NCBI GenBank assembly: GCA_964631415.1
Contig: CAZVZC010000001.1
Coordinates: 100,638 to 164,637 of the forward strand
Direction: 5' to 3'
Length of the DNA stretch: 64,000 bases
DNA from: an uncultured archaeon
GTDB taxonomy: Archaea; Asgardarchaeota; Thorarchaeia; Thorarchaeales; Thorarchaeaceae
The notes below the pieces were generated by a model. It searched no databases and had not been told where the DNA came from. It saw only the letters and a list, made by a program, of their open reading frames with translations. Of this stretch, positions 1 to 64,000 are shown one piece after another. How positions within the stretch are numbered: the first letter of the stretch is position 1; each line of letters starts with the position of its first letter. A program made the position numbers and the translations under genes.

Positions 1-15
1 AAGCGTGGGGTAGGA

Positions 16-354
16 ATGCTAAATGCACAATTGACAGCAGCGGGGATTCTACAGTTGGTTAGCCAAGACAAGCTCCGGTCGATTCTCTCTAAGATCAAGG
101 CGCAAGGAGGAGTCCGAGGAGTTGTGGTCACAAATATGGAGGGCTTGCCACTTAGCAGCGATCTAGACCCCGAAACGACTGAAGCTGTCGCCGCCATCAT
201 AACCTCCCTCGTGGGCAAGGCACTTGATGCAGTGAGAGAACTCCGAGAGGGGTCTCTGTCATTCCTGACCCTCGACACATCTAAGGGTCAGATTAACATA
301 GCACCCGATGTGAAAGAGGGGTTAATACTAGTAGTCCTGAAGAAACCGAGCTGA
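16..354 (+). CDS. Roadblock/LC7 (MglB-like) domain protein
   Basis: GVRGVVVTNMEGLPLSS...EAVAAIITSL...GQINIAP pattern typical of Roadblock; the true start may be TTG at 55. Confidence 0.85.
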   Translation: MLNAQLTAAGILQLVSQDKLRSILSKIKAQGGVRGVVVTNMEGLPLSSDLDPETTEAVAAIITSLVGKALDAVRELREGSLSFLTLDTSKGQINIAPDVKEGLILVVLKKPS

Positions 355-369
355 AAGGAGAACGATGAC

Positions 370-837
370 ATGAGCGATCCAAAGGTCTTCGACAAGATCC
401 TCACTGAGATCATCCGCCAAGACAAGGGCATAAAGAAGGTAATCCTTGTAGACAAGACTGGGCTGACAATCGCAAATGTCAGCAAGCTCAGCTACTTCCC
501 GATTGACACAGATTCGATAGGCGCGATTGCGAGCGCGGTGTTTTGCGCCAGCGAGGAACAGGGGAAGAACCTACAGATCGGAGAGCTTGAGATTGTTACC
601 TCTGAGTTCTCAGAAGGTAAGATATTCGCCTCTGCATGCGGCAAGGGTGTCCTGTGTGTTGTTTCCGAGTCCGAGGTGAACATTGGCCTCATCCGGCTCA
701 TCATGAAGAAGCAGGGTGTTCAGCTCGCAGAAGAGTTGGAGAAGTTCTTGGCAGTCGAACCCACAGCACCGTCAAAGGGCAAGGAGCTGGACGAAGAGGA
801 TCTGAAGTCTGCTCTGGCAGAGCTCGAAAAGGTATGA
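370..837 (+). CDS. Roadblock/LC7 (MglB-like) protein with acidic C-terminal helix
   Basis: VILVDKTGLTIA...DSIGAIASAVFCAS...NIGLIRL; MglB-like with C-terminal extension. Confidence 0.85.
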   Translation: MSDPKVFDKILTEIIRQDKGIKKVILVDKTGLTIANVSKLSYFPIDTDSIGAIASAVFCASEEQGKNLQIGELEIVTSEFSEGKIFASACGKGVLCVVSESEVNIGLIRLIMKKQGVQLAEELEKFLAVEPTAPSKGKELDEEDLKSALAELEKV

Positions 838-1084
838 GCCCGCGCTGGTCGCCGGAACTGACCTGTCAACTCAGCTCTTGTCTACTTAACGGACAAAGGC
901 TTTTATGAGAGTACAATGTTACCACAGCCAGTTACCCGATTTGGGATGCCCGGCTCGGGGACTGATACTTGGCTCTCAGAGCATGAGAATTGCCCGGTGG
1001 TACGTACTCTCACACTGGTGGTGTTTCTGCGCCACCATGGCAGGGACAGTCCACAAGAACAACATAGCACCGAGGTGTTGAAAC

Positions 1085-1648
1085 GTGCGCAAGGATGACA
1101 AGGGCAGGATTCATCTCAAGCTGGTTTTCTATGGCCCGAGCCTAGGCGGCAAGACGACTGCGCTACGTTGGCTGTACGGAAAGGTTGAGGGTCTCCAGAA
1201 GGGAGAGTTTACAGCAATCGAAGATGAAACAAACCGAACCCTGTTCTTTGACTACGTACCTATGAGCGCGGGAGGTCGTGTCCTCTTTGACGTGTTCACC
1301 GTCGCAGGACAGAAGCGACACAGGCATCAGAGGAAGGTTGTGCTCCAAGGGACTGACGGGATACTGTTCGTTGCGGACTCATCTCCCGACCAGCGAGAGG
1401 AGAATGTTGAGAGCTTCGAGGAATTGAAGCTGTTCTTAGGTGATGTATTGGGCCGTGATATTCCCATTGTAGTCATGCTGAACAAGCGTGACCTGCCCAA
1501 CAGGATGTCTCGTGATGAGATGCTTGATCTACTGGGACTCGGTGGCAACGTACCGATCTACGAAACCATCGCCGTTCAGGGCGTAGGAGTTAAGAGAGCC
1601 TTCCAGGCCATAGCACGGGAAGTCATCCTTAAGAGAATGTACAAGTGA
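1085..1648 (+). CDS. mglA: MglA-family small GTPase
   Basis: G1 GPSLGGKTT, G2 RTLFFDY, G3 TVAGQ, G4 NKRD; GTG start after GAGGTG. Confidence 0.9.
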   Translation: MRKDDKGRIHLKLVFYGPSLGGKTTALRWLYGKVEGLQKGEFTAIEDETNRTLFFDYVPMSAGGRVLFDVFTVAGQKRHRHQRKVVLQGTDGILFVADSSPDQREENVESFEELKLFLGDVLGRDIPIVVMLNKRDLPNRMSRDEMLDLLGLGGNVPIYETIAVQGVGVKRAFQAIAREVILKRMYK

Positions 1649-1658
1649 ATGCACCTAG

Positions 1659-2039
1659 GTGAGTCTGATGAGCGAGTCGCGGGGCGATACACTCGAGGGA
1701 GTCCTGAACGAGCTGCAAGGCAGTATTCCTGAGATTGAGGCCTGTGCCATAGTGAGTGTTGAGGGGCTTCCGATAGTTTCAGCCCTGCCAACCGACGTTG
1801 ATGAGGCGAAGCTCGCAGCGATAACAGCAGCGATGTTGACACTGGGTGAAAAAGCAGCGGTCGAACTGGGAAAGGGCAATCTTGAACAGGTCAATGTGAA
1901 GGGTGTCAATGGTTGGATACTTGTGATTCAGGCGGGGATGAACGCATGCCTCACAGTGTCAACCACAGCCAATGCGAAGCTTGGTCTTGTATTCCTTGAC
2001 ATGAAACGAGCTGCAGAGAAGGTAGCCCAACTCATCTGA
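1659..2039 (+). CDS. Roadblock/LC7 domain protein
   Basis: IEACAIVSVEGLPIVSALP...LAAITAAMLTLG...KLGLVFLDMKR. Confidence 0.9.
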   Translation: MSLMSESRGDTLEGVLNELQGSIPEIEACAIVSVEGLPIVSALPTDVDEAKLAAITAAMLTLGEKAAVELGKGNLEQVNVKGVNGWILVIQAGMNACLTVSTTANAKLGLVFLDMKRAAEKVAQLI

Positions 2040-2128
2040 TTCCTTGGACACCTCAGCATCAAGCCTATTAGGCCATCCAATCTCTCACCTCACAGACAGG
2101 TCGTCCCATAAACAGGTCGTGGTGTTCG

Positions 2129-2896
2129 TTGAACTTCGCCGGGCCGGTGTACAGGCTCTATGAATACTGGCTGTACAAGCAGCTGAGTAAAGAGAAGGCG
2201 CCTCGACATGTAGGCATAATACTCGACGGTAATCGTCGCTATGCTCGTGAGCATGGTTTCGACGTGCCATGGATGGGGCATCACAAGGGCGCACAGAAAG
2301 TCATGGAGGTCCTGCGGATTCTCTGGGAGGCCGGTGTTAAGGTGTGCACGCTCTATGCCTTCTCAGTTGAAAACTTCCAGAGGAGCAATGAAGAGGTCAA
2401 AGAGATAATGACAATCGCCCGGAAGAAGTTCGCTGATGTCATTGGCAACCCAGATGTTCACAAGCACAAGGTCCGTATCAAGGCCATTGGTCGGGTTGAC
2501 CTCTTGCCCCCAGAGGTAGCGGAGGCAATCCACAAGGCCGAGGCCGAAACTGAGAAGTACACTGATCATATCCTGAATGTCGCCATTGGATACTCGGGGA
2601 GAGCTGAGCTGGTAGATGCAGTCAGGGCCATCGGCCAGATGATCAAGGCCGGAGAGATATCTCCCTCTGATGTGGACGAGCAAGTGATTGAGAGTCACCT
2701 GTACACTAATGGAGTCCCGGACCCGGACCTCATAATCCGAACATCCGGCGAAGAAAGGCTCTCGGGCTTCCTTCTTTGGCAGTCTGCTTATTCAGAGCTG
2801 TACTTTGCACAGGTATACTGGCCTGCAGTGAGGCGCATTGACATCTGGCGGGCCTTGCGGTCATACGAACTACGTTCTCGCAGATTCGGCAAGTGA
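2129..2896 (+). CDS. uppS: cis-prenyltransferase (polyprenyl diphosphate synthase)
   Basis: HVGIILDGNRRYA, YAFSVENFQR, DLIIRTSGEERLSGF. Confidence 0.95.
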   Translation: MNFAGPVYRLYEYWLYKQLSKEKAPRHVGIILDGNRRYAREHGFDVPWMGHHKGAQKVMEVLRILWEAGVKVCTLYAFSVENFQRSNEEVKEIMTIARKKFADVIGNPDVHKHKVRIKAIGRVDLLPPEVAEAIHKAEAETEKYTDHILNVAIGYSGRAELVDAVRAIGQMIKAGEISPSDVDEQVIESHLYTNGVPDPDLIIRTSGEERLSGFLLWQSAYSELYFAQVYWPAVRRIDIWRALRSYELRSRRFGK

Positions 2897-3034
2897 GGCA
2901 TGTATCGCGCTGTAGAACCATTGTTCTGACTGCAGGAGCAATCGAATGACACAGTGTTTTATATGTCCCGAGTTACCCGGTGGCCAGATGAGACAACGCT
3001 CAGTGAGAGCTGACACGACTAACGAAGAGAGTGC

Positions 3035-4285
3035 ATGGCTTTGGTCAGGACTCCAATCGAAGTCTACAGAGGGCTGGTCCGGACGCATCTTGGTGACGAG
3101 TTGCCAACACACCTTAGGGCTGTCACTGATCGATTCTCAGAGGGAACATTCGCTGGTCAGAGCACATCAGGCCACTTGACGAGACTCCTGACATTGTTCT
3201 GTCGGTTCATGGCATACCTTGACTCTAGAGAAGTCGCCAACTTATCCGATCTCACTCGCGCAGTAGACTTGCTTGATTACTTCGCATCGACCTCTAAGTG
3301 GTGGTCAATAACAAGAAAGGCGCCTGGGCTAGTGCTTAGGCCGCCATCACATGACCCGCATGAATTCATGGAATCTCTTGCCGCTGTCCAGCTTGGCAAC
3401 GAAACGCTTAGTCGTATCGCTGGCTCTACCGAGAAAATGTCACAGTACCTAGAAGAGCATGGCATAGCTGAGTCACGCACTAAATCCGATTTGTGTGAGA
3501 GTTTCGCCTCAGTCTGGGCGGTCATGAGCGCAATCGTTTCGAAGAGTCAGGGACGCACTGTAACCTCAGAGAACGACTTCGAAGTGGGATATGATGTGAT
3601 TCGGGTGCTGTTGTTCTACAGCTCAGTCGATGACTTCAAGGCGTTGACTGCCATCCGAACTGTGGGCACGAACCCCAAGATGCATCGAGCTGCGGGCGTG
3701 TCCTTGGCACCCGGTTTCGAACGAAAGCTGGACTCTTCGGCGATAGCTCGACTCGAACGGCTACACGGCGAGAGTCTGTCGAAGCTCGCAGGATTGACGT
3801 CGGGAGCCGGCCGTTCCATTCTCACAAACTCCCTCCGGTTTCTTGCTCAGCAGCTGGCAGTAGAGCGGGCTTTCATGAAAGTTGAGGAGCAAAGCTATGA
3901 ATCTACGATAGCAGCAGCATTAGTTGCGCTCAGGAATGTCGGCATTCCATCTGGGCTCTTTCAGGAGGAGTCTGCAGTAGTCAGCCTCTTCAAGAGCCTC
4001 AAACCCTCAGATGATATCGGGGAGCGAATCGGTTTCCTGATGAGACGTTTCGAAGGCCTGATTGCTGACTCCGCAGGCAGTCGTGAGTTTCTGCTGCAGC
4101 ATTCTCGGCTGGTACCTCAGCTGGTTTCATTGCTGCTACTTCTCGCTTCTGGGACTAAGCCGAAGCTTGAGGGCGGGCTCCAAGATCCCGACCTAAAGAG
4201 AGGCCTGATTCTGCTTGAGCAACTGCTCAACGACTTGGGCTCTGTGTCTTCTTTGTCTCCTCAATCAGAATTCTCGCATCGATGA
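3035..4285 (+). CDS. hypothetical helical protein with about four internal repeats
   Basis: 416-aa ORF; recurring helix-turn-helix ends such as ...DLTRAVDLL, ...DFEVGYDVI, ...DLKRGLILL. Confidence 0.6.
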   Translation: MALVRTPIEVYRGLVRTHLGDELPTHLRAVTDRFSEGTFAGQSTSGHLTRLLTLFCRFMAYLDSREVANLSDLTRAVDLLDYFASTSKWWSITRKAPGLVLRPPSHDPHEFMESLAAVQLGNETLSRIAGSTEKMSQYLEEHGIAESRTKSDLCESFASVWAVMSAIVSKSQGRTVTSENDFEVGYDVIRVLLFYSSVDDFKALTAIRTVGTNPKMHRAAGVSLAPGFERKLDSSAIARLERLHGESLSKLAGLTSGAGRSILTNSLRFLAQQLAVERAFMKVEEQSYESTIAAALVALRNVGIPSGLFQEESAVVSLFKSLKPSDDIGERIGFLMRRFEGLIADSAGSREFLLQHSRLVPQLVSLLLLLASGTKPKLEGGLQDPDLKRGLILLEQLLNDLGSVSSLSPQSEFSHR

Positions 4286-5000
4286 CAAGTGCACCTTTGC
4301 CTTTCTCATAGACGAAAGTGGGGTTGCAGTCGAGTTCAACTATCTCTGGGTTCTCCTTCACCATCTTCGAAACTGCCAAGATCACATTGACCAGTGCGTC
4401 CACGTCTCGAGGAGGTTGACCGCGGACTCCCTCAAGGATCTTCGCCGCTTTAATCTCACTGACCATTTCACGTGCATCGGACTCTGACATCGGTATGAGT
4501 CTGAAGGTGACATCCTTCAGCACCTCCACGAATATGCCTCCGAGCCCAAACATCAGTGCATGACCAAACTGTGGGTCTCGCGTCACTCCAATGATGACTT
4601 CAGTGCCCATATCTGCGAAGTCAGAAATTAGCACACCACGGCTGAGATCCACTTTGACTCCTTTCTCCTTGCCATACTTCATTGCATTATCCACGATTTC
4701 CTGAAACGCCGTCTTGACTTCGCCCTCGTCTTTGAGGTTGATCTTAACACCCCCAGCATCCGACTTATGGAGGATGTCCTTGGACAGCACCTTGAGGACG
4801 ACAGGAAATCCAATCTTCTTGGCCTTGGAGGCCGCATCATCCGCTGTCGTTGCAGTGTCATAAGCAGGAATCGGAATACCATAGGCCCTCATGATATCCT
4901 TCGCTTCATTCTCTAAGATGTACGTCCGACCCTCCGCCAGGGCGGCTTCAAACACCTTCTTGGCAGTTTTCATTTGCATATCAGACCTCGTCAGTTCCAA
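4227..5000 (-). CDS. acdB: ADP-forming acyl/acetyl-CoA synthetase beta subunit (ATP-grasp)
   Basis: IGFPVVLK...ILHKSDAGGV, RDPQFG..LMFGLGGIFVEVLKDV, ELDCNP. Confidence 0.9.
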   Translation of the reverse strand: MELTRSDMQMKTAKKVFEAALAEGRTYILENEAKDIMRAYGIPIPAYDTATTADDAASKAKKIGFPVVLKVLSKDILHKSDAGGVKINLKDEGEVKTAFQEIVDNAMKYGKEKGVKVDLSRGVLISDFADMGTEVIIGVTRDPQFGHALMFGLGGIFVEVLKDVTFRLIPMSESDAREMVSEIKAAKILEGVRGQPPRDVDALVNVILAVSKMVKENPEIVELDCNPTFVYEKGKGALVIDARILIEETKKTQSPSR

Positions 5001-5131
5001 TCGGTGGCTCGTTTCCCGTTTTATTCTTTCTCAGTCCTGAAACGTTGGCTTTACACAGCGTAGTTTCAAGGAGTAGGGCCTCAGTGCTGTTCTTGGGATA
5101 ACAAGGGCTCCATTTCTCAACTTTGTACAAC

Positions 5132-6568
5132 TCATTCTGAACGGCTGAATTTCCCGCCATATCTGATTCTCCCATACTCCGCAAGTGCGCTTGCTGCGAC
5201 CGCCGCCTTCTCACCTGTTGCATAAGTAGGCGTACCCATAAGTTCCATTATTTCTCCTGCCTTCGTAGTGAATGCACCCCCCATTGAAACAACCACGAAG
5301 GGCTTTCCAGATTGGCGCTGGTAGTTCGATATCACATTCGTCACATCCATGCCCAATGAAGGCGTCTGCAACAGCATGCCAACCACGAAAATGTCGTACT
5401 CTCCACTCTTGATTGCCTCATCGAACACCGCATCATAGCGGCCAGCGTCAGTATCGCCGACGACATCGATTGGGTTGTGCCATGAGCAATAGGACGGTAG
5501 CCGCGATTTCATTTTTTCCTCCAATTCCGGGGACGGACTTGGCACCGCCAAGCCCAAGGCCTCGAGGGCGTCTGTGGTCATAACCCCCAGCCCTCCCCCA
5601 TTAGTGACCATGAGAACCCTGTTTCCTCTTGCAGGCGGTTGCATAGCAAGGGCCTTAGCCATGTCAAACATGTGCTCGAAGTTGTCTGCTCTAATCACTC
5701 CTGACTGCTTGTAAGCTGCATCAGCAATCTGGTCTAGACCTGCGAGGGCCCCTGTGTGAGAGCTGGCGGCAGCGCGTGCCCGTTTTCCCCTGCCTGACTT
5801 CACGACCAGCACTGGTTTCCGTAGTACGGTGGTTTTTGCAGTTTCGAAGAAGGTACGTCCTTTGTCTGTGTCATAGCCTTCTATGTAGAAGCAGATAACC
5901 TGTGTCGACGGATCTTCCCCTAGATAGCAGAGCAGATCATCGTCGTCCACATCACATTTGTTTCCCAGACTGATGATTTTGCTAATCCCTATCCCGAGTT
6001 CAGATGTCCAGTCAGATATGGCCGCAGCAAATGCTCCTGACTGGGATACTAGAGAAATGTTTGCTACGTTGCTGGGTTTCGGTCGTCCGCACCTGTACTC
6101 TGGCAAGAAGAACGTGTCCACACGAGTCTGGCTGTCTATCACGCCAACGCAATTGGGACCGATTATGCGTATACCGTGTGTTTTCGCTATCGCCACAATC
6201 TCGTCCTCAATCTCTGCTCCTGCAGGACCTGTTTCCGAGAACCCGCCAGAAATCACAATTGCCGCCTTCGTGCCCTTGGCCCCAATATCCTCGAACACTC
6301 TGGGCGTGATTCTTGCCGGGACTGCGACAACTACTAGGTCCACCGGGTCCGGAATCTCCTGCAGAGTCGGAAAGCAAGGCACGCCGAGGACGCTGGAGTA
6401 CTTTGGGTTGACTGCGTAGATCTTGCCTGTGTACTGTGGCTTTATGAAGTTCTGAATGATGGCCTGACCTACACTGTTAGGAGTTGCTGAGGCCCCGTAG
6501 ACAGCAACACTTCTCGCATTGAAGAAGTGGTCAATGCCGGTCGTATCTACCCCCGACAATGTCATCAC
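5132..6568 (-). CDS. acdA: ADP-forming acyl/acetyl-CoA synthetase alpha subunit
   Basis: CoA-binding SVAVYGAS, IIGPNCVG, SQSGA, phospho-His SHTGALAG, TNGGG, NPIDV. Confidence 0.92.
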   Translation of the reverse strand: MMTLSGVDTTGIDHFFNARSVAVYGASATPNSVGQAIIQNFIKPQYTGKIYAVNPKYSSVLGVPCFPTLQEIPDPVDLVVVAVPARITPRVFEDIGAKGTKAAIVISGGFSETGPAGAEIEDEIVAIAKTHGIRIIGPNCVGVIDSQTRVDTFFLPEYRCGRPKPSNVANISLVSQSGAFAAAISDWTSELGIGISKIISLGNKCDVDDDDLLCYLGEDPSTQVICFYIEGYDTDKGRTFFETAKTTVLRKPVLVVKSGRGKRARAAASSHTGALAGLDQIADAAYKQSGVIRADNFEHMFDMAKALAMQPPARGNRVLMVTNGGGLGVMTTDALEALGLAVPSPSPELEEKMKSRLPSYCSWHNPIDVVGDTDAGRYDAVFDEAIKSGEYDIFVVGMLLQTPSLGMDVTNVISNYQRQSGKPFVVVSMGGAFTTKAGEIMELMGTPTYATGEKAAVAASALAEYGRIRYGGKFSRSE

Positions 6569-6878
6569 CCAGACAGATGTTACGTTCTCTGCGGCTGCGA
6601 CAAATGTGCCTGTCAGTTATACTTGTGGGTGCGGAAAAGCCGCCGGGGGTAGAACCATCTTGTGGTCTCTCAAACACGGCCTCAGACGGCTCTTGACCCA
6701 TTCATTCTCCGAGGTGGGTCGAACGCGCATTGTCCTCAAGGAGCTCGGCTTAGTTCCCTTTCTGGTAGGGCAGCTACTCTTGTGTCCAACTTCACTCAAG
6801 CGATAATATACTGTCAGCATTCCAAGACGCATCACAAGCCTAATAGCACATGAGAGATTTCCGACCCCGGAAAGCTCC

Positions 6879-7901
6879 ATGACCTTCTCAATTCTCAGGG
6901 ACGGCCCTGACATACTGAATGCACCCGTAGAAGAGGCGGACCAGGCCGCGACAGAGGGGTTTGAGAGGAGAGTACAACACTTCGGTAGCAGTCTGCTGTG
7001 CTACAGTCCCACATCATATCCATACAGAATCAGAGATCACAGGCAGACAACCCCTACGAATTTCATATCGCTGAGCGTCACAGGCAGAGCCTGTTCCCTG
7101 AACTGCGCTCACTGTAACGGACGTCTTCTTAGAGGAATGGAACCAGTGCTCACCCCAGAGGCCCTCGTCAAAAGATGCAAGGAAATCAAAGCGCAAGGTG
7201 CTGAGGGCGTGCTCATCAGTGGTGGGTCTGACACTGAGGGTCATGTTCCACTCGCTCGTTTTGCTGAAGAGATCTCAACCATCAAGAAGGAGATTGGACT
7301 GAAGGTCGTCGTTCATACAGGTCTTGTGGATGACGACACTGCTAGGATTCTGGCCAAGGCGCAGGTAGATGCAGCGATGCTCGATGTGGTAGGTGACGAG
7401 CGTATAGCCAGAGAGGTATACCACATTGAGAGCGGTCCCGCCAAGATGGACAAGTCACTTGAAGCCCTAGCAAGGAACGGTGTTCCTACCGTGCCACACG
7501 TCCTTGTCGGCCTCAACTACGGACAACTCGGCGGCGAGCTTGAAGCGTTGCACTTGATCTCCAGGAGGGCCCCTGCTGCTGTGGTCATCATCATTCTCAG
7601 CCCTATCAAGAAAACAGCCATGGAGGGCGTCAAGCCGCCGGCACCTGCCATTGTCGGCCGTTTCATGACCATAGCTCGGCTCGGGCTGGAGAGAACTCCT
7701 CTCTTGCTGGGCTGTGCCCGACCTATTGGAAAACACAAGATTGAGTCCGACAGGTTCGCTGTCAAGAGTGGCATGAACGGAATCGCGTACATCAGCCAAG
7801 AAGGAGTCGACCTTGCCAGAAGCATGGGCCTGAAGCCCGTGTTCAGGGATGTCTGCTGCTCACTTGTACCTCATGATCTGATACAGGCATCCTCCTCATG
7901 A
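6879..7901 (+). CDS. lipS1: radical SAM protein, archaeal lipoyl synthase LipS1-like
   Basis: CSLNCAHC motif plus C-terminal GCAR and CC motifs described for LipS1. Confidence 0.7.
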   Translation: MTFSILRDGPDILNAPVEEADQAATEGFERRVQHFGSSLLCYSPTSYPYRIRDHRQTTPTNFISLSVTGRACSLNCAHCNGRLLRGMEPVLTPEALVKRCKEIKAQGAEGVLISGGSDTEGHVPLARFAEEISTIKKEIGLKVVVHTGLVDDDTARILAKAQVDAAMLDVVGDERIAREVYHIESGPAKMDKSLEALARNGVPTVPHVLVGLNYGQLGGELEALHLISRRAPAAVVIIILSPIKKTAMEGVKPPAPAIVGRFMTIARLGLERTPLLLGCARPIGKHKIESDRFAVKSGMNGIAYISQEGVDLARSMGLKPVFRDVCCSLVPHDLIQASSS

Positions 7902-8421
7902 TTCCGCCTGCCACTTCGTAGCCAAAGTCTAGAGCCCACATACCCAATGCAGTGGGAAAGAACGAGGGCCAAACCAAGGCGGAAAGCAGTACAGCACATT
8001 TCAGGGTGAAGCGGTACCTGAAGAAGAAATGTGCTCGGGAGTTCTGTTTCATGTCAGTCCAATCGTGACCCCGTTCATCGAATGCTGCTGCGAGCAGCAA
8101 TGCCATGACCAAGACTAACCAGTTGACCCAGTTGATGACATTGGGAACTCCCCTGATAGCCAGCACGGCTCCAATGAGAAGAAAACCAATCACGAACTGT
8201 GGCTTGTTGACCTTGCCTGTGAGAAGCACGCCAATGACTATCGCGGTGAGCAAGGCCAAGTCCCATTCTGAGAGGCTCATGATCACGCCAAACAGCACGC
8301 CAGATAGGGCTAAGGGAAACCAAGCGAAACCGGGCCTGTCCAGCTCATCAAGCAGATCATCGCCCATCTTCAGAGTGAGGCCTGCCAACCAGTACATGAC
8401 AAAGTAGACAATCCACCACAC
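7843..8421 (-). CDS. multi-pass membrane protein of unknown function
   Basis: About six hydrophobic segments; Asp-rich KMGDDLLDE and DERGHD loops. Confidence 0.7.
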   Translation of the reverse strand: MWWIVYFVMYWLAGLTLKMGDDLLDELDRPGFAWFPLALSGVLFGVIMSLSEWDLALLTAIVIGVLLTGKVNKPQFVIGFLLIGAVLAIRGVPNVINWVNWLVLVMALLLAAAFDERGHDWTDMKQNSRAHFFFRYRFTLKCAVLLSALVWPSFFPTALGMWALDFGYEVAGGIMRRMPVSDHEVQVSSRHP

Positions 8422-8471
8422 CCTCTATCATCTCACAAGTGCCGAGATTGGAGTGGCTCCTCAGACTCACC

Positions 8472-8529
8472 TCAGCTTAACTATGACTCATCATTGGACT
8501 TACGTCCTAGGATAGCCTTTGGTCATCAT
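8472..8529 (-). ncRNA. box C/D methylation guide sRNA
   Basis: Minus strand: C AUGAUGA, 12-nt guide, D' CUAG, hairpin GAC-GUAA-GUC, C' AUGAUGA, 12-nt guide GUCAUAGUUAAG, D CUGA; the D guide is antisense to rRNA H69 UAACUAUGAC. Confidence 0.8.
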
Positions 8530-8590
8530 TGGATAGTCCAAGGGACTCCTCCAAAGGAACTGAATATCCCGATAAAAGATGTTGTTGGAC

Positions 8591-8875
8591 TCAGAGAAGG
8601 GCCACGGGCGTACCCAATGCCTGTCCGGGTAGGTTAGTTCGGAACTTCGCACGGACCGCCCCACTGTTTCCATGCACGCCGAGCACCTTTCCAAGGAACT
8701 CGCTTCCTGATGCAGAAACCCACTTGATGTCCCGACCAACAAGGACTGCGGCTCCACTCTTTGATTCGACACCATCAAACTGCAGAATGACTTGGCCATG
8801 GTGCTGGAGGTGCTTTCCTCTACGATAGCTAATAACGACGCCCTTGCGGCCTTTCATCACATTGCTTGTAGACAT
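8591..8875 (-). CDS. rpl35ae: 50S ribosomal protein L35Ae
   Basis: GVVISYRRGKHLQ...GKVLGVHGNSGAVRAKF..NLPGQALG; start taken at ATG 8875. Confidence 0.93.
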   Translation of the reverse strand: MSTSNVMKGRKGVVISYRRGKHLQHHGQVILQFDGVESKSGAAVLVGRDIKWVSASGSEFLGKVLGVHGNSGAVRAKFRTNLPGQALGTPVALL

Positions 8876-8977
8876 GGCATCTCCTCGTATTGTGGGTTCC
8901 CGATGCTGCTCGCCAGACCACATTTAAGACTTACTGAATGATAGCAGATGGCCTCTTGGCTCCACCCCTCTGCTTGA

Positions 8978-9628
8978 CTATTCGATGTCAGCACCCGCCT
9001 TCGACTTCTGACCGGTTCCCGGAGTCTTTCCACGAGCCCGTGCTTGTTCTGCGAGATGATCCAGCTCCTCACCCTTCTCCATGAGCACGTCACGTACTGA
9101 CCAGCCTACGCTGTCCTCTTTCAGCGCGACTCTGAAGACTGCAAACCACTGTCGTCCATCCCGCATCGGTCCCTGCCTCAGAAGCTCATCGGTCAGTGTT
9201 CTCGCCCGGCCTATCTTGTCGACCGATGCACTGATGTCATCGTAGATGGCTCTCTCAATCTTCGCAACGCCTGCAACACGTGAAGCTGTCTGGACTGTAC
9301 TCAGGAAAGAGAGTACGACGACAAACAGTAGGTAGGGCAGGTCTTGCACCAAGTAGTCGATAGTAGCCAAGACAATTGCTACTGCAAGGGCCAGCAGAAC
9401 TAGAATGGTTTCGAGAATCAGCCCATCAAGAACGGCATTTCGTGTGGCTGACATTTGCCACCCGGAGTATTTCGAGAGTGGTGAAGATGGTTTGTGGTAG
9501 TGAGTAATGTCGTTGATGTAACGATCGCGACCTTTCTTGGCCAACATGACCCATATTGTCTGAGCGATAAGACCCAACATGATAATGATAATGCCGAGAT
9601 CCGAAACTGTCACCAGCGGCATCTGCAT
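8978..9628 (-). CDS. hypothetical membrane protein (about three TM plus helical tail)
   Basis: 216-aa ORF with hydrophobic helices; GGAGG upstream of ATG. Confidence 0.7.
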   Translation of the reverse strand: MQMPLVTVSDLGIIIIMLGLIAQTIWVMLAKKGRDRYINDITHYHKPSSPLSKYSGWQMSATRNAVLDGLILETILVLLALAVAIVLATIDYLVQDLPYLLFVVVLSFLSTVQTASRVAGVAKIERAIYDDISASVDKIGRARTLTDELLRQGPMRDGRQWFAVFRVALKEDSVGWSVRDVLMEKGEELDHLAEQARARGKTPGTGQKSKAGADIE

Positions 9629-9729
9629 GGGCTATCCGCCTCCATATCTCACGTTTAAGCGTATTGAAACACTTCAGTGGAAGATTACTTTCTGTGTTCC
9701 CTCTAGGCACCACACGTCCTCTCAGTTCC

Positions 9730-9838
9730 ACATTGTACTCCCAGAAGGCTGAATCATGCTTAGTACACACGTTAAGACACTAGTTCTCTAGTGCGCAGGC
9801 CCGGGTTCAGCCCTCCCGGGAAGATACCCGGACCTGCG
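9730..9838 (-). ncRNA. candidate structured RNA or leader with loop-loop complementarity
   Basis: Three consecutive hairpins; loops 9807-9820 and 9740-9752 are complementary; G-U pairs favour the minus strand. Confidence 0.45.
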
Positions 9839-9903
9839 TATGCACCTGAGCCTCCACAGAATGCTTTATCACTGGTGACCGTGGCCAGACCTGATTGATC
9901 ATC

Positions 9904-10839
9904 ATGGAGCGGGTACAGCACATCGACCCCGAGAAAGACACATCCGTTGCAGGGCTTGTACGTGCCATGGAGCGGGTCGGGGTTCTTGGAGCAGGTCGAC
10001 TTGGCAGGGCTGCAGCAATCACTTCAAGAATGTTCAACGACCCCGACTGTTTCACATTCCTCTCCCTGTCTGGTCCCATGGTCCCCGGTGGGCTACGAAA
10101 GGTTGTGATGCACCTTGTCCGAAGTGGATACGTAGATGCGATTGTCACTAGCGGAGCAAACATAGTGCATGACATTGTAGAGGCATATGGCGGCGCACAC
10201 TATAGAGCACAGAGTTCCACTGATGACAAAGCTCTCCGGAGCAAGGGTCTTGGCAGGATAGGCGACATCTTGGTCCGTGAGAAGGACTTTGCGATATTCG
10301 AGAAGGGGATCTACGGCTTTCTAGACCAGCTGGACCCTCAGAAGACCGCCAGTATGGCTCCGAGCGAGTTCCTGAGAGATCTCGGGCTGACACTCTCTGA
10401 TGATGAATCCATAGTGCGTCAAGCGGCCCTCAGGAGCGTGCCTATCTTCTCCCCAGGCATCATGGACTCGATGCTGGGCTTCCACATATACGCCTACAGC
10501 ACAACCAAGAAGTTCACTCTGGACTTTGTCAAAGATCTTAGAATACTCGGAGAGATAGTGCGGAAGGCGAAGAAGACTGGAGCCATTATACTGGGTGGTG
10601 GTCTCAGCAAGCACTTCACTATGGGCTGCACAATCCTTAGGGGTGGTCTGGATCTCGCAGTTCAGATAACGCTTGACCGCCCTGAAGGAGGTAGCCTCAG
10701 TGGGGCTCCTCTTGTCGAGGGCATTTCTTGGCAGAAGGTTCAGACAGATGCAAAGTGCGAAACGGTCATTGGTGATGCCACGATTGTCTTTCCTCTACTC
10801 GTTATAGCAGCGCTCGCCGGGCCGGAAAAGAGCACGTGA
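9904..10839 (+). CDS. dys: deoxyhypusine synthase
   Basis: SGPMVPGGLR, IVTSGANIVHD, ILGGGLSKH, GGSLSGA..EGISWQK, GDATIVFPL. Confidence 0.92.
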   Translation: MERVQHIDPEKDTSVAGLVRAMERVGVLGAGRLGRAAAITSRMFNDPDCFTFLSLSGPMVPGGLRKVVMHLVRSGYVDAIVTSGANIVHDIVEAYGGAHYRAQSSTDDKALRSKGLGRIGDILVREKDFAIFEKGIYGFLDQLDPQKTASMAPSEFLRDLGLTLSDDESIVRQAALRSVPIFSPGIMDSMLGFHIYAYSTTKKFTLDFVKDLRILGEIVRKAKKTGAIILGGGLSKHFTMGCTILRGGLDLAVQITLDRPEGGSLSGAPLVEGISWQKVQTDAKCETVIGDATIVFPLLVIAALAGPEKST

Positions 10840-11222
10840 AGGGTGCTACCCCTGACCACTTGGCCGCATAAAGGACAATCTCAGAGTGAGTTGAATCTGC
10901 AGGATAGCGGCCCGAGTCACTTGAAGAATCTTTGCGTTCTATTTCAATGATAAGAGGGCACCGACGGCCTCAATGTGATTTCGTACGAGTACCAAGAATA
11001 CTCACAGTGTCGGGACGTCAGACAGTCGCACTAACTGGGAGTCCTGTGTTCATATCCACATTGGAACTGACTGCCTACTCAAAGTCGGCGGACACTCATC
11101 TTCCCAGAGGCCGCCATCAAGACGCCATCCACTCGTTCGTGCCACAACCCTTTTATTGAGTGCCAAGAGGCTCTCCCTGAGTCTGAGCAGAGAGGCCTAT
11201 AGAACAGCCTCAGGTGAACGAT

Positions 11223-11765
11223 ATGGGTAAGCGTCCAGGCCGCTGTTATAGGGAATGCGATCGGCCCGCGTTTATGCGGACCCGGTATATCCACAGGCAA
11301 CCAGCGTCAAAGATAGCCAGCTTTGACATGGGTGCTCCCGAGCTTGATTTTGAAGTGGAGATGTCGCTTGTCGGTATGGAGCGGTGTCAGATTAGAAACC
11401 AAGCGCTGGAGGCTGCGCGTGTAGCTGCTAACCGGTACATCACCAAGATGCTCCCTAGGGATAAGTTCCACTTGAGGGTACGTGTCAAGCCTTACCAGTG
11501 GCTTCGCGAGAACAAAATGGTCACAGGTGCTGGGGCAGACAGAGTCCAAGACGGGATGCGAAAGGCATGGGGCAAGGTGATCGGTAGCGCGGCACGTATT
11601 CGACCCGGACAGGCCGTGATTACGATACGAGTCGACAGAGGCCAAATCGACGTGGCTCGACTAGCACTTGAGAAGGCTGCACCAAAAATACCTACACCAT
11701 GCAGGATAGTGTTTGACAAGATCGATCCTGAGTTGAAACGCAAGCTCGGCTATGGTGCGGAGTAG
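11223..11765 (+). CDS. rpl10e: 50S ribosomal protein L10e (uL16)
   Basis: MGKRPGRCYR, ALEAARVAANRY, RENKMVTGAGADRVQDGMRKAWGK. Confidence 0.97.
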   Translation: MGKRPGRCYRECDRPAFMRTRYIHRQPASKIASFDMGAPELDFEVEMSLVGMERCQIRNQALEAARVAANRYITKMLPRDKFHLRVRVKPYQWLRENKMVTGAGADRVQDGMRKAWGKVIGSAARIRPGQAVITIRVDRGQIDVARLALEKAAPKIPTPCRIVFDKIDPELKRKLGYGAE

Positions 11766-12496
11766 TCCTCCTTCTGTTTCTCACACACGATATCCCTTAG
11801 CAGACGGGCGAAACCGGTCAGTGTGAATGCCTCCCTTCCTGTCAGATATGCCCGACCTAGCAGATTCCTGAAGACGCGCTTGGCTCTGGGTCTTCTGTGC
11901 TCCGGCATCGGCAGCCGGTCACTCACTTCATCCATGAACTTGCAGATTTGTTCGCGCTCTTCTCTTGTCGCTGGTCGTGCCTCGCTCCGCGTTCTTTCTT
12001 TCTTGGGTGCATGTCTCATGAAGAGATCATACAGGGTGATAGCAACAGCGTGGCTCAGGTTGATACTCGGATACCTCGCAGAGGTGGGTATCGAAAAGGC
12101 CAGATCACATGCATCGACCTCCTTATTGTAGAGCCCGCAACTCTCTCTCCCAAAGACCAATGCTACACGCCCACCCAGTGATGTGGGGTCAGGCAGTTCC
12201 ATCAGCGGCACGACCGCACGGGAAACGCTTAGGTTTCCGCCAGACCTTGCAGTTGCTGCCCATGCGACTTCTGAACCGGCGAGGGCCGAAGGTAAATCAG
12301 GGAAGATTTCAGCAGACTCAAGTATGTCCAAAGCGTGGACAGAGAACATCCGTGCCTGTTCATCTTGCCGGGGATCCGCACCGACTATCCGTAGGGTTGA
12401 AACCCCGTAGTTTGCCATGGCTCTCGCCACAAACCCAACGTTGCCGGGTGATTCCGGTTCGACAAGTACTATGAAGAGGCTTGGTAACTCTGTCAA
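11750..12496 (-). CDS. trmJ: TrmJ-family SPOUT tRNA methyltransferase
   Basis: VLVEPESPGNVGFVARAMANYG, ALVFGRE..GL, YPSINLSHAV. Confidence 0.9.
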   Translation of the reverse strand: MTELPSLFIVLVEPESPGNVGFVARAMANYGVSTLRIVGADPRQDEQARMFSVHALDILESAEIFPDLPSALAGSEVAWAATARSGGNLSVSRAVVPLMELPDPTSLGGRVALVFGRESCGLYNKEVDACDLAFSIPTSARYPSINLSHAVAITLYDLFMRHAPKKERTRSEARPATREEREQICKFMDEVSDRLPMPEHRRPRAKRVFRNLLGRAYLTGREAFTLTGFARLLRDIVCEKQKEDYSAP

Positions 12497-12532
12497 GGCC
12501 TAGTGCCACCACAATCCAGTCTTCAAGAGGAG

Positions 12533-13708
12533 CTACCTGTGCAGAAGCTGCAGTACATCACCATCTTGAAGCGGGTAGTTCAGACCTACTTGTCTCCGCT
12601 TTATCTTGTCGTTCTCTCTCAGGATGATTGCAGAACGGAACCTCTCCACGAATAGCTGCTTGTGTATTTTCCTAGCGGCGTCTTCCACGATTGCACCCTC
12701 CGGAAGAACAATGGGCTTGGTTTCAGGCTTCTTGCCTGGAACTTTCGTGTAGATCCTTAGGATGTCAAGATGGTTGTACAGGGCCCACTTCATCGCCTCG
12801 AGGTTCTCTCCGCGGACTGCCGAAACGGGCACGATTTCAAACCTGCTGCCATACTTCGCCTTGAGCTCCTTGTATCGTGTGCTCGAATCCGTCATATCTC
12901 CCTTGGTTGCAACTATTAGTGCCCTGACATAGGCAACACTTGTATCCAAGGCGTCTATGAACTGCTGGAACGTCGCTGGTTTCTGGAATCGGACTATGAC
13001 ATTGACCACTTTGCGGGCCCTCAGGTACTCATACACCTCCAGTATGTCCCCTTGGTAGTTCTGAGCACCATAGACCATTTGGCCGCCCATCCCGACTCGC
13101 TCCACTCGTACTGCGGACTTCTCACGATTGAGACGAATTCTGGCCCGTTCAATCTCACCAAGAACCACATGCATTTGGGGCTCTACATCTTGAGATAGAT
13201 TCACCAAGATGACAATGCAGTCCGCCCCTCGCGCCAGAGCTAATGATTGCCTGCCAATGCTTGTGTCATAGCTGCCCTCAAAGACGCCTGGCAGTTCAAC
13301 CATCTGGATGTTGATGTTCTCAAACGTCATCATCGCAGGGGTCGGGACCGTTGTCACAAAGGGGTAGTCGCCGACTGCCAGACTCGCATTCGTGACTGCG
13401 TTGATTAGGGTGGACTTCCCGCTCTTGGTCATTCCAACAAGACAGACTTGTCCTGCCCCCTCTTTTCTGATGACTCCTTCCTCGCCGCCCGAGCTTCTTC
13501 GGACACGTTCAATCTCCTTCTTCTTCTCGAATTCGGCCTTGTGCCGCGCAAGCTTCTTCCTGTAGTCGGATACCATCTTCACTGCTCCCTTGTGGTGGGG
13601 AGCAAGAGCCAGAAGCTTCTCCAGTTCTATGATCCTCTGTTCTAGCGACTCTGCATCTTCATACCGTCGTCGTTGGGCCTCGAACTGGGGGGTCACATTG
13701 GTGGGCAC
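12533..13708 (-). CDS. DRG/OBG-family GTPase with TGS domain
   Basis: MPTNVTP, KEGAGQV.LVG...SGKSTL, DYPFVTT, C-terminal TGS (IYTK...L.DGDV). Confidence 0.9.
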   Translation of the reverse strand: MPTNVTPQFEAQRRRYEDAESLEQRIIELEKLLALAPHHKGAVKMVSDYRKKLARHKAEFEKKKEIERVRRSSGGEEGVIRKEGAGQVCLVGMTKSGKSTLINAVTNASLAVGDYPFVTTVPTPAMMTFENINIQMVELPGVFEGSYDTSIGRQSLALARGADCIVILVNLSQDVEPQMHVVLGEIERARIRLNREKSAVRVERVGMGGQMVYGAQNYQGDILEVYEYLRARKVVNVIVRFQKPATFQQFIDALDTSVAYVRALIVATKGDMTDSSTRYKELKAKYGSRFEIVPVSAVRGENLEAMKWALYNHLDILRIYTKVPGKKPETKPIVLPEGAIVEDAARKIHKQLFVERFRSAIILRENDKIKRRQVGLNYPLQDGDVLQLLHR

Positions 13709-13737
13709 TCGAGGTCACACACTCCCAAGCACGGCGT

Positions 13738-14358
13738 CTACGGATACCTCTCGCGGGGTGGTGTTATAGATGTTTCTTCTGGACTTTGCCCGACACTATC
13801 GCAATACAGGTTCACATCCAGAATGAAGCGCTCCGGGTGAGGTGGGCGGGGAAGCAATACCATGTGGCGCTTCTCAAAGTACCGACTCAGCGTTCCTGAA
13901 ACAACGTATACGAAGGTGCCGGTCTGAGAGATGCCGCTGCAGCCAGATGGCCTGTCCGACTGCGTTGCCGCGACTTGTATAGCACCTGATGGTCCCTGTT
14001 CGAGCATGTGTTCCAGATCGGTCCTCGAAACAGTAATCCCATTGTCTAGGACACGCGTGGTACCAGAGGTGACTCCTCTCAGGGCTTCTGCACCCTTCAT
14101 GATGAAGAAGGAGATAGACCTCTCATCAGGTGAAACCCTCTTCATTCTGTCCCCCGGAAACGAGATAACACGAAGGTCCGTTGTATCACCCGCCAAGAGA
14201 CTCATCTGGACATCTCTGCGTATGCCATCAGATATGAAAAGTGCCACGTTCACGCATCTGCAGGCTGTCACCATCTCAGGGCAGTTAGATCCGGAAATCA
14301 CCTGTGTTTGATCAACTTGCAGATCCCCGAATCCAACAACAAAGTGGCGCTTGATCAT
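13738..14358 (-). CDS. trmY: TrmY-like (tRNA m1-psi54 methyltransferase) protein, divergent
   Basis: CRCVNVALFISDGIRRDV and PDERSI motifs; C-terminal SAM knot poorly conserved. Confidence 0.65.
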   Translation of the reverse strand: MIKRHFVVGFGDLQVDQTQVISGSNCPEMVTACRCVNVALFISDGIRRDVQMSLLAGDTTDLRVISFPGDRMKRVSPDERSISFFIMKGAEALRGVTSGTTRVLDNGITVSRTDLEHMLEQGPSGAIQVAATQSDRPSGCSGISQTGTFVYVVSGTLSRYFEKRHMVLLPRPPHPERFILDVNLYCDSVGQSPEETSITPPRERYP

Positions 14359-14421
14359 CCAACCCCCTCCTTGATAGAGGGCCTGCGGCAGCTGCTCTTA
14401 GACTGGGCATCTGCATACACA

Positions 14422-15765
14422 TCAAACACCGGACAGACCCGGTATGCTTGGCAGGCCTCCTCTCCTGCCCCGCCGTGACTTCCCGAAAGCTTTCAGCATC
14501 CTCTTCATCTGTTCGTACTGCTTCAGCAGCTCTTTCACGTCACTCGCCCTTGTCCCGGATCCCATAGCAACCCGTCTGACGCGCGAGGACTTGATTAACT
14601 TCGGGTCATCGAGCTCATCTTTGGTCATCGAGTTCATGATGACTTCGAAACGTTTGAGATTCTCCTCCTGCAGCTCCGCGACATCTTCAGGCAGCTTGTA
14701 CTTCAGTCCGAGCATCTCCATCACCTTCCCTAGCGGCCCCATCTTTTTCAGCTGTTTGAGCTGTGCCATCATGTCGTTTAGGGAGAACTGCCCTTTCATG
14801 AGCCGCATCGCTGCGTCCTCATCAACCTCTACTTGGGCCTCTTTGACCTTCTCGATTAGCCCCTTGATATCAGACATACCGAGGAGGCGACCGGCGAACT
14901 TAGTGGGGTTGAAGGGCTCAATAGCATCTATGCCCTCTCCGACTCCTATGAATTTGATCGGAGCTTGTGTGGCTGCCACAGCTGAGAGTGCGCCACCGCC
15001 TTTCGCACTGCCGTCGAGCTTGGTGACAATGATTGAACCAATGTCAGTAGCCTTCTTGAAGGCCGAAGCTTGTACACCTGCTTGCTGCCCGAGCGTACCA
15101 TCAACAACGAGGATGATCTCCTGTGGGTTGATAGCTTTCGCGATATCCTGCATCTCCTTGATCAGGCTGGTTTCCTCTCTATGTCGACCTGAAGTGTCTA
15201 CGAGTATGAGTTCGACACCTCTCTTCACCATCTCCTCATAGCCGCGCTTCGCAAGCTTCACGGCATTCTTCTCGGTTTCATCGCCATAGAATGGCACGTT
15301 CGACTTCTCGGCCAGTTGCTTCAGCTGACTGAAGGCACCGAGTCGAAAGTTGTCTGCACATACCACGCCTGTCTTGATTCCCCTCTTCTGGTAGTAGCGG
15401 GCCAGCTTGCCTATAGTCGTTGTCTTCCCCGAACCTTGGATACCAACCATCATCACTAGGTTTGGCTTGCCTGGATTGATGGTCAACGGGACTGCCTTCT
15501 CTCCCAAGAAGTACGCAAGACTGTCCCAGACCACCCGAATGATGTGTTCCCTACGAGAAACGCCCCTTGGAAGCGACTCGTCCAGCGCCTGCTTCTGGAC
15601 TCTTTCAGTTATCTGCATCACAAGCGCAACGTCCACATCTGCCTGCAAGAGAGCACGCTGGATGTCCTTCACCAGCTCCTTCACGAGTTCCTCGTCAATG
15701 ACGCCCGCTCCAAACAGCTTCTTCAATGCCGAGTTCAGAGCCTTGCCTAGGCCGTCCAGGACCAT
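14422..15765 (-). CDS. srp54: signal recognition particle protein SRP54
   Basis: GIQGSGKTTT, DTSGRH, TKLDGSAKGGGALS, Met-rich M domain. Confidence 0.98.
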   Translation of the reverse strand: MVLDGLGKALNSALKKLFGAGVIDEELVKELVKDIQRALLQADVDVALVMQITERVQKQALDESLPRGVSRREHIIRVVWDSLAYFLGEKAVPLTINPGKPNLVMMVGIQGSGKTTTIGKLARYYQKRGIKTGVVCADNFRLGAFSQLKQLAEKSNVPFYGDETEKNAVKLAKRGYEEMVKRGVELILVDTSGRHREETSLIKEMQDIAKAINPQEIILVVDGTLGQQAGVQASAFKKATDIGSIIVTKLDGSAKGGGALSAVAATQAPIKFIGVGEGIDAIEPFNPTKFAGRLLGMSDIKGLIEKVKEAQVEVDEDAAMRLMKGQFSLNDMMAQLKQLKKMGPLGKVMEMLGLKYKLPEDVAELQEENLKRFEVIMNSMTKDELDDPKLIKSSRVRRVAMGSGTRASDVKELLKQYEQMKRMLKAFGKSRRGRRGGLPSIPGLSGV

Positions 15766-15889
15766 CTGCTGTTCACCATTTCAGTTTCGACCACTCTGTG
15801 GGTTCAACATATCAAGCTTCGCCTCCATGTTTCGGGGCAATGCCTAAAACCCAGTGATGCTTGTCTTCGGACAGGGACAGGGTGAACAA

Positions 15890-16381
15890 ATGGCCGGAAC
15901 CGAAACTGATGAGAAGCTAAGGATTGACAAAATCAGGGATGGTACCGTGATAGATCACATCAGAGCGGGACACGCCCTTGAAGTGCTTCAAATCCTGGGT
16001 ATCACGGGGAAGGAAGGAGCTACCATAAGCCTCGCGATGAATGTCGGTAGCTCTAAGATTGGCCGCAAGGACATTCTGAAGATTGAAGCCAGAGTCCTCG
16101 GTGACGAAGAGGTTGCCAAGATTGCACTCGTTGCTCCTGAAGCGACCATTAACATAATCCGAGAAACAAAGGTCGTGAAGAAGACCCGTGTAGAGCTTCC
16201 GGACATCATCACCAACGTTGTCAGATGCCCGAACACTCGGTGTATCACTAATCAAGAGCGCGAGCCTATCCATCCCAGATACAAAGTGGTTTCTCACTCA
16301 CCGATTGAGCTGAAGTGCCTCTACTGTTGGAGTCTTGTCAGCGGGGAAGAAATCATATCACAATTCACAGAGAAAAAATGA
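15890..16381 (+). CDS. pyrI: aspartate carbamoyltransferase regulatory subunit
   Basis: IRDGTVIDHI, KDILKIE, CPNTRCITN...CLYC. Confidence 0.95.
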   Translation: MAGTETDEKLRIDKIRDGTVIDHIRAGHALEVLQILGITGKEGATISLAMNVGSSKIGRKDILKIEARVLGDEEVAKIALVAPEATINIIRETKVVKKTRVELPDIITNVVRCPNTRCITNQEREPIHPRYKVVSHSPIELKCLYCWSLVSGEEIISQFTEKK

Positions 16382-16539
16382 CCCCTTAGTATGGATGCAG
16401 ACGTAGCCATCCTTGGGGACATCCCAAGGTCCGAGGCACTGATGTGCTTCTTGGATGCATTACATCACGCGGGTGTCCCGAACCTTTTTAATGGACTGTC
16501 TGTGCAGACATGGCGTTTCCAATGACAGAGTGAGTCCCC

Positions 16540-16863
16540 ATGGTCAGCGACAGAATCGCAATCATAGGCGACAGGGACACGGTCATCGGGTTCCGTATGG
16601 TCGGAGTCGGCGAGAGTTCGATTCCTAGCTCTCCAGAGGAAACCAGAACAAAGCTGCTTGAGTACTTCAGAAACCCCCGTATGGGACTAATCCTCATAAC
16701 GGAGCGTCTTGCCTCCGAAGTCGAAGACACAATCATCGAGCTCTCTCAGGCTCCAGTTCCTGTCATCCTGCTAATCCCGGATAGGCTGGGCCCCACGGGG
16801 ACGCATGAGGTGGTTCTGAAGGAGCTGATACGTAGGGCCGTTGGTGTTGAGATCAACATGTAG
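16540..16863 (+). CDS. atpF: A/V-type ATP synthase subunit F
   Basis: IAIIGDRDTVIGFRMVGV...IRRAVG. Confidence 0.93.
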   Translation: MVSDRIAIIGDRDTVIGFRMVGVGESSIPSSPEETRTKLLEYFRNPRMGLILITERLASEVEDTIIELSQAPVPVILLIPDRLGPTGTHEVVLKELIRRAVGVEINM

Positions 16864-16890
16864 TTGCGTGCCATGATAGGGTGAACGACT

Positions 16891-18696
16891 ATGAGCCAAC
16901 AGACTGGGAGAATCGAGAACATAGCTGGGCCGGTTGTGAAGTGCAGCGGAATCCGTGCTGTGCGTATGTATGAGGTGGTGCGGGTAGGCAAGGAGAAGCT
17001 GATCGGTGAGGTCATCGAGGTGGGAGAGAATGAGTTCACGGCGCAAGTATACGAGGAAACCTCCGGTCTCTGTCCAGGCGAGCCTGTGATTTCTACTGGG
17101 AATGCTCTCTCAGTGGAACTCGGACCTGGCTTGCTCGGCTCCATCTACGATGGAATCCAGCGACCGCTACCACAGCTACAGTTTCTTTCGGGTGACTTCA
17201 TAACCCGCGGCTTAACAGTTGAGGGACTGAACAAGGAGAAGAAATGGACATTCACTCCTTTGATGAAGGTCGGTGATCATACCAAACCCGGAGATATCAT
17301 CGGTGAGGTTCCTGAAAGCGGCATAATAGTATCGAAGATAATGACCCCGCTTAGTGTTGAGGGTGACATAGTCAGCATTGTGCCCGCGGGCCAATACACA
17401 GTTCTTGAACCCGTCTGCAGAGTGAAAGATGGCCGAGGGGATGTACACGACATTATCATGATGCAGAAGACGCCTGTACGCGTAGGCCGTCCCTTCAAGG
17501 AACGTGTCGGAATGGACACGCCGCTGATTACTGGACAGAGAGTGATTGACACTTTCATGCCACTAGCGAAGGGTGGTACAGGTGCCATTCCTGGTGGGTT
17601 TGGCACAGGAAAGACAGTCACACTCCACCAGTTTGCGAAGTGGGCCGATGCCCAAGTGATAGTATACGTTGGGTGCGGCGAACGTGGGAATGAGATGACT
17701 GAGGCTCTTGAAGAATGGCCGAAACTCAAGGATCCGAAGTCGGGCAGGCCGCTGATGGAGCGAACGGTACTAATTGCCAACACGTCAAACATGCCCGTGG
17801 CAGCACGAGAAGCCTCGATATATGTAGCAGCCACAATAGCGGAATACTTCAGGGACCAAGGTTACGATGTCGCTCTCATGGCTGACTCGACCTCTCGCTG
17901 GGCCGAAGCCCTGCGTGAAATCTCAGGTCGACTAGGCCAGCTGCCTTCTGAGGAAGGCTATCCAGCCTACCTAGGTTCGCGCCTAGCACAGTTCTATGAG
18001 AGAGGTGGTCGAGTCAAGACTCTATGTTCTGGTGAGAGGTTCGGGTCGGTGACAATGTGTGGGGCGGTTTCACCGCCAGGTGGTGACTTCTCAGAGCCTG
18101 TGACACAGGCCACATTGCGCATAGTGAAGGTCTTCTGGGCACTGGACAAGGACCTCGCGGCAAGGAGGTTCTTCCCGGCCATCAACACATTGACTAGCTA
18201 CTCACTGTATCACGCGAATCTTGAGAAGTGGCATAGAGCGAACTTGGGACCTGACTGGCCTCAGCTCGTGACTGAAGCAATGGCGCTCTTGCAGAAGGAT
18301 CAGGAACTGAGAGAGATAGTGCAGCTTGTCGGTCCGGATGCACTCCCCGAGTCCGAGCGCGCGGTTCTTGAGGCCGCAAGGATGATCAAGGAGGACTTTC
18401 TCACACAGAGTGCCGTGCACGAGATTGACACATACAGCCCGATTAGCAAGACCTATCGCATGTTGCGAATCATCATCATCTTCTCGCGAAAGATGGCCGA
18501 GGCAGTCAAAATGGGTGCGCACGTTCGAAGGGTACTTGAGTTCAGCGTACTCGACAACATCGCCCGGATGAAGATTGCGCCTTGGGACACATACAGCAAG
18601 ACCATGGATGCCATTGAGAGCAAGATGGAGCGAGAGTTTGATGCACTCTTCAAGGAGCTGACGGCATCCAGTGTGCCTTTGCCAACAGCACCTTGA
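16891..18696 (+). CDS. atpA: A/V-type ATP synthase subunit A
   Basis: PGGFGTGKTV, GCGERGNE, ANTSNMPVAAREAS; no intein. Confidence 0.98.
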   Translation: MSQQTGRIENIAGPVVKCSGIRAVRMYEVVRVGKEKLIGEVIEVGENEFTAQVYEETSGLCPGEPVISTGNALSVELGPGLLGSIYDGIQRPLPQLQFLSGDFITRGLTVEGLNKEKKWTFTPLMKVGDHTKPGDIIGEVPESGIIVSKIMTPLSVEGDIVSIVPAGQYTVLEPVCRVKDGRGDVHDIIMMQKTPVRVGRPFKERVGMDTPLITGQRVIDTFMPLAKGGTGAIPGGFGTGKTVTLHQFAKWADAQVIVYVGCGERGNEMTEALEEWPKLKDPKSGRPLMERTVLIANTSNMPVAAREASIYVAATIAEYFRDQGYDVALMADSTSRWAEALREISGRLGQLPSEEGYPAYLGSRLAQFYERGGRVKTLCSGERFGSVTMCGAVSPPGGDFSEPVTQATLRIVKVFWALDKDLAARRFFPAINTLTSYSLYHANLEKWHRANLGPDWPQLVTEAMALLQKDQELREIVQLVGPDALPESERAVLEAARMIKEDFLTQSAVHEIDTYSPISKTYRMLRIIIIFSRKMAEAVKMGAHVRRVLEFSVLDNIARMKIAPWDTYSKTMDAIESKMEREFDALFKELTASSVPLPTAP

Positions 18697-18775
18697 CAAG
18701 TCTTGCGGTCGGATGGAACCATACTCTGGTCTGAGTGGCCCTTATCAGACGATATGGATGGCAGACAGATGAGAT

Positions 18776-19366
18776 ATGACGCACCTAGATGAGATACTGG
18801 ATCTGCATCGAGAGATAGAACGATGCAGGCGATGCCCGCTTTGGAAGACTCGAAGGAATGCGGTCCCGGGCGAGGGTTCAGCAACAGCCAAAGTGATGTT
18901 CGTCGGCGAGGCTCCAGGTGCTAGAGAAGACGAGTCTGGTAGGCCGTTTGTAGGACGGTCTGGGGACCTTCTCACAGAGTTGCTCGCAGAGATAGGTCTC
19001 TCAAGGAGTGATGTCTTCATCACATCCATCCTGAAATCGCGTCCACCGAGGAACCGTCTCCCGACCAAGTCAGAGATTGATGCCTGTTACCCCTATCTCC
19101 AGAAACAGTTCGAATTAATCGCGCCTTCAGTGATAGTCCTTCTTGGCGGCGTGGCTGTGTCAGCGGTCATAGGTCCGTGGAAGATGTCTGACTGTCATGG
19201 CAGATTCTACGAGGGGGCCGGCAGGGTCTTTTTCATGACCTATCATCCTGCTGCAGCACTCAGATTTCCTAGGGCCAGGGAAGTGATGAGGGCAGACTTC
19301 GCGGCCTTGAAGACGCACCTAGACCAAGTGGCAGTTATATCCACAAGCAAAGACTCTCAATCGTGA
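18776..19366 (+). CDS. udg: family-4 uracil-DNA glycosylase
   Basis: CRRCPL, VGEAPGAREDESGRPFVG, RPPRNR, TYHPAA. Confidence 0.93.
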   Translation: MTHLDEILDLHREIERCRRCPLWKTRRNAVPGEGSATAKVMFVGEAPGAREDESGRPFVGRSGDLLTELLAEIGLSRSDVFITSILKSRPPRNRLPTKSEIDACYPYLQKQFELIAPSVIVLLGGVAVSAVIGPWKMSDCHGRFYEGAGRVFFMTYHPAAALRFPRAREVMRADFAALKTHLDQVAVISTSKDSQS

Positions 19367-19887
19367 AACCCCTGGAAGTATTCCTAACGTCCGTTTCCAT
19401 GATTCAAATCCCGCTTCAGTTTCAGCCCTTCCCATCATGGTGGTCTTCTGTGCTGGAAACGGTTCTGAATGCGGCATATGCTATTACCATCAGGGGATAC
19501 CTGCTGATTGTCTTGATCGGGCTCATGCTCTATATGACCGGTCTGTGCGATGAACTTGGCAAGATACTCGTAGTCGGGGGTGTCGGTATCTACCTTGTCG
19601 GGCCTTATCTTGTTAGCCTCTTTGCGACTGTAGCTGGCATCGAACCCATCACGCTTGAGAGTGCCACTAGTGCGTGGCTGAGAGTCTTCGCAATGAGTGA
19701 CAGTGAGCTAATCGCATTGATTGTGACCTTGGCTGAGGTTCTTGCAGCCATCTGTTGTCTGGCTGGAGCAATAATGTATTTCGTTCCGTCTTCAAACGAA
19801 CTGAGGTCTAGGGGGCAGTCGTTGATCGTCAGGGCACTGATTCTTGCCCCGGTGTTAGTCTTCTTTCAAGTATCCCCTTGGATATAG
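19363..19887 (+). CDS. four-TM membrane protein, tandem helical-hairpin (pilin-like) repeat
   Basis: Two similar units G.(I/M)(L/M)Y...(L/R)G..L(I/V); resembles the ORF at 61650-61901. Confidence 0.6.
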   Translation: MKPLEVFLTSVSMIQIPLQFQPFPSWWSSVLETVLNAAYAITIRGYLLIVLIGLMLYMTGLCDELGKILVVGGVGIYLVGPYLVSLFATVAGIEPITLESATSAWLRVFAMSDSELIALIVTLAEVLAAICCLAGAIMYFVPSSNELRSRGQSLIVRALILAPVLVFFQVSPWI

Positions 19888-19960
19888 TACATTCACCTCG
19901 ACATAACTCTTAAATGAATGCCACCGCTCCGGCGGGACGTGGATTGACCGTGCACCTTGG

Positions 19961-21373
19961 GTGAGCACACCGATGGCAGACAGGTCCTCTATCGAGTATC
20001 GAACGGTTTCTGACGTGAGTGGTCCCCTGCTCATTGTGCAGAACACACACAATGTAGGCTATAACGAAGTCGCGAGGATTCGATCCCCCTCAGGGGAGTT
20101 GCTGACAGGGACTGTGCTTGAAACAGGTCACGGCAAGGCTATCATACAAGTCTTCGAGGGCACCAGCGGGTTGGACACCGACCTGACGTCCGTACGTTTC
20201 GTAGGAGAAACACTGAAACTGCCAGTGTCCACTGAGATTCTTGGACGCGTGTTGGATGGGTCGGGAAACCCACTGGACAAGGGTCCTCCCCTGACGGCAG
20301 AGGATCACTGGGACATAAACGGCTCGCCAATCAACCCCTACGCCCGTCAATACCCACGACAGCCGATCCAGACAGGTCTTTCAGTAATCGATGGGCTCAA
20401 TACACTTGTCCGTGGTCAGAAGCTGCCGATCTTCTCAGGCTCTGGACTGCCTCACAACCGGATTGCTGCACAGATAGTCAGGCAAGCAAAGATCCCCGGT
20501 GAGGAGGGCCAGTTTGCTATAGTGTTTGCAGCGATGGGGATTACTGCAACTGAGGCCCAGTACTTCATGAACTCCTTTGAGGAAACAGGCGCACTCGAAC
20601 ACACAACTCTGTTCTTGAACCTAGCTAATGACCCTGCAATCGAACGCATCATCACACCTAGGGCTGCATTGACAGCGGCCGAGTACTTGGCATATCAAGC
20701 GGACATGCACATTCTGGTGATACTGACTGACATGACGAATTACGCAGAGGCTCTACGTGAGATAAGCGCTGCAAGGTCTGAGGTTCCGGGCCGCCGCGGA
20801 TACCCGGGGTACTTATACACGGACCTCAGCCTGATCTATGAGCGCGCGGGTCGTATCCACGGCAGAAAGGGAACTATTACACAAATGCCTATACTGTCAA
20901 TGCCACAGGACGACATGACACATCCTATTCCTGACCTGTCCGGATACATCACCGAAGGTCAGCTTCCACTGAGTAGAGGACTGCACAGGCGAGGAATCTA
21001 CCCGCCGATAGACCCCGGCCCGTCACTGAGTCGTCTGATGAAGGAGGGTATCGGCGAGGGGATGACTCGTTTCGACCACAAAGAGATACAGGCACAGCTC
21101 TACTACTGTTACTCTGAAGGCAGGGACTTGAGAGATCTCGTTGCCGTCGTCGGGTCAGAAGCCCTGACAGATCGTGACCAGAAGTACCTGAAGTTCGCTG
21201 ACAGGTTCGAGCAGGAATTCATAAACCAAGGAGAGTCTGAAGATAGGTCGTTCGAGCAGACCTTGGACCTAGGGTGGACCCTGCTCTGCGAGTTTCCTGA
21301 GAGAGAACTGAAGAGATGCGACCCGCAAACCATCTCTTGGGCCAAGGAGAAAGGCGTCTACAAGCCTGCATGA
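19961..21373 (+). CDS. atpB: A/V-type ATP synthase subunit B
   Basis: [47 protein letters not shown]. Confidence 0.98.
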
Positions 21374-21419
21374 TCCTGTCAGATGAACATGACATGTCAC
21401 ACGACTAGGTTGCGACGGT

Positions 21420-21758
21420 TCACTCAAGGCCAAAGCGCAAGTAGTGATCCTTTTCCTTCTTCGCCCCGAAGCTTCTGAGACCTTCTGCCCTCAGCTTCTT
21501 CTTGATCTCTGATGCTTCCGACTCACTGATCTCTCTTCTCTTGACCATGAAGTCGATAATCTCAACTGCTTGGGACTCTGTGTCGCATCTCCGTATGTAG
21601 TCCACCACATCAGGCATGAATGTTGGTTCAGCACCTGATTCACCGGACTTGTCAGAAACGGTACGGGCTTCTTCCACTTTGTAGACCTTGGTCTTTCCTT
21701 CTTCCAGTTCCTCGCTGAGTGCAGGGAAGTCTTCGCCAAGTTCTTTCTTTCTAGCCAT
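21420..21758 (-). CDS. DUF2095-family protein
   Basis: PDVVDYIRRCDT..QAVEIIDF...GLRSFG.KK. Confidence 0.75.
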   Translation of the reverse strand: MARKKELGEDFPALSEELEEGKTKVYKVEEARTVSDKSGESGAEPTFMPDVVDYIRRCDTESQAVEIIDFMVKRREISESEASEIKKKLRAEGLRSFGAKKEKDHYLRFGLE

Positions 21759-21863
21759 GGTCCACCACCAGACCCTACGAGATGCTACTGATCCTGGCGT
21801 GTCTGAGAGAACAGTCTGTGAAACGCCTTATGAACATTCGGCTGACGGCTCTCTGCGATTGTT

Positions 21864-23456
21864 TCACTGGTTCTTTATGAAGTTCCAAGGAAGATCCCCA
21901 TCCAAGTGCTGTGCGTCACTGGCCATAGATAGGACCGGGACTCCAGTTTCGCTCTGTGCTCTCCTCCATCCGCCGTACCCTCCGTACCTTGCCGCCACTA
22001 GTATTGCTTTTCCCAGTGATCTGTTGCCGATGGACAGGGCCGCCTGAATGCGTGCGCTTCTGGGATCGAGTGTTTCAAACTCGACACGCTTGGCGCCGCG
22101 TAGCCCCCTCTCAACTATTCTGATTTTGGCACGTATGCTTTCAATTGACGGCTGTGCTTCACGCTCCCAATCTGTGTGTGCCTTCGGTATGAATGGGTTC
22201 AAGCTAACCGTGACTCTCATACCGCTCATCTTGACTAGGCGTTCTACCATCGTCGGGATGGTTCTCACGTCATCGTCAGTTTCACCGGGCAGTCCTATCA
22301 TGAAGTAGAGTTTCAGGGCTCCAAAGCCGGCTTTGGCTGCCAGCTGCACCGTGTTCTCAATATCTTCGTCAGACAGCGTCTTCCCTGCTGATTTCCTCAG
22401 CTGCTGCGACCCTGTTTCAGGAGCGATTGTGAATGTCTTCTGTCCTCCTCTCACCAAGATGGATAGCAGTTCTCCACTGACTGAGTCTGCTCTTAGGGAG
22501 GGCACCGACAGCCCAAGGCCACGGTCCACTATCCATGAGGCCAAGTCCCCCAAGCCGTCGATATCTCCCAGCGAGGAAGCAATGAGTGCAACCTTGTGCA
22601 CTGGCGTTTCCTCGATTCCCTTTGTAATGATTTCCTTCAGACGCCCAAGTGATCTTGCTCTCTTGGGTCGGCAGATGTGACCAACTAGACAGAACTTGCA
22701 GGAATATCCGCATCCTCTTGTTGTTTCGACAAGCAAAGACCTGCCGAACACGGGCTCTAGACTAGAACCTTCCGGAACATCTGGGAGGATTTGAGCGGTT
22801 GGGTGAGGCAGAGAATCCAATTGGCTGAATCTGAGCCTGCGCACTTCGGACTGTCCGGCCGCAGGCACGTACACTCCCTCGATTCCGGCCAGTTCTTTGA
22901 CAATCTCAGAACGCGACGCCAGCGAGGCCGCCGCATCCACAATCTGGCTGATGACAAGATCCCCCTCACCAATCACGAACGCATCCACAAAGTCTGCATA
23001 AGGTTCTGGATTGGCACTAGGTACGGGTCCTCCCACGAGCACAATGGGGTCCGTTTCTGAACGTTGCGCTGCCATAACTGGTATGTTTCCACGGTCAAGC
23101 ATCTGAAGGAGATTGAGAATGTCCTCTTCATAGGTAAGTGAGAAGCCCACGATATGATTCTCCTTCAATGGCCTTCCGCTTTCGACGGAGTGGCAGGGAG
23201 ATGCGACATCGTACCTGAAGTATCTCTCACACGAAGTGTCTTCTCTGTCGTTCAATATGGAGTAGAAAAGATGTGTTGCGAGACCTGTCATTCCTGCTCG
23301 ATAGGTGGACGGATAGGCATACCCAAAGAGCACGTCTACATTTCTCGTGTCCTTGAGAATCGAGTTGAACTCTTTTACACCAGTGGTGGGCAAGGCACAG
23401 TCCTCAGTCGTCTGTTTCGAGGCTAACAACTTTCTTCGGCTCATCGGACAGGACAA
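21864..23456 (-). CDS. B12-binding-domain radical SAM protein
   Basis: YPSTYRAGM, GGP...NPEP, IGEGD, ETTRGCGYSCKFC, APETGS. Confidence 0.85.
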   Translation of the reverse strand: MSCPMSRRKLLASKQTTEDCALPTTGVKEFNSILKDTRNVDVLFGYAYPSTYRAGMTGLATHLFYSILNDREDTSCERYFRYDVASPCHSVESGRPLKENHIVGFSLTYEEDILNLLQMLDRGNIPVMAAQRSETDPIVLVGGPVPSANPEPYADFVDAFVIGEGDLVISQIVDAAASLASRSEIVKELAGIEGVYVPAAGQSEVRRLRFSQLDSLPHPTAQILPDVPEGSSLEPVFGRSLLVETTRGCGYSCKFCLVGHICRPKRARSLGRLKEIITKGIEETPVHKVALIASSLGDIDGLGDLASWIVDRGLGLSVPSLRADSVSGELLSILVRGGQKTFTIAPETGSQQLRKSAGKTLSDEDIENTVQLAAKAGFGALKLYFMIGLPGETDDDVRTIPTMVERLVKMSGMRVTVSLNPFIPKAHTDWEREAQPSIESIRAKIRIVERGLRGAKRVEFETLDPRSARIQAALSIGNRSLGKAILVAARYGGYGGWRRAQSETGVPVLSMASDAQHLDGDLPWNFIKNQ

Positions 23457-24690
23457 GCCTCCCTGCCGGGATATCCCTGTCTACAATGACGCCAATACCT
23501 GTACGTGCACCTTGGTGAACCACTACCCCCGGACTGAGTAGAGTGCCAATGCCAGTCTTCACGTTGTCCCCAATGATGGCCCCCATTTTGCGGCGGCCTG
23601 AGTTCACTCTTTCACCCTTGACAGTCACGTGCACTGGCTGATCATCATGACGTAGATTCGCAGTGATAGTCCCTGCGCCGAAGTTCGACTTACGCCCTAT
23701 GACTGAGTCGCCGACATAGGATAGGTGTCCAATATGTGTGTCCTCCATTATGATGCTGTTCTTTATCTCGACCGCATTTCCAACTTTTACACCTCGACTG
23801 AGTGAAGTGCTCGGGCGAATGTAGCAGTTGGGTCCTACAACACAGTCCTCTCCTATACAGGCTGGTCCCTCGATGTATGCACCACTCTTGATGACAGCCC
23901 CTCTCTCCACGATGACATTTCCCTTGACGGTCGCACCATCCTCGACCTCGCCGTCAATCCTTCGTACGGCATCCGCTAAGACGAGTTCATTTGCTCTCAG
24001 GAGATCCCAAGGCTTTCCTATGTCGAGCCACCAGGAAGGCAGCAAATAGACTCCGACCATTCTCTGTTTTATCAGCATCATGATCGAGTCGGTTATCTCA
24101 TATTCGCCGCGCGAAGACAGTCCAGTCTTGTCAATTGCGTGCCACATCTCAGGGCCAGTCGCATAGACTCCAGCATTGACGAGCTTGCTTGTTAGCTGGT
24201 CAGCTTTTGGCTTCTCTATCAACCCCACGGCCCTGTCATCTTGAGCCATGACTATTCCATAAGGAGTGGGGTCTTCGACTGGGGTGACGGAAAGAATCGT
24301 CTTGAATCTGGCATTTTCATAGAGGCTGATTAGACCTGGAATGGTGTTTGGCCCTACCATCACGTCACCATACATCAGGATTAGTGGGTCCTGTTTGGCG
24401 AACTCGCGGGCGTGCGCTGCCGCGTGGGCAGTACCCTTTCTTTCCTTTTGGAGCACGTAAGAAACCTTCATCGGGTCCCAGTTCTGTGAGTCTATGGCCT
24501 CGCGAAGTTCTTCGCCATGGTAGCCGTAGACGACCAGTGTGTCTTGTATTCCTGCGTCCTTCAGGGCTCTAAGAGTATGGAAAATCAACGGCTGCCCCGC
24601 TACGGGCAAGAGGTGTTTGGGCAAGTTCGCAGACAGCGGCTGCATTCTTGTGGAGTCGCCTGCTGCCAGTAGGGCTGCCTTCGCTATCAT
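23404..24690 (-). CDS. glmU: bifunctional sugar-1-phosphate nucleotidyltransferase/acetyltransferase (GlmU-like)
   Basis: LAAGDSTRMQPL...PK, hexapeptide repeats, HLSYVGDS, NFGAGTITANLRHD. Confidence 0.9.
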   Translation of the reverse strand: MIAKAALLAAGDSTRMQPLSANLPKHLLPVAGQPLIFHTLRALKDAGIQDTLVVYGYHGEELREAIDSQNWDPMKVSYVLQKERKGTAHAAAHAREFAKQDPLILMYGDVMVGPNTIPGLISLYENARFKTILSVTPVEDPTPYGIVMAQDDRAVGLIEKPKADQLTSKLVNAGVYATGPEMWHAIDKTGLSSRGEYEITDSIMMLIKQRMVGVYLLPSWWLDIGKPWDLLRANELVLADAVRRIDGEVEDGATVKGNVIVERGAVIKSGAYIEGPACIGEDCVVGPNCYIRPSTSLSRGVKVGNAVEIKNSIIMEDTHIGHLSYVGDSVIGRKSNFGAGTITANLRHDDQPVHVTVKGERVNSGRRKMGAIIGDNVKTGIGTLLSPGVVVHQGARTGIGVIVDRDIPAGRLVLSDEPKKVVSLETDD

Positions 24691-24867
24691 ATGTCGCTGC
24701 TGAAGTGCGAGGGGTGATAAAGAGTTCGCCATTTGGGACTACAGCGGGCCCAACGTCAAGGGATATGGTTTTAACTGGGTCACTGGGACTTATTTCACAG
24801 TATACGCGCTGGCAATGGGAGAATATCGCGGGCTGCGACCGCGACATTAGTCCTCAGACGGCGATAA

Positions 24868-24883
24868 GTTAATAAACATTAAC
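24868..24883. promoter_or_regulatory. inverted repeat GTTAAT-N4-ATTAAC in AT-rich promoter; candidate operator
   Basis: Perfect 6-bp inverted repeat about 45 nt upstream of a wHTH regulator gene. Confidence 0.35.
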
Positions 24884-24926
24884 GTTAGTTAAGTACTCAA
24901 TGTGGAACTGAATCTAGAGCACAATA

Positions 24927-25208
24927 ATGGGTTCCGGATTCACAGCGAGGAGAATGATTGCAATGATGACTGATTCGGAACTGGCCGAAGAACTCAAGGA
25001 AATGAAGCTGACAAAGAGTCAAATGATAGTGTTAGGCATCCTCAGAAAGAGCGGTCGGGATGGAGTTACGCCCAAGCAGCTCTTGGACAAGGTTTCATTT
25101 GCTCCAAGGACTGTGAGGTACGCACTCAGGAAACTACTGAAAAAGAACCTGATCAGACGAGTGCCTTGTCTGCAAGACATGCGTCAGTACATTTACACGC
25201 CAGCATAG
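24927..25208 (+). CDS. small winged-helix (MarR/Lrs14-like) DNA-binding protein
   Basis: LTKSQMIVL...TPKQL.....RTVRYALRKL...LIRR. Confidence 0.8.
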   Translation: MGSGFTARRMIAMMTDSELAEELKEMKLTKSQMIVLGILRKSGRDGVTPKQLLDKVSFAPRTVRYALRKLLKKNLIRRVPCLQDMRQYIYTPA

Positions 25209-25378
25209 TGTTACCAACAGACCCGTGTTTGTCCAGAGTGACTATCACCTGAGTTGGCGGGACTGAGAATGATGCGATCCAAAACATCTTGTTGTCAAAC
25301 CATGCTTTGGCTTCAGGGCTGTTATGGACGCTGCAACTAGTCTTAGCAGAACGGCAAGCTGAGTGGAGCGAGAACAAG

Positions 25379-26032
25379 ATGAAGAGCCTAAAGGTCGTGA
25401 CCGGCGAGAAAGCGGCTGCAGCAATACATGCGCTGAATGATGAATGCCGAAGGCGTATTCTCGATGCACTCAGGTCGAGAGAGATGCCCACACCAGAGAT
25501 AGCTGAGCTACTCTCTGATCAGGGGCATGATCAAGTGAAGCCCCAGACGGTCCGATATCACTTGAAAGAGCTGGAACGCGCCGGACTGATAGAGCAGACA
25601 AGATGTATGCCTGCTGGTGACGACGACACACACATAATGAAGAAGGTCTGGAGAGCAACAGCCGAGAGCATATTCATAGCCGCCGGGAAAGGAGCTGGGC
25701 CCCAGCAAGAAGGCACGAAAGACCTTGACATACCCGCCGTGATGCGCAAACTGGGATTCGAGCCTCCTAGCGAAGACTTTGTGAAGGAAACCACGACGAG
25801 GTACCTAGAATGGGACTCACTCTGGCGAAGGGGAAAGGAACTCGCAGAGCAGAGTCTCAGTACAATCCCTGAACTCAGTCCGGCTGAGTACTTGGTGCTC
25901 AGGAGACTTCTGAGCGTTGTACAGCTTCACAACGTGGATTATGCTCGCTACTGGGAAGTCAGCAAGGAAGTGGCTGACATGTTCAGGAAGGCTTACCTAG
26001 AGGGAATCGGGAAGAACCCGGATGTCTACTAG
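25379..26032 (+). CDS. ArsR-type wHTH transcriptional regulator
   Basis: ALNDECRRRILDAL...EIAELL...QTVRYHLKELERAGLI. Confidence 0.8.
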   Translation: MKSLKVVTGEKAAAAIHALNDECRRRILDALRSREMPTPEIAELLSDQGHDQVKPQTVRYHLKELERAGLIEQTRCMPAGDDDTHIMKKVWRATAESIFIAAGKGAGPQQEGTKDLDIPAVMRKLGFEPPSEDFVKETTTRYLEWDSLWRRGKELAEQSLSTIPELSPAEYLVLRRLLSVVQLHNVDYARYWEVSKEVADMFRKAYLEGIGKNPDVY

Positions 26033-26037
26033 AGCCT

Positions 26038-28359
26038 CTAATCGGTCGTCTTCTCTTCTCGGTATGCTGGATACTCTAGCTCCAGCAGATGCCTTATTCT
26101 GCCGGCCGTCTTTGGTCCCACTCCCTTGACTCTCATCAGCTCGGTTTCATCTGCTGAGAACACCCTCTCCAAGGTGCCGAATTCTGCCAGAATTGCCCTT
26201 GATATCACAGTGTCAATGCCTGGAAACCCCGAGAGAATGTACTCAAGGGTTTCAGCATCAGTCCCCTTGGTTTCTGGCGATCGAGTACGCAAAATCCTCT
26301 TGGACTCCACCTGTTCAAGGTATGCAATTCGGTAAAGCAGGTTTGCTGTTTCCTCTGCATTTCTGGTCCAGAGGGTTGGAATCCTAAGCCGTGTCGCTAT
26401 GGATGCAAGAGCACCATATATCGACGCAGGATTCACTGCCCTTAGACCTGTCAGCTGCTCCCCCTCAATAATCAGCACAGGCCTGCGGTAGGTCGAACGC
26501 AACGCACTCAACTGTACGAACAGTCTGCCATCGATTAACGATTGGATGAAGTCGCCAGACTCTTTTCGTTCGATTGCAACCTCCTCAGAGGCAATGTAGT
26601 CGCCGACCTCAAGGCTCTCGCCTGATATCGCGACATCGAGTCTTGCCAGTTCGCGGGCGACGGCAGTGGGGAGTTCCCTTGAGTCAACAATCAGTCGTAT
26701 GCCACCCCTTGGTACAGCGGTTTCTCTTCCTGCATCCCCTGCTGTTTTCAATGTGTGTCCTAGTTCTCCACCGAAGTCCTCTAGGCGCATCTGTTTCTTC
26801 TCTGGCTCCTTTTCTGCTTCTTTGAGGGCTGATGGCATCTTCTTCAATTTGCTGATCACACTCCAATGGTAGTACTCGTCATGTGTGGCTCTGGCCACAA
26901 ATATGACGACGCGGCCAGGTGATCTTCTGCCTGTTCGGCCGCGGCGCTGAATGTATGGGACCACAGATGGAACACAATCGTAGAAAATCACAAGGTTGCA
27001 CTCAGGGATATCAAGCCCTTCTTCCCCGACCTGTGTAGCAACCAGTACGTTGAACTCATTGTTACGGAAACCATCCAAGACTTCGATCTGCTTTTTCTGA
27101 CTGAAACCCCTGTCAGTCCCTTTCGACGCCTGCCCAACAAAGCGACTGACTCTGACGCCATCGAGTTGCTCAAGTACTTCAACGACTTCAGCAGCCGTAT
27201 CGCGAAAACGCGTGAACACCAATACACGCGAGTCGAGGTTCGTCGAAAGCTGTTCGCTTATGATCTCGAGCAATGCGTCAGCCTTTGGATGTCGGTAGCC
27301 CTTCGCAATAAGTGCTTGCAGCAGGTTCTCGAACTGAATGAACTCCGATCTAGAGATCAGGTCCTTGACACCTTTGGAACTCTTCTTGTTACGAGCCTCT
27401 TCGTACATACCTTGAATGTATCTCAGAGTGGGTGCCAGACCCTGTGTACCGACAAACTCAATCAGGTGAACCACTCTTAGGGCCGCTGTCAGATCGCGCA
27501 CCAGCAGGTATAGATGGGGCGGCGGCTTGGTGAACGACCCTATCTCCTTCCTGACCTCACTCTGGACGCGAAGTATCTCCTTCCGGCTCAGTCGTCTACT
27601 ATCTGGCAGAGAGTACCCATAGTTGAGCACACGGGAGGTGTAGTCATTCAATAACGCCTGCAGTATGTCTCTAAGTGCTTGGATTTCTGAAGGCAGACTG
27701 ACATAGCGAATGTCTGTCGATATAGCAACCACGTAGTCACGCACGTCAGGACTGCTCTCAGTCCTTACTTCGACTCGTTTGAGTCTCAGGTTTTCACACA
27801 CTCTTCTAATGTGCTCAGAGTCGTGGCCTGGAGAAGCAGTGAGACCCATAGACAGCTGTCTCAATCCCTGCTTCTCATACAGCTCTGCAACGAAGGTGTA
27901 TGCGTAGTTACCCACGCCACGATGTGCCTCATCATATACCACCAATGAAACATCATTGAGACCATAGCTCCGCTGAACCAAGTCGTTCTGGAGTGCCTGT
28001 GGTGTCATGACGATTACGCGGGCCGCTGACCAGACAAGCCGTCTATGTTCTGGGGGATCGTTACCTGTCAGGCAAATCACCTGACTCTCGTCAATATCGA
28101 GTGCCTGTTTCAGAAAGCGTGCCTGTTGATCTGCAAGAGGACGTGATGGCGCAAGGAAGAGTATCTTCGAGTCGGGGTAATCAACCAACCGTCTGGCGGC
28201 TGTGAGGGCGGCAATCACAGTCTTTCCCAGACCTGTACTCAGCACAATCATAGTGCTCTCTTTGGCAGCGGCCTCTGAGAGATTCGCCTGATATTGCCTG
28301 TATTCTATTGTGTCCTTCCTGATAAGCGGCATCTCAACGAAGGAAGGTGCTGCTGCCAT
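26038..28359 (-). CDS. hef: Hef (FANCM-like) SF2 helicase / ERCC4 nuclease
   Basis: STGLGKT, DEAH, TASPG, QRRGRTGR, ERK...D...S..DGRL, HhH; start reassigned to ATG 28359. Confidence 0.95.
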   Translation of the reverse strand: MAAAPSFVEMPLIRKDTIEYRQYQANLSEAAAKESTMIVLSTGLGKTVIAALTAARRLVDYPDSKILFLAPSRPLADQQARFLKQALDIDESQVICLTGNDPPEHRRLVWSAARVIVMTPQALQNDLVQRSYGLNDVSLVVYDEAHRGVGNYAYTFVAELYEKQGLRQLSMGLTASPGHDSEHIRRVCENLRLKRVEVRTESSPDVRDYVVAISTDIRYVSLPSEIQALRDILQALLNDYTSRVLNYGYSLPDSRRLSRKEILRVQSEVRKEIGSFTKPPPHLYLLVRDLTAALRVVHLIEFVGTQGLAPTLRYIQGMYEEARNKKSSKGVKDLISRSEFIQFENLLQALIAKGYRHPKADALLEIISEQLSTNLDSRVLVFTRFRDTAAEVVEVLEQLDGVRVSRFVGQASKGTDRGFSQKKQIEVLDGFRNNEFNVLVATQVGEEGLDIPECNLVIFYDCVPSVVPYIQRRGRTGRRSPGRVVIFVARATHDEYYHWSVISKLKKMPSALKEAEKEPEKKQMRLEDFGGELGHTLKTAGDAGRETAVPRGGIRLIVDSRELPTAVARELARLDVAISGESLEVGDYIASEEVAIERKESGDFIQSLIDGRLFVQLSALRSTYRRPVLIIEGEQLTGLRAVNPASIYGALASIATRLRIPTLWTRNAEETANLLYRIAYLEQVESKRILRTRSPETKGTDAETLEYILSGFPGIDTVISRAILAEFGTLERVFSADETELMRVKGVGPKTAGRIRHLLELEYPAYREEKTTD

Positions 28360-28458
28360 TCCTCTTCTCGTCCGTTTTGACGTCTTGTCAACACACTTTG
28401 ATAATACACACTGTAAAAAGCCTCCTACTTGGAATGAAGCGTAAGGAGTCAGAACCGG

Positions 28459-28794
28459 ATGACTGCGAAAGAGCCGTTGACGAGTGTCGAGGCAGAACTG
28501 TATGAACTCAGCATGCCTGGCCGCCTTCTGGGGAAAGAGGTGCTCGACAACCGAGCGAGGCGAATTGGCATAGTGCGTAGCATAAGAATCGGGCTCAACC
28601 CCACCCGTTCCGAGCTGATAATCAAAGGTGCAGAGGTGGAGTTTCCGGTTGATTTCTCCAAGGTTGAAACTGTTGGCACTGTGGTGCAACTGAACTCCAT
28701 GGTCAAGGATGCCGAAGAGATCGAAGTTCATGATGTGATCAGGCTTCAGAAGGAAGTACTAGACGACATACGCAGTTACTTGGGTGGACACTAG
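28459..28794 (+). CDS. PRC-barrel domain protein
   Basis: LLGKEVLDNRARRIGIVRSI...VDFSKVETVGTVVQL. Confidence 0.75.
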   Translation: MTAKEPLTSVEAELYELSMPGRLLGKEVLDNRARRIGIVRSIRIGLNPTRSELIIKGAEVEFPVDFSKVETVGTVVQLNSMVKDAEEIEVHDVIRLQKEVLDDIRSYLGGH

Positions 28795-28847
28795 ACACTG
28801 TCGATAGGTCCCTTCGAAGACGTTAAGAGCATCAGTCGACGGACCCT

Positions 28848-29687
28848 ATGTCCGGAGCTGTTTTCATGGACCTCACAGTTGAGAAACTGGCCAAGATGAT
28901 TGACCATACAGAGCTCAAGCCGGAGGCGAAACGAGAGAAGATCAAGCAACTCTGTGAGGAGGCGCTTGCTTATCATTTCGCAACAGTATGTATCAATCCA
29001 GTTCACGTTCAGTATGCCGCTGAGCTGCTCAAGGACTCAGATGTGAAAGTATGCTGCGTGATTGGATTTCCGTTCGGTGCCAGCATGTCGACCGTCAAGG
29101 CATTCGAAGCCCGAGAGGTTGTAAAACTGGGAGCTCAGGAGGTGGACATGGTAATGAACATCGGCGCTCTTCGTGACAAGAACAACGATCTTGTAAGGTC
29201 TGATATTGAAACTGTGGTCGGAGCGTCTGGGAGCGCCCACGTCAAGGTCATCTTGGAAACGGGCTTTCTCACTGATGATGAGAAGAAACAGGCCTGTATA
29301 CTCGCCAAGGCGGCGGGAGCTCACTTTGTCAAGACCTCCACAGGTTTCGGCCCTATGGGCGCGACTCCTTATGATGTGAAACTCATGCGTGAAACAGTGG
29401 GATCTTCTATGGGTGTCAAGGCGGCAGGCGGCATCCGAAGCTTCAAGGATGCTCTTCAGATGATTGAGGCCGGAGCTGATCGTCTGGGTTCAAGTTCGGG
29501 TGTTGCATTGATTGAGGACTTGCGATGGGCTCAATACAGTGATGCATGGACGCAGCCTGACAAACCCTGCTGGACCTGTCCCAGCCGGCAGGCCAATCTG
29601 GCGAAGCAGCCAAAGGAAGTATATCTCTACTACAAACAGCGCTGCCTGACATGCCCAGACCGGGACCAGAACATCTTCAATGACTAG
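28848..29687 (+). CDS. deoC: deoxyribose-phosphate aldolase with Cys-rich C-terminal extension
   Basis: IDHTELKP, GFPFG, EVDMV, VKTSTGF, KAAGGIR, RLGSS. Confidence 0.95.
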   Translation: MSGAVFMDLTVEKLAKMIDHTELKPEAKREKIKQLCEEALAYHFATVCINPVHVQYAAELLKDSDVKVCCVIGFPFGASMSTVKAFEAREVVKLGAQEVDMVMNIGALRDKNNDLVRSDIETVVGASGSAHVKVILETGFLTDDEKKQACILAKAAGAHFVKTSTGFGPMGATPYDVKLMRETVGSSMGVKAAGGIRSFKDALQMIEAGADRLGSSSGVALIEDLRWAQYSDAWTQPDKPCWTCPSRQANLAKQPKEVYLYYKQRCLTCPDRDQNIFND

Positions 29688-29698
29688 AGGGAAACATC

Positions 29699-31495
29699 TT
29701 GTCGAAGTCATCGTCTGATCAGTACTCTGATGCTGGGATTCTGCATGTATCTCTGAGCGACAGAAGCATCCGGAGAGAACCCTTGCCCCCCAGTCTGTTC
29801 ACTAACTTTCTTGGTGGTCGCGGCCTTGGTGTGAAGCTCCTGTATGACCGTCTTGCAGCTCGTGTCGATCCGCTGTCCCCGGACAACCTCTTGGTCTTCG
29901 CAGTGGGTCCTGTGACTGCAACAGCTGTGCCCACTTCAGGGCGTTTTGCAGTCGTCACAAAGTCACCCCTGACGGGCACCATATTCGATTCTAATGCTGG
30001 AGGCTCGTTTGGGGCACACCTGAGGCGCGCAGGATATGCCGCGATCATGTTTGAGGGTCGCTCAACGTCTCCTGTATATCTCTGGCTCAATAACGATCAT
30101 GCTGAGATACGCGATGCTTCAAATGTGTGGGGAACTGATACCCGCATCGCGACCCGGCAGCTGCTTGAGGAAACTGACTCCCAAGCGCAGGTAGCCTGTA
30201 TTGGTCCTGCGGGAGAAAACCGTGTGAAACTGGCTGCTATCATCACTGATGAACATCGCGCTGCGGGGAGGGGCGGAGTCGGTGCAGTCATGGGATCAAA
30301 GAACCTGAAGGCTGTAGTAGTGCACGGTACGGGCAATGCTGCAGTCAGCAACGAGCAGGCGTTGAACAAAGCAGTTGAACGCGCGCGTCGACTCATAAAG
30401 AAGAATGCAGTCACAGACAAGTCACTCCCTGTCTACGGCACAGCCGTGTTGGTGAGTGTCATCAACGAACACGGAATGCTGCCCACGCACAATTTTCAGG
30501 AGGGCACCTTCAATGATGCTGAAGGTGTGTCAGGAGAGAAACTGCTTGAGCGCCTGTTTGTCCGTCAGTATCATTGTCATGGTTGTCCAATTGGCTGTGG
30601 GCGCATCAGTCGTGTCCATAACGAAGAAGTGGGCGGACCCGAATATGAAACCATATGGGCTCTCGGTCCTCAGTGTGGCATAAACGACTTGGAATGGATT
30701 GCCGCCGCAAATCATCGGTGTAATCTGATGGGTATTGATACCATATCCATGGGGAGCACTATTGGCTGTGCAATGGAGCTGGTCCAGAAAGGTAAACTGA
30801 ATGCGCCATTGAGATTCGGTCGGACCGATGGGATCCTCGAGCTTATAGATGATGTAGCACTGAATAGGGGCTTGGGAGCGGAACTAGGAGAGGGTTCTCG
30901 AGCAACTGCATCGCGTCATGGCGCACCAGAGCTGGCGATGCAGGTCAAGGGTCTTGAGATACCAGCCTATGATCCACGCGGTGTACAGGGCCATGCGCTT
31001 GGGTATGCGACCTCCAACCGTGGCGGCTGCCATTTGAGATCCTATCTCATCGGGCCAGAGATAATGGGTGTCCCCGTCATCGTGGACCGGGATCGGACAG
31101 ATGGTAAGCCCGGTCTAGTGATTCTCTACCAGAACCTGTCGGCCTCGATGGACTCTATGGTTCTTTGCCGATTCACCAATTTCGCTTGGGCAGTGGACGA
31201 CTATGCTGACCTACTAGCTGGTTGTACCGGGCACCAGATTGACGGCCCTGGTCTACTCACACTTGGAGAACGTATCTGGAACTTGGAGCGCTTGTTCAAC
31301 CTGCGTGAAGGCCTGTCATCTCGAGATGACAAGCTCCCACCACGCTTTTCGACACCACTACCTGAGGGCGGCTCACGCAATCGCGTTGTCAATCTCGAAG
31401 AGATGCTTCCGAAGTACTACGCTCTTCGGGGTTGGGACAAAGAAGGTCGACCCACGAAAGAGCGGCTCAAGCGCTTGGGTCTTGCTAAAGTCTAG
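29699..31495 (+). CDS. aor: tungsten aldehyde:ferredoxin oxidoreductase
   Basis: LGGRGLG, KSPLTG, GRGGVGAVMGSKNLKA, CHGCPIGC, GPEYET, RGGCHL. Confidence 0.95.
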   Translation: MSKSSSDQYSDAGILHVSLSDRSIRREPLPPSLFTNFLGGRGLGVKLLYDRLAARVDPLSPDNLLVFAVGPVTATAVPTSGRFAVVTKSPLTGTIFDSNAGGSFGAHLRRAGYAAIMFEGRSTSPVYLWLNNDHAEIRDASNVWGTDTRIATRQLLEETDSQAQVACIGPAGENRVKLAAIITDEHRAAGRGGVGAVMGSKNLKAVVVHGTGNAAVSNEQALNKAVERARRLIKKNAVTDKSLPVYGTAVLVSVINEHGMLPTHNFQEGTFNDAEGVSGEKLLERLFVRQYHCHGCPIGCGRISRVHNEEVGGPEYETIWALGPQCGINDLEWIAAANHRCNLMGIDTISMGSTIGCAMELVQKGKLNAPLRFGRTDGILELIDDVALNRGLGAELGEGSRATASRHGAPELAMQVKGLEIPAYDPRGVQGHALGYATSNRGGCHLRSYLIGPEIMGVPVIVDRDRTDGKPGLVILYQNLSASMDSMVLCRFTNFAWAVDDYADLLAGCTGHQIDGPGLLTLGERIWNLERLFNLREGLSSRDDKLPPRFSTPLPEGGSRNRVVNLEEMLPKYYALRGWDKEGRPTKERLKRLGLAKV

Positions 31496-31549
31496 GCTGG
31501 AAAGGACTGCTCTCGCAAAACGGACAACAATGGAACTTCAGAACGAGGA

Positions 31550-33511
31550 TTGATTCAGCTGACAACAAGACCGGGTCGAGGAAGGAAGTTTCGGAGAGGG
31601 CACGCACCGTTCCTGACGAGAATTAGGTTCTACTGGTGTGACAGGTGCAATGTGCCTCGAATCGCGAACAGCAAGTGTTCGGTATGCACAACCCTGCCAA
31701 GACCCGTTGGGTTGTCTCCTCCTGGCGATCCGTTCCCGGCAATGGACGGCCATCTCGATCAAGCCATAAGGGCTGTCAATCGGCAATTCGGAGAAGGTGT
31801 AGGTCAGGTACTACTACCTCGCAATAAGACGATAGTCATGAACAAGGTATCGTCTCTAGATGCCATGTATGAGGTGGTTGTGGATGGATGTGTGATAGGA
31901 CGACTAAGATTTGACATTCCCAAGCTTGACTACACTTTTGTCCTGTCTCTGGAGGGCGGTAGGAGGATTGCCAGCGTCTGCAAGCAGAAGTGGGTTTCTT
32001 GTCATGAGGGGATTCTAGAGTATCTCAAGAAGGGGTCGAACTTGCTGGTCCCGGGAATTGCAGACTGCGACATCGGCATTGATGTCGGTGATGATGTTTG
32101 GGTGATAGACTCCGAGAAGCATGTGATTGCAGTTGGAGTGGCCCGCATGACAGGACCGGAAATGACCAAGTCAGAGAAAGGGTATGCAATCAAGATACGC
32201 GAGGTTGACGATCCACTGGAGGCGTCTGTGAACGACCAAGAGTCTTCTTGGAACAAAGCCGTGGAGGCGAACTCCAAGGACCTGCAGGCAATCGAAGCAG
32301 AGGCCATCGGATTCATCAGACATACCATTGAAACCCACAGCGCTCAAGTGGTCGTGGGCTTCAGTGGCGGAAAGGACTCCCTTGTCACATATCTCCTGAC
32401 TGAGAAGGCTCTGAACAGGAGTCCTCCCATCTTCTTCACAGACACGGGCTTGGAGCTCCCTGAAACAATCTCGTATGTGAGGGAGTTTGCACAGAGCCGT
32501 AATGTCGGGATAATCGGAAGAAGCGCTGGTGATCGGTTCTGGGAGTCAGTTGATGTCTTCGGCCCACCTGCTCGTGACTTCCGCTGGTGCTGCAAAGTAT
32601 TGAAACTTGGCCCGGCTGCGAAGTCCATATCTGATGACTTGGGTGGAGATGCGCTGGTCCTCATGGGACAGAGGAGGCTGGAATCGTTTCAGCGTTCTCT
32701 TGAACCCAGGGTGACCTCCAACCCGTGGGTCCCGGGGCAAGTTTCTGCGAGTCCGATTCAAAACTGGAATGCTCTTGAGGTGTGGCTCTACATATTCAGA
32801 GAGAGAGTTCAGTTCAACCCGATGTACAACAGGGGGTATCACCGGATGGGCTGCTACCTCTGTCCCGCCACTCCACTCGCCGAGCTGGAAAGCCTGAAGG
32901 ACACGCACCCAGTCCTCTATGAGCGATGGTATTCAAAACTGCTTGAGTGGACAGGAAGGTATGCCTATCCTGAGGAGTGGGCCAAGCTTGGATTCTGGCG
33001 GTGGAAAAAGCTGCCAAGTGGTCAGATGAGTCTGATTGAGGAGTTGGGTCTGAAGATCAAGACTGATCGAGAAGCGCCATCCGAAGCACTTGAGCTGAAT
33101 GTTGTGAAGGGTGTATCGCCATGCACATCTTCCGGATTCAGCATGGAAGGTCAGTTCTCCATGGGTTTGGACCTGAACAGGATTGCCAGGATCATGACAG
33201 TCTTTGGCAAGACACAAATGTCTGATGAACTGGGCGCATTGAGAACGCAAGCCGGTGGTATCAGTATTACCCTGTTCAGCTCAGGATCATTGGTGGTACG
33301 AGGAGAGAGCGAAGCCGCTGTCGACCGAGTCGTGAACCAGCTGCAGCGAGCAATCAGGCGGGTCGTCTTCTGTCAAGCATGTGGTTCTTGTGTCCCTCAA
33401 TGTGAACAGGGGGCACTGGACTTGGAAGACGGCAGGATATCGGTTGATGAGAACAGATGCACTCACTGTCTTAAGTGTGATAACTGGCCCTGTCCCACAT
33501 ATCTTGAATGA
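31550..33511 (+). CDS. PUA + PAPS-reductase-family PP-loop + 4Fe-4S protein
   Basis: N-terminal CxxC..CxxC, PUA, FSGGKDS, RWCCK, RMGCYLCP, C-terminal ferredoxin CQACGSC. Confidence 0.88.
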   Translation: MIQLTTRPGRGRKFRRGHAPFLTRIRFYWCDRCNVPRIANSKCSVCTTLPRPVGLSPPGDPFPAMDGHLDQAIRAVNRQFGEGVGQVLLPRNKTIVMNKVSSLDAMYEVVVDGCVIGRLRFDIPKLDYTFVLSLEGGRRIASVCKQKWVSCHEGILEYLKKGSNLLVPGIADCDIGIDVGDDVWVIDSEKHVIAVGVARMTGPEMTKSEKGYAIKIREVDDPLEASVNDQESSWNKAVEANSKDLQAIEAEAIGFIRHTIETHSAQVVVGFSGGKDSLVTYLLTEKALNRSPPIFFTDTGLELPETISYVREFAQSRNVGIIGRSAGDRFWESVDVFGPPARDFRWCCKVLKLGPAAKSISDDLGGDALVLMGQRRLESFQRSLEPRVTSNPWVPGQVSASPIQNWNALEVWLYIFRERVQFNPMYNRGYHRMGCYLCPATPLAELESLKDTHPVLYERWYSKLLEWTGRYAYPEEWAKLGFWRWKKLPSGQMSLIEELGLKIKTDREAPSEALELNVVKGVSPCTSSGFSMEGQFSMGLDLNRIARIMTVFGKTQMSDELGALRTQAGGISITLFSSGSLVVRGESEAAVDRVVNQLQRAIRRVVFCQACGSCVPQCEQGALDLEDGRISVDENRCTHCLKCDNWPCPTYLE

Positions 33512-33623
33512 TCGTGTGTCATGCCTTCTCGATGAAGGAGAGGTTTGACTTCCCCCTCCTGCTACTACGCTTCGACCGCTTCTGTAACAACAGGATTTGA
33601 CAAAAGGTTAATTACAGCGTCGG

Positions 33624-35027
33624 TTGTGGAAACGGACTCAGTGCTTTCTAGACAGCGGCGAAACATGGCGGTCTTTAGGAATGCTCACTGCTATCTCATA
33701 CAAGATATACGAGATGCGCAAGTATCTAGTCCTTAGTCTGCTTATCTCTATAATCGCCATACCTATCGCCGACTCCTTTGTCATTGAACGAGACCGCAAT
33801 CGAAATGAGATGTATGGGGAGGCATTCTGGATCTACGGTTTCGGCATCTACAACATGACAGACTCTCAACTGGCCAATGCACTTCCTCCGGAGTGGGGGT
33901 TTAATGATGGTCTGCACACTCTACCTGACTACTTGGGCAATATCACGTACGAATACCCTGTCTTCGGTCTCATATTCTTCGCAATCGCTGTATGGCTATA
34001 CCCGGGCGTAGGTGGACTGCAACACTGGTGGTTGAACTTCCTTCTTATTCTGGTGTTCAACCTCAATCTGATTCTAGTAGCCATCCTGTTGCGGGACAAG
34101 ATCTACAAGGTGCCTTGGGCACGTTTCCTGTTCGGTGGCTACTTTGTATATGGCCTCATAATGTCTGCTGGTGGGGGCAAGAACGAGCCTATCGCTGACT
34201 GCCTCATGCTGATGGCGCTCGTTCTCAGGAAGGAAGGTCAGATGAGAAAAGCCATGTTCACTCTCGGCTTGGCTGTGCAGGCCAAAATATACCCTGCAGT
34301 GATCTTTCCGATACTGTTTTTGGAGGCCCCTATTTCGGCTGTCTGGTTCTTAGTTTCCACACTCTTGACAGTGATACCATTTGCTTTTCTTGGGGCCAAT
34401 TTCGGTTCACTGATCTCGCACTTCCTCAACGCTGCGAGCTATTCGCTCTACATAGTCAACCCAATGTACTACGAGCTCTTTTTCGCGACTCCAAACCTAG
34501 GTACCAACCCGCTCACGTACTACATGTGGCCTCCTGCATTGGTTCCTCTTATTATCTACGTTACATTCATGGCCTATACAATACCACTGTACCTTCCATC
34601 GAGGCAGCAGTTCCAAGGTAGAACAATAGTCCAGAAGCTGCTGGTCCTCAAGCCCTTGTATGTTTATCTTCTCCCTGCCATACTCTTCCTGTACCGCTGG
34701 GTCATGCCGTGGTACCTGTTTTGGCTCGGAATCACGATTTTCCTATTCGACGATGACAAACAGGCCATAGGGTATCTAAAGCAGCTTACCTTAGTCGGTG
34801 TGGTCTACACATATGGTTTGTTGTGCAATGCGCCCTATTTCCTGAACGGCCCACTTCCTGATTTCATGGGGAATTTCACGTCTGGCTGGTACACTCTACT
34901 AGGGCTGTCTCTCATGGTCGGACTTACCGCTTTGTCGTACTTCGCGTGGAAGTGGACCTTTGAGCGTAGGGAACAAAAAGCGCGTTTCATCCGGGAGGCT
35001 GAGGCGCGCGGTGAGCTTGTGATCTGA
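33624..35027 (+). CDS. GT-C fold membrane glycosyltransferase (GT87/PIG-M-like)
   Basis: YEYP, LGLAVQAKIYP, PWYLFW motifs, about 11 TM; true start may be 33681 or 33714. Confidence 0.6.
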   Translation: MWKRTQCFLDSGETWRSLGMLTAISYKIYEMRKYLVLSLLISIIAIPIADSFVIERDRNRNEMYGEAFWIYGFGIYNMTDSQLANALPPEWGFNDGLHTLPDYLGNITYEYPVFGLIFFAIAVWLYPGVGGLQHWWLNFLLILVFNLNLILVAILLRDKIYKVPWARFLFGGYFVYGLIMSAGGGKNEPIADCLMLMALVLRKEGQMRKAMFTLGLAVQAKIYPAVIFPILFLEAPISAVWFLVSTLLTVIPFAFLGANFGSLISHFLNAASYSLYIVNPMYYELFFATPNLGTNPLTYYMWPPALVPLIIYVTFMAYTIPLYLPSRQQFQGRTIVQKLLVLKPLYVYLLPAILFLYRWVMPWYLFWLGITIFLFDDDKQAIGYLKQLTLVGVVYTYGLLCNAPYFLNGPLPDFMGNFTSGWYTLLGLSLMVGLTALSYFAWKWTFERREQKARFIREAEARGELVI

Positions 35028-35490
35028 CCTGACGTTCGCTGCCGTTGTTCCCATAGAAATCAATAATCCGCTTCCTTATCATTGTCGAGGAGTACAACCC
35101 CCCAACGTTCCCTTTTGCGAGCCTTACTATCTTCGTGCTCAAGCCATGTTCCCTGAGGCGTTTCTCAAGCCCCTCAATGTCGGTTTCTTGATCATAGCCC
35201 AGCGCTACTACATCAGGTCTATTGTCAATCACAATCGATGTATGATCATCAGTGTCATAGCCCAAGATTGCTTTGTCGACGACTTTCAAGGACTCAATCA
35301 ACCGCCGTCTCTGTTCCTCGGGGAAGACAGGAGGCGCTCCTCTCTCCCTCTCAATCGTCTTGTCAAGTGCGATTACGGCAATCAGTTCGCCATCTGGTCC
35401 GGCCAATGCCCTTGCCTGCTCCAGATATGCAATATGACCAAGGTGGAGAATGTCAAACTTGCCAGCCACTAGCACTCTCTTGCCGGTCAT
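34987..35490 (-). CDS. ribL: FAD synthetase (cytidyltransferase family)
   Basis: GKFDILHLGH, PDVVALGYDQ, SSTMIR. Confidence 0.88.
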   Translation of the reverse strand: MTGKRVLVAGKFDILHLGHIAYLEQARALAGPDGELIAVIALDKTIERERGAPPVFPEEQRRRLIESLKVVDKAILGYDTDDHTSIVIDNRPDVVALGYDQETDIEGLEKRLREHGLSTKIVRLAKGNVGGLYSSTMIRKRIIDFYGNNGSERQVRSQAHRAPQPPG

Positions 35491-35518
35491 CTGCCGCTTG
35501 CCTCCGCGTAGAACACAA

Positions 35519-35797
35519 CTAGTCCTCGTCCACTGCTAGGAATTCGCTACCCTCAGCGATCATCTCGATACGTCGCCTAGTCTTCGTTATCTGACTGACA
35601 TGAATGATGCCATTGATCTCAAGCTGCATCAGGGCCGAGTTCAGTTCAGCCTCGCTCGGTTCACCACCAAGTTCCTTCTTCAGAGCGCGCAGCAGTTCGT
35701 CATCCAATGCCACACCGTGGCGCTTCTTCAGAATGTTGACTACAAGGTTCCTGAGCGGTACAGCACTCCAAGTTGACATCTCTTCAGCACTCTCCAC
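35519..35797 (-). CDS. small winged-helix protein
   Basis: 92 aa; ELNSALMQLEINGIIHV; tightly coupled to cdc48. Confidence 0.7.
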   Translation of the reverse strand: MESAEEMSTWSAVPLRNLVVNILKKRHGVALDDELLRALKKELGGEPSEAELNSALMQLEINGIIHVSQITKTRRRIEMIAEGSEFLAVDED

Positions 35798-35800
35798 TCT

Positions 35801-37993
35801 TCATATGTATCCAGGAGGTCCGACCGAAACAACCGTGGTCCTGCGCATATCTTGGTTCAGCTTCTGGAAGCGTTCAAGGTCTTCGGCTCTGACCGATGGA
35901 TGAATCGACTTCAATGCGTCCTCAAAATGCCTCCAAGACACCTTCTCGGCCTGCATGTTTTCTCTGAGTGCACGCATCCCAGCCTCCCTGCAGAGGGCTT
36001 CGATGTCACCTCCGACGAAGTACGGAGTAGCTTGGACAAGCTTTTGGACGTCGACATCTGAATCAAGGGGCATGTTGGCCATGTAGATTCGGAAGATCTC
36101 CTCACGACTCTTTTCGTCGGGTGCACCGATGTAGACGAACCTGTCGAATCGGCCCGTGCGGAGCAGAGCAGGGTCAATCAGGTCTGGCCTGTTGGTTGCG
36201 GCCAATACGAGTATGTCCTTAGTGGTTTCAAGACCGTCCATTTCAGTCAGTAGCTGGCTGATGACTCTCTCAGTCACGTGACTGTCGCCAGCGGCCATGC
36301 CTCTGGTCGGAGCAAGAGCGTCAATCTCGTCGAAGAATATAATGGCAGGAGCCGCAGTCCTAGCCTTCCGGAAGACCTCGCGGATAGCTTTCTCGCTTTC
36401 GCCAACCCACTTCGACAAGAGTTCTGGTCCCTTCACGCTGATGAAGTTCGCTTCGCTCTCGGTGGCGACAGCCCTAGCAAGAAGAGTCTTTCCACAACCT
36501 GGGGGCCCAAAGATCAGGACTCCCTTGGGTGGAGTTATACCTATCCGACGGAACGCCTCGGGTTTCTTGAGCGGCCACTCGACAACCTCAATCAGTTCCT
36601 GTTTCTCATTTGCCAGCCCGCCAATCTCTTCCCATCTGACATTCGGTATCTCCACAAAGACCTCTCTGATTGCGGATGGCTGTACCTCCCTGAGTGCCCC
36701 AAGAAAGTCCTCCGCATTCACTTCCAGTTTGTCTAGAACCTCTTGAGGGATTTCTTCCTCCTCGAGGTTGATCTGGGGCAGATACCTTCTCAGTGCCTTC
36801 ATTGCAGCCTCTCTGCACAATGCTTGGAGGTCTGCACCAACGAAGCCATGAGTGACTTTGGCAAGATACTGCAGGTCGACTATGTTATCTCCCTCGGTTG
36901 TCAGCGGCATGCCTCTGGAGTGGATATGAAGAACCTCCAATCTGCCTGCTTCGTTGGGGACACCAATCTCAATCTCGCGATCAAACCGTCCGGGTCGTCT
37001 CAGAGCAGGATCGAGTGCGTTCAGCCTGTTGGTGGCTCCAATCACGACGACCTGCCCTCTTGACTTGAGGCCGTCCATCGTAGCAAGAAGCTGGGCAACC
37101 ACGCGTCGCTCGACCTCTCCTTGGACATCTTCACGCTTTGGTGCTATCGCATCTAGCTCGTCAATGAATATGATACTGGGGGCATTCTCTTCAGCATCCT
37201 CGAATATCTTCCGAAGCTTCTGCTCGGACTCGCCGTAGAACTTCGACATGATCTCTGGGCCGTTGATGTGAGTGAAGTTAGCCTCCGACTCGCTTGCCAC
37301 CGCCTTGGCCAAGAGAGTCTTCCCTGTGCCAGGTGGTCCATGGAGTATCAGTCCCCGCGGGGGGTCAATCCCGAGCCGCTTGAAAATCTCGGGATGACGC
37401 ATCGGCAGTTCTACCATCTCACGAATCCTCTGAATTGGCTCTGCCAGCCCTCCAATCTCCTCGTATGTGACCTGAGAGGCACCGATGGTTTCGCCAGTGG
37501 GCTTCTCTGCTATCACCAGTATGGTCGAGTGTTGGACCACTACCGTGCCCACAGGCTTGATTGCGGTGACCTTGAATGGTATCGCTCGTCCGAGGATGGG
37601 GATGAAGACAGTGTCTTGGACTGTGACCGGGCAGTTCAGAAGCTTCCTCTTCACGAATTCCTCGAACCTCGGTTCCGGACGGATTGGTACTGAGGTCGGG
37701 GCCAGTGTGACATTCCTAGCTGGCTCTTCATTCGCCTTCGTAACAGTGACCTTCTCACTGAGGCTGACGCCAGCATTTCTTCTTATCCTGCCATCCATCC
37801 GAATGATTTCGTGGCCCTTGTCCCCTTGATAAGCAGGCCATGCTATGGCTGCAGTGGCTCTCTTTCCCTTAATTTCTATGATGTCGCCGGTCCTGACACC
37901 AAGCTTCTCCATAGACACGGTGTCGATTCTTACGATGAACCTGCCTATGTCTCTGTGTTCGGCTTCGGCCACTTTGAGTATTATTTCGACCAC
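35801..37993 (-). CDS. cdc48: Cdc48/p97 AAA+ ATPase
   Basis: Two AAA domains GPPGTGKT and GPPGCGKT, N-domain, C-terminal GYI HbYX-like tail. Confidence 0.98.
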
Positions 37994-38206
37994 TGCCTAA
38001 ACCCATCCTCCAGACTGGAAGTCCCATGGTTCAGAAACCGTAACGCCCCGCTTCTACGTCGTCAGACGCCCTGTTCCATGTTCTTTCGGTTTCCGCTCTT
38101 GAGCATTTCTCTACCTACAAATGCTCACCTACATGCATGTGGCGTTCTCACTCGCCCCGACAGCAATCAGAATATAAACTCTCACTTGGAGAGCTGCTTG
38201 TTTCCA

Positions 38207-38473
38207 TCACACTCTGGAAACCATCTCGACCTCGACCTGTGCAACCCCTTTCAGAGAGCTTATCGCCGTTTCTATGTCATCAGTTCCTCCGAGTGACTCA
38301 TCTCTTACGACATTCATCCTGAGCGCCTTCAGGCCGAATGCCACTGGGATGATCTCTGTGGCTCTGATGTCAGTCCCCTTTGGAATAGCCTTCTTGATTC
38401 GCTTGAGAAGGCTGTCAAGGTTGACGTCGACATCCTCTGGCATGACTTTCAGTGTGACTATGACTCTAGCCAT
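38207..38473 (-). CDS. ef1b: translation elongation factor 1-beta
   Basis: LKVMPEDVDVNL...PVAFGLKAL. Confidence 0.95.
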   Translation of the reverse strand: MARVIVTLKVMPEDVDVNLDSLLKRIKKAIPKGTDIRATEIIPVAFGLKALRMNVVRDESLGGTDDIETAISSLKGVAQVEVEMVSRV

Positions 38474-38491
38474 TCTGTATAGCCCCCAAAT

Positions 38492-38659
38492 CTATGGTCC
38501 GTCAAACCCACAACTAGGGCACTTGTACCTGTTTGAGAAACGCCTGCATGATTCGCAGCGCCAGATTGTGAATCCGCCGCAGGATGGACACTGGAACTTG
38601 ACGCAGTTCTCTCTTGGCGAGATAGAGCTGTGACACGAAGTACATCTGATTGCTTTCAT
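38492..38659 (-). CDS. DUF1610/HVO_2753-type zinc-finger protein
   Basis: [28 protein letters not shown]; usual position upstream of ef1b. Confidence 0.9.
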
Positions 38660-38852
38660 GACGGCCAAGACTATCACCAAAGAATCTTAGAAGGTGCTGG
38701 TCTTGGGGGCCCATCGGGGGACTTTTTATAAATCTACCGAACTGGAGCTGTCGTCTATTGTCCTACGACGCTGGATGTATAGTCCTGCATTGGCCAAGCC
38801 ATATATAGACAGCCTGATGTAGACATCTCAGAGCGATGCTGGGGATGGTCTG

Positions 38853-39887
38853 TTGGGAACAAAGCTCGGCGATATAGTGAAGGCAGAAACAATCTCGCTG
38901 GGTCAGCTGAAAGGGCGGGCGATTGCCATAGATGCCTACAACACTCTCTATGCTTTCCTGTCGACCATACGCCAGCCTGACGGGACTCCATTGATGGACA
39001 AGAAAGGCCGTGTGACGAGTCATCTCAGTGGGCTGTTCTACAGAAACCTAAACTTGCTTGAGGCCGGCGTGCGTCCTGTCTACGTCTTTGATGGCGCCCC
39101 TCCAGTGCTCAAGGCCGATGAGATTCAGCGCCGACGAAGTCAGCGGGATGCCGCATTCAAAGCTTGGGAGATAGCCAGAGAAGAAGGCAGGATTGAAGAT
39201 GCCCGACGAGCGGCTCAGGCAAGCTCACGACTCACATCAGAGATGGTTGAGGAGGGCAAGAAGGTGATTTCGGCGTTGGGGATTCCCATCGTCCAAGCGC
39301 CATCAGAGGGCGAGGCTGCTGCCGCGAAGATGGCGAGGGAAGGGCTTGTGTGGGCCAGCGCAAGTCAAGACAACGACTCGCTCCTCTATAACTGCCCTCG
39401 AATGATACGCAACCTTACGATTAGCGGCAGGCGTCGTGTGGCGCGTTCGAAGTCGTACAAGACCATTGAGCCGGAGCTGATAGATTTAGACCTGAACCTG
39501 AAGCACTTGGGTGTGACAAGGGAGCAGCTGATCGACATAGCCATCTTGGTGGGAACTGACTACAATCCCGGAGTAAAGGGTGTAGGTCAAAAGACTGCTC
39601 TGAAACTGGTTCTGAAGCACGGTTCACTGGAGGGCATAATTGCTCAGACAGATACAACCCTTGACTTCCCATTCCTAGAGATTCGCAGCATCTTCCTGAA
39701 CCCACCTGCTGTAGACCTGAAGCCCTTGAAGTGGACTGTCTTGGATCCGGATCAGCTGACTCGGGTTCTGTGCGACGAGCATGACTTCAGTACGGAGAGA
39801 GTGCAGAGTTCAATCAAGAAGCTTCAGGAAAACCTAGAAGAAACTCTCGGTTCGACAGAGCAGAGTGCGTTGAGTGACTTCCTATGA
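38853..39887 (+). CDS. fen1: flap endonuclease 1
   Basis: AIDAYN..Y.FL..IRQPDG, APSEGEA, GTDYN, PIP box QSALSDF. Confidence 0.97.
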   Translation: MGTKLGDIVKAETISLGQLKGRAIAIDAYNTLYAFLSTIRQPDGTPLMDKKGRVTSHLSGLFYRNLNLLEAGVRPVYVFDGAPPVLKADEIQRRRSQRDAAFKAWEIAREEGRIEDARRAAQASSRLTSEMVEEGKKVISALGIPIVQAPSEGEAAAAKMAREGLVWASASQDNDSLLYNCPRMIRNLTISGRRRVARSKSYKTIEPELIDLDLNLKHLGVTREQLIDIAILVGTDYNPGVKGVGQKTALKLVLKHGSLEGIIAQTDTTLDFPFLEIRSIFLNPPAVDLKPLKWTVLDPDQLTRVLCDEHDFSTERVQSSIKKLQENLEETLGSTEQSALSDFL

Positions 39888-39986
39888 TTGTCTGGCCTGA
39901 AACCGAGTAGGTGTTTGCCTGATAGTAGATTCCGAGAATGATAAATACCGACCTGTGCATCAAAAGATGCGGAAAGGGACCCACGA

Positions 39987-40676
39987 ATGCGTGACAGAAT
40001 GACTGCAGTCCGTGCGTCTGTCGCTGACATAGTGAACGGTGAATACACCGAGGATGAGGGGGCTAAGGTGGTGTCTCCCTTCGGTGTTGAACTGAGGCGC
40101 GTGGTGCTGGTCGGCCTAGTGGTCAACAGGTACTCTGGACAGGGCTTTTCCAGTATCACCATAGATGATGGATCTCAGACGATTCGGGTAAAGGCCTGGC
40201 GAGAAGATGCTAGTTCCCTCGAGAAGATCAGTTCCGGTTCGCTTGTTCTTGTTGTCGGGAAGATACGGAAGTACAACGAAGAGATACACATTGCACCTGA
40301 GATCGTTCGTGAGCTGAACGACCCAAACTCCATGACTCTTCACACACTCGAGCGTCTTAGGGGTGTCATGACTCTAAGCGGAGTGTCAACTCCAGAAAGC
40401 TCTGGTCTTGAGGACGAGGAGATGGGCGCGGTCATCTCGGTGCAGAAGGAGTCAGGCCCTGTGGAAGATTCATCATCGGGGCTAAAGTTGAAACACATTC
40501 TGCAGTACATCCAGCAGAATGCACGGCCTGATGGCGTGCCAATCGAAGACATTGTCACGTTCTTTGGGACAAGAGGTCATGCAAAGACTGACATTCAGCT
40601 CAAGGTCATTGACCTTCAGGGGGAAGAGAAGATCAGAGAGGTCAAGGCCGGGCGCTACGTTCTAACCGAGCCGTGA
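39987..40676 (+). CDS. RPA32-like OB-fold + winged-helix ssDNA-binding protein
   Basis: RVVLVGLVV..IDDGSQTIRVKAW..VVGKIR; acidic linker; C-terminal wHTH. Confidence 0.75.
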   Translation: MRDRMTAVRASVADIVNGEYTEDEGAKVVSPFGVELRRVVLVGLVVNRYSGQGFSSITIDDGSQTIRVKAWREDASSLEKISSGSLVLVVGKIRKYNEEIHIAPEIVRELNDPNSMTLHTLERLRGVMTLSGVSTPESSGLEDEEMGAVISVQKESGPVEDSSSGLKLKHILQYIQQNARPDGVPIEDIVTFFGTRGHAKTDIQLKVIDLQGEEKIREVKAGRYVLTEP

Positions 40677-40761
40677 CCAATGCCATAATTCCGAGTCCTT
40701 TGCCCGACAGATACACTGCCCGAGCAGAAGCTTCAATAGTGCAAGCAACTTGCCCTCAAGC

Positions 40762-41175
40762 ATGGACAACTACGAGGAGATGCTCCAGAGGGCAAGGTCT
40801 CAAGTCCCTGTTGATGCGTTCAAGAGATCCGGCGAGCGGTTTCAAGTGCCCAAGGCTCAGCTTATGGTTCAGGGCAACAGAAGCCTCTGGCAGAACTTCC
40901 ACGAGATTGTCGGCGTTGTGAATCGACCGGGAAAGGAGGTCCTCAAGTACATCTCCGGACAGCTTGCAACGGCAGGGACTTTCGAGGGCAGCAATGCCGT
41001 CTTCCAAGGCAAATTCACTTCCGATGCAGTCGATGATGTGCTGGCGCACTACATAGACTACTATGTCACGTGTCCTGTCTGCGGACGTCCTGACACAGCC
41101 GAAATCAAGGACGAGAATGCATACTGGCTCCAGTGTTCGGCATGTGGTGCACGGACTTCCATAAGACCCGTCTAG
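40762..41175 (+). CDS. eif2b: translation initiation factor 2 beta
   Basis: YEEML.RA, ERFQVP, YVTCPVCGRPDT, CSACGA. Confidence 0.93.
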   Translation: MDNYEEMLQRARSQVPVDAFKRSGERFQVPKAQLMVQGNRSLWQNFHEIVGVVNRPGKEVLKYISGQLATAGTFEGSNAVFQGKFTSDAVDDVLAHYIDYYVTCPVCGRPDTAEIKDENAYWLQCSACGARTSIRPV

Positions 41176-41431
41176 ATCCCGTGTGGCACGGGCTGCTTGT
41201 TGCTCTGCAGACTCAGATGGTTTCTCGAAGCTGCGATGCAACGTGCGTCGTTGCTGAGTACGTCATTGCCGGTGCAATCCTTATGGCCACATAATCCTTT
41301 ATAGCCCACAAGGGTACTGAGGGCTACTGGTGCTCTCAGAATCACAGTCATCAAAGAAACTCGAGGTCCACTTGCGAATTCCACAGCGGCAGTGTGAGTC
41401 GTTTCAGAGGTCTAAGCCTGGAGGTAATTGG

Positions 41432-41731
41432 TTGGTCGCCGTATACATGCGGGTGCGGAAAACACTCGAACACTACCTCGTGGCCATATGTGATGAGGCT
41501 CTGCTTGGTCAGACTCTAGTCCAAGGCAAGATTCGATTCAAGGTGAGCAAGGAGTTCTATGGGGGCGAACTCGTCGACATGGAGAAGTGTCTTGAACACC
41601 TAAAGAGAGCGACGATAGTGAACATGATCGGAAACAACACAGTGAAGGCCGCAATCGAAGCCGGAATTGTCCACAAGGGGGCCGTGCTGTACATCGACGG
41701 CCATCCTCATGCACAGTGGGTCAGACTCTGA
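41432..41731 (+). CDS. DUF424-family protein
   Basis: LVAICDEALLG, FYGG, ATIVNMIG, IDGHPHAQ; TTG start after GGAGGT. Confidence 0.85.
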   Translation: MVAVYMRVRKTLEHYLVAICDEALLGQTLVQGKIRFKVSKEFYGGELVDMEKCLEHLKRATIVNMIGNNTVKAAIEAGIVHKGAVLYIDGHPHAQWVRL

Positions 41732-41865
41732 TAGGCTGGTTCTTCTAGGCTGAGCCGGTCCGTGCGAACGACGGATGCCTTTCTCTCTGCTGACTCGAAC
41801 TCGGACGGGCCGCATAATACGTCCACGTTTTAAGCAGAGTACATGATGGAGCACTGGCGATCGCC

Positions 41866-42972
41866 TTGAAGGCACCATGTTATCTCTGTGGCAAGGATGC
41901 CGTGTTAGATGGTCTGTGCGCCGAATGCTACGACAAAGAGCATCCTCTGATACGAGTTACTTCCCCATTGGAGATAGTTGCCTGTAAGCGATGCGGTTCC
42001 GTCAAGATACCCGGTGGCTGGAGGACAGTACCACTCTCGTCCTCGGAGTCAGACGAGCTAGTACGCAGACAGATAGATATTCTACTCTCGCGAGAGATTG
42101 AACGTTTCACGAATGACGTCGAAATCACTTATGATATCGAGAACCGGCTCGACAGGGTCGTGTACATCAGGGTCAAAGCCGCCGGTAGGTCTCATGCATC
42201 CCTAGAACCTCATACTGAAGAGTATCCTGTCGAGGTACGTCAGAGCTACCTGACATGTGACACCTGCGGCTTGATGAGTGGCGGCTATCACGAGGCCATT
42301 CTTCAGATCAGGGCGGACGGCCGCGATGTGACCGACATAGAGGAAGAGGAGATTCTTTCCATCGTCACCCAGATTGCTGAGAAGGAGTATGGAAAGGACG
42401 CCAAGGCCTTCGCAGCTGAAACCAAGAGGACGAGGCTTGGTTTTGACTTCAAGATGGGCTCTGATCATATGTGCCGGCTCGTAGCAGACGAATTGCAGTC
42501 TAGATACCTTGCTGATAGGAAAGAGAACTACAAGCTGATCGGGCAAGAACATGGAGGGAAAGGAAAGTATCGCGTGACAATACTGCTAAGACTGCCGCGA
42601 TGGGTCGTAGGTGATTTCGTGAGGGTTGCAGGCAGACCTTGCCAAGTGACATCAATCAACCGGAACGGTGCGACCTGTCAAGACCTGGCTGATGGTCAGA
42701 GATCCACAATAAACCCCAAGAGTTCGAAGTGGCGCACACTGGAATTCTTGGCACCCCAGTCTGTTAAACGCGAGTACATGGTTCTATCTCGAGCGTACGG
42801 GCAGTCTGTTCAGCTTATGGATGCAAAGACATTCGCAATGGTAGAAGTTGAGGAAACCCCGCTGAGTTCGGAGTGGCGCTCAGGAATCAAGGTGTTTCTG
42901 GCTGAGATAGATGGTGCCCTCTACCCCCTGCCCGAGTCGGCTGCCCTTGAATCCGACACCGGGGAGGAATGA
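41866..42972 (+). CDS. nmd3: NMD3-family ribosome biogenesis protein
   Basis: Four CxxC pairs, GYHEAILQIR, YRVTILLRLP. Confidence 0.9.
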   Translation: MKAPCYLCGKDAVLDGLCAECYDKEHPLIRVTSPLEIVACKRCGSVKIPGGWRTVPLSSSESDELVRRQIDILLSREIERFTNDVEITYDIENRLDRVVYIRVKAAGRSHASLEPHTEEYPVEVRQSYLTCDTCGLMSGGYHEAILQIRADGRDVTDIEEEEILSIVTQIAEKEYGKDAKAFAAETKRTRLGFDFKMGSDHMCRLVADELQSRYLADRKENYKLIGQEHGGKGKYRVTILLRLPRWVVGDFVRVAGRPCQVTSINRNGATCQDLADGQRSTINPKSSKWRTLEFLAPQSVKREYMVLSRAYGQSVQLMDAKTFAMVEVEETPLSSEWRSGIKVFLAEIDGALYPLPESAALESDTGEE

Positions 42973-43139
42973 TGGCTGTTCCCGTCGTACGAAATGTCTT
43001 AGCACGGATGTGACAGAAACCACTCGACCAATCTCTGTGCGAGGCCTGAGCTGCCAAAGATGAATTGAATGGATTTGTGTCGCTACGCTTAAATGCCAAC
43101 GGACCCACCCGATGAGAAAGGCCCCCGATACCCCACCGT

Positions 43140-43496
43140 ATGGCCGCTCAATGGATGATCACATTGTCTGACGACAAAGGCGTAGCTCATGACTCTGACT
43201 CCTCGTCTGAGGAACTGATAAGGGTGAGAGTACCCAAGCGGAACGAGGGAGAGATGTTTGGAGTAATAGTGCAGATGCTTGGCTTCGACAGGGTCAGAGT
43301 CAGGTGTGAAGACGGAGAAGTTCGCGTTGGCCGGATTCCGGGTCGTATGAAGAAGCGTGTCTGGATGCGAGTTGGGGACACGGTGTTGGTCGTGCCGTGG
43401 GACTTCCAGTCAGATCAGAAGTGTGACGTGATCTGGCGATACCGTGATAATGAGCTTGACTGGCTGAAGAAGAAAGGCATTCTCAAGATGTTCTGA
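43140..43496 (+). CDS. eif1a: translation initiation factor 1A
   Basis: MLG..RVRVRCEDG..R.GRIPGRMKKRVW. Confidence 0.95.
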   Translation: MAAQWMITLSDDKGVAHDSDSSSEELIRVRVPKRNEGEMFGVIVQMLGFDRVRVRCEDGEVRVGRIPGRMKKRVWMRVGDTVLVVPWDFQSDQKCDVIWRYRDNELDWLKKKGILKMF

Positions 43497-43549
43497 AGTC
43501 GTAACTTCTCATTCATCCGAACCTTACGTGACATTGTGCAGGGCCCGGA

Positions 43550-44359
43550 TTGCGAGGACTGAGCCGCGAGTTGAAACGTGTCGATACCAAATACAGGGAG
43601 ATAGAGTCAGACATTGAGCGCCGGAGGACAAAACGGCGCAAGGATGATGACGAGCTGAAGGTTGTAGAGGGCGTAATAGATCCCCCAACACTCAAGGCAG
43701 TATATCGACTACTCAGTCGTGGCACGCTTCATGCGCTCTACGGTGCAATCAGCACAGGCAAGGAGGCCAATGTATACAGGGGTGTGGATTCTGATGGCAA
43801 GTCTCTGGCCGTGAAGATATACCGGGTGACCACGGCAGAGTCTGACTTCATGCTAGAGTATATCGTTGGTGATCCCCGGTTCAAGAACGTCAAACGTAGG
43901 CATAGATCGTTGATTCCTATGTGGGCTATGAAGGAATACAAGAATCTCCAGCGCTACCATGAGGCAGGAGTGCGAGTACCACGACCGATTGCCATACAGC
44001 GGAATGTGCTGGTAATGGAGTTCATAGGTGACGTTGATGAGGGTGTGCCTGCACCTTTGTTGAAAAACGTTACAATCCCATCGCCGGCCGATACTTTCGA
44101 CGAGGTAATAGGGATGATTGACTTGGCATACAAGAAGGCTGGCTTAGTGCACGCAGACCTAAGTGAGTACAACATCCTGTGGTACAATGGACCCGTCTTC
44201 ATTGACGTGTCGCAGTCTGTACTCACGAATCATGAAAATGCAGAGCGGTATCTCTATCGAGACCTTGAAAACGTCACTGCATACTTCCAGAAGCTGGGCG
44301 TAGAAACCGAGGACCCCAAGGTCATAATGAAATACATCGTTACCCCTGGTGAAGCATGA
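43550..44359 (+). CDS. rio1: RIO1 kinase
   Basis: ISTGKEANVY, LVHADLSEYNIL, IDVSQ. Confidence 0.95.
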   Translation: MRGLSRELKRVDTKYREIESDIERRRTKRRKDDDELKVVEGVIDPPTLKAVYRLLSRGTLHALYGAISTGKEANVYRGVDSDGKSLAVKIYRVTTAESDFMLEYIVGDPRFKNVKRRHRSLIPMWAMKEYKNLQRYHEAGVRVPRPIAIQRNVLVMEFIGDVDEGVPAPLLKNVTIPSPADTFDEVIGMIDLAYKKAGLVHADLSEYNILWYNGPVFIDVSQSVLTNHENAERYLYRDLENVTAYFQKLGVETEDPKVIMKYIVTPGEA

Positions 44360-44921
44360 GATGGCGTTTCAGGAAACTATCAGAGTGCCGGCAGACAGGG
44401 TTGGCGTGATTGTCGGTCGTGACGGTAGAGTCAAGAGAAGAGTCGAGCAGTTGACGAACGCGCGGATAGAAGTCACTCCAGACGGAGTTGTCACTATAAC
44501 AGGTTCTACCGAAACCGCCAACCCGGTCCTCACTTGGAAGGCTCGTGACATTGTCCGTGCAATGGCGAGAGGGTTCAGCCCCAGGAACGCGTTGACTCTC
44601 ATCGACGAGGATGCGAGGCTCGTCGTAATATCACTACGTGACAGTGTCGGGTCGTCTCCAGACCAGCTGAAGAGAGTGGCAGGTAGAATAATAGGAGAGA
44701 GCGGCCGGACTAGGAGGGTGGTTGAGGAGATCACTGAAACCAAAGTCTGTGTCTACGGTCGGACCGTTTCCATGATTGGGACTGACCCCGGGCTAGAGTA
44801 TGCCACACGAGCACTCACTATGTTAGTTGAGGGTGCACCCCATGCAGTGGTCTACAAGTATCTTGAGAAGATGCGCCGAGAGATGAACCGTCAGAAGGCC
44901 GAGCTTTGGGATACGGCCTGA
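44349..44921 (+). CDS. Dim2/Pno1 KH-domain RNA-processing protein
   Basis: RVGVIVGRDG, RGFSP, GRIIGESGRTR, GAPH..VY. Confidence 0.92.
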   Translation: MKHEMAFQETIRVPADRVGVIVGRDGRVKRRVEQLTNARIEVTPDGVVTITGSTETANPVLTWKARDIVRAMARGFSPRNALTLIDEDARLVVISLRDSVGSSPDQLKRVAGRIIGESGRTRRVVEEITETKVCVYGRTVSMIGTDPGLEYATRALTMLVEGAPHAVVYKYLEKMRREMNRQKAELWDTA

Positions 44922-44923
44922 AC

Positions 44924-44984
44924 GTGATGAGCACGTCAATGTAATACCCGGCTCTAATAGGGCTCGCCCTTATCTGCGACCTGA
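44924..44984 (+). ncRNA. possible box C/D sRNA
   Basis: GUGAUGA at 44924 and CUGA at 44981 span the dim2-top6B gap; internal D'/C' unclear. Confidence 0.3.
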
Positions 44985-44989
44985 GCAGC

Positions 44990-46504
44990 ATGAGCCAACA
45001 GATATCTGGCGGAGAGGCATTCACAAGCATTTCTCCTGCCGAGTTCTTCTACCGGAACCGTCAGATGGCAGGTTTCGGCAACTCAACACTCGCAGTCTAC
45101 TCGACGGTGAGAGAGCTCGTTGAGAACAGCCTCGATGCATGCGATGACTCTGGACGTCTTCCTATCGTGACTGTTGACATTACCACAAAGGATTCGGACT
45201 TAGTTTCGGTCACCGTTTCGGACAATGGCACAGGAGTTCCGTACGAGCATGTTGCAGAGGCCTTTGGGAAAGTGCTCTTTGGCAACAAGTACAGCGCAAG
45301 ACAGAGGCGTGGGACTTTCGGTCTTGGTGCCACGATGGCTGCCTTGTATGGGCAAGTGACCACCGATTGTCCTTTGGAGGTGCACACTCAAACAGGAGAG
45401 TCTACAGGCAAAGCATACCGGTTGTTCATTGATATAGAACAAAATGTACCCGTCGTAGACACAATAACAGATCTCAGTAGGGACGGCCCGGGTACATCTG
45501 TCACAGTCCATCTGAAAGGTGACTTCAAGCGTGCACAGGACCGTGTCCTCGAGTACCTTCGAATGACTAGTGTTACCAGTCCTCATGCAAGATTACTGCT
45601 CCGAGTCAATGCAGTCACACAGGCTGAATTCGGCCACTGGACTGATACTCTGCCGAAGCCAACCACGGCTTCGAAGCCTCATCCTAGGGCCGCAGATGTT
45701 GAGCTACTGAAAAGGATGATTGCAGACAACAATGAGAAGCGGCTGAAGGACTTCCTAACAAGCTCATTCCAGCAGATTGGAGATCGCACGGTGTCAAGAT
45801 TGCTCAAGTACGTGTTCCTTGACCCTCGCAAGAATGTTGGATCGTTCACACGTGAGGAGGTATCCCATCTGAGCGCGGCGCTCCGCAGCTTCGATGGCTT
45901 CGGCCGTCCCGAGGCTGACTGCCTGAGCCCGCTGGGCAAGGAGGTCTTTATGACGTCAGTAGGCGCGACGTTCGAAGTGTCGTTCAGCGCATACTCAAAA
46001 AGAGAGCCGTCTGAATGGGATGGAAATCCCTTCATCATCGAAGGGGTCTTGGCAATCGGACCTAGATTTCCTCCGTCTGAGGTCCCGACCCTCTACAGGT
46101 TCGCCAACAGGGTTCCTCTGCTCTACGACTCGAGCGAGGACGTCTTCATGAGAGTACTGAAGAAGATTGACTGGACTCGATATGGTCTGACCGTTCCTCA
46201 GTCAGTTTCGGTGTTTGTTCATTTGTGCTCTACGCGAGTACCCTATAGAGCCGCTGGAAAACAGTCGATAGCTCCAATTCCCGAGATTGAGGCAGAAGCA
46301 CTCCCTTTCTTTAGAGAGCTGGGAAGGGCTTTATCCAAATCGGCGGAGAGGGTAGCGCGTTCGGCCCACGATATCAAGAAACGCCGGGAGTTCATCAAGT
46401 CCTTTGGAATGGTGGCAGGATTCGGAGCAGCTCTAGCCGAGTCAGAACCCCCACCTACTGACCATCTTGTAGCTTCTCTCTTCGAGGTGAACGATGATGT
46501 CTGA
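44990..46504 (+). CDS. top6B: DNA topoisomerase VI subunit B
   Basis: SISPAEFFYRN, RELVENSLDA, DNGTG, RFANRVPLLY. Confidence 0.95.
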   Translation: MSQQISGGEAFTSISPAEFFYRNRQMAGFGNSTLAVYSTVRELVENSLDACDDSGRLPIVTVDITTKDSDLVSVTVSDNGTGVPYEHVAEAFGKVLFGNKYSARQRRGTFGLGATMAALYGQVTTDCPLEVHTQTGESTGKAYRLFIDIEQNVPVVDTITDLSRDGPGTSVTVHLKGDFKRAQDRVLEYLRMTSVTSPHARLLLRVNAVTQAEFGHWTDTLPKPTTASKPHPRAADVELLKRMIADNNEKRLKDFLTSSFQQIGDRTVSRLLKYVFLDPRKNVGSFTREEVSHLSAALRSFDGFGRPEADCLSPLGKEVFMTSVGATFEVSFSAYSKREPSEWDGNPFIIEGVLAIGPRFPPSEVPTLYRFANRVPLLYDSSEDVFMRVLKKIDWTRYGLTVPQSVSVFVHLCSTRVPYRAAGKQSIAPIPEIEAEALPFFRELGRALSKSAERVARSAHDIKKRREFIKSFGMVAGFGAALAESEPPPTDHLVASLFEVNDDV

Positions 46505-47549
46505 TGTCACTGCCCCTCAAAATGCTCTCACGCTACTGGGAAGACGAGTCGTCCAGAGCATCATTGAAGGCAGCTTTCCCACGCTAGAGATACCAGATCG
46601 AAGTACTGAGAACATAGTTTTCGACCCAGATCAGCGTCAGTTCGTCCTTGGTGGTTCTCGAGTGGTAAGGGACTCGAGCAACATCAGGCATGTCAAGAGC
46701 TTCGCGCAGCTGCTCTGGACTGCATACTTCGCGAAGGAACTGCTAAAGGCCTCTCGCACTAGCACGCTCAGAGACCTGTACTACTCAAGTGAGGCCTTCG
46801 GCGTGAAGTTCACAGACCAATCCGAGTCGGACCGTGTTGTTACCGATCTAGAGTCCCTGACTGGTCTCGCTCGAGAAGACTTTGGTGTGTTCCCAGAGGA
46901 GCACTCATCGGTCTATGGGCAGGTGACGATGCGCTACACGGTGCCAGGTTATGATGGGCGCGAGGTGGAACTGACTGTTAGCCCCGATGGGCTGCCTATT
47001 GGCCCTGCACTGATGACAGCAGAGCCTGTCAGAACCGACGCTGAGATTGTACTGGCAGTTGAGTCCGGTGGGATGTTTGGGCGATTGATAGAAACGCGGG
47101 CTTGGGAGCGGTTCAGGGCGGTTCTAGTTCAGCTCGGAGGACAGCCACCAAGGTCTACGCGCCGGCTGATGCGTCGTCTTCACGAGGCGCTAGGACTGCC
47201 GGTTTACATATTCACAGATGGCGACCCTTGGGGTATGCATATTGCCCAAGTCATCATCACCGGCAGTGCAAATGCCGCTCATGTCAGAGGGCTCACTGTG
47301 CCGGATGCCAAGTGGATAGGAGTCACTCCTGCTGATATCAGCAACTATTCCCTTCCGACCGAACAAATGAACGATGCCGATCTCAAGAGATTGGATGAGT
47401 TGACCCAAGACCTGAGATACGCGGACAGTGCTTGGCAGGAACACATTCGGGGTTTCAGAGAGCTACGACGAAAGGCGGAACAACAGGCTTTCAGCAGGTA
47501 TGGCATGGACTATGTCGTTGATACATATCTGCCAGACAAGCTACACTAG
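46494..47549 (+). CDS. top6A: DNA topoisomerase VI subunit A
   Basis: TLRDLYY, TOPRIM FTDGDPWG, KAEQQ. Confidence 0.95.
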   Translation: MMSDVTAPQNALTLLGRRVVQSIIEGSFPTLEIPDRSTENIVFDPDQRQFVLGGSRVVRDSSNIRHVKSFAQLLWTAYFAKELLKASRTSTLRDLYYSSEAFGVKFTDQSESDRVVTDLESLTGLAREDFGVFPEEHSSVYGQVTMRYTVPGYDGREVELTVSPDGLPIGPALMTAEPVRTDAEIVLAVESGGMFGRLIETRAWERFRAVLVQLGGQPPRSTRRLMRRLHEALGLPVYIFTDGDPWGMHIAQVIITGSANAAHVRGLTVPDAKWIGVTPADISNYSLPTEQMNDADLKRLDELTQDLRYADSAWQEHIRGFRELRRKAEQQAFSRYGMDYVVDTYLPDKLH

Positions 47550-48583
47550 AGCCATCCAATCCCCAACGGGTATGCCAACAGAAGCAAGAGGACGCCTGAG
47601 TAGGCAAGCACTGCTTGGAGCAGGACAAGCAGCATGACGTTCTTCTTCTCAGTCATTCTCTTGGAGAGATACGGCAGTAACCAGTACATCGTGAATGGTC
47701 CGGCTACTTCCAGCGTTCCGTCAGGACGCGGCGATGCGAACTTTGCATACTTCGCACCAGAACGTTTGACATGTATTCTGTATATGATATACATCACGAA
47801 GTTCGCAAGGTAAGTAATGAAGAGTATCGCAGCCAGCCTGTCCATGTTGCCGAGTATGAGTGCAGCGGCCATCGTTGCTCCCAGTGGCAGAATGCCGACG
47901 TCGCCTGACAACACCCTTGCGGGATACCAATTGAAAACCAAGAACGCAACGGATGCCCCAAGTAGTGCACCTGCGATGGTTGCTGCGTCAATCTGCGCCT
48001 GTGCGGTGCTCCCTGGTGTGAAGAATGGTGACAGAACCACATAGACCACCAGTGCTGAGGAATTCACACTGGCTAGTCCCGCCTCAAGACCGTTCATGCC
48101 GGCATACATATTGGTGGCATCGATTATGAAGGTCGTCATGAGAGGTACTACGACGAGCGGGTACAGTATGCCTAGATTCACTGTGCCTATCAGCGGCAAC
48201 GAAAAGGTCGGAGTGCCTACACTCATAGCAACCATGGGAATCGACGCGAGCAGAGGGAGGGCGATCTTTGTCCTGTTTCTGAAGTCCAAGTTGTCATCAA
48301 GCAACCCAATCAGCCCTGCCATCAGGATAGACACCAGCGCCGCCATGAGCGATGGAGCAACAACCTCTTGCTCCTCAAACGTGGTGATTCCGATGACAAT
48401 CAGCAGCGCTGTCACTACCGCAAAGAGCACGATGATGCCGCCCCCCTTTGGTATCACTGGTCTTTCCGGTTTATGGACATCAATCCCCGTCTTACCTTTC
48501 TCGATGAGCATCCTGATAGTGCTAGGCATAGCTATTATCACGAACACGAATGCAATCACAATGGCAACCAGAATCATGAGCAT
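47546..48583 (-). CDS. MraY/Alg7-family UDP-GlcNAc:dolichyl-phosphate GlcNAc-1-P transferase
   Basis: GIDVHK...IPKGGG, GLLDD, NMYAGMNGLE, FNWYPARV..GD. Confidence 0.88.
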   Translation of the reverse strand: MLMILVAIVIAFVFVIIAMPSTIRMLIEKGKTGIDVHKPERPVIPKGGGIIVLFAVVTALLIVIGITTFEEQEVVAPSLMAALVSILMAGLIGLLDDNLDFRNRTKIALPLLASIPMVAMSVGTPTFSLPLIGTVNLGILYPLVVVPLMTTFIIDATNMYAGMNGLEAGLASVNSSALVVYVVLSPFFTPGSTAQAQIDAATIAGALLGASVAFLVFNWYPARVLSGDVGILPLGATMAAALILGNMDRLAAILFITYLANFVMYIIYRIHVKRSGAKYAKFASPRPDGTLEVAGPFTMYWLLPYLSKRMTEKKNVMLLVLLQAVLAYSGVLLLLLAYPLGIGWL

Positions 48584-48794
48584 GCTAGAGTCTTCCGGGT
48601 CGGGCTGACTCTGGCTGGGTTTTACACTTTTCGGATAATGACTGCTCTGCCATGCTATTCTTTCTGATGTCGAAGGTACATTTCGTGTATGTACGAAACG
48701 TATTTAACGACTCCAGAAACTCGACCGCATCGTTTGCGACTGGGCCAGCCCAGAGGCGACAAGTCGCTGAGAACCTCGTCTGCGGTGACAAGTC

Positions 48795-51752
48795 TTGAGC
48801 CTGCTCCATACAAGAATAGTGCCTCTTGCTCTTTTCATGCTGCTCTTCACAAGCAGTCTGGCGGTACTTGCTCCATCGGTGATGACGCCGGTACTGAGAA
48901 CGCCGGTCCAGGACTCACAAGGATACACCGTGGCAGGGTTGGCTTCGAATGCATCTATTCCCTATATGGATTGCCACTATGGTCTTGCGGATGGCATAGT
49001 CGATCCGAGGGAGTACTCCTACAACTACACAGACCCGGTCAGCGGGATCACAGTCTACCTTGAGCACAACTCTACAGTCCTGTTCGTTGGGCTCACTGCT
49101 CACACATCAGGCTGGATTGGTCTTGCTTGGATGAACTACACTGAAGGCTTCACTACAGACGGCATCAATGGCAGTGACCTGATTCTTGGCTATGCCCCGG
49201 ACACTCCCCATGAAGTCGTTCAGAGGGTCACAGGTTCAGAGGCTGTCACCGTGCATTACAGACTGTTCCTGAGAAACGGAACGCTACTCCAAGAGGGTAA
49301 TGTACCTGATGACACCTCTACAACAGCAATTCGTGATGAAAGCCTTCTTGATGGCTACAAGCGCCAAGTGTATGGCATGAGGATTGGGGAAACACGGCAC
49401 TTCATGATTCCCGCCGCTGAGGGGTACACGACATCTACCGATTCTCTGTATGGTCAAGACTTGGAATATGTCATAACACTCACCCGGATTGGCACTGATT
49501 TCAACAACCCCGCCCGGTCAAGCCGCATCACGTACAGTGATTGTCATGGAATCAGCACCTTCCAACACCTCGCTGACGCCAATCGGAGTCAGATACTCGC
49601 AGCAAATGCCAGCGACGATGGCACAACAACGCAGCTTGAATACTTTATCAGAATGAACAGCACCGATACTAACGACATTCCACTGCTGAACGCCACGGAT
49701 GTCTGGTATCCTTTCGCATTCATGTTCGGTGCAACAGAGGACTTCAACACTCTTCCTGTTCAGCATAGCGACTGGTCGAGCCCTCTTCTAGTCAAGCTGA
49801 TGCCCAATGAGGCACCCACAATCGTTGTCAAGAGCCCTGGGGAAGACGAGCCCGTTGCATGGGTGACCAATGTCAAGGTCAATGCAACGGACAACACTTT
49901 TGTCAGGCGTGTTTTCTATCGCATAGACGATGAAAACTGGACAGAACTAGACTATAACTTCCAGACGCTTCTGTGGGAGTCCATCCTTGACCTCTCTAAG
50001 TATGAGAATGGCACACATGTATTCCGTTTCAATGGGACTGACCCATCAAACGTGACCACCGTCATCTCGACGAACGTGACAATCAGCCGACCCTACGTTC
50101 CGTTACTGGGAATGAGACTTAGTGTAACAAGGACAGTGACCACACTTCTGTTTCACGGCACACAGGTGACAGACGAGTTCACAGTCCGGAACAACGGCTC
50201 GGCCCCGATTGGAGCCATCGAGCTGTTCCTGCCGCAACCTTTCACCTCGCATTTCCTCTCATTGACAGCAGAGGACGGCTCGGCGAAACAACTCAGGGTC
50301 GTGCAACTTGATGATGTCGGAGGCATGATGCACTGGAGAGTCCACTTCGCTGAAACCGTTGGCTTTCAGGAGTCTTACGTCGTGAAGATGGTGATGTTCC
50401 TTCACTCATTGCACACTCTGACCAACTTCGATTCAAACCTCTACGAACTCAGGTTTCTGAAGTATCCAGTTGTCCCTTATGTCCTCAGCTCCGCATCGCT
50501 CAGCATGGGTCTTAGGAGTGGCGACACCGCTCAAGGGGTGTCACCAGAGGGCAGAGCCAGCAATCTTCCACCAATGAAGATCGAGGAGTTCACGCTCCCG
50601 CTGAAGTCATACACGCCGCTGATAGTGGCGACGCGTGTCACTACAGTGACTGTAGACCCTTGGGGTTGGTTGACATATCACGAAACGATTTCGATTGAGA
50701 ACATAGGACCTGCGAAGGAGAGCACTTTTGCGTTCACGTTCCCAACGTACTCGACGGACATCAAGGTCTATGATGAGGTGGGAATACTACAGAAGTCACA
50801 GAAGACTATAGAGGGCGACCTGTGGAACCAAACGATCCGATTGGACGTCAATCTGAATGAGCGTTTTGGGGAAGTCCAGTCATTCTGGCCCGGCTTTCGC
50901 TACACATTCCAGATAGACTACAAGGTCTTGGCCTCTAGTCACCAGAGCCCGGCCAGCGGAGCGAGTCTTCTGACGATTCCGATGGGCACATTGGGATATA
51001 TGACAGTCACGACGCATACTGTTGATGTGGTCCTACCTGCCTCAGTCTATGTCTTGGAGGTGTCTAAAAGCTACAGACTTCTATACGGCGTCTTTGATGA
51101 CACGCTGAGATTCGTGAGCACGAACACAACTGAGAATAACCCACCGACCGTTACGTTACTCTATCGCACCTCCCTGTGGGTCGCGATGAGGCCTCTTGCC
51201 TTCTCACTCATCTTCGGACTCTTTGCTTTCGCCTACGTTGCGTACAGGAAACTTAAGCTACCCGCGGCGATGGTCACGATCGCAACTTCAGAGGAAATAG
51301 CTGCAGAGGCCCAGCAGACTGGTGCACCTCCCGAGCTTCTCAGAAGGTTTGCGAGCACCTATTCGAAGAAGACCTCACTGGATCTTGACTTGGAGAATCT
51401 GGAGGCAGCATTGAAGCGAGGAAAAGTGAAGAAGAGAGAATTCACGATTCGCGAGGGCGACATAAAGACTCAGCTTGAAAAGATTGACAAAGAGCTAAGT
51501 GGTCTCAAGGATGAGGTTATGTCCCATGGACCCAAGTATAGGGACATGGTCGCACAGCTTGAGCTGCACGAAGAGCGAATTGCTGGTGCAAAGGCCGGTC
51601 TCAATCAGCTACTTATCCGGAAGAAGAAGCAGAGAATCAGTGCCGGGGCCTTCGAGAAGACGCGCCAGGACTATCTCAAGGCTATCAAGAAGGCGATAGC
51701 TGCCACAGACCGCATCCTCCTGTCAATCGAAGAAGAAGCTGGAGAGTTCTGA
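48795..51752 (+). CDS. ribophorin-I (OST1)-like membrane protein with N-terminal DOMON-like, inserted FKBP-like and Ig-like domains
   Basis: Signal peptide; GWIGLAW..GSDLILG; VTVHYR..GMRIGETR.F.IP...GY; two ribophorin lumenal repeats (VDPWG..HE, YDEVG); TM helix; cytosolic coiled coil. Confidence 0.7.
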   Translation: MSLLHTRIVPLALFMLLFTSSLAVLAPSVMTPVLRTPVQDSQGYTVAGLASNASIPYMDCHYGLADGIVDPREYSYNYTDPVSGITVYLEHNSTVLFVGLTAHTSGWIGLAWMNYTEGFTTDGINGSDLILGYAPDTPHEVVQRVTGSEAVTVHYRLFLRNGTLLQEGNVPDDTSTTAIRDESLLDGYKRQVYGMRIGETRHFMIPAAEGYTTSTDSLYGQDLEYVITLTRIGTDFNNPARSSRITYSDCHGISTFQHLADANRSQILAANASDDGTTTQLEYFIRMNSTDTNDIPLLNATDVWYPFAFMFGATEDFNTLPVQHSDWSSPLLVKLMPNEAPTIVVKSPGEDEPVAWVTNVKVNATDNTFVRRVFYRIDDENWTELDYNFQTLLWESILDLSKYENGTHVFRFNGTDPSNVTTVISTNVTISRPYVPLLGMRLSVTRTVTTLLFHGTQVTDEFTVRNNGSAPIGAIELFLPQPFTSHFLSLTAEDGSAKQLRVVQLDDVGGMMHWRVHFAETVGFQESYVVKMVMFLHSLHTLTNFDSNLYELRFLKYPVVPYVLSSASLSMGLRSGDTAQGVSPEGRASNLPPMKIEEFTLPLKSYTPLIVATRVTTVTVDPWGWLTYHETISIENIGPAKESTFAFTFPTYSTDIKVYDEVGILQKSQKTIEGDLWNQTIRLDVNLNERFGEVQSFWPGFRYTFQIDYKVLASSHQSPASGASLLTIPMGTLGYMTVTTHTVDVVLPASVYVLEVSKSYRLLYGVFDDTLRFVSTNTTENNPPTVTLLYRTSLWVAMRPLAFSLIFGLFAFAYVAYRKLKLPAAMVTIATSEEIAAEAQQTGAPPELLRRFASTYSKKTSLDLDLENLEAALKRGKVKKREFTIREGDIKTQLEKIDKELSGLKDEVMSHGPKYRDMVAQLELHEERIAGAKAGLNQLLIRKKKQRISAGAFEKTRQDYLKAIKKAIAATDRILLSIEEEAGEF

Positions 51753-51784
51753 TTTCCAGTCCCATTTAGCAAGTCTTATCACAT

Positions 51785-52678
51785 ATGAAGAGGACAAGAG
51801 ATGCCCTAATGGGGGATGCCGTTATGGCCAGAAGTACACCCTTTGACAGAGAGAAAGTCAGCGTGCGCAAGACTTTGGGTTCGGGCACCAAGTCCCTAGA
51901 GATGTATCAATACTTGAGCAGATCCCCGAAGGTCCAGTCTTATCTTCGCAGTGCCAACCGTATGGCAGTGTCCCGGCTGGGATACACAGACCATGGTCCG
52001 GTTCATGCTGAGGTGGCCACGTGGAATGCACTCACAGCCTTTGATATCCTTGTTCAGACATTCCGCCCCAATGTTGTTGCAGAGGGGATTGGTGACACGG
52101 ATGACGCACGCATGGTCGTGCTGGCATCCACTTATCTACATGACATAGGCATGGTCGTTCACCGCAATGAGCATCCCCAAGCCGCAGTTCCTCTTGCCAG
52201 TGTGATTCTAGATGAGAAGCTCGCAGAGCTCTATGAGGATCCCGGAAAGGCGACGGACATTCTGTCATTCATGCTCCATGGAATATACGCACACGATGAT
52301 GACACACAGTGTCTGACTTTCGAAGCCGGTGTCACCAAGCTGGGTGACGGTTGTGACATGACAAAGGGTAGGACTACCATTCCATTTCAGAAAGGCAAGG
52401 TGGACATCCATTCACTGAGCGCCATGGCAATAAACGACGTCATACTTGAGCGTGGTACTGAGAAGCCTCTTCAGATAACGGTCGATATGGACAATCCAGC
52501 CGGCGTATTCCAAGTCCAAGCCGTTCTTGAAAAGAAGATATCAACGTCGGGACTGAGTGACTATGTTTCTATAGAGGCTCTGGTGAACGGTGACCGATTG
52601 GTCTTGTCTCAAGTCAAGAGGCTCTTCAGAGTTGAGATGGCAGACTCTCCGCCTTCAATAAGCGTCAAAGAGAAATGA
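51785..52678 (+). CDS. HD-domain phosphohydrolase
   Basis: GYTDHGPVHA, YLHDIG, DGCDM; start may be 51823. Confidence 0.85.
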   Translation: MKRTRDALMGDAVMARSTPFDREKVSVRKTLGSGTKSLEMYQYLSRSPKVQSYLRSANRMAVSRLGYTDHGPVHAEVATWNALTAFDILVQTFRPNVVAEGIGDTDDARMVVLASTYLHDIGMVVHRNEHPQAAVPLASVILDEKLAELYEDPGKATDILSFMLHGIYAHDDDTQCLTFEAGVTKLGDGCDMTKGRTTIPFQKGKVDIHSLSAMAINDVILERGTEKPLQITVDMDNPAGVFQVQAVLEKKISTSGLSDYVSIEALVNGDRLVLSQVKRLFRVEMADSPPSISVKEK

Positions 52679-52682
52679 TGTA

Positions 52683-52791
52683 TGGTAGCCCCGCCAGGGT
52701 TCGAACCTGGGTCGGCGAGGGTCTTCACCCCATAGGCTCGAGGCTATGTGGTTCCAAAACCCGCCATGCTGGACCACTACACCACGGGGCT
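52683..52791 (-). tRNA. tRNA-Gln(UUG) with 33-nt intron at 37/38 (52721-52753); CCA encoded
   Basis: AGCCCCG acceptor, GGTTCGAACCC T arm, BHB-like junction; 76 nt after splicing. Confidence 0.92.
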
Positions 52792-52823
52792 GTTTCTATC
52801 AGATGATGACTTTGATGAGCATA

Positions 52824-53144
52824 TCAGGTTTCGGATGTGAGGCCAAAGGGCACTCCATTCTTGAGTATGTCGACAGGGATGCGGTCCTTCCACCTCTCCA
52901 GAAAGGCGTTCTCCTCTTTCCTCTGTCGTCCATCCAGTCTCAAGTCATCCGGCAGCATACAGGGGATTCCCTCAATGACCGGATACCATCGGCCGCATTT
53001 GGGGCATGTGATCAGCGCCTCATCGATTTCCTCCACTGCCTTTTCCTCTGCCTCCACACTGTGTGCTTCATATACTTCAAGATGGAGTTCGTTCCTGCAG
53101 TCACTACGAGGACAGACCAAGATTTCCATCAGCCAGCGCTTCAT
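52824..53144 (-). CDS. Trm112-family protein
   Basis: MKRWLMEILVCP..C, CPKCGRWYPVIEGIPCML. Confidence 0.9.
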   Translation of the reverse strand: MKRWLMEILVCPRSDCRNELHLEVYEAHSVEAEEKAVEEIDEALITCPKCGRWYPVIEGIPCMLPDDLRLDGRQRKEENAFLERWKDRIPVDILKNGVPFGLTSET

Positions 53145-53288
53145 TCACATTCTCTCCCTGACCTGTTCTGGTTCAACTGTAGCAGTTTAAAAACAATTCT
53201 GGAAGGCCGTGCCCCTGACCAATCCAAAAGCGTATTTGGCGGACATGTCGCGCCTTGAGTCGCACCAAGTGCAGGCCGGTGTACTGTC

Positions 53289-54692
53289 ATGGAGTCCAGA
53301 CACCCATACCTTCCAATCACAAAAGAAGCTGAAGAAGAGATGCTCAAATCGATTGGACGCAAGTCGCTCGAAGAGCTATTCTCTACCATTCCCGCGAAGT
53401 TCAGACTGAAGCGTGAACTGAAGATACCTGATTCACACAGTGAGCTTGAGGTCACACGCCGGATTCAGGAACTGGCTGGCAGGAACCGATCCAGAGAGGA
53501 TGGCCGCATCTTCCTAGGATCCGGGGTTGGATTGCATTACATCCCAGCAGCAGTCCGTGCCCTAGCAGGGCGCTCTGAGTTCGTGACGGCGTATACAAGC
53601 TACCAACCCGAGATAAGTCAAGGAATGCTTCAGACACTCTTTGAGTACCAGAGTCTCGTGGCGGAGCTCTTGAGCATTGATGTTGTTAACAGCAGCATGT
53701 ACGACATGGCCAGTGCTCTTGCGGAAGCCGCAAGGATGACGGTCCGCGTTGGTGCGCGGCGATCACGCTTCTTGGTGCCCAGTACAATCAATCCAATGCA
53801 CTACAGAGTACTGTCTACATACGCCGAACCTGCTGGTATTGAAATACAGAAGGTGGCGTACAATCACGTCACCGGACTGATGTCGATGGCCGATCTCAAG
53901 TCGAGAGTAGATGACACAGTCGCAGGAGTCTATGTTGAGAACCCGAGCTATCTGGGATTCATAGAAACTCAAGTCGACGAAATCAGTAAGGTCGTACACG
54001 ATGCAGGTGCATTCCTCGTTGCCGGCGTAGACCTGCTGTCGCTAGGTGTCATGCGTCCTCCGGGCAGCTATGGTGCCGATATAGTCATAGGTGAGGGACA
54101 GGAGCTGGGATCGCCCGTGTCCTACGGCGGTCCGCTTCTGGGAGTATTCGGATGCAAAATGGACAGACGGCTTGTCTATCAGATGCCTGGGCGGCTCGTA
54201 GGCATGACAAGGACCACTGCAGAGCCCTACGAACGGGGTTTTGTCCTGACTCTGAGTCCGCGTGAACAGCATATCCGAAGGGAGAAGGCAACAAGCAACA
54301 TATGCTCGAATGAAGCCCTGCTTGCAGTCACTGCCGCCATCTACCTATCACTTTTGGGTCCTGCTGGCCTGAAGCAGATTGGCGAAGCAATAGCCTACAG
54401 GTCAAACTATGCTGCAAAGGAGCTCAGTACAATACCTGGAGTAATAGCCCCGGCGATTGGCAAGTCTGTCTGGAAGGAGTTTGTGGTTCGATTCGAGAAG
54501 GGTGTGTCTGCTAAAGTTGTGCATGATGGTCTTCTGGCCCGCAACATGCACGGTGGTCTATCACTGACCAAAGAGTTTCCTGCTCTTGGTGAGTCAATGC
54601 TACTCAGCGTGACAGAAGTCCACACCAAGGCCATGATAGATGACCTTGTGAAAGCAGTGAGAAACACTGTCACACGAGGAGGTAGCCGCTGA
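53289..54692 (+). CDS. gcvPA: glycine dehydrogenase subunit 1
   Basis: YTSYQPEISQG.LQ, GGPLLG, REQHIRREKATSNICSN. Confidence 0.96.
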   Translation: MESRHPYLPITKEAEEEMLKSIGRKSLEELFSTIPAKFRLKRELKIPDSHSELEVTRRIQELAGRNRSREDGRIFLGSGVGLHYIPAAVRALAGRSEFVTAYTSYQPEISQGMLQTLFEYQSLVAELLSIDVVNSSMYDMASALAEAARMTVRVGARRSRFLVPSTINPMHYRVLSTYAEPAGIEIQKVAYNHVTGLMSMADLKSRVDDTVAGVYVENPSYLGFIETQVDEISKVVHDAGAFLVAGVDLLSLGVMRPPGSYGADIVIGEGQELGSPVSYGGPLLGVFGCKMDRRLVYQMPGRLVGMTRTTAEPYERGFVLTLSPREQHIRREKATSNICSNEALLAVTAAIYLSLLGPAGLKQIGEAIAYRSNYAAKELSTIPGVIAPAIGKSVWKEFVVRFEKGVSAKVVHDGLLARNMHGGLSLTKEFPALGESMLLSVTEVHTKAMIDDLVKAVRNTVTRGGSR

Positions 54693-56260
54693 TGGTAACT
54701 CGAGCCATTGATGATAGCAAGGTCCACCAAGCCAAGTGGGACGAGCCATTGATTTTCGAGCGTTCCACTCCTGGAGTGGTAGGACACGTGTTACCCGCTG
54801 TTGAGGATGGTATAAGGAAGGCAGTAGGTCCGATGGAGTCTCTTCTACCCGAGCAGATGCGACGCATGCAGCCGCCAAAACTCCCTGAGGTTTCGGAACT
54901 GCAAGTCATACGCCACTTCACACGCTTGTCCCAGATGAACTTCGGAGTCAACTTGGGGACCTATCCACTGGGCAGTTGCACCATGAAGTACAACCCAGCA
55001 GTGAATGAGTGGGCTGCTGCACTACCTGCGTTTGCATCCTTGCACCCACTGCAGGATGTGTCAACTGCACAGGGTTCATTGGAGATGATGTGGGAACTCG
55101 AGCAGTGGCTGGGTGAGATAACTGGCATGGATGCAGTGACACTACAGCCCGCAGCGGGAGCCCATGGAGAGCTGACTGGTGTGCTCATCATGCGGCAATA
55201 CCATAAGTGTGTCACAGGAGAGTGCACTCAGCGGAACGAGATGCTGATTCCCGATGCTGCACATGGCACGAATCCCGCATCAGCAGCCATGGCCGGTTAT
55301 GAAGTGGTTGTGATACCTTCCAACAAGGAAGGGTTTGTTGATACTGATGCGCTCAAGAGCGCAGCCGGTCCTCACACAGCTGGTCTGATGTTGACAAACC
55401 CGAACACAATCGGCCTGTTCGAGAAGAACATAGAGGAGATTGCAGGGATAGTACACGACGCGGGCGGCCTACTGTACTATGACGGCGCGAACTTCAACGC
55501 AATTGTGGGTGTGGTTCGCCCTGGTGACATGGGGTTCGATGTGGTGCACATGAACCTCCACAAGACTTTCTCGACGCCACACGGCGGGGGCGGCCCCGGC
55601 TCAGGTCCAGTCGGTGTGAAGCAGAATCTTGCTGAGTTCCTGCCGGTCCCTCGGGTCGTGAAGAAGAAGAATGGCAGCTTCGACTTGGACTATGATCTAC
55701 CGCGGTCGATTGGCAAGGTCCATGGCTTCTATGGCAATTTCGGGATTCTGCTCAGAGCCTATGCATACATATACGCACTGGGCCGACAAGGACTCAAGAG
55801 AGCATCTGAAACCGCAGTCCTCAACGCAAACTACTGTGGGTATCACGTTAGTCGAATTCCGGGCTTCAGTCTGCCATACTCCCAAGACGCTCCGCGGATG
55901 CATGAGTGTGTTGTCTCAGCAGAGGACCTAAAGGCCAAGACGGGCGTGGCGGCTATGAACGTGGCAAAGCGTCTTCTCGATTTGGGAGTTCATGCTCCAA
56001 CTATATACTTCCCGGTGATAGTGCCTGAAGCACTCATGATCGAACCTACTGAGTCTGAGTCAAAACAGGAGCTGGACGCGCTTATTGAAGCAGTGCGACG
56101 GGTTTCTGACGAGGCGTTTCAGGACCCTGACAGAGTCACTAGCGCTCCGCACAACACCGCTCGTGGTCGTCTTGATGAATACAGAGCTGCCCATCCGAAG
56201 ACACTTACTCTCTCGTGGAGAATGCACTTGGAGCGGGAAGCCGAAGAAGGCGAAAACTAG
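54692..56260 (+). CDS. gcvPB: glycine dehydrogenase subunit 2
   Basis: YPLGSCTMKYNP, HMNLHKTFSTPHGGGGPG. Confidence 0.97.
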   Translation: MVTRAIDDSKVHQAKWDEPLIFERSTPGVVGHVLPAVEDGIRKAVGPMESLLPEQMRRMQPPKLPEVSELQVIRHFTRLSQMNFGVNLGTYPLGSCTMKYNPAVNEWAAALPAFASLHPLQDVSTAQGSLEMMWELEQWLGEITGMDAVTLQPAAGAHGELTGVLIMRQYHKCVTGECTQRNEMLIPDAAHGTNPASAAMAGYEVVVIPSNKEGFVDTDALKSAAGPHTAGLMLTNPNTIGLFEKNIEEIAGIVHDAGGLLYYDGANFNAIVGVVRPGDMGFDVVHMNLHKTFSTPHGGGGPGSGPVGVKQNLAEFLPVPRVVKKKNGSFDLDYDLPRSIGKVHGFYGNFGILLRAYAYIYALGRQGLKRASETAVLNANYCGYHVSRIPGFSLPYSQDAPRMHECVVSAEDLKAKTGVAAMNVAKRLLDLGVHAPTIYFPVIVPEALMIEPTESESKQELDALIEAVRRVSDEAFQDPDRVTSAPHNTARGRLDEYRAAHPKTLTLSWRMHLEREAEEGEN

Positions 56261-56329
56261 GCGAAACTGAGCTCGACCAACGCCCTACCAAAAACATTAG
56301 AGCGTTTCGAGGAAGACAACGAAACAGCG

Positions 56330-56701
56330 ATGATGATTCAGAAGAGAGTCGGTCGCCACAATATCGTTCTGGACGCTAGGCCTGTCGGGAACGACTTGCT
56401 GGTGGTGATTTACGGTGGCGATGAACACCACATTGGCGCCGTCGCGGTGGCCTATCCTACAATGAGTCACTACAGAGAAAAAGGCACTGTCAGTCTAAAC
56501 TCCTTGACGCTACCTGGGCACAGTGACTACGTCGTGGCAAACTCCGCAGCAGAGAAGATATGTAAGGCCCTACGGATCACCACAGTAGTGACTGTCGGTA
56601 TTCACATGGAAAACGCGTCAAAAGAGGAGATTGAGGGAGCAGTCAAAGCCGCCGACCTGATGGTGGATGAGATGATTGCCCACCACAAAAGGCCGCCGTA
56701 A
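56330..56701 (+). CDS. LpdD-like small protein
   Basis: GNDLLV.IYGG..HIGAVAV, LPGH.D, GIH...A...EI. Confidence 0.6.
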   Translation: MMIQKRVGRHNIVLDARPVGNDLLVVIYGGDEHHIGAVAVAYPTMSHYREKGTVSLNSLTLPGHSDYVVANSAAEKICKALRITTVVTVGIHMENASKEEIEGAVKAADLMVDEMIAHHKRPP

Positions 56702-56704
56702 CGA

Positions 56705-57004
56705 TTGGAGGTGTGTCGGTTGCGAATTGTGTTCAAGTCCTTTGGTCAGCTGCGGAAAGTGCTCGGTAGTCAGTCGATTGAGATAGATGTGCCAGAGCAG
56801 TCAACGATACGTGATGTCATTGACAGGGTGATAGCCATTGGTGGTGCAAGCGTGAAACGGCAGGTTATGGAGGGTGACCGAATCAGTGGGAGTCTGATAG
56901 TGTTGCTCAACAAGAGGGACATTGACACGCTCCAAGGGGCCAACACTATTCTGAACAAAGACGATGAGGTGGCTATACTCCCGCACGTTCAAGGGGGCAC
57001 ATGA
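56705..57004 (+). CDS. MoaD/ThiS/SAMP ubiquitin-like protein
   Basis: Beta-grasp pattern VLLN..DI...G..T.L..DDEVAILP.VQGG, followed by Thr. Confidence 0.88.
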   Translation: MEVCRLRIVFKSFGQLRKVLGSQSIEIDVPEQSTIRDVIDRVIAIGGASVKRQVMEGDRISGSLIVLLNKRDIDTLQGANTILNKDDEVAILPHVQGGT

Positions 57005-57037
57005 CAGTCGCTCAGAGGTAAGGCAATCTTGGACGCA

Positions 57038-58039
57038 TTAGCTCTTGCCCTGAACGGTGATATCGATGATCTTTCCAGTCTTTGCGCTGGCTCTAGCCGC
57101 GTCTACTATACGAAGGGCTCCAACGCCATCATCAAGACCCACTTTTGGGGTTCCCCCGGTTTCTATGCATTTCAGGAAGTCGTTTATGACCTCCTGAACT
57201 GGTTCCCCATAGACCTTGATCGTCGCACCTCTCTCAGGCAGATTGATAGTCCTGTTGTCTGCTGACGGTTCCTGGTCCAAATCCTGCACCTTTATGATCT
57301 GACCAAACAGGTCCAGAAGCAGAGTTCCTTTAGTCCCGGAGATGTCCATCTCCCTTCTTCTGCCTGCATACTGTCTAGACAGATGAAAGACGTGTTGAGT
57401 ACCCGTTTCGAACTTGACGAGCACGGTGGCTGAGTTGAGGACGCCTCTCTCGGAATCACACTGTGCATACAGCTTTGCACGGCCACTGCTTATCCTTGCC
57501 ATTATGTCAAAGTCGTGGACTCCTATGTCCTCGAAGACATCACCGAGTGAAGCGATTCTCGAAGGTTGGACGAAGCCCCTCCTGTCATGAATGACTGTCC
57601 GAGGGGTGCCAATGGCCCCGGCCTTTATCAGAGCGATTGCTCTCTCGACCACGGGGTTGTAGATCTCGGAGTGGGAAACGATGGTGACTAGCTTCTTTGC
57701 ACGGAGTACGCCCGCAACCCTATTCGCATCTTCGAGCGTGCTGGCCAACGGTTTCTCTATCAAGATTCCCTTGAGCTTGTCATAGCTCTTGGCGATCTTT
57801 TCTGCAATACTGGCGTGTGTGAATGTTGGCGTTGATATGATAACCCCATCCAATGGGGTTTCTGCGATCATCGATTCGAAGTTGCTGTATGCCTTCACAC
57901 CGTAGATGGCGGCGATTTTCTGTGCTCTCTCGAAGTCGGTGTCTGCCAGAGCGGCCAATGCACGCATATTGCCGAGTATCCTCGCGTGTATTTGCCCCAT
58001 GTTGCCAACACCGATTATCCCTATCCTTGGAATCGCCAT
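57038..58039 (-). CDS. Gfo/Idh/MocA oxidoreductase
   Basis: GIIGVGNMG..HA, IEKP, DIGVHDFD. Confidence 0.9.
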   Translation of the reverse strand: MAIPRIGIIGVGNMGQIHARILGNMRALAALADTDFERAQKIAAIYGVKAYSNFESMIAETPLDGVIISTPTFTHASIAEKIAKSYDKLKGILIEKPLASTLEDANRVAGVLRAKKLVTIVSHSEIYNPVVERAIALIKAGAIGTPRTVIHDRRGFVQPSRIASLGDVFEDIGVHDFDIMARISSGRAKLYAQCDSERGVLNSATVLVKFETGTQHVFHLSRQYAGRRREMDISGTKGTLLLDLFGQIIKVQDLDQEPSADNRTINLPERGATIKVYGEPVQEVINDFLKCIETGGTPKVGLDDGVGALRIVDAARASAKTGKIIDITVQGKS

Positions 58040-58136
58040 CTTTGAGAACCCCTGTGGTTTCGCCTCTGTCGAGCCCCAGATTCCCTTATAGGTTGCTCTC
58101 TTGCATGGAACAACAGAGCTGTTTCAAGAAGCATGA

Positions 58137-58254
58137 TGGTGCGGAGGGAGGGATTTGAACCCTCGATTCGAGCGCTCAAGCAAGAGCTAGGAGCGTACCC
58201 CTACGAGACAGGCGCCTCAGGCCTGCGCCTTTGACCTAGCTTGGCAACCTCCGC
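58137..58254 (-). tRNA. tRNA-Leu(GAG) with 30-nt intron at the 3' end of the variable arm (58167-58196); CCA encoded
   Basis: GCGGAGG acceptor, CAGGC-CT GAG GC-GCCTG, long variable arm, T arm GAGGG TTCAAAT CCCTC. Confidence 0.9.
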
Positions 58255-58426
58255 AGTTTCCTCGCAATTCCTGTGCAAACCAATGATAAGGATTACTATG
58301 GGCTTGCCAACTCATTCTGTCAGAGGTCTGGCCGACCATCAGTTGGAGCCAACATGCACAAAGACGGATTCATGTGTAGGTGAAACCATACTTGTCCGAC
58401 GTCCTGTTGACACCAGTAGAATGAGA

Positions 58427-58535
58427 TGGAGCCTCGGGCGGGATTTGAACCCGCGACCTTCCGCTTTGACGGCCTGTGAGGGTGTGGCTCACAGAGCTTA
58501 CGAGGCGGATGCTATAGCCTCTAAGCCACCGAGGC
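58427..58535 (-). tRNA. tRNA-Thr(CGU) with 33-nt intron at 37/38 (58466-58498); CCA encoded
   Basis: GCCTCGG acceptor, TCCGC-CT CGT A|A-GCGGA, intron hairpin CTGTGAG/CTCACAG. Confidence 0.92.
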
Positions 58536-58613
58536 CCGACTGGAGGGCAACGCCTCTCAGGGCGCTAAAAGGTTTATCATTGTTGTGGACAGAGAACAGT
58601 AGAGGTACGACTC

Positions 58614-59606
58614 ATGACCCTCCATGACATCGGCGAACGCGGCTTTCTAGCAAGCATACAGAGTATGGTGAAACAAGTACCAGGTGCCCGGCTAGCGTTC
58701 GATGACGATGCTTCCGACATTCCGCTCGCCGGAGGCAAGCACATGGTAATCAAGGTTGATACTTTCAACAGTGGTTCCGACTGGCTGCCAGGCATGACGG
58801 AGGCCCAAGTCGGTAGGAAAACCGCAGTCTTGGCAATGAGCGATCTGGCCGCTAAGGGGGCGGCACCCATTGCCAGCATGTTGTCCCTTTGTGTGCCAAA
58901 GGACCGAGAGGTGAACTCGGTCAGGGAAATGATTAGAGGTTACTCGCAGTATTGCATGATGAATGGAGCCAGCTTCATAGGCGGTGACATGGGCACCTCA
59001 TGTGAAACGGTGCTCACGGCTGTCATGCTCGGCACTGCAGTAGGAGATCGAATCGTAGCCAGAAATGGCGCAATGAGTGGTGACATCGTCGCTGTGACAG
59101 GTGTGTTCGGACTAACATCTGTCGCTTTCAGAATACTTCTCGACGGGTTGAGTTCTTCAGACACACTAAGGAGTCGAGCTCTGACTGCAGTCTACAGGCC
59201 AGAGATCAACTTGCGCCTTGTTCCAGCGCTTGCTCAGGCAAAGGCCGTCACAGCGAGCATGGACAGTAGCGATGGTCTGGCAATCACACTCAACACCATA
59301 GCGTCGCAGAGCAATCTTGCATTCAGTATCGACAACCTTCCCGTGGCAGAAGGTGTCGCCGAGTTCGCAGAATCACACGGCTTCAATCTCCTCGATGTGG
59401 TGGCGAGAGGAGGCGAGGAGTTCTCGCTCGTTCTCACGGTTCCCGCAGACAAATGGGACAAAGCCATGTCGATAGCGCGTCAGAGCCATGCCGAGCTGAT
59501 TCCCATTGGCCATTCGCACGAGGGCAATGGCGTCCTGTGGGAGAGTCCTGAGGGACCTGTCGTCATACCCCCTGTAGGCTATGATGACTTCAAGGAGTGG
59601 AGTTAG
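58614..59606 (+). CDS. thiL: thiamine-monophosphate kinase
   Basis: GERGF, DDA, MSDLAAKGA.P, GGD, MDSSDGL, GGEEF. Confidence 0.92.
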   Translation: MTLHDIGERGFLASIQSMVKQVPGARLAFDDDASDIPLAGGKHMVIKVDTFNSGSDWLPGMTEAQVGRKTAVLAMSDLAAKGAAPIASMLSLCVPKDREVNSVREMIRGYSQYCMMNGASFIGGDMGTSCETVLTAVMLGTAVGDRIVARNGAMSGDIVAVTGVFGLTSVAFRILLDGLSSSDTLRSRALTAVYRPEINLRLVPALAQAKAVTASMDSSDGLAITLNTIASQSNLAFSIDNLPVAEGVAEFAESHGFNLLDVVARGGEEFSLVLTVPADKWDKAMSIARQSHAELIPIGHSHEGNGVLWESPEGPVVIPPVGYDDFKEWS

Positions 59607-61325
59607 CTGGCCCGCATTGTCATTGTAGATGGATATGTGGATGAACCGACTTGCCTTGGAGTCCCGCCTTACATCAGCCCATATCCCCGATACATTGCTG
59701 GAGCCATTTGGACACATGATCCTCATGCAGACGTAGTCTACGAAACAATCGACCAAGTCAGAATCAATGTTGATGCTGCCCGGTCTGTCTGGATGCGTGC
59801 ACAGGCACTGATCCTTATTGCAGGCATGATTGTGCCAGGAAAGTACTTGGGCGGTACTCCAATCTCCGTCAGGGAGGCCAAGGAGTTCTTCTCGACAAAC
59901 GCTCTTGTTGATGTACCAAAGCTCCTGGTCGGTCCATGGGCACGTTTCGGATGTGGACTTGACGGAGGCAGGCTTGCACTGAGTTCCGACGTTCTCTCCC
60001 CTCCCTTCGACTACATTGTTCGGGGGGATGCAGAAGTGGTGATTGCAGGTCTCGCCCAAAACAGCTGGGACTTTTCGTCTGTCGATTTCAATCAGGTCAG
60101 GGCAGGGCCTCAGGAGATTGAAGAGTATGCGCTCAGAGGGAGTGCCATTGTCAATCAGCATCCTGGTCATTCAAAGAAGCACCTGATATGTGAAATCGAA
60201 ACCTACCGAGGCTGTCCTCGATACATCACTGGTGGTTGTTCCTTCTGTGTTGAACCCCTTTATGGTCCCCCTGCACAACGGGAGCCAGATGGCATAGCGA
60301 GAGAAGTCGGGGCGCTCTATGAGCACGGAGTCAGGGCCTTCCGTATCGGACGACAGGCAGACTTGTTCACTTATGGATCAAAGGAGATGGGCGAAACAGA
60401 GTTTCCAACGCCTGCGCCGCAAGTCATTGAGTTACTCTTCTCCAAGATACGGAAGGCCGCGCCAGATCTTGAAGTTCTGCACATAGACAACGTCAACCCG
60501 GGCACAGTCGCAAGGCATCCAGAAGAGAGCAAAGCTGTGACCCGAGCAATCATGAAGCACCACACCCTGGGTGATGTGGCCGCCTTCGGACTGGAATCAC
60601 TAGACCCCGAGGTGAAGAAACGTAACAACCTCAAGGTGACCGCCGAAGAGGCCATGACGGCGATAAGGATTCTAAACGAAGTGGGAGGCCAGAGACCGCC
60701 ATGGGAGTTGCCACATCTGCTCCCGGGCATCAACCTTCTGTATGGCTTGCCGGGCGAGAGCCGAAGGACCATGCAGTACAATATGGACTTCCTGAAGGAG
60801 GTGCTGGACCAAGGACTGATTGTCAGGCGAATCAATATAAGACAGGTTGTCAGGTTCCCGAATACGCGGATATTCACGGATGAGAAAGGCGGACTGAAGC
60901 ATAACGAGTTCATACGACACAAGGAAGAGATCAGGCAGCAGATTGACCAAGTCATGATCAAAAGGGTGGCCCCATATGGAACGGTGATTCGTTCAACATA
61001 CGTCGAGGGGCGCGAAGGAAACCTGCACCTGATGCGTCAACTCGGTACATACCCTCTGCTTTGCCACATGCCTATGGGTCCGGACATTCCACCTTTATGC
61101 AACGTGTTCGTTGTGGATCACGGCCCAAGATCACTGACCGTTCTTCCGTTTCCATTCTTGGCCAACCACGCCAGCTTGGCGCAGTGGAGAGTCATTCCAG
61201 GAATTGGAGCTAAGAGGGCCGCAAGGATGAAGAGTGCTGGTCCATGGAGCAATTTGAACCAAGTAGAGGAACGGCTCTCCATGGAGCTGACAGACTGGTT
61301 CAAGAGATGTGTGGTTTTCGAATAG
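59607..61325 (+). CDS. radical SAM protein (CX7CX2C) with C-terminal HhH
   Basis: DGYVDEPTCLGVPPYISPY, ETYRGCPRYITGGCSFC, IPGIGAKRA; probable CTG start at 59607. Confidence 0.85.
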   Translation: MARIVIVDGYVDEPTCLGVPPYISPYPRYIAGAIWTHDPHADVVYETIDQVRINVDAARSVWMRAQALILIAGMIVPGKYLGGTPISVREAKEFFSTNALVDVPKLLVGPWARFGCGLDGGRLALSSDVLSPPFDYIVRGDAEVVIAGLAQNSWDFSSVDFNQVRAGPQEIEEYALRGSAIVNQHPGHSKKHLICEIETYRGCPRYITGGCSFCVEPLYGPPAQREPDGIAREVGALYEHGVRAFRIGRQADLFTYGSKEMGETEFPTPAPQVIELLFSKIRKAAPDLEVLHIDNVNPGTVARHPEESKAVTRAIMKHHTLGDVAAFGLESLDPEVKKRNNLKVTAEEAMTAIRILNEVGGQRPPWELPHLLPGINLLYGLPGESRRTMQYNMDFLKEVLDQGLIVRRINIRQVVRFPNTRIFTDEKGGLKHNEFIRHKEEIRQQIDQVMIKRVAPYGTVIRSTYVEGREGNLHLMRQLGTYPLLCHMPMGPDIPPLCNVFVVDHGPRSLTVLPFPFLANHASLAQWRVIPGIGAKRAARMKSAGPWSNLNQVEERLSMELTDWFKRCVVFE

Positions 61326-61392
61326 GACCATCTCATCCGACATCAGCCATTTCTTGGAACACTGACCGATACATGGAGCATTGAGAAGGCTT

Positions 61393-61529
61393 TGGCGGGC
61401 CCGGTGGGACTTTCGACCGCCATGCGACATGAACGGTTTTCGAACCCACGACTTCTAGCTTTCATCAGGCCTGCGATTTGGCATGACCTCTAGAGGGCTA
61501 GCGCCCTGTCCTGGCTGGGCAACGGGCCC
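61393..61529 (-). tRNA. tRNA-Arg(UCU) with two introns (37/38: 61461-61490; 59/60: 61410-61438); CCA encoded
   Basis: GGGCCCG acceptor with G73, D loop with A20, CTAGC/GCTAG stem, strict BHB in T loop; 78 nt after splicing. Confidence 0.85.
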
Positions 61530-61649
61530 ACTCATGACCCCTCTCACAAGAAGGGTGCAAAAACACTCGCGAGAGGCTCGTCTTATAGACACTTCGGTGT
61601 ACAGTAGACCACGACAGGGTTTCTCACCCCACAGAAATCGGTTGCACAC

Positions 61650-61901
61650 CTAGCTGAGAACAAACTCCGGGGGAAACATGACAAAGTACTCTATGACTAC
61701 TGCGAGGATTATGCCACTTAACACGAGAGCCTTTCCCTTGGTCTGATTCACATCTGTATGCCAGAGTATCGCCCCCGCCAGCACGACAATCGCAGACGAT
61801 GCTGTACCGATGAAGATCAAGAAGTCCCAGATCTCAGCAAGATAGACTGCGATCATCTGTATGAAGTTGGCCAGTGGACTAAGACTCTCGAAGAATAGCA
61901 T
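61650..61901 (-). CDS. small two-TM membrane protein (pilin-like hairpin)
   Basis: VVLAGAILW....KGKALVLSGII. Confidence 0.65.
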   Translation of the reverse strand: MLFFESLSPLANFIQMIAVYLAEIWDFLIFIGTASSAIVVLAGAILWHTDVNQTKGKALVLSGIILAVVIEYFVMFPPEFVLS

Positions 61902-61962
61902 CCGTCATCCCGGCAGCTTGTCATGTGCACTCAATATAAACTCCTGAATGGGAAATCGCCGC

Positions 61963-62745
61963 CTACCGGCCCCGAAGCCCCTCGCAGAAAGCCAACACAT
62001 TCTTTCCTAGGTCCTGATGATTATAACCTCCTTCAAGTAGTCCGAAACGTCGTCCATCGCACTGACTCTCTGCGAAATCGTACATCAACCGACCTATCTT
62101 TCGGAATGCCTCTGTGGACAGGTTCTGTCCCCAACAATGCTCGTACTCGTCGAATCCCGCCGATGCAGCAATCATGTCCACGCTGGGGCATCCGTCCAGT
62201 GCACTCTTGACGTCTGCCAAGTAATCGCCATCTCCATGTGCATGTGGGTTGTAGATGTGGAAGTCCTCCTCGCGTCCGAGGATGTCGATAGTGCCGTCTC
62301 CAACGTGCAGGTCGAAGTCCAGTATGAGAGCGGACTTGATGATGTGTTTCGAACGTAGGTGGAGAAGGGCTACAGCCATGTTGTTGAAGTAACAGAATCC
62401 CCAGTAGTTGCGGGCAGAGGCGTGGTGGCCAGGTGGTCGAATCAACCCAAATGCCGGCTCCCCCATTGCGGCGAATTTGGCTGTCAGAATGGCACCGCCT
62501 GCTGCTAATGCGGCCATCTCGTAGACCCGTTTGGTGTTCGATGAGGCGTCTTCATCTTTCACTCTCTCCAATACGCATCGGTCGTGTGCGCGCAGCAGGT
62601 CCTCCTCAGGCGCATAGTCTGGCAGGATCAGGTCGTAATCAGAATTGTTATGGAATGCCTCGATTGCCGTATCGAGTCTCCCGGGTGCTCCCGCAGGCGT
62701 GTTGTCGTAAGACTCTCTCATGCGAGGATGGAACACTATCTCCAC
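61963..62745 (-). CDS. histone deacetylase-family amidohydrolase
   Basis: RPPGHHA, GFCYFNN, DFDLH.GDGT, SAGFD, LEGGY. Confidence 0.93.
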   Translation of the reverse strand: MEIVFHPRMRESYDNTPAGAPGRLDTAIEAFHNNSDYDLILPDYAPEEDLLRAHDRCVLERVKDEDASSNTKRVYEMAALAAGGAILTAKFAAMGEPAFGLIRPPGHHASARNYWGFCYFNNMAVALLHLRSKHIIKSALILDFDLHVGDGTIDILGREEDFHIYNPHAHGDGDYLADVKSALDGCPSVDMIAASAGFDEYEHCWGQNLSTEAFRKIGRLMYDFAESQCDGRRFGLLEGGYNHQDLGKNVLAFCEGLRGR

Positions 62746-63071
62746 GGCTTGCCATCTCTTGAATACGTATGGAAACTATGCCATCTCTTTAGCCTTCATG
62801 GGGTGAGAAATACTCGGTCCTGAGTTCCTGCCTTAGCACCTGACGAGTAAGTTTGAGTCAACAAAAATCGTGTGAGAGCGCTAGCTCCTCTAATAGTCCT
62901 CACGGCTTGACTGGTCCGAGCCTTCCGGAACCTGTGCCGTGAATATAGGCGTCGTCGGTTCTCTCTGAATATAGCAGTGTGAGAAATACAAAAGACAGAC
63001 TTGGACAGACAGGCTCGCGACCTGCCTGCCCAGATGACACTAAAGAGGATGCAACAACATGGAGATCACTC

Positions 63072-63383
63072 TTAGCCAAAGAGACTCCCCAAGCCTGCAG
63101 TGAACTCTTCCTCTTTCTTCTCTTCCTTCTTCTCTTCCTTCTTCTCCGCAACTGCAGGAGCTCCCGCTGCGGCTGCTGGCCCAGCGGCACCCGCGGCTGC
63201 TACAGGCATGGCAACGCTCTTCAGAGCATCATCAATGTTCACACCCTCAAGAGCTGCAAGCAGAGCCTTGACTCTGTTCTTGTCAGTCTTCACACCTGCG
63301 GCGGTGAGAACGGCTTCCATGTTCTTCTCATTGATTGCCTGGCCTGCCTTGTGGAGCAGTAGTGCAGAGTACACATATTCCAT
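63072..63383 (-). CDS. rpl12: ribosomal stalk protein P1 (L12)
   Basis: [11 protein letters not shown], Ala-rich hinge, acidic tail, GLGSLFG. Confidence 0.97.
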
Positions 63384-63406
63384 GTTTCATTACCTCGGTT
63401 TTTCAC

Positions 63407-64000
63407 TCATCCAAACAGACTTCCAATGCTCGGCGCTCCTTCCTCCTCCTTCTTCTCCTCTTTCTCAGGCTTCTTCTTCTTGGAGGTGCTGGGAGCAGGA
63501 GCAGTCGCTGCAGCTGCTACAGGAGTCCGGAATCTTGCCAGAATCTCCGGTGGCACTGCTTCCGGGTTCTTGCCTGAAAGCACAGCGGCCAGAGCAAAAG
63601 CCCCTGAGTCTGCCTTTACCAAGAACTCTCTCACCATCTCTGGCACGAAGAAGCCAACATTGATGGCCAAGGTCTTGGCGTCTAGGTCCGCCCTCGCAAT
63701 TATCATCGGGATCGTGTCTGCTGTCGGATAGCTGACATTGACTGACAGGTTCACGGCGTACTGATGTCCTAGGATGACTTCTTCGAGCAGTTTCTTCAAG
63801 TCTACCTCAAAAGCGTCAGAAGTAAACACTGCACCGTCTGTGTATACCGCCACGAGCTTCAGTTGGAGCTCCATTGGCTCAATACCAAGTCTCCCAAGCA
63901 TCTGCGCCAGCGCATTTGATATGACCTCCCCCTGCTTAGCTACGACCGTATCATCGGTGATGTATATAACACCGGTCTTCACACGTGCCGGGATCTTCAA
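63407..64000 (-). CDS. rplP0: ribosomal protein P0 (uL10), 5' part outside window
   Basis: LGIEPME, A.NLSVN..YPT, C-terminal GSLFG. Confidence 0.95.
   Translation of the reverse strand: MKIPARVKTGVIYITDDTVVAKQGEVISNALAQMLGRLGIEPMELQLKLVAVYTDGAVFTSDAFEVDLKKLLEEVILGHQYAVNLSVNVSYPTADTIPMIIARADLDAKTLAINVGFFVPEMVREFLVKADSGAFALAAVLSGKNPEAVPPEILARFRTPVAAAATAPAPSTSKKKKPEKEEKKEEEGAPSIGSLFG

Follow-up and report, generated by a model that had tools for sequence, protein, structure and literature searches.

Helices 68, 69 and 71 of the large-subunit rRNA are a known hotspot of predicted archaeal box C/D methylation, placed 'around A1912' (PMC4644070). The archaeal guides closest to the locus described here, Sac-sR113 of Sulfolobus acidocaldarius and IHOsR91 of Ignicoccus hospitalis, are catalogued in Dennis et al. 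2015 (PMC4644070, additional file 1). In eukaryotes, snR63 of yeast, SNORD46 (U46) of human and CD4 of Dictyostelium direct 2'-O-methylation of the corresponding helix 69 (H69) adenosine, which is Am2256, Am3739 and Am2522, respectively (PMC2794176, PMC8817022). Yeast Psi2258 corresponds to E. coli position 1915 (PMC2794176), and therefore Am2256 corresponds to A1913. C/D RNPs have a spacer of ~ 12 nt and a substrate limit of 10 nt (PMC7229835). C/D guide sets turn over fast, and it is uncommon for archaeal groups to share precise sites (PMC6009581). The literature searched yielded no paper on Asgard C/D sRNAs and no Asgard rRNA modification map.

The window, that is, the whole 64,000-nucleotide stretch of Thorarchaeota DNA that was analysed, contains an unannotated box C/D guide RNA gene. 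The gene occupies 8529-8472 of the minus strand and is flanked by rpl35Ae and by a gene for a membrane protein. The element is confirmed as a genuine box C/D guide RNA gene. Its parts were delimited with alignment A1, which comprises 18 sequences (the host copy and 17 orthologues) and from which covariance model R1 was built. In the order of transcription, the features of the locus are:

8591..8875, minus strand: rpl35Ae (eL33) gene, immediately upstream of the sRNA (Pfam PF01247 Ribosomal_L35Ae, E = 1.6e-19)
8571..8577, minus strand: TATA-like element TTTTATC, candidate promoter of the sRNA (the motif recurs in Thorarchaeota loci)
8531..8552, minus strand: extended terminal stem, 5' strand (MFE fold of 8552-8446, partner 8450-8471)
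8523..8529, minus strand: box C, AUGAUGA (sequence reading; UGA core invariant in alignment A1)
8512..8522, minus strand: D' guide CCAAAGGCUAU, apparently a weakened helix 70 guide, N+5 = C1934 (alignment A1, core GGCUA kept)
8508..8511, minus strand: degenerate D' box CCUA (alignment A1; final A invariant, third position G or U)
8496..8507, minus strand: internal hairpin GGAC-GUAA-GUCC between D' and C' (4 pairs, covariation)
8488..8494, minus strand: box C', AUGAUGA (sequence reading; G3, A4 and G6 kept in 46-47/47 Thorarchaeota copies)
8476..8487, minus strand: D guide GUCAUAGUUAAG, 12 nt (positions 3-11 pair with 23S U1911-A1919; N+5, U8480, opposite A1913)
8472..8475, minus strand: box D, CUGA (sequence reading; GA invariant in 67/67 copies)
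8450..8471, minus strand: extended terminal stem, 3' strand (MFE fold and covariation)
7843..8421, minus strand: downstream syntenic membrane-protein gene (tblastn synteny, 17/17 Thorarchaeota loci)

The original prediction had placed a box C/D sRNA at exactly 8472-8529, and boxes C, C' and D read as it stated. It had also described a complete layout with two 12-nt guides. This holds for the D guide but not for the other half of the molecule, where the D' box departs from the consensus CUGA and the guide is 11 nt long. A 12-nt D' guide would need CUAG as the D' box, and the alignment with the 17 orthologues sets D' as CCUA (8511-8508). A single A separates the internal hairpin from box C'. The 2.16 Mb genome has a single match to the strict layout (RTGATGA, 20-36 nt, RTGATGA, 11-13 nt, CTGA), at the 8529-8472 locus, and the counts of this layout in ten shuffled genomes were 0,0,0,0,0,1,0,0,0,0 (~ 0.1 per shuffled genome). 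At gathering thresholds, Rfam yields only three tRNAs in the 64-kb window and no family reaches the gathering score at the sRNA locus. Of the 14 sub-threshold matches in a permissive scan of the locus (E up to 10), 12 belong to box C/D snoRNA families, all of them minus-strand. Three overlapping ORFs, at 8494-8637 (+), 8500-8799 (-) and 8529-8828 (+), were rejected as genes; they are out-of-frame shadows of rpl35Ae and the spacer. The downstream membrane-protein gene has no match in Pfam.

Two side observations concern the genome at large. The single strict-layout match suggests that this mesophilic-type genome has few canonical C/D sRNAs, a count that leaves degenerate boxes aside and is no census. 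The three tRNA genes found by Rfam (52686-52791, 58140-58254 and 58430-58535, minus strand) are 105-115 nt in length, probably contain introns, and were all missed by ARAGORN at default settings.

A BLAST search against 60 relatives located the element in many genera. Model R1 detects one copy in 80 of the 86 genomes of the family and gives significant matches in at least eight other Asgard families. The model retrieves Asgard members down to E ~ 0.07; the Atabeyarchaeum copy was missed by R1 and found by pattern scan. Exact-pattern scans of ~ 185,000 species returned Thorarchaeota, Heimdallarchaeota (two complete Heimdallarchaeum genomes included), Njordarchaeota, Promethearchaeota CR_4 and Atabeyarchaeum, plus a handful of bacterial chance matches. 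In an alignment of 67 copies fitted to the model, 92% of the helix cells are paired, compared with 70% in shuffles, and double changes occur in 11/11 pairs of the two helices combined. The terminal helix accounts for 7/7 such pairs, and all 4 pairs of the internal D'-C' hairpin, whose cells are 97% paired, show compensatory changes. The terminal stem of the host copy is extended, 8552-8531 pairing with 8471-8450 (MFE fold of 8552-8446, z = -2.99). The guide is better conserved than the flanking gene ends.

The original prediction had proposed, as checks, a search for orthologues behind rpl35Ae and for conserved boxes in relatives. Both were found, as the boxes are kept and the sRNA sits between rpl35Ae and the same membrane-protein gene in 17/17 Thorarchaeota loci. 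Linkage to rpl35Ae extends to Asgard families f2, f15 and f18 (labels of this analysis) and to Atabeyarchaeum, and is absent in families f5, f9 and f17 and in the Thermoproteota loci examined. In most Thorarchaeota and Heimdall copies the C'/D' motif is closed by a covarying 4-5 bp hairpin with a D'-C' spacing of 12-16 nt, where archaeal sRNAs usually have a short K-loop; the spacer has stayed short in families f2, f15 and f20.

The target of the D guide was sought in the host 23S gene (G000:C7:37371-40453), which lies on another contig of this metagenome-assembled genome. Its H69, GGGAC-UAACUAUGA-GUCUC, is identical to that of the Thorarchaeota consensus genomes (24/25; G022 differs). Counted from box D, positions 3-11 of the D guide (UCAUAGUUA) make an uninterrupted 9-bp Watson-Crick duplex with U1911-A1919 of the H69 loop, which corresponds to nucleotides 2042-2050 of the host LSU rRNA. 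The host H69 is thus complementary to the guide, and the predicted pairing with the H69 loop stands. The predicted 10-mer UAACUAUGAC does not; the duplex has 9 bp rather than 10 because the host has a G at 1920. Guide positions 1, 2 and 12 are mismatched to the host H69, position 2 as an A-C mismatch, and most relatives form 10 bp. Outside the sRNA itself, the genome has no exact 12-mer complement to the D guide. The fifth guide position lies opposite A1913 (host A2044, G000:C7:38410), in agreement with the predicted N+5 site and its equivalence to the Am2256 modified by snR63. A lone 9-mer match to the 7.5 kb of stable RNA (rRNA and tRNA) carries a chance of ~ 0.1 per guide, so the case for this target rests on comparative data and not on the host genome alone.

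Across the 47 Thorarchaeota copies, D guide positions 3-11 show no variation but for a single base in one sequence, and positions 1, 2 and 12 vary; the conserved positions are exactly those paired with the H69 loop. Positions 4 and 5 are U in 67/67 copies. The guide also follows the rRNA where the latter changes. In 5/5 genomes with G1910 in the rRNA, position 2 of the guide is a C. Among the 23 genomes with C at 1910, from Thorarchaeota and Heimdall families, the base at position 2 is A or a G that pairs with C1910, and C does not occur. A C at position 10 goes with G1918 in the rRNA, and in genome G060, with A1918, it is replaced by U. The conserved core of 9-10 nt fits the 10-nt substrate limit of C/D RNPs (PMC7229835). 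On this comparative evidence, the D guide most likely directs 2'-O-methylation of A1913 in H69. One Thorarchaeota genome (G022; loci L034 and L090) has A1910-U1920 instead of C-G as the H69 closing pair, and its guide carries A2 and U12, uncompensated.

The original prediction had named no target for the D' guide; relatives supply one. The D' guides of most Thorarchaeota form 7-10 bp with UAGCCAA(AUG) at E. coli 1931-1940. The partner of their core (U)UGGCUA is UAGCCA(A) (E. coli 1931-1937/40), where helix 70 begins, such that the N+5 position is C1934, and in genus g12 the rRNA change A1937U is matched by a U-to-A change in the guide. The D' guides of the Heimdall family f5 pair with AAUGCCUUGU, with N+5 at G1940. 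Those of families f9, f17 and f18 pair around CUUGCCGG, with N+5 at G1945, the equivalent of yeast Gm2288 (snR75), and the family f9 guide follows its own lineage-specific rRNA, UUGUCUAGU. Judged from these pairings, the Asgard sRNA family is a double guide in which the first target is fixed and the second slides along H70/H71. Loci L111, L112, L116 and L120 of families f9, f17 and f18 combine in one sRNA guides for A1913 (Am2256/snR63) and G1945 (Gm2288/snR75); in yeast the equivalent sites are served by separate snoRNAs.

The host D' guide pairs only through positions 1-6, with G1930-C1935 (U-G, A-U, U-A, C-G, G-C, G-C), and falls short of the 8 bp taken as the minimum for a second guide to H70/H71. 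The D' box of the host and its sister genome G002 is CCUA or CUUA, and that of relatives is CUGA, CCGA or AUGA. The six-position pairing together with the degenerate D' box makes D'-guided methylation doubtful in both genomes, and the host D' guide would appear to be a decayed helix 70 guide. The final A of the host D' box allows one sheared pair, the consensus G being lost. Kink-turns with U at the position of the D' consensus G, such as Kt-23, are known. The invariant final A of D' and the conserved C' box suggest that the D'/C' motif still binds L7Ae. Other candidate targets of the host D' guide, LSU 399-409 (8 pairs, one of them G-U), LSU 965-975 (7 bp) and tRNA-Gln (7 bp), were rejected, none being above chance for 7.5 kb.

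A longer complementarity was noted on the D' side. The stretch GGCUAUC(C/U)UAGGA, within 8496-8522 (minus strand) in the host and at locus L004 in G002, is complementary to rRNA 1923-1935 over 12/13 positions in the host and 13/13 in G002, G-U pairs included, and reaches from the end of the D' guide across the D' box into the first part of the hairpin. Replacement of G by U in the D' box, seen repeatedly in several genera, allows an additional pair with A1927. This complementarity may represent accessory base-pairing beside the H69 target or may be coincidence (post hoc p about 0.01).

The original prediction had described the sRNA as hosted downstream of a ribosomal protein gene. The linkage is real, being conserved in Thorarchaeota and a few other Asgard lineages, but 'hosted' overstates it. 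The TTTTATC element (8577-8571) lies 14 nt past the rpl35Ae stop codon, and in most orthologous Thorarchaeota loci an A/T-rich motif of the TTTTAT(C/G/T) type precedes the terminal stem by 22-32 nt. Since this TATA-like box lies between the stop codon and the sRNA, transcription from its own promoter appears more likely than hosting by rpl35Ae. The protein partners of a C/D RNP are encoded in the host genome. Genes for fibrillarin and Nop5 (PF01269 and PF01798) are adjacent at G000:C8:50828-52314, and PF01248 has two matches, representing L7Ae-family genes. The adjacency of the Nop5 and fibrillarin genes is as in many archaea.

The following mechanism is proposed, and as a whole is regarded as probable on the basis of sequence comparison. 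The gene, with a core of ~ 60 nt or ~ 100 nt when the long terminal stem is included, would be transcribed from a TATA-like promoter of its own, situated immediately past rpl35Ae. Kink-turns formed by the C/D and C'/D' motifs would bind L7Ae, upon which Nop5 and fibrillarin would assemble. The D guide would pair with nascent 23S rRNA at the H69 loop (U1911-A1919), so that A1913 (host LSU nucleotide 2044) would face the guide nucleotide five positions upstream of box D and be 2'-O-methylated there by fibrillarin. The partner of the D' side would be the neighbouring strand of helix 70 (G1930-C1935). C1934 is the nucleotide that the D' guide is expected to methylate in most relatives; in the host, the D' half is more likely to serve only as a second protein-binding platform, possibly with a role as an accessory anchor beside the H69 target.

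Three other explanations of the locus were weighed against this mechanism. That the boxes are a chance set of motifs in an intergenic spacer, with no RNA gene, would agree with the lack of a curated Rfam family at gathering score. This explanation has a negligible probability, as the layout has no second occurrence in the genome and seldom arises in shuffles, the sRNA is single-copy and syntenic in 80/86 relatives, both helices show compensatory changes, and the guide is better conserved than the flanking gene ends; for practical purposes it is refuted by the comparative data. A different target for the D guide, instead of or besides H69, was considered in the D-loop of tRNA-Pro(UGG), where CUUGGCUAUGAU of the predicted tRNA-Pro can pair with the entire 12-nt guide (9 Watson-Crick and 3 G-U pairs). 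However, the N+5 pair would then be a U-G wobble, and the U found at guide positions 4 and 5 in all 67 copies suits the A-A of H69 better than the G-G of the tRNA. Moreover, C appears at position 2 precisely in the genomes with G1910 in their rRNA, position 10 tracks rRNA 1918, and position 12 is sometimes a U or C that leaves the tRNA unpaired. The tRNA-Pro D-loop is thus very improbable as the target, and was rejected in view of the guide-rRNA covariation.

The third explanation retains H69 as the target but sees the sRNA mainly as a folding chaperone or anchor for H69-H70 of pre-23S rRNA, with methylation weak or absent in the host genome. Such a role has been proposed for double guides (PMC4644070), and several properties of the host copy agree with it: the D duplex has only 9 bp and a mismatch at position 2, the D' guide is decayed, the segments bound by the D and D' sides (1911-1919 and 1930-1935) are separated by only 10 nt, and in G000 (the host) and G002 the complementarity of the D' side extends through the degenerate D' box to rRNA 1923-1935. 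On the other hand, the conserved core keeps one register to box D throughout Asgard and Thermoproteota, as expected of a methylation guide; mere pairing would not require this. In addition, the GA of box D and G3/A4 of box C' are near-invariant, and 9 bp is within the usable range of a 10-nt maximum. A role mainly as chaperone is therefore considered improbable, and guided methylation of A1913 is the preferred reading.

Sac-sR113 and IHOsR91 carry a D guide, UCAGAGUUAC, that pairs with the H69 loop of their own rRNA, GUAACUCUGA, in the same register as the host guide, such that N+5 is A1913; this target was derived in the present analysis from the published sequences. Their guide letters follow a different H69, with CUCUG as opposed to CUAUG. 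IHOsR91 and many Sulfolobales and Bathyarchaeia copies are double guides with a second target in H70/H71, like the Asgard family. In IHOsR91 and Sulfolobales the second guide pairs with rRNA ~ 1942-1950 and its N+5 position is near G1945 by alignment, while the Bathyarchaeia differ. Unlike in these, the second guide of the Thorarchaeota lineage has moved to C1934 and is nearly lost in the host genome. The Thermoproteota copies are without rpl35Ae linkage, and their likeness to the Asgard sRNA is known from boxes and guides. A species-wide scan for the Thermoproteota version of the guide matched 55 archaeal contigs, in Bathyarchaeia, Nitrososphaeria, Sulfolobales, Thermoproteales and Desulfurococcales, and gave two bacterial chance matches; many of the archaeal matches are double guides whose second target falls in the same zone. 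In four loci (L204, L213, L215 and L221; Thermoproteales and Thermoproteota MAGs) CUGA, a short spacer and UGAUGA come after the H69 guide. The apparent location of the H69 guide in the D' position in some Thermoproteota suggests swapping of guide halves within the family.

These comparisons bear on the suggestion in the original prediction that the sRNA is an Asgard guide for a modification shared with eukaryotes. The shared site is borne out, whereas exclusivity to Asgard archaea and eukaryotes is not, as many Thermoproteota have a guide in the same register. In Asgard and Thermoproteota the H69 guide is old and widespread; the site shared with eukaryotes is real and not Asgard-exclusive, and the finding gives no support for a special Asgard-eukaryote innovation. 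What the finding contributes to annotation is a well-supported non-coding gene overlooked by Rfam and by ORF-based pipelines; guides of this kind, in the same register, were already catalogued. The sRNA offers a concrete predicted methylation site that is testable in cultured Asgard archaea.

Among the other Asgard orthologues, those of Heimdallarchaeum, Njordarchaeota, Promethearchaeota CR_4 and Atabeyarchaeum share with the host the D guide core, its register, the terminal stem and mostly the internal hairpin, and the orthologues differ from the host in the D' target, which is G1940 in family f5 and G1945 in families f9, f17 and f18. The eukaryotic RNAs snR63, SNORD46 and CD4 are nucleolar, unlike the archaeal sRNA, and RNAs of this type are longer and often intron-encoded. 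No similarity to SNORD46 or snR63 was detected beyond the boxes and the guide, and neither is among the Rfam matches of the sRNA at E up to 10. The target held in common with eukaryotes can be explained by an old archaeal site, and orthology is not shown by the target. It is unlikely that a single archaeal double-guide lineage predating the Asgard-Thermoproteota split gave rise to snR63/SNORD46 and, via the second guide of some Asgard lineages, to snR75 (Gm2288), with the host D' half perhaps having changed from methylation guide to eukaryote-style accessory antisense element beside the H69 target. The target and register of the guide are kept across Asgard and Thermoproteota, at a site that is methylated in eukaryotes too, which would mark Am1913 in bridge B2a as among the oldest RNA-guided rRNA modifications.

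Follow-up and report, generated by a model that had tools for sequence, protein, structure and literature searches.

A DOMON-FKBP-Ig head fused to OST1/ribophorin I in the Thorarchaeales

Introduction

OST1 (ribophorin I) is one of the accessory subunits of the machinery that glycosylates proteins and a standard Asgard eukaryotic-signature protein; to our knowledge, it is not clear even for the yeast and human proteins what role the ectodomain plays. OST1 of the Asgard archaeon Prometheoarchaeum syntrophicum MK-D1 has a four-helix cytosolic domain (8WHN) that binds ribosomes in pull-down experiments, and the same publication states that Asgard homologues of ER chaperones are without signal peptides (PMC11417166). 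In humans, FKBP11 binds OST-A translocons at work on proteins whose luminal segments are long (PMC12804085; PDB 9YGY); CCDC134 buries the FKBP11 site, and the authors favour an adaptor role over that of an isomerase (PMC12804085). The lectin malectin associates with human ribophorin I (PMC7226087).

Here we describe an OST1 gene in a 64,000-nucleotide window (the whole stretch of DNA analysed) from an uncultured archaeon of the Thorarchaeales. A preliminary description of this DNA had read the gene as a ribophorin I homologue fused to a DOMON domain that is split by an FKBP-like foldase, an architecture not familiar from described proteins, and had proposed that it represents a proto-ER quality-control device. 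Our literature searches likewise found no paper that describes an OST1-DOMON-FKBP fusion.

Results

The gene and its protein

The open reading frame at 48795..51752 (+) starts with TTG, runs without an internal stop and encodes 985 amino acids; more than 100 full-length homologues rule out an assembly chimera or read-through. The sequence motifs quoted in the preliminary description lie where it had placed them, and its observations on the sequence are borne out as a whole. The protein comprises, in order, a putative signal peptide (roughly aa 1-25, 48795..48869; residues 11-29 are hydrophobic, and homologues have similar leaders), the DOMON N-half (aa 52-135, 48948..49199), the inserted FKBP domain (aa 143-233, 49221..49493), the DOMON C-half (aa 243-338, 49521..49808), an Ig-like domain of Big_7 type (aa 339-432, 49809..50090; Pfam Big_7 match at aa 341-409), the ribophorin I extracellular region with two luminal-type domains (aa 436-795, 50100..51179), a transmembrane helix (about aa 796-819, 51180..51251) and a cytosolic helical bundle (aa 842-985, 51318..51752). 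By hydropathy this helix is the only one besides the signal peptide, as had been proposed, which gives the protein a type I topology.

Several comparisons identify the protein as OST1. Pfam PF04597 (Ribophorin_I) matches residues 436-802 when they are scanned alone (31.1 bits, cut-off 25); it misses the ribophorin region when applied to the whole 985-aa chain, and a PF04597 search of the genome gave no match, but as its controls were likewise silent it carries no information. hhalign against nine other Asgard OST1s gives 100% over 523 columns (aa 438-980), and a profile built from non-Thorarchaeal OST1s has this reading frame as its sole match in the genome, which is 85% complete, with E 4e-81. 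Thus the gene encodes the only OST1/ribophorin I found in this genome, a type I membrane glycoprotein, and no second canonical OST1 was found with that profile. The two ribophorin-type units that had been noted are present as two luminal-type domains, but as repeats they are less evident, their mutual sequence similarity being weak (hhalign 16.6%).

The cytosolic part is helical, as was noticed earlier, but it is a homologue of the MK-D1 four-helix ribosome-binding bundle and not a long coiled coil (E 1.8e-5 with the single sequence and 6.4e-10 with a profile against 8WHN, a match of sequence homology only). It is the most conserved part of the protein, with 73/144 columns at least 90% conserved. 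By analogy with MK-D1 OST1 this bundle would dock on the ribosome, and the transmembrane helix and membrane-proximal domains would place OST1 in the Sec/OST translocon beside AglB.

Upstream, across a 211-bp intergenic region (48584..48794) common to both genes, lies a divergent GT4 gene (47546..48583, minus strand) for a putative AglH/Alg7/DPAGT1-type GlcNAc-1-phosphate transferase (PF00953, E 1.8e-29), and all related loci whose flank is long enough show the two genes in this head-to-head arrangement. A scan of the intergenic region for sigma-70 promoter types established no promoter.

An FKBP domain with a remodelled pocket

The insert of about 90 residues has the FKBP fold that had been claimed for it. 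Pfam FKBP_C (PF00254) matches residues 146-227 (E 6.7e-7, 30 bits, cut-off 21.1) and is matched by 107/107 homologues, and a structure search with an AlphaFold2 model of aa 48-436 (DOMON-FKBP-Ig; pLDDT 93.9, pTM 0.88 across the three domains) aligns 85 residues, within model residues 96-187, with SlyD (Z 12.4, rmsd 1.9) and also finds FKBP2 (Z 11.8). For several of the FKBP matches the start lies at model residues 10-16, and these match ranges suggest that the FKBP sheet may be completed by the DOMON N-arm. The SlyD-type chaperone domain (insert-in-flap, IF) is absent, there being only 13 residues between the equivalents of Y82 and F99.

The pocket residues Y155, L165, Q166, L185, Y188, Y211 and Y225 correspond to FKBP12 Y26, F36, D37, I56, W59, Y82 and F99. 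The Y26, I56, W59 and Y82 positions are of canonical type throughout the main family (Y in 105/105, L in 104/105, Y in 105/105 and Y in 105/105, respectively). The other three are non-canonical in this protein (L, Q and Y), and they are fixed as such in the main family, in which F36 has become aliphatic, D37 has become Q or E and F99 has become Y; D occupies the D37 position in only 2/105 and F the F99 position in 4/105. A sister family has a fully canonical pocket (Y-F-D-I-F-Y-F). The F99Y substitution strongly lowers the activity of FKBP12, a point on which our reading does not rest. In SlyD, a mutant at the D37 equivalent keeps 78% of activity, and F128A, at the F99 equivalent, keeps 30-40%, so this position matters for catalysis (PMC5034536). 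Since the sister family retains the canonical residues, the FKBP is likely to have had isomerase activity at the time of its capture; in the main family, including the present gene, the pocket has been remodelled, so that the domain would probably isomerise more slowly or act as a clamp on proline peptides.

The same pocket could be read as that of a pseudo-isomerase adaptor whose ligand is not the nascent chain but one constant partner (an accessory protein of the translocon, TRAP, or the new DOMON of AglB described below). Fixed non-canonical substitutions beside invariant tyrosines would fit such a role, human FKBP11 bound to CCDC134 is a precedent for it, and AglB gained its DOMON-fold domain in the same clade; on the other hand, the sister family retains a canonical catalytic pocket, the candidate partner is only putative, and the OST1 and AglB gains amount to one event at one node. 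We consider this adaptor role possible but doubtful.

A heme-less DOMON domain

That the insert splits a DOMON domain, as first proposed, is supported both by sequence and by structure. Once the insert is taken out, the remaining sequence aligns by hhalign with Asgard DOMON proteins that are Pfam-positive (99.2%, E 1.7e-19), and the alignment is continuous across the splice; PF03351 (DOMON) is matched by 40/107 family members. The model matches EbdC (2ivf_C; Z 15.7, rmsd 2.8, 168 aligned), the DOMON domain of dopamine beta-hydroxylase (Z 13.7) and CBM9 (Z 12.3). Foldseek with the three-domain model returned generic Ig-type matches only; the VIA structure search separated the domains. The N-half has a conserved acidic loop (D66, G67, D70, E73, Y74), a probable Ca site by analogy with CBM9.

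The heme Met is replaced, as had been noticed: its position is Ile124 here and L in 95 and I in 10 of the 105 homologues, with Met in none, while the heme-His position (His324) is H in 95 and R in 10. The Met/His axial ligand pair is therefore missing throughout, and a heme cytochrome role was rejected because the Met ligand is lost. It is highly improbable that the domain instead binds heme through His324 and another His and so couples electron transfer to glycosylation: His324, His61, His91 and His258 are conserved and the donor family is a heme-type DOMON found in Fe-S/NrfD operons, but none of the 105 homologues keeps the Met, 10/105 have Arg in place of His324, and the OST1 locus has no linked redox genes.

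Most likely the DOMON is a scaffold, and it may additionally bind glycans. A stronger proposal would make it a CBM9-like glycan site which holds new glycoproteins for the FKBP, much as malectin sits on RPN1 (PMC7226087). It would draw on the fold match to CBM9 and on the conservation of His324 and of the aromatic residues W107, W112, F119 and W327 while the heme Met was lost. However, the closest relatives of this DOMON are heme-type DOMONs in Fe-S/NrfD operons and not CBMs, and a sequon at N125 (present in 102/105), which adjoins Ile124 at the former Met position, may carry a glycan of the protein itself that shields the pocket. Such lectin quality control seems to us unlikely.

Distribution of the head

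The DOMON-FKBP-Ig head is present in 83/87 Thorarchaeales genomes, including 24/24 high-quality ones, and in 0/190 other Asgard genomes searched. Of the four genomes without a match, three also lack the GT4 neighbour, and in the remaining one a contig end cuts through the GT4 gene. The head was thus gained at the base of the Thorarchaeales. Since it is confined to one order among the Asgard genomes searched, the fusion is a derived, order-wide feature and not a proto-ER ancestor; on this point the earlier interpretation is not supported, while its OST1 identification, domain order, lost heme Met and absence of a published description all hold.

Free membrane-anchored DOMON-FKBP-Ig-(Ig)-TM paralogues without ribophorin also exist, so the head does not need OST, but they are rare (2/87 Thorarchaeales genomes). 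In a search of 50%-cluster representatives, whose output was mostly Ig-repeat proteins, the whole-module matches were OST1 fusions, their fragments and free paralogues of 567-586 aa, and the named ones were Thorarchaeota records plus one labelled 'Lokiarchaeota'. The closest Asgard relatives of the FKBP insert are free exported FKBP-TM proteins of Heimdallarchaeota (signal-FKBP-TM-zinc-finger); the FKBP tree was a quick one (113 columns, long branches, a biased sample without eukaryotic sequences), and we claim no donor direction from it.

AglB of the same clade has gained a heme-less DOMON-fold domain as well (57/59 + 1/1 genomes). This domain matches EbdC (Z 15.6) and, by hhalign, the OST1 DOMON (90.6%; 30 shuffles give at most 3.4%). 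As the OST1 head and the AglB DOMON were both gained at one node, finding them together counts as one event only and cannot serve as a statistical test. Complex prediction with the head (aa 48-436) and the luminal part of AglB (aa 512-930) gave scores of 0.12 and 0.00 against a mark of 0.32, which weighs neither way. Other Asgard AglBs have varied long Ig-like tails; extracellular accretion on OST subunits is therefore common.

The chain is rich in N-x-S/T sequons, as had been remarked, with 19 seen against 6.5 expected (0/2000 shuffles reach 19), and N678 and N777 in the ribophorin region are invariant (105/105). Conservation is higher in the head (column identity 0.76/0.69/0.67) than in the ribophorin ectodomain (0.56/0.60). 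These data bear on a further explanation, in which the head is a surface module that hitch-hiked on a plentiful anchor in the membrane and serves as a stalk or works on surface proteins that are already mature, with no part in the handling of nascent chains. The free paralogues, the heavy glycosylation that 19 sequons point to and the Ig-like tails accreted by Asgard AglBs would all suit such an envelope decoration or spacer, but the fusion has been kept order-wide and is better conserved than the ribophorin domains, and the free form is rare; we regard this explanation as quite unlikely.

Discussion

The reading we favour, which we hold to have about an even chance of being correct, is that the head is rigid and keeps a proline-binding FKBP tethered where chains exit Sec/OST, in convergence upon, and not as an ancestor of, human FKBP11/OST-A. 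The compact head, in which a hairpin of the heme-less DOMON sandwich bears the IF-less FKBP and an Ig domain serves as spacer, would hold the FKBP pocket near chains that leave the translocon, where proline-containing segments of exported glycoproteins could be bound, and possibly isomerised, during glycosylation and folding; tethering would give the local concentration that SlyD obtains from its IF domain. Several points count against this reading: the head is N-terminal and so lies farther out than the two luminal domains, the pocket is non-canonical at F36, D37 and F99, the IF domain is missing, human FKBP11 is argued to be an adaptor, the head also exists free of ribophorin, and accretion of extracellular domains is common on Asgard OST subunits.

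A broader and rather unlikely extension is that Asgard translocons generally use an extracellular FKBP, fused to OST1 in Thorarchaeales and free as a signal-FKBP-TM-zinc-finger protein in Heimdallarchaeota, that this use predates eukaryotes and was the forerunner of FKBP11-type ER factors, and that the OST1 and AglB DOMONs of Thorarchaeales form a folding vestibule. If this were true, the fusion would be a Rosetta stone for a pre-eukaryotic use of FKBPs in handling nascent glycoproteins as they exit Sec/OST.

The order-wide OST1-FKBP fusion is a natural experiment that ties prolyl-bond handling to the site of glycosylation and secretion in a prokaryote, and its head, a soluble and well-predicted module of 390 residues, is directly assayable. 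The published statement on signal peptides (PMC11417166) is qualified by the presence of exported FKBPs in two Asgard lineages or more. Database names of the Thorarchaeal homologues are 'FKBP-type PPIase' or 'Ig-like'; with such names, and with the Pfam miss on the whole chain, Thorarchaeal OST1 is easily overlooked.

Comparison with known systems

Like MK-D1 OST1 (8WHN; PMC11417166) and other Asgard OST1s, the Thorarchaeal protein has a signal peptide, a ribophorin ectodomain, one transmembrane helix and a basic cytosolic helical bundle; the others examined are 560-712 aa long with no head detected, whereas the Thorarchaeal protein is longer by the roughly 390 residues of DOMON-FKBP-Ig. Its FKBP shares the fold and a SlyD-like flap-base loop with SlyD and the short archaeal FKBPs (3CGM, 3PRB), but, unlike these cytosolic proteins, it is extracellular, without the IF domain, and altered at the F36, D37 and F99 positions. 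Its DOMON has the beta-sandwich of the superfamily that includes the EbdC/NxrC cytochrome subunits, dopamine beta-hydroxylase, the CDH cytochrome domain and CBM9 (Z 12-16) and keeps the C-terminal His, but differs from them in the lost heme Met, the 90-residue FKBP in a hairpin and the fusion to an OST subunit. As with malectin, a beta-sandwich module sits on ribophorin I; malectin, however, is a separate lectin of another family, and glycan binding by the DOMON is putative. In sequence it shows no special kinship with FKBP11, whose profile E of 0.028 does not improve on those of other FKBPs. The likeness to FKBP11 is one of arrangement, in that a luminal or extracellular FKBP is brought to a ribosome-bound Sec/OST translocon by a transmembrane helix and a basic cytosolic ribosome-binding part, a function that MK-D1 OST1 suggests for the protein described here. 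FKBP11 is a separate, transiently recruited protein with its site buried by CCDC134, whereas the Thorarchaeal FKBP belongs covalently to the OST1 chain, where it is nested in a DOMON; one Thorarchaeal chain thus unites a pairing that human cells reach with a separate FKBP11.

Identity of the ribophorin I homologue

The OST1 open reading frame (window 48795-51752, + strand) has a TTG start and encodes 985 amino acids; other Asgard OST1s, which are already known (PMC10307638, PMC11417166), have 560-712 in those examined. With the whole protein as query, Pfam gave matches to FKBP_C (aa 146-227, above cut-off) and Big_7 (aa 341-409) and missed PF04597 (Ribophorin_I), which did pass its cut-off once aa 436-802 were scanned by themselves. 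In addition, aa 438-980 match a profile of nine non-Thorarchaeal OST1s at 100% in hhalign, and this is the sole ORF in the genome that the profile finds (E 4e-81), so the identification as a ribophorin I homologue in the preliminary description is borne out. Also as described there, hydropathy indicates a signal-like stretch and one transmembrane segment, and sequons abound in the ectodomain (19 observed versus 6.5 expected), several being kept in nearly all homologues. The cytosolic tail is real; instead of the long coiled coil proposed, however, it shows homology to the cytosolic part of MK-D1 OST1 solved by crystallography (PDB 8WHN; E 1.8e-5, profile 6.4e-10), which forms a bundle of four helices and retrieves ribosomes in pull-downs (PMC11417166). 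Within OST1, conservation is highest in this bundle and lower in the ribophorin ectodomain than in the N-terminal head. Thus, the protein belongs to the OST1 family by every feature open to test, and by analogy with MK-D1 OST1 we infer that it docks ribosomes and is part of OST. In public records, labelled Ca. Thorarchaeota, these proteins go under the names "FKBP-type PPIase" or "Ig-like domain protein"; with the Pfam miss on the full chain, surveys of Thorarchaeota can therefore count OST1 as missing.

Architecture of the head

From an alignment of 107 homologues, aa 48-436 were modelled with AF2 (pLDDT 93.9, pTM 0.88), and the model was compared with known structures by VIA-align. Model residues 6-290 resemble the DOMON fold of EbdC (Z 15.7, rmsd 2.8, 168 aligned) and also match NxrC, dopamine beta-hydroxylase, CBM9 and the CDH cytochrome domain; within this span, residues 96-187 align with FKBPs, SlyD among them (Z 12.4, rmsd 1.9). 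Residues 292-386 match Ig domains. When the insert is removed, the DOMON aligns unbroken to Asgard DOMON proteins (99.2%, E 1.7e-19). We conclude that the FKBP was inserted cleanly into one hairpin of a DOMON that once bound heme, and the split DOMON of the preliminary description stands. Those Asgard proteins keep both heme ligands and adjoin 4Fe-4S and NrfD genes. Membrane-anchored examples followed by such genes (L034:2457-5973, L038:2390-5726 and L281:2934-7001, of which L034 and L038 retain the heme Met and His) represent the likely source family of the OST1 DOMON, and the gene set is probably a respiratory module in other Asgard lineages.

The head DOMON lacks the heme-ligand pair. Leu or Ile occupies the Met position in 105/105 homologues, confirming the reported replacement; His persists at its position in 95/105, and a conserved sequon (N125, 102/105) now immediately follows the former Met site. 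A redox role through heme is thus very hard to credit, and we consider it improbable that the head acts as a lectin in quality control.

The FKBP pocket

Across the 105 homologues (FKBP12 numbering), Y26, Y82 and the aromatic at W59 are invariant, I56 is Leu, position 36 mostly carries an aliphatic residue, D37 has given way to Gln or Glu (Asp occurs in only 2/105) and F99 is Tyr in 101/105. The head FKBP has no insert-in-flap chaperone domain; it has the FKBP fold, yet is no SlyD. The orthologue in the sister family of Thorarchaeales has a fully canonical pocket, which suggests that the FKBP was probably active as an isomerase at the time of its capture and that the pocket of the main family, to which this OST1 belongs, was remodelled later. 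In Thermus SlyD a D37-equivalent mutant retains 78% activity, and the Y82 and F99 equivalents count for more (PMC5034536), making residual activity in the main family plausible.

Distribution, neighbours and relatives

The head is present in 83/87 Thorarchaeales genomes, including 24/24 of high quality; of the four that lack it, three are also missing the neighbouring gene, which in the fourth is cut at a contig end. In a phylum sample the head occurs in 57/59 and 1/1 genomes of the two Thorarchaeales families, and the other 190 genomes gave single-domain matches only. The fusion is real and order-wide, and apparently undescribed: the literature searched, mostly outside subscription papers, contains no ribophorin I joined to an FKBP or a DOMON, in keeping with the earlier remark that no described protein of this architecture was known. 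Because its range is a single order, the fusion is specific to this lineage and convergent with the eukaryotic arrangement; we reject an ancestral status for it, such as the earlier proposal of a proto-ER quality-control device would imply.

OST1 and a GT4 (AglH/Alg7-type) gene are arranged head-to-head wherever a related locus has sufficient flanking sequence, sister family included, and OST1 lies directly upstream of an HD-domain-like protein gene (51785-52678, +) kept in 31/31 related loci checked. An upstream run read from sequence (aIF-1A, RIO1 kinase, KH protein, topoisomerase VI B and A; 43140-47549, +) converges on the GT4 gene, and its KH-to-topoisomerase VI order recurs in the sister family (L033).

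The head is also known, though rarely, as a free membrane-anchored protein. Its free-standing paralogues without ribophorin (2/87 Thorarchaeales genomes; 567-595 aa) are L031:3830-5587, L032:3834-5618, L111:2542-4260 and L112:798-2501; at the C-terminal end of those in L031 and L032 lie one more Ig-like domain and a transmembrane segment. That the head merely decorates the cell surface seems quite improbable.

Outside Thorarchaeales, the module's FKBP matches at E <=1e-5 only free exported FKBPs of family f14. These belong to a signal-FKBP-TM family with a cytosolic Cys-rich zinc finger (L039:2510-3136, L081-L107), present in every genome (10/10) of one family and in 14/26 of a second; we found no published description of it. 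Pockets are often canonical in f14, and family f5 has tandem divergent paralogues. In a quick FKBP tree, which has few columns, long branches and no eukaryotes, one branch (SH-aLRT 98) groups the OST1 inserts with 28/44 exported rows, leaving 16 exported rows and 76/76 other sampled prokaryotic FKBPs opposite.

A DOMON tail on AglB

Outside the window, AglB/STT3 of the same genome (G000:C1:46457-49246) ends in a conserved 185-aa domain (L049:3736-4290) with a DOMON sandwich fold (pLDDT 94; Z 15.6 to EbdC). It matches the OST1 DOMON at 90.6% in hhalign versus <=3.4% for shuffles, and sequence inspection revealed no evident heme-ligand motif. Its taxonomic range equals that of the OST1 head, the same two families, a co-occurrence that amounts to one shared node and does not serve as a statistical test. 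Other Asgard AglBs (L272-L276; 1045-1305 aa in total) have long C-terminal tails with weak Ig-like matches, unlike the Thorarchaeal DOMON tail.

Comparison with FKBP11

There is perhaps an even chance that the head holds a pocket for proline binding close to chains as they exit the translocon, with tethering making up for the missing chaperone insert. That the FKBP is instead a non-catalytic adaptor is a less probable, though serious, alternative. Human FKBP11, whose topology the Heimdallarchaeota-labelled signal-FKBP-TM proteins resemble, cuts both ways: it is recruited to OST-A translocons producing proteins with long luminal segments, yet CCDC134 buries its site, and an adaptor role is ascribed to it (PMC12804085).
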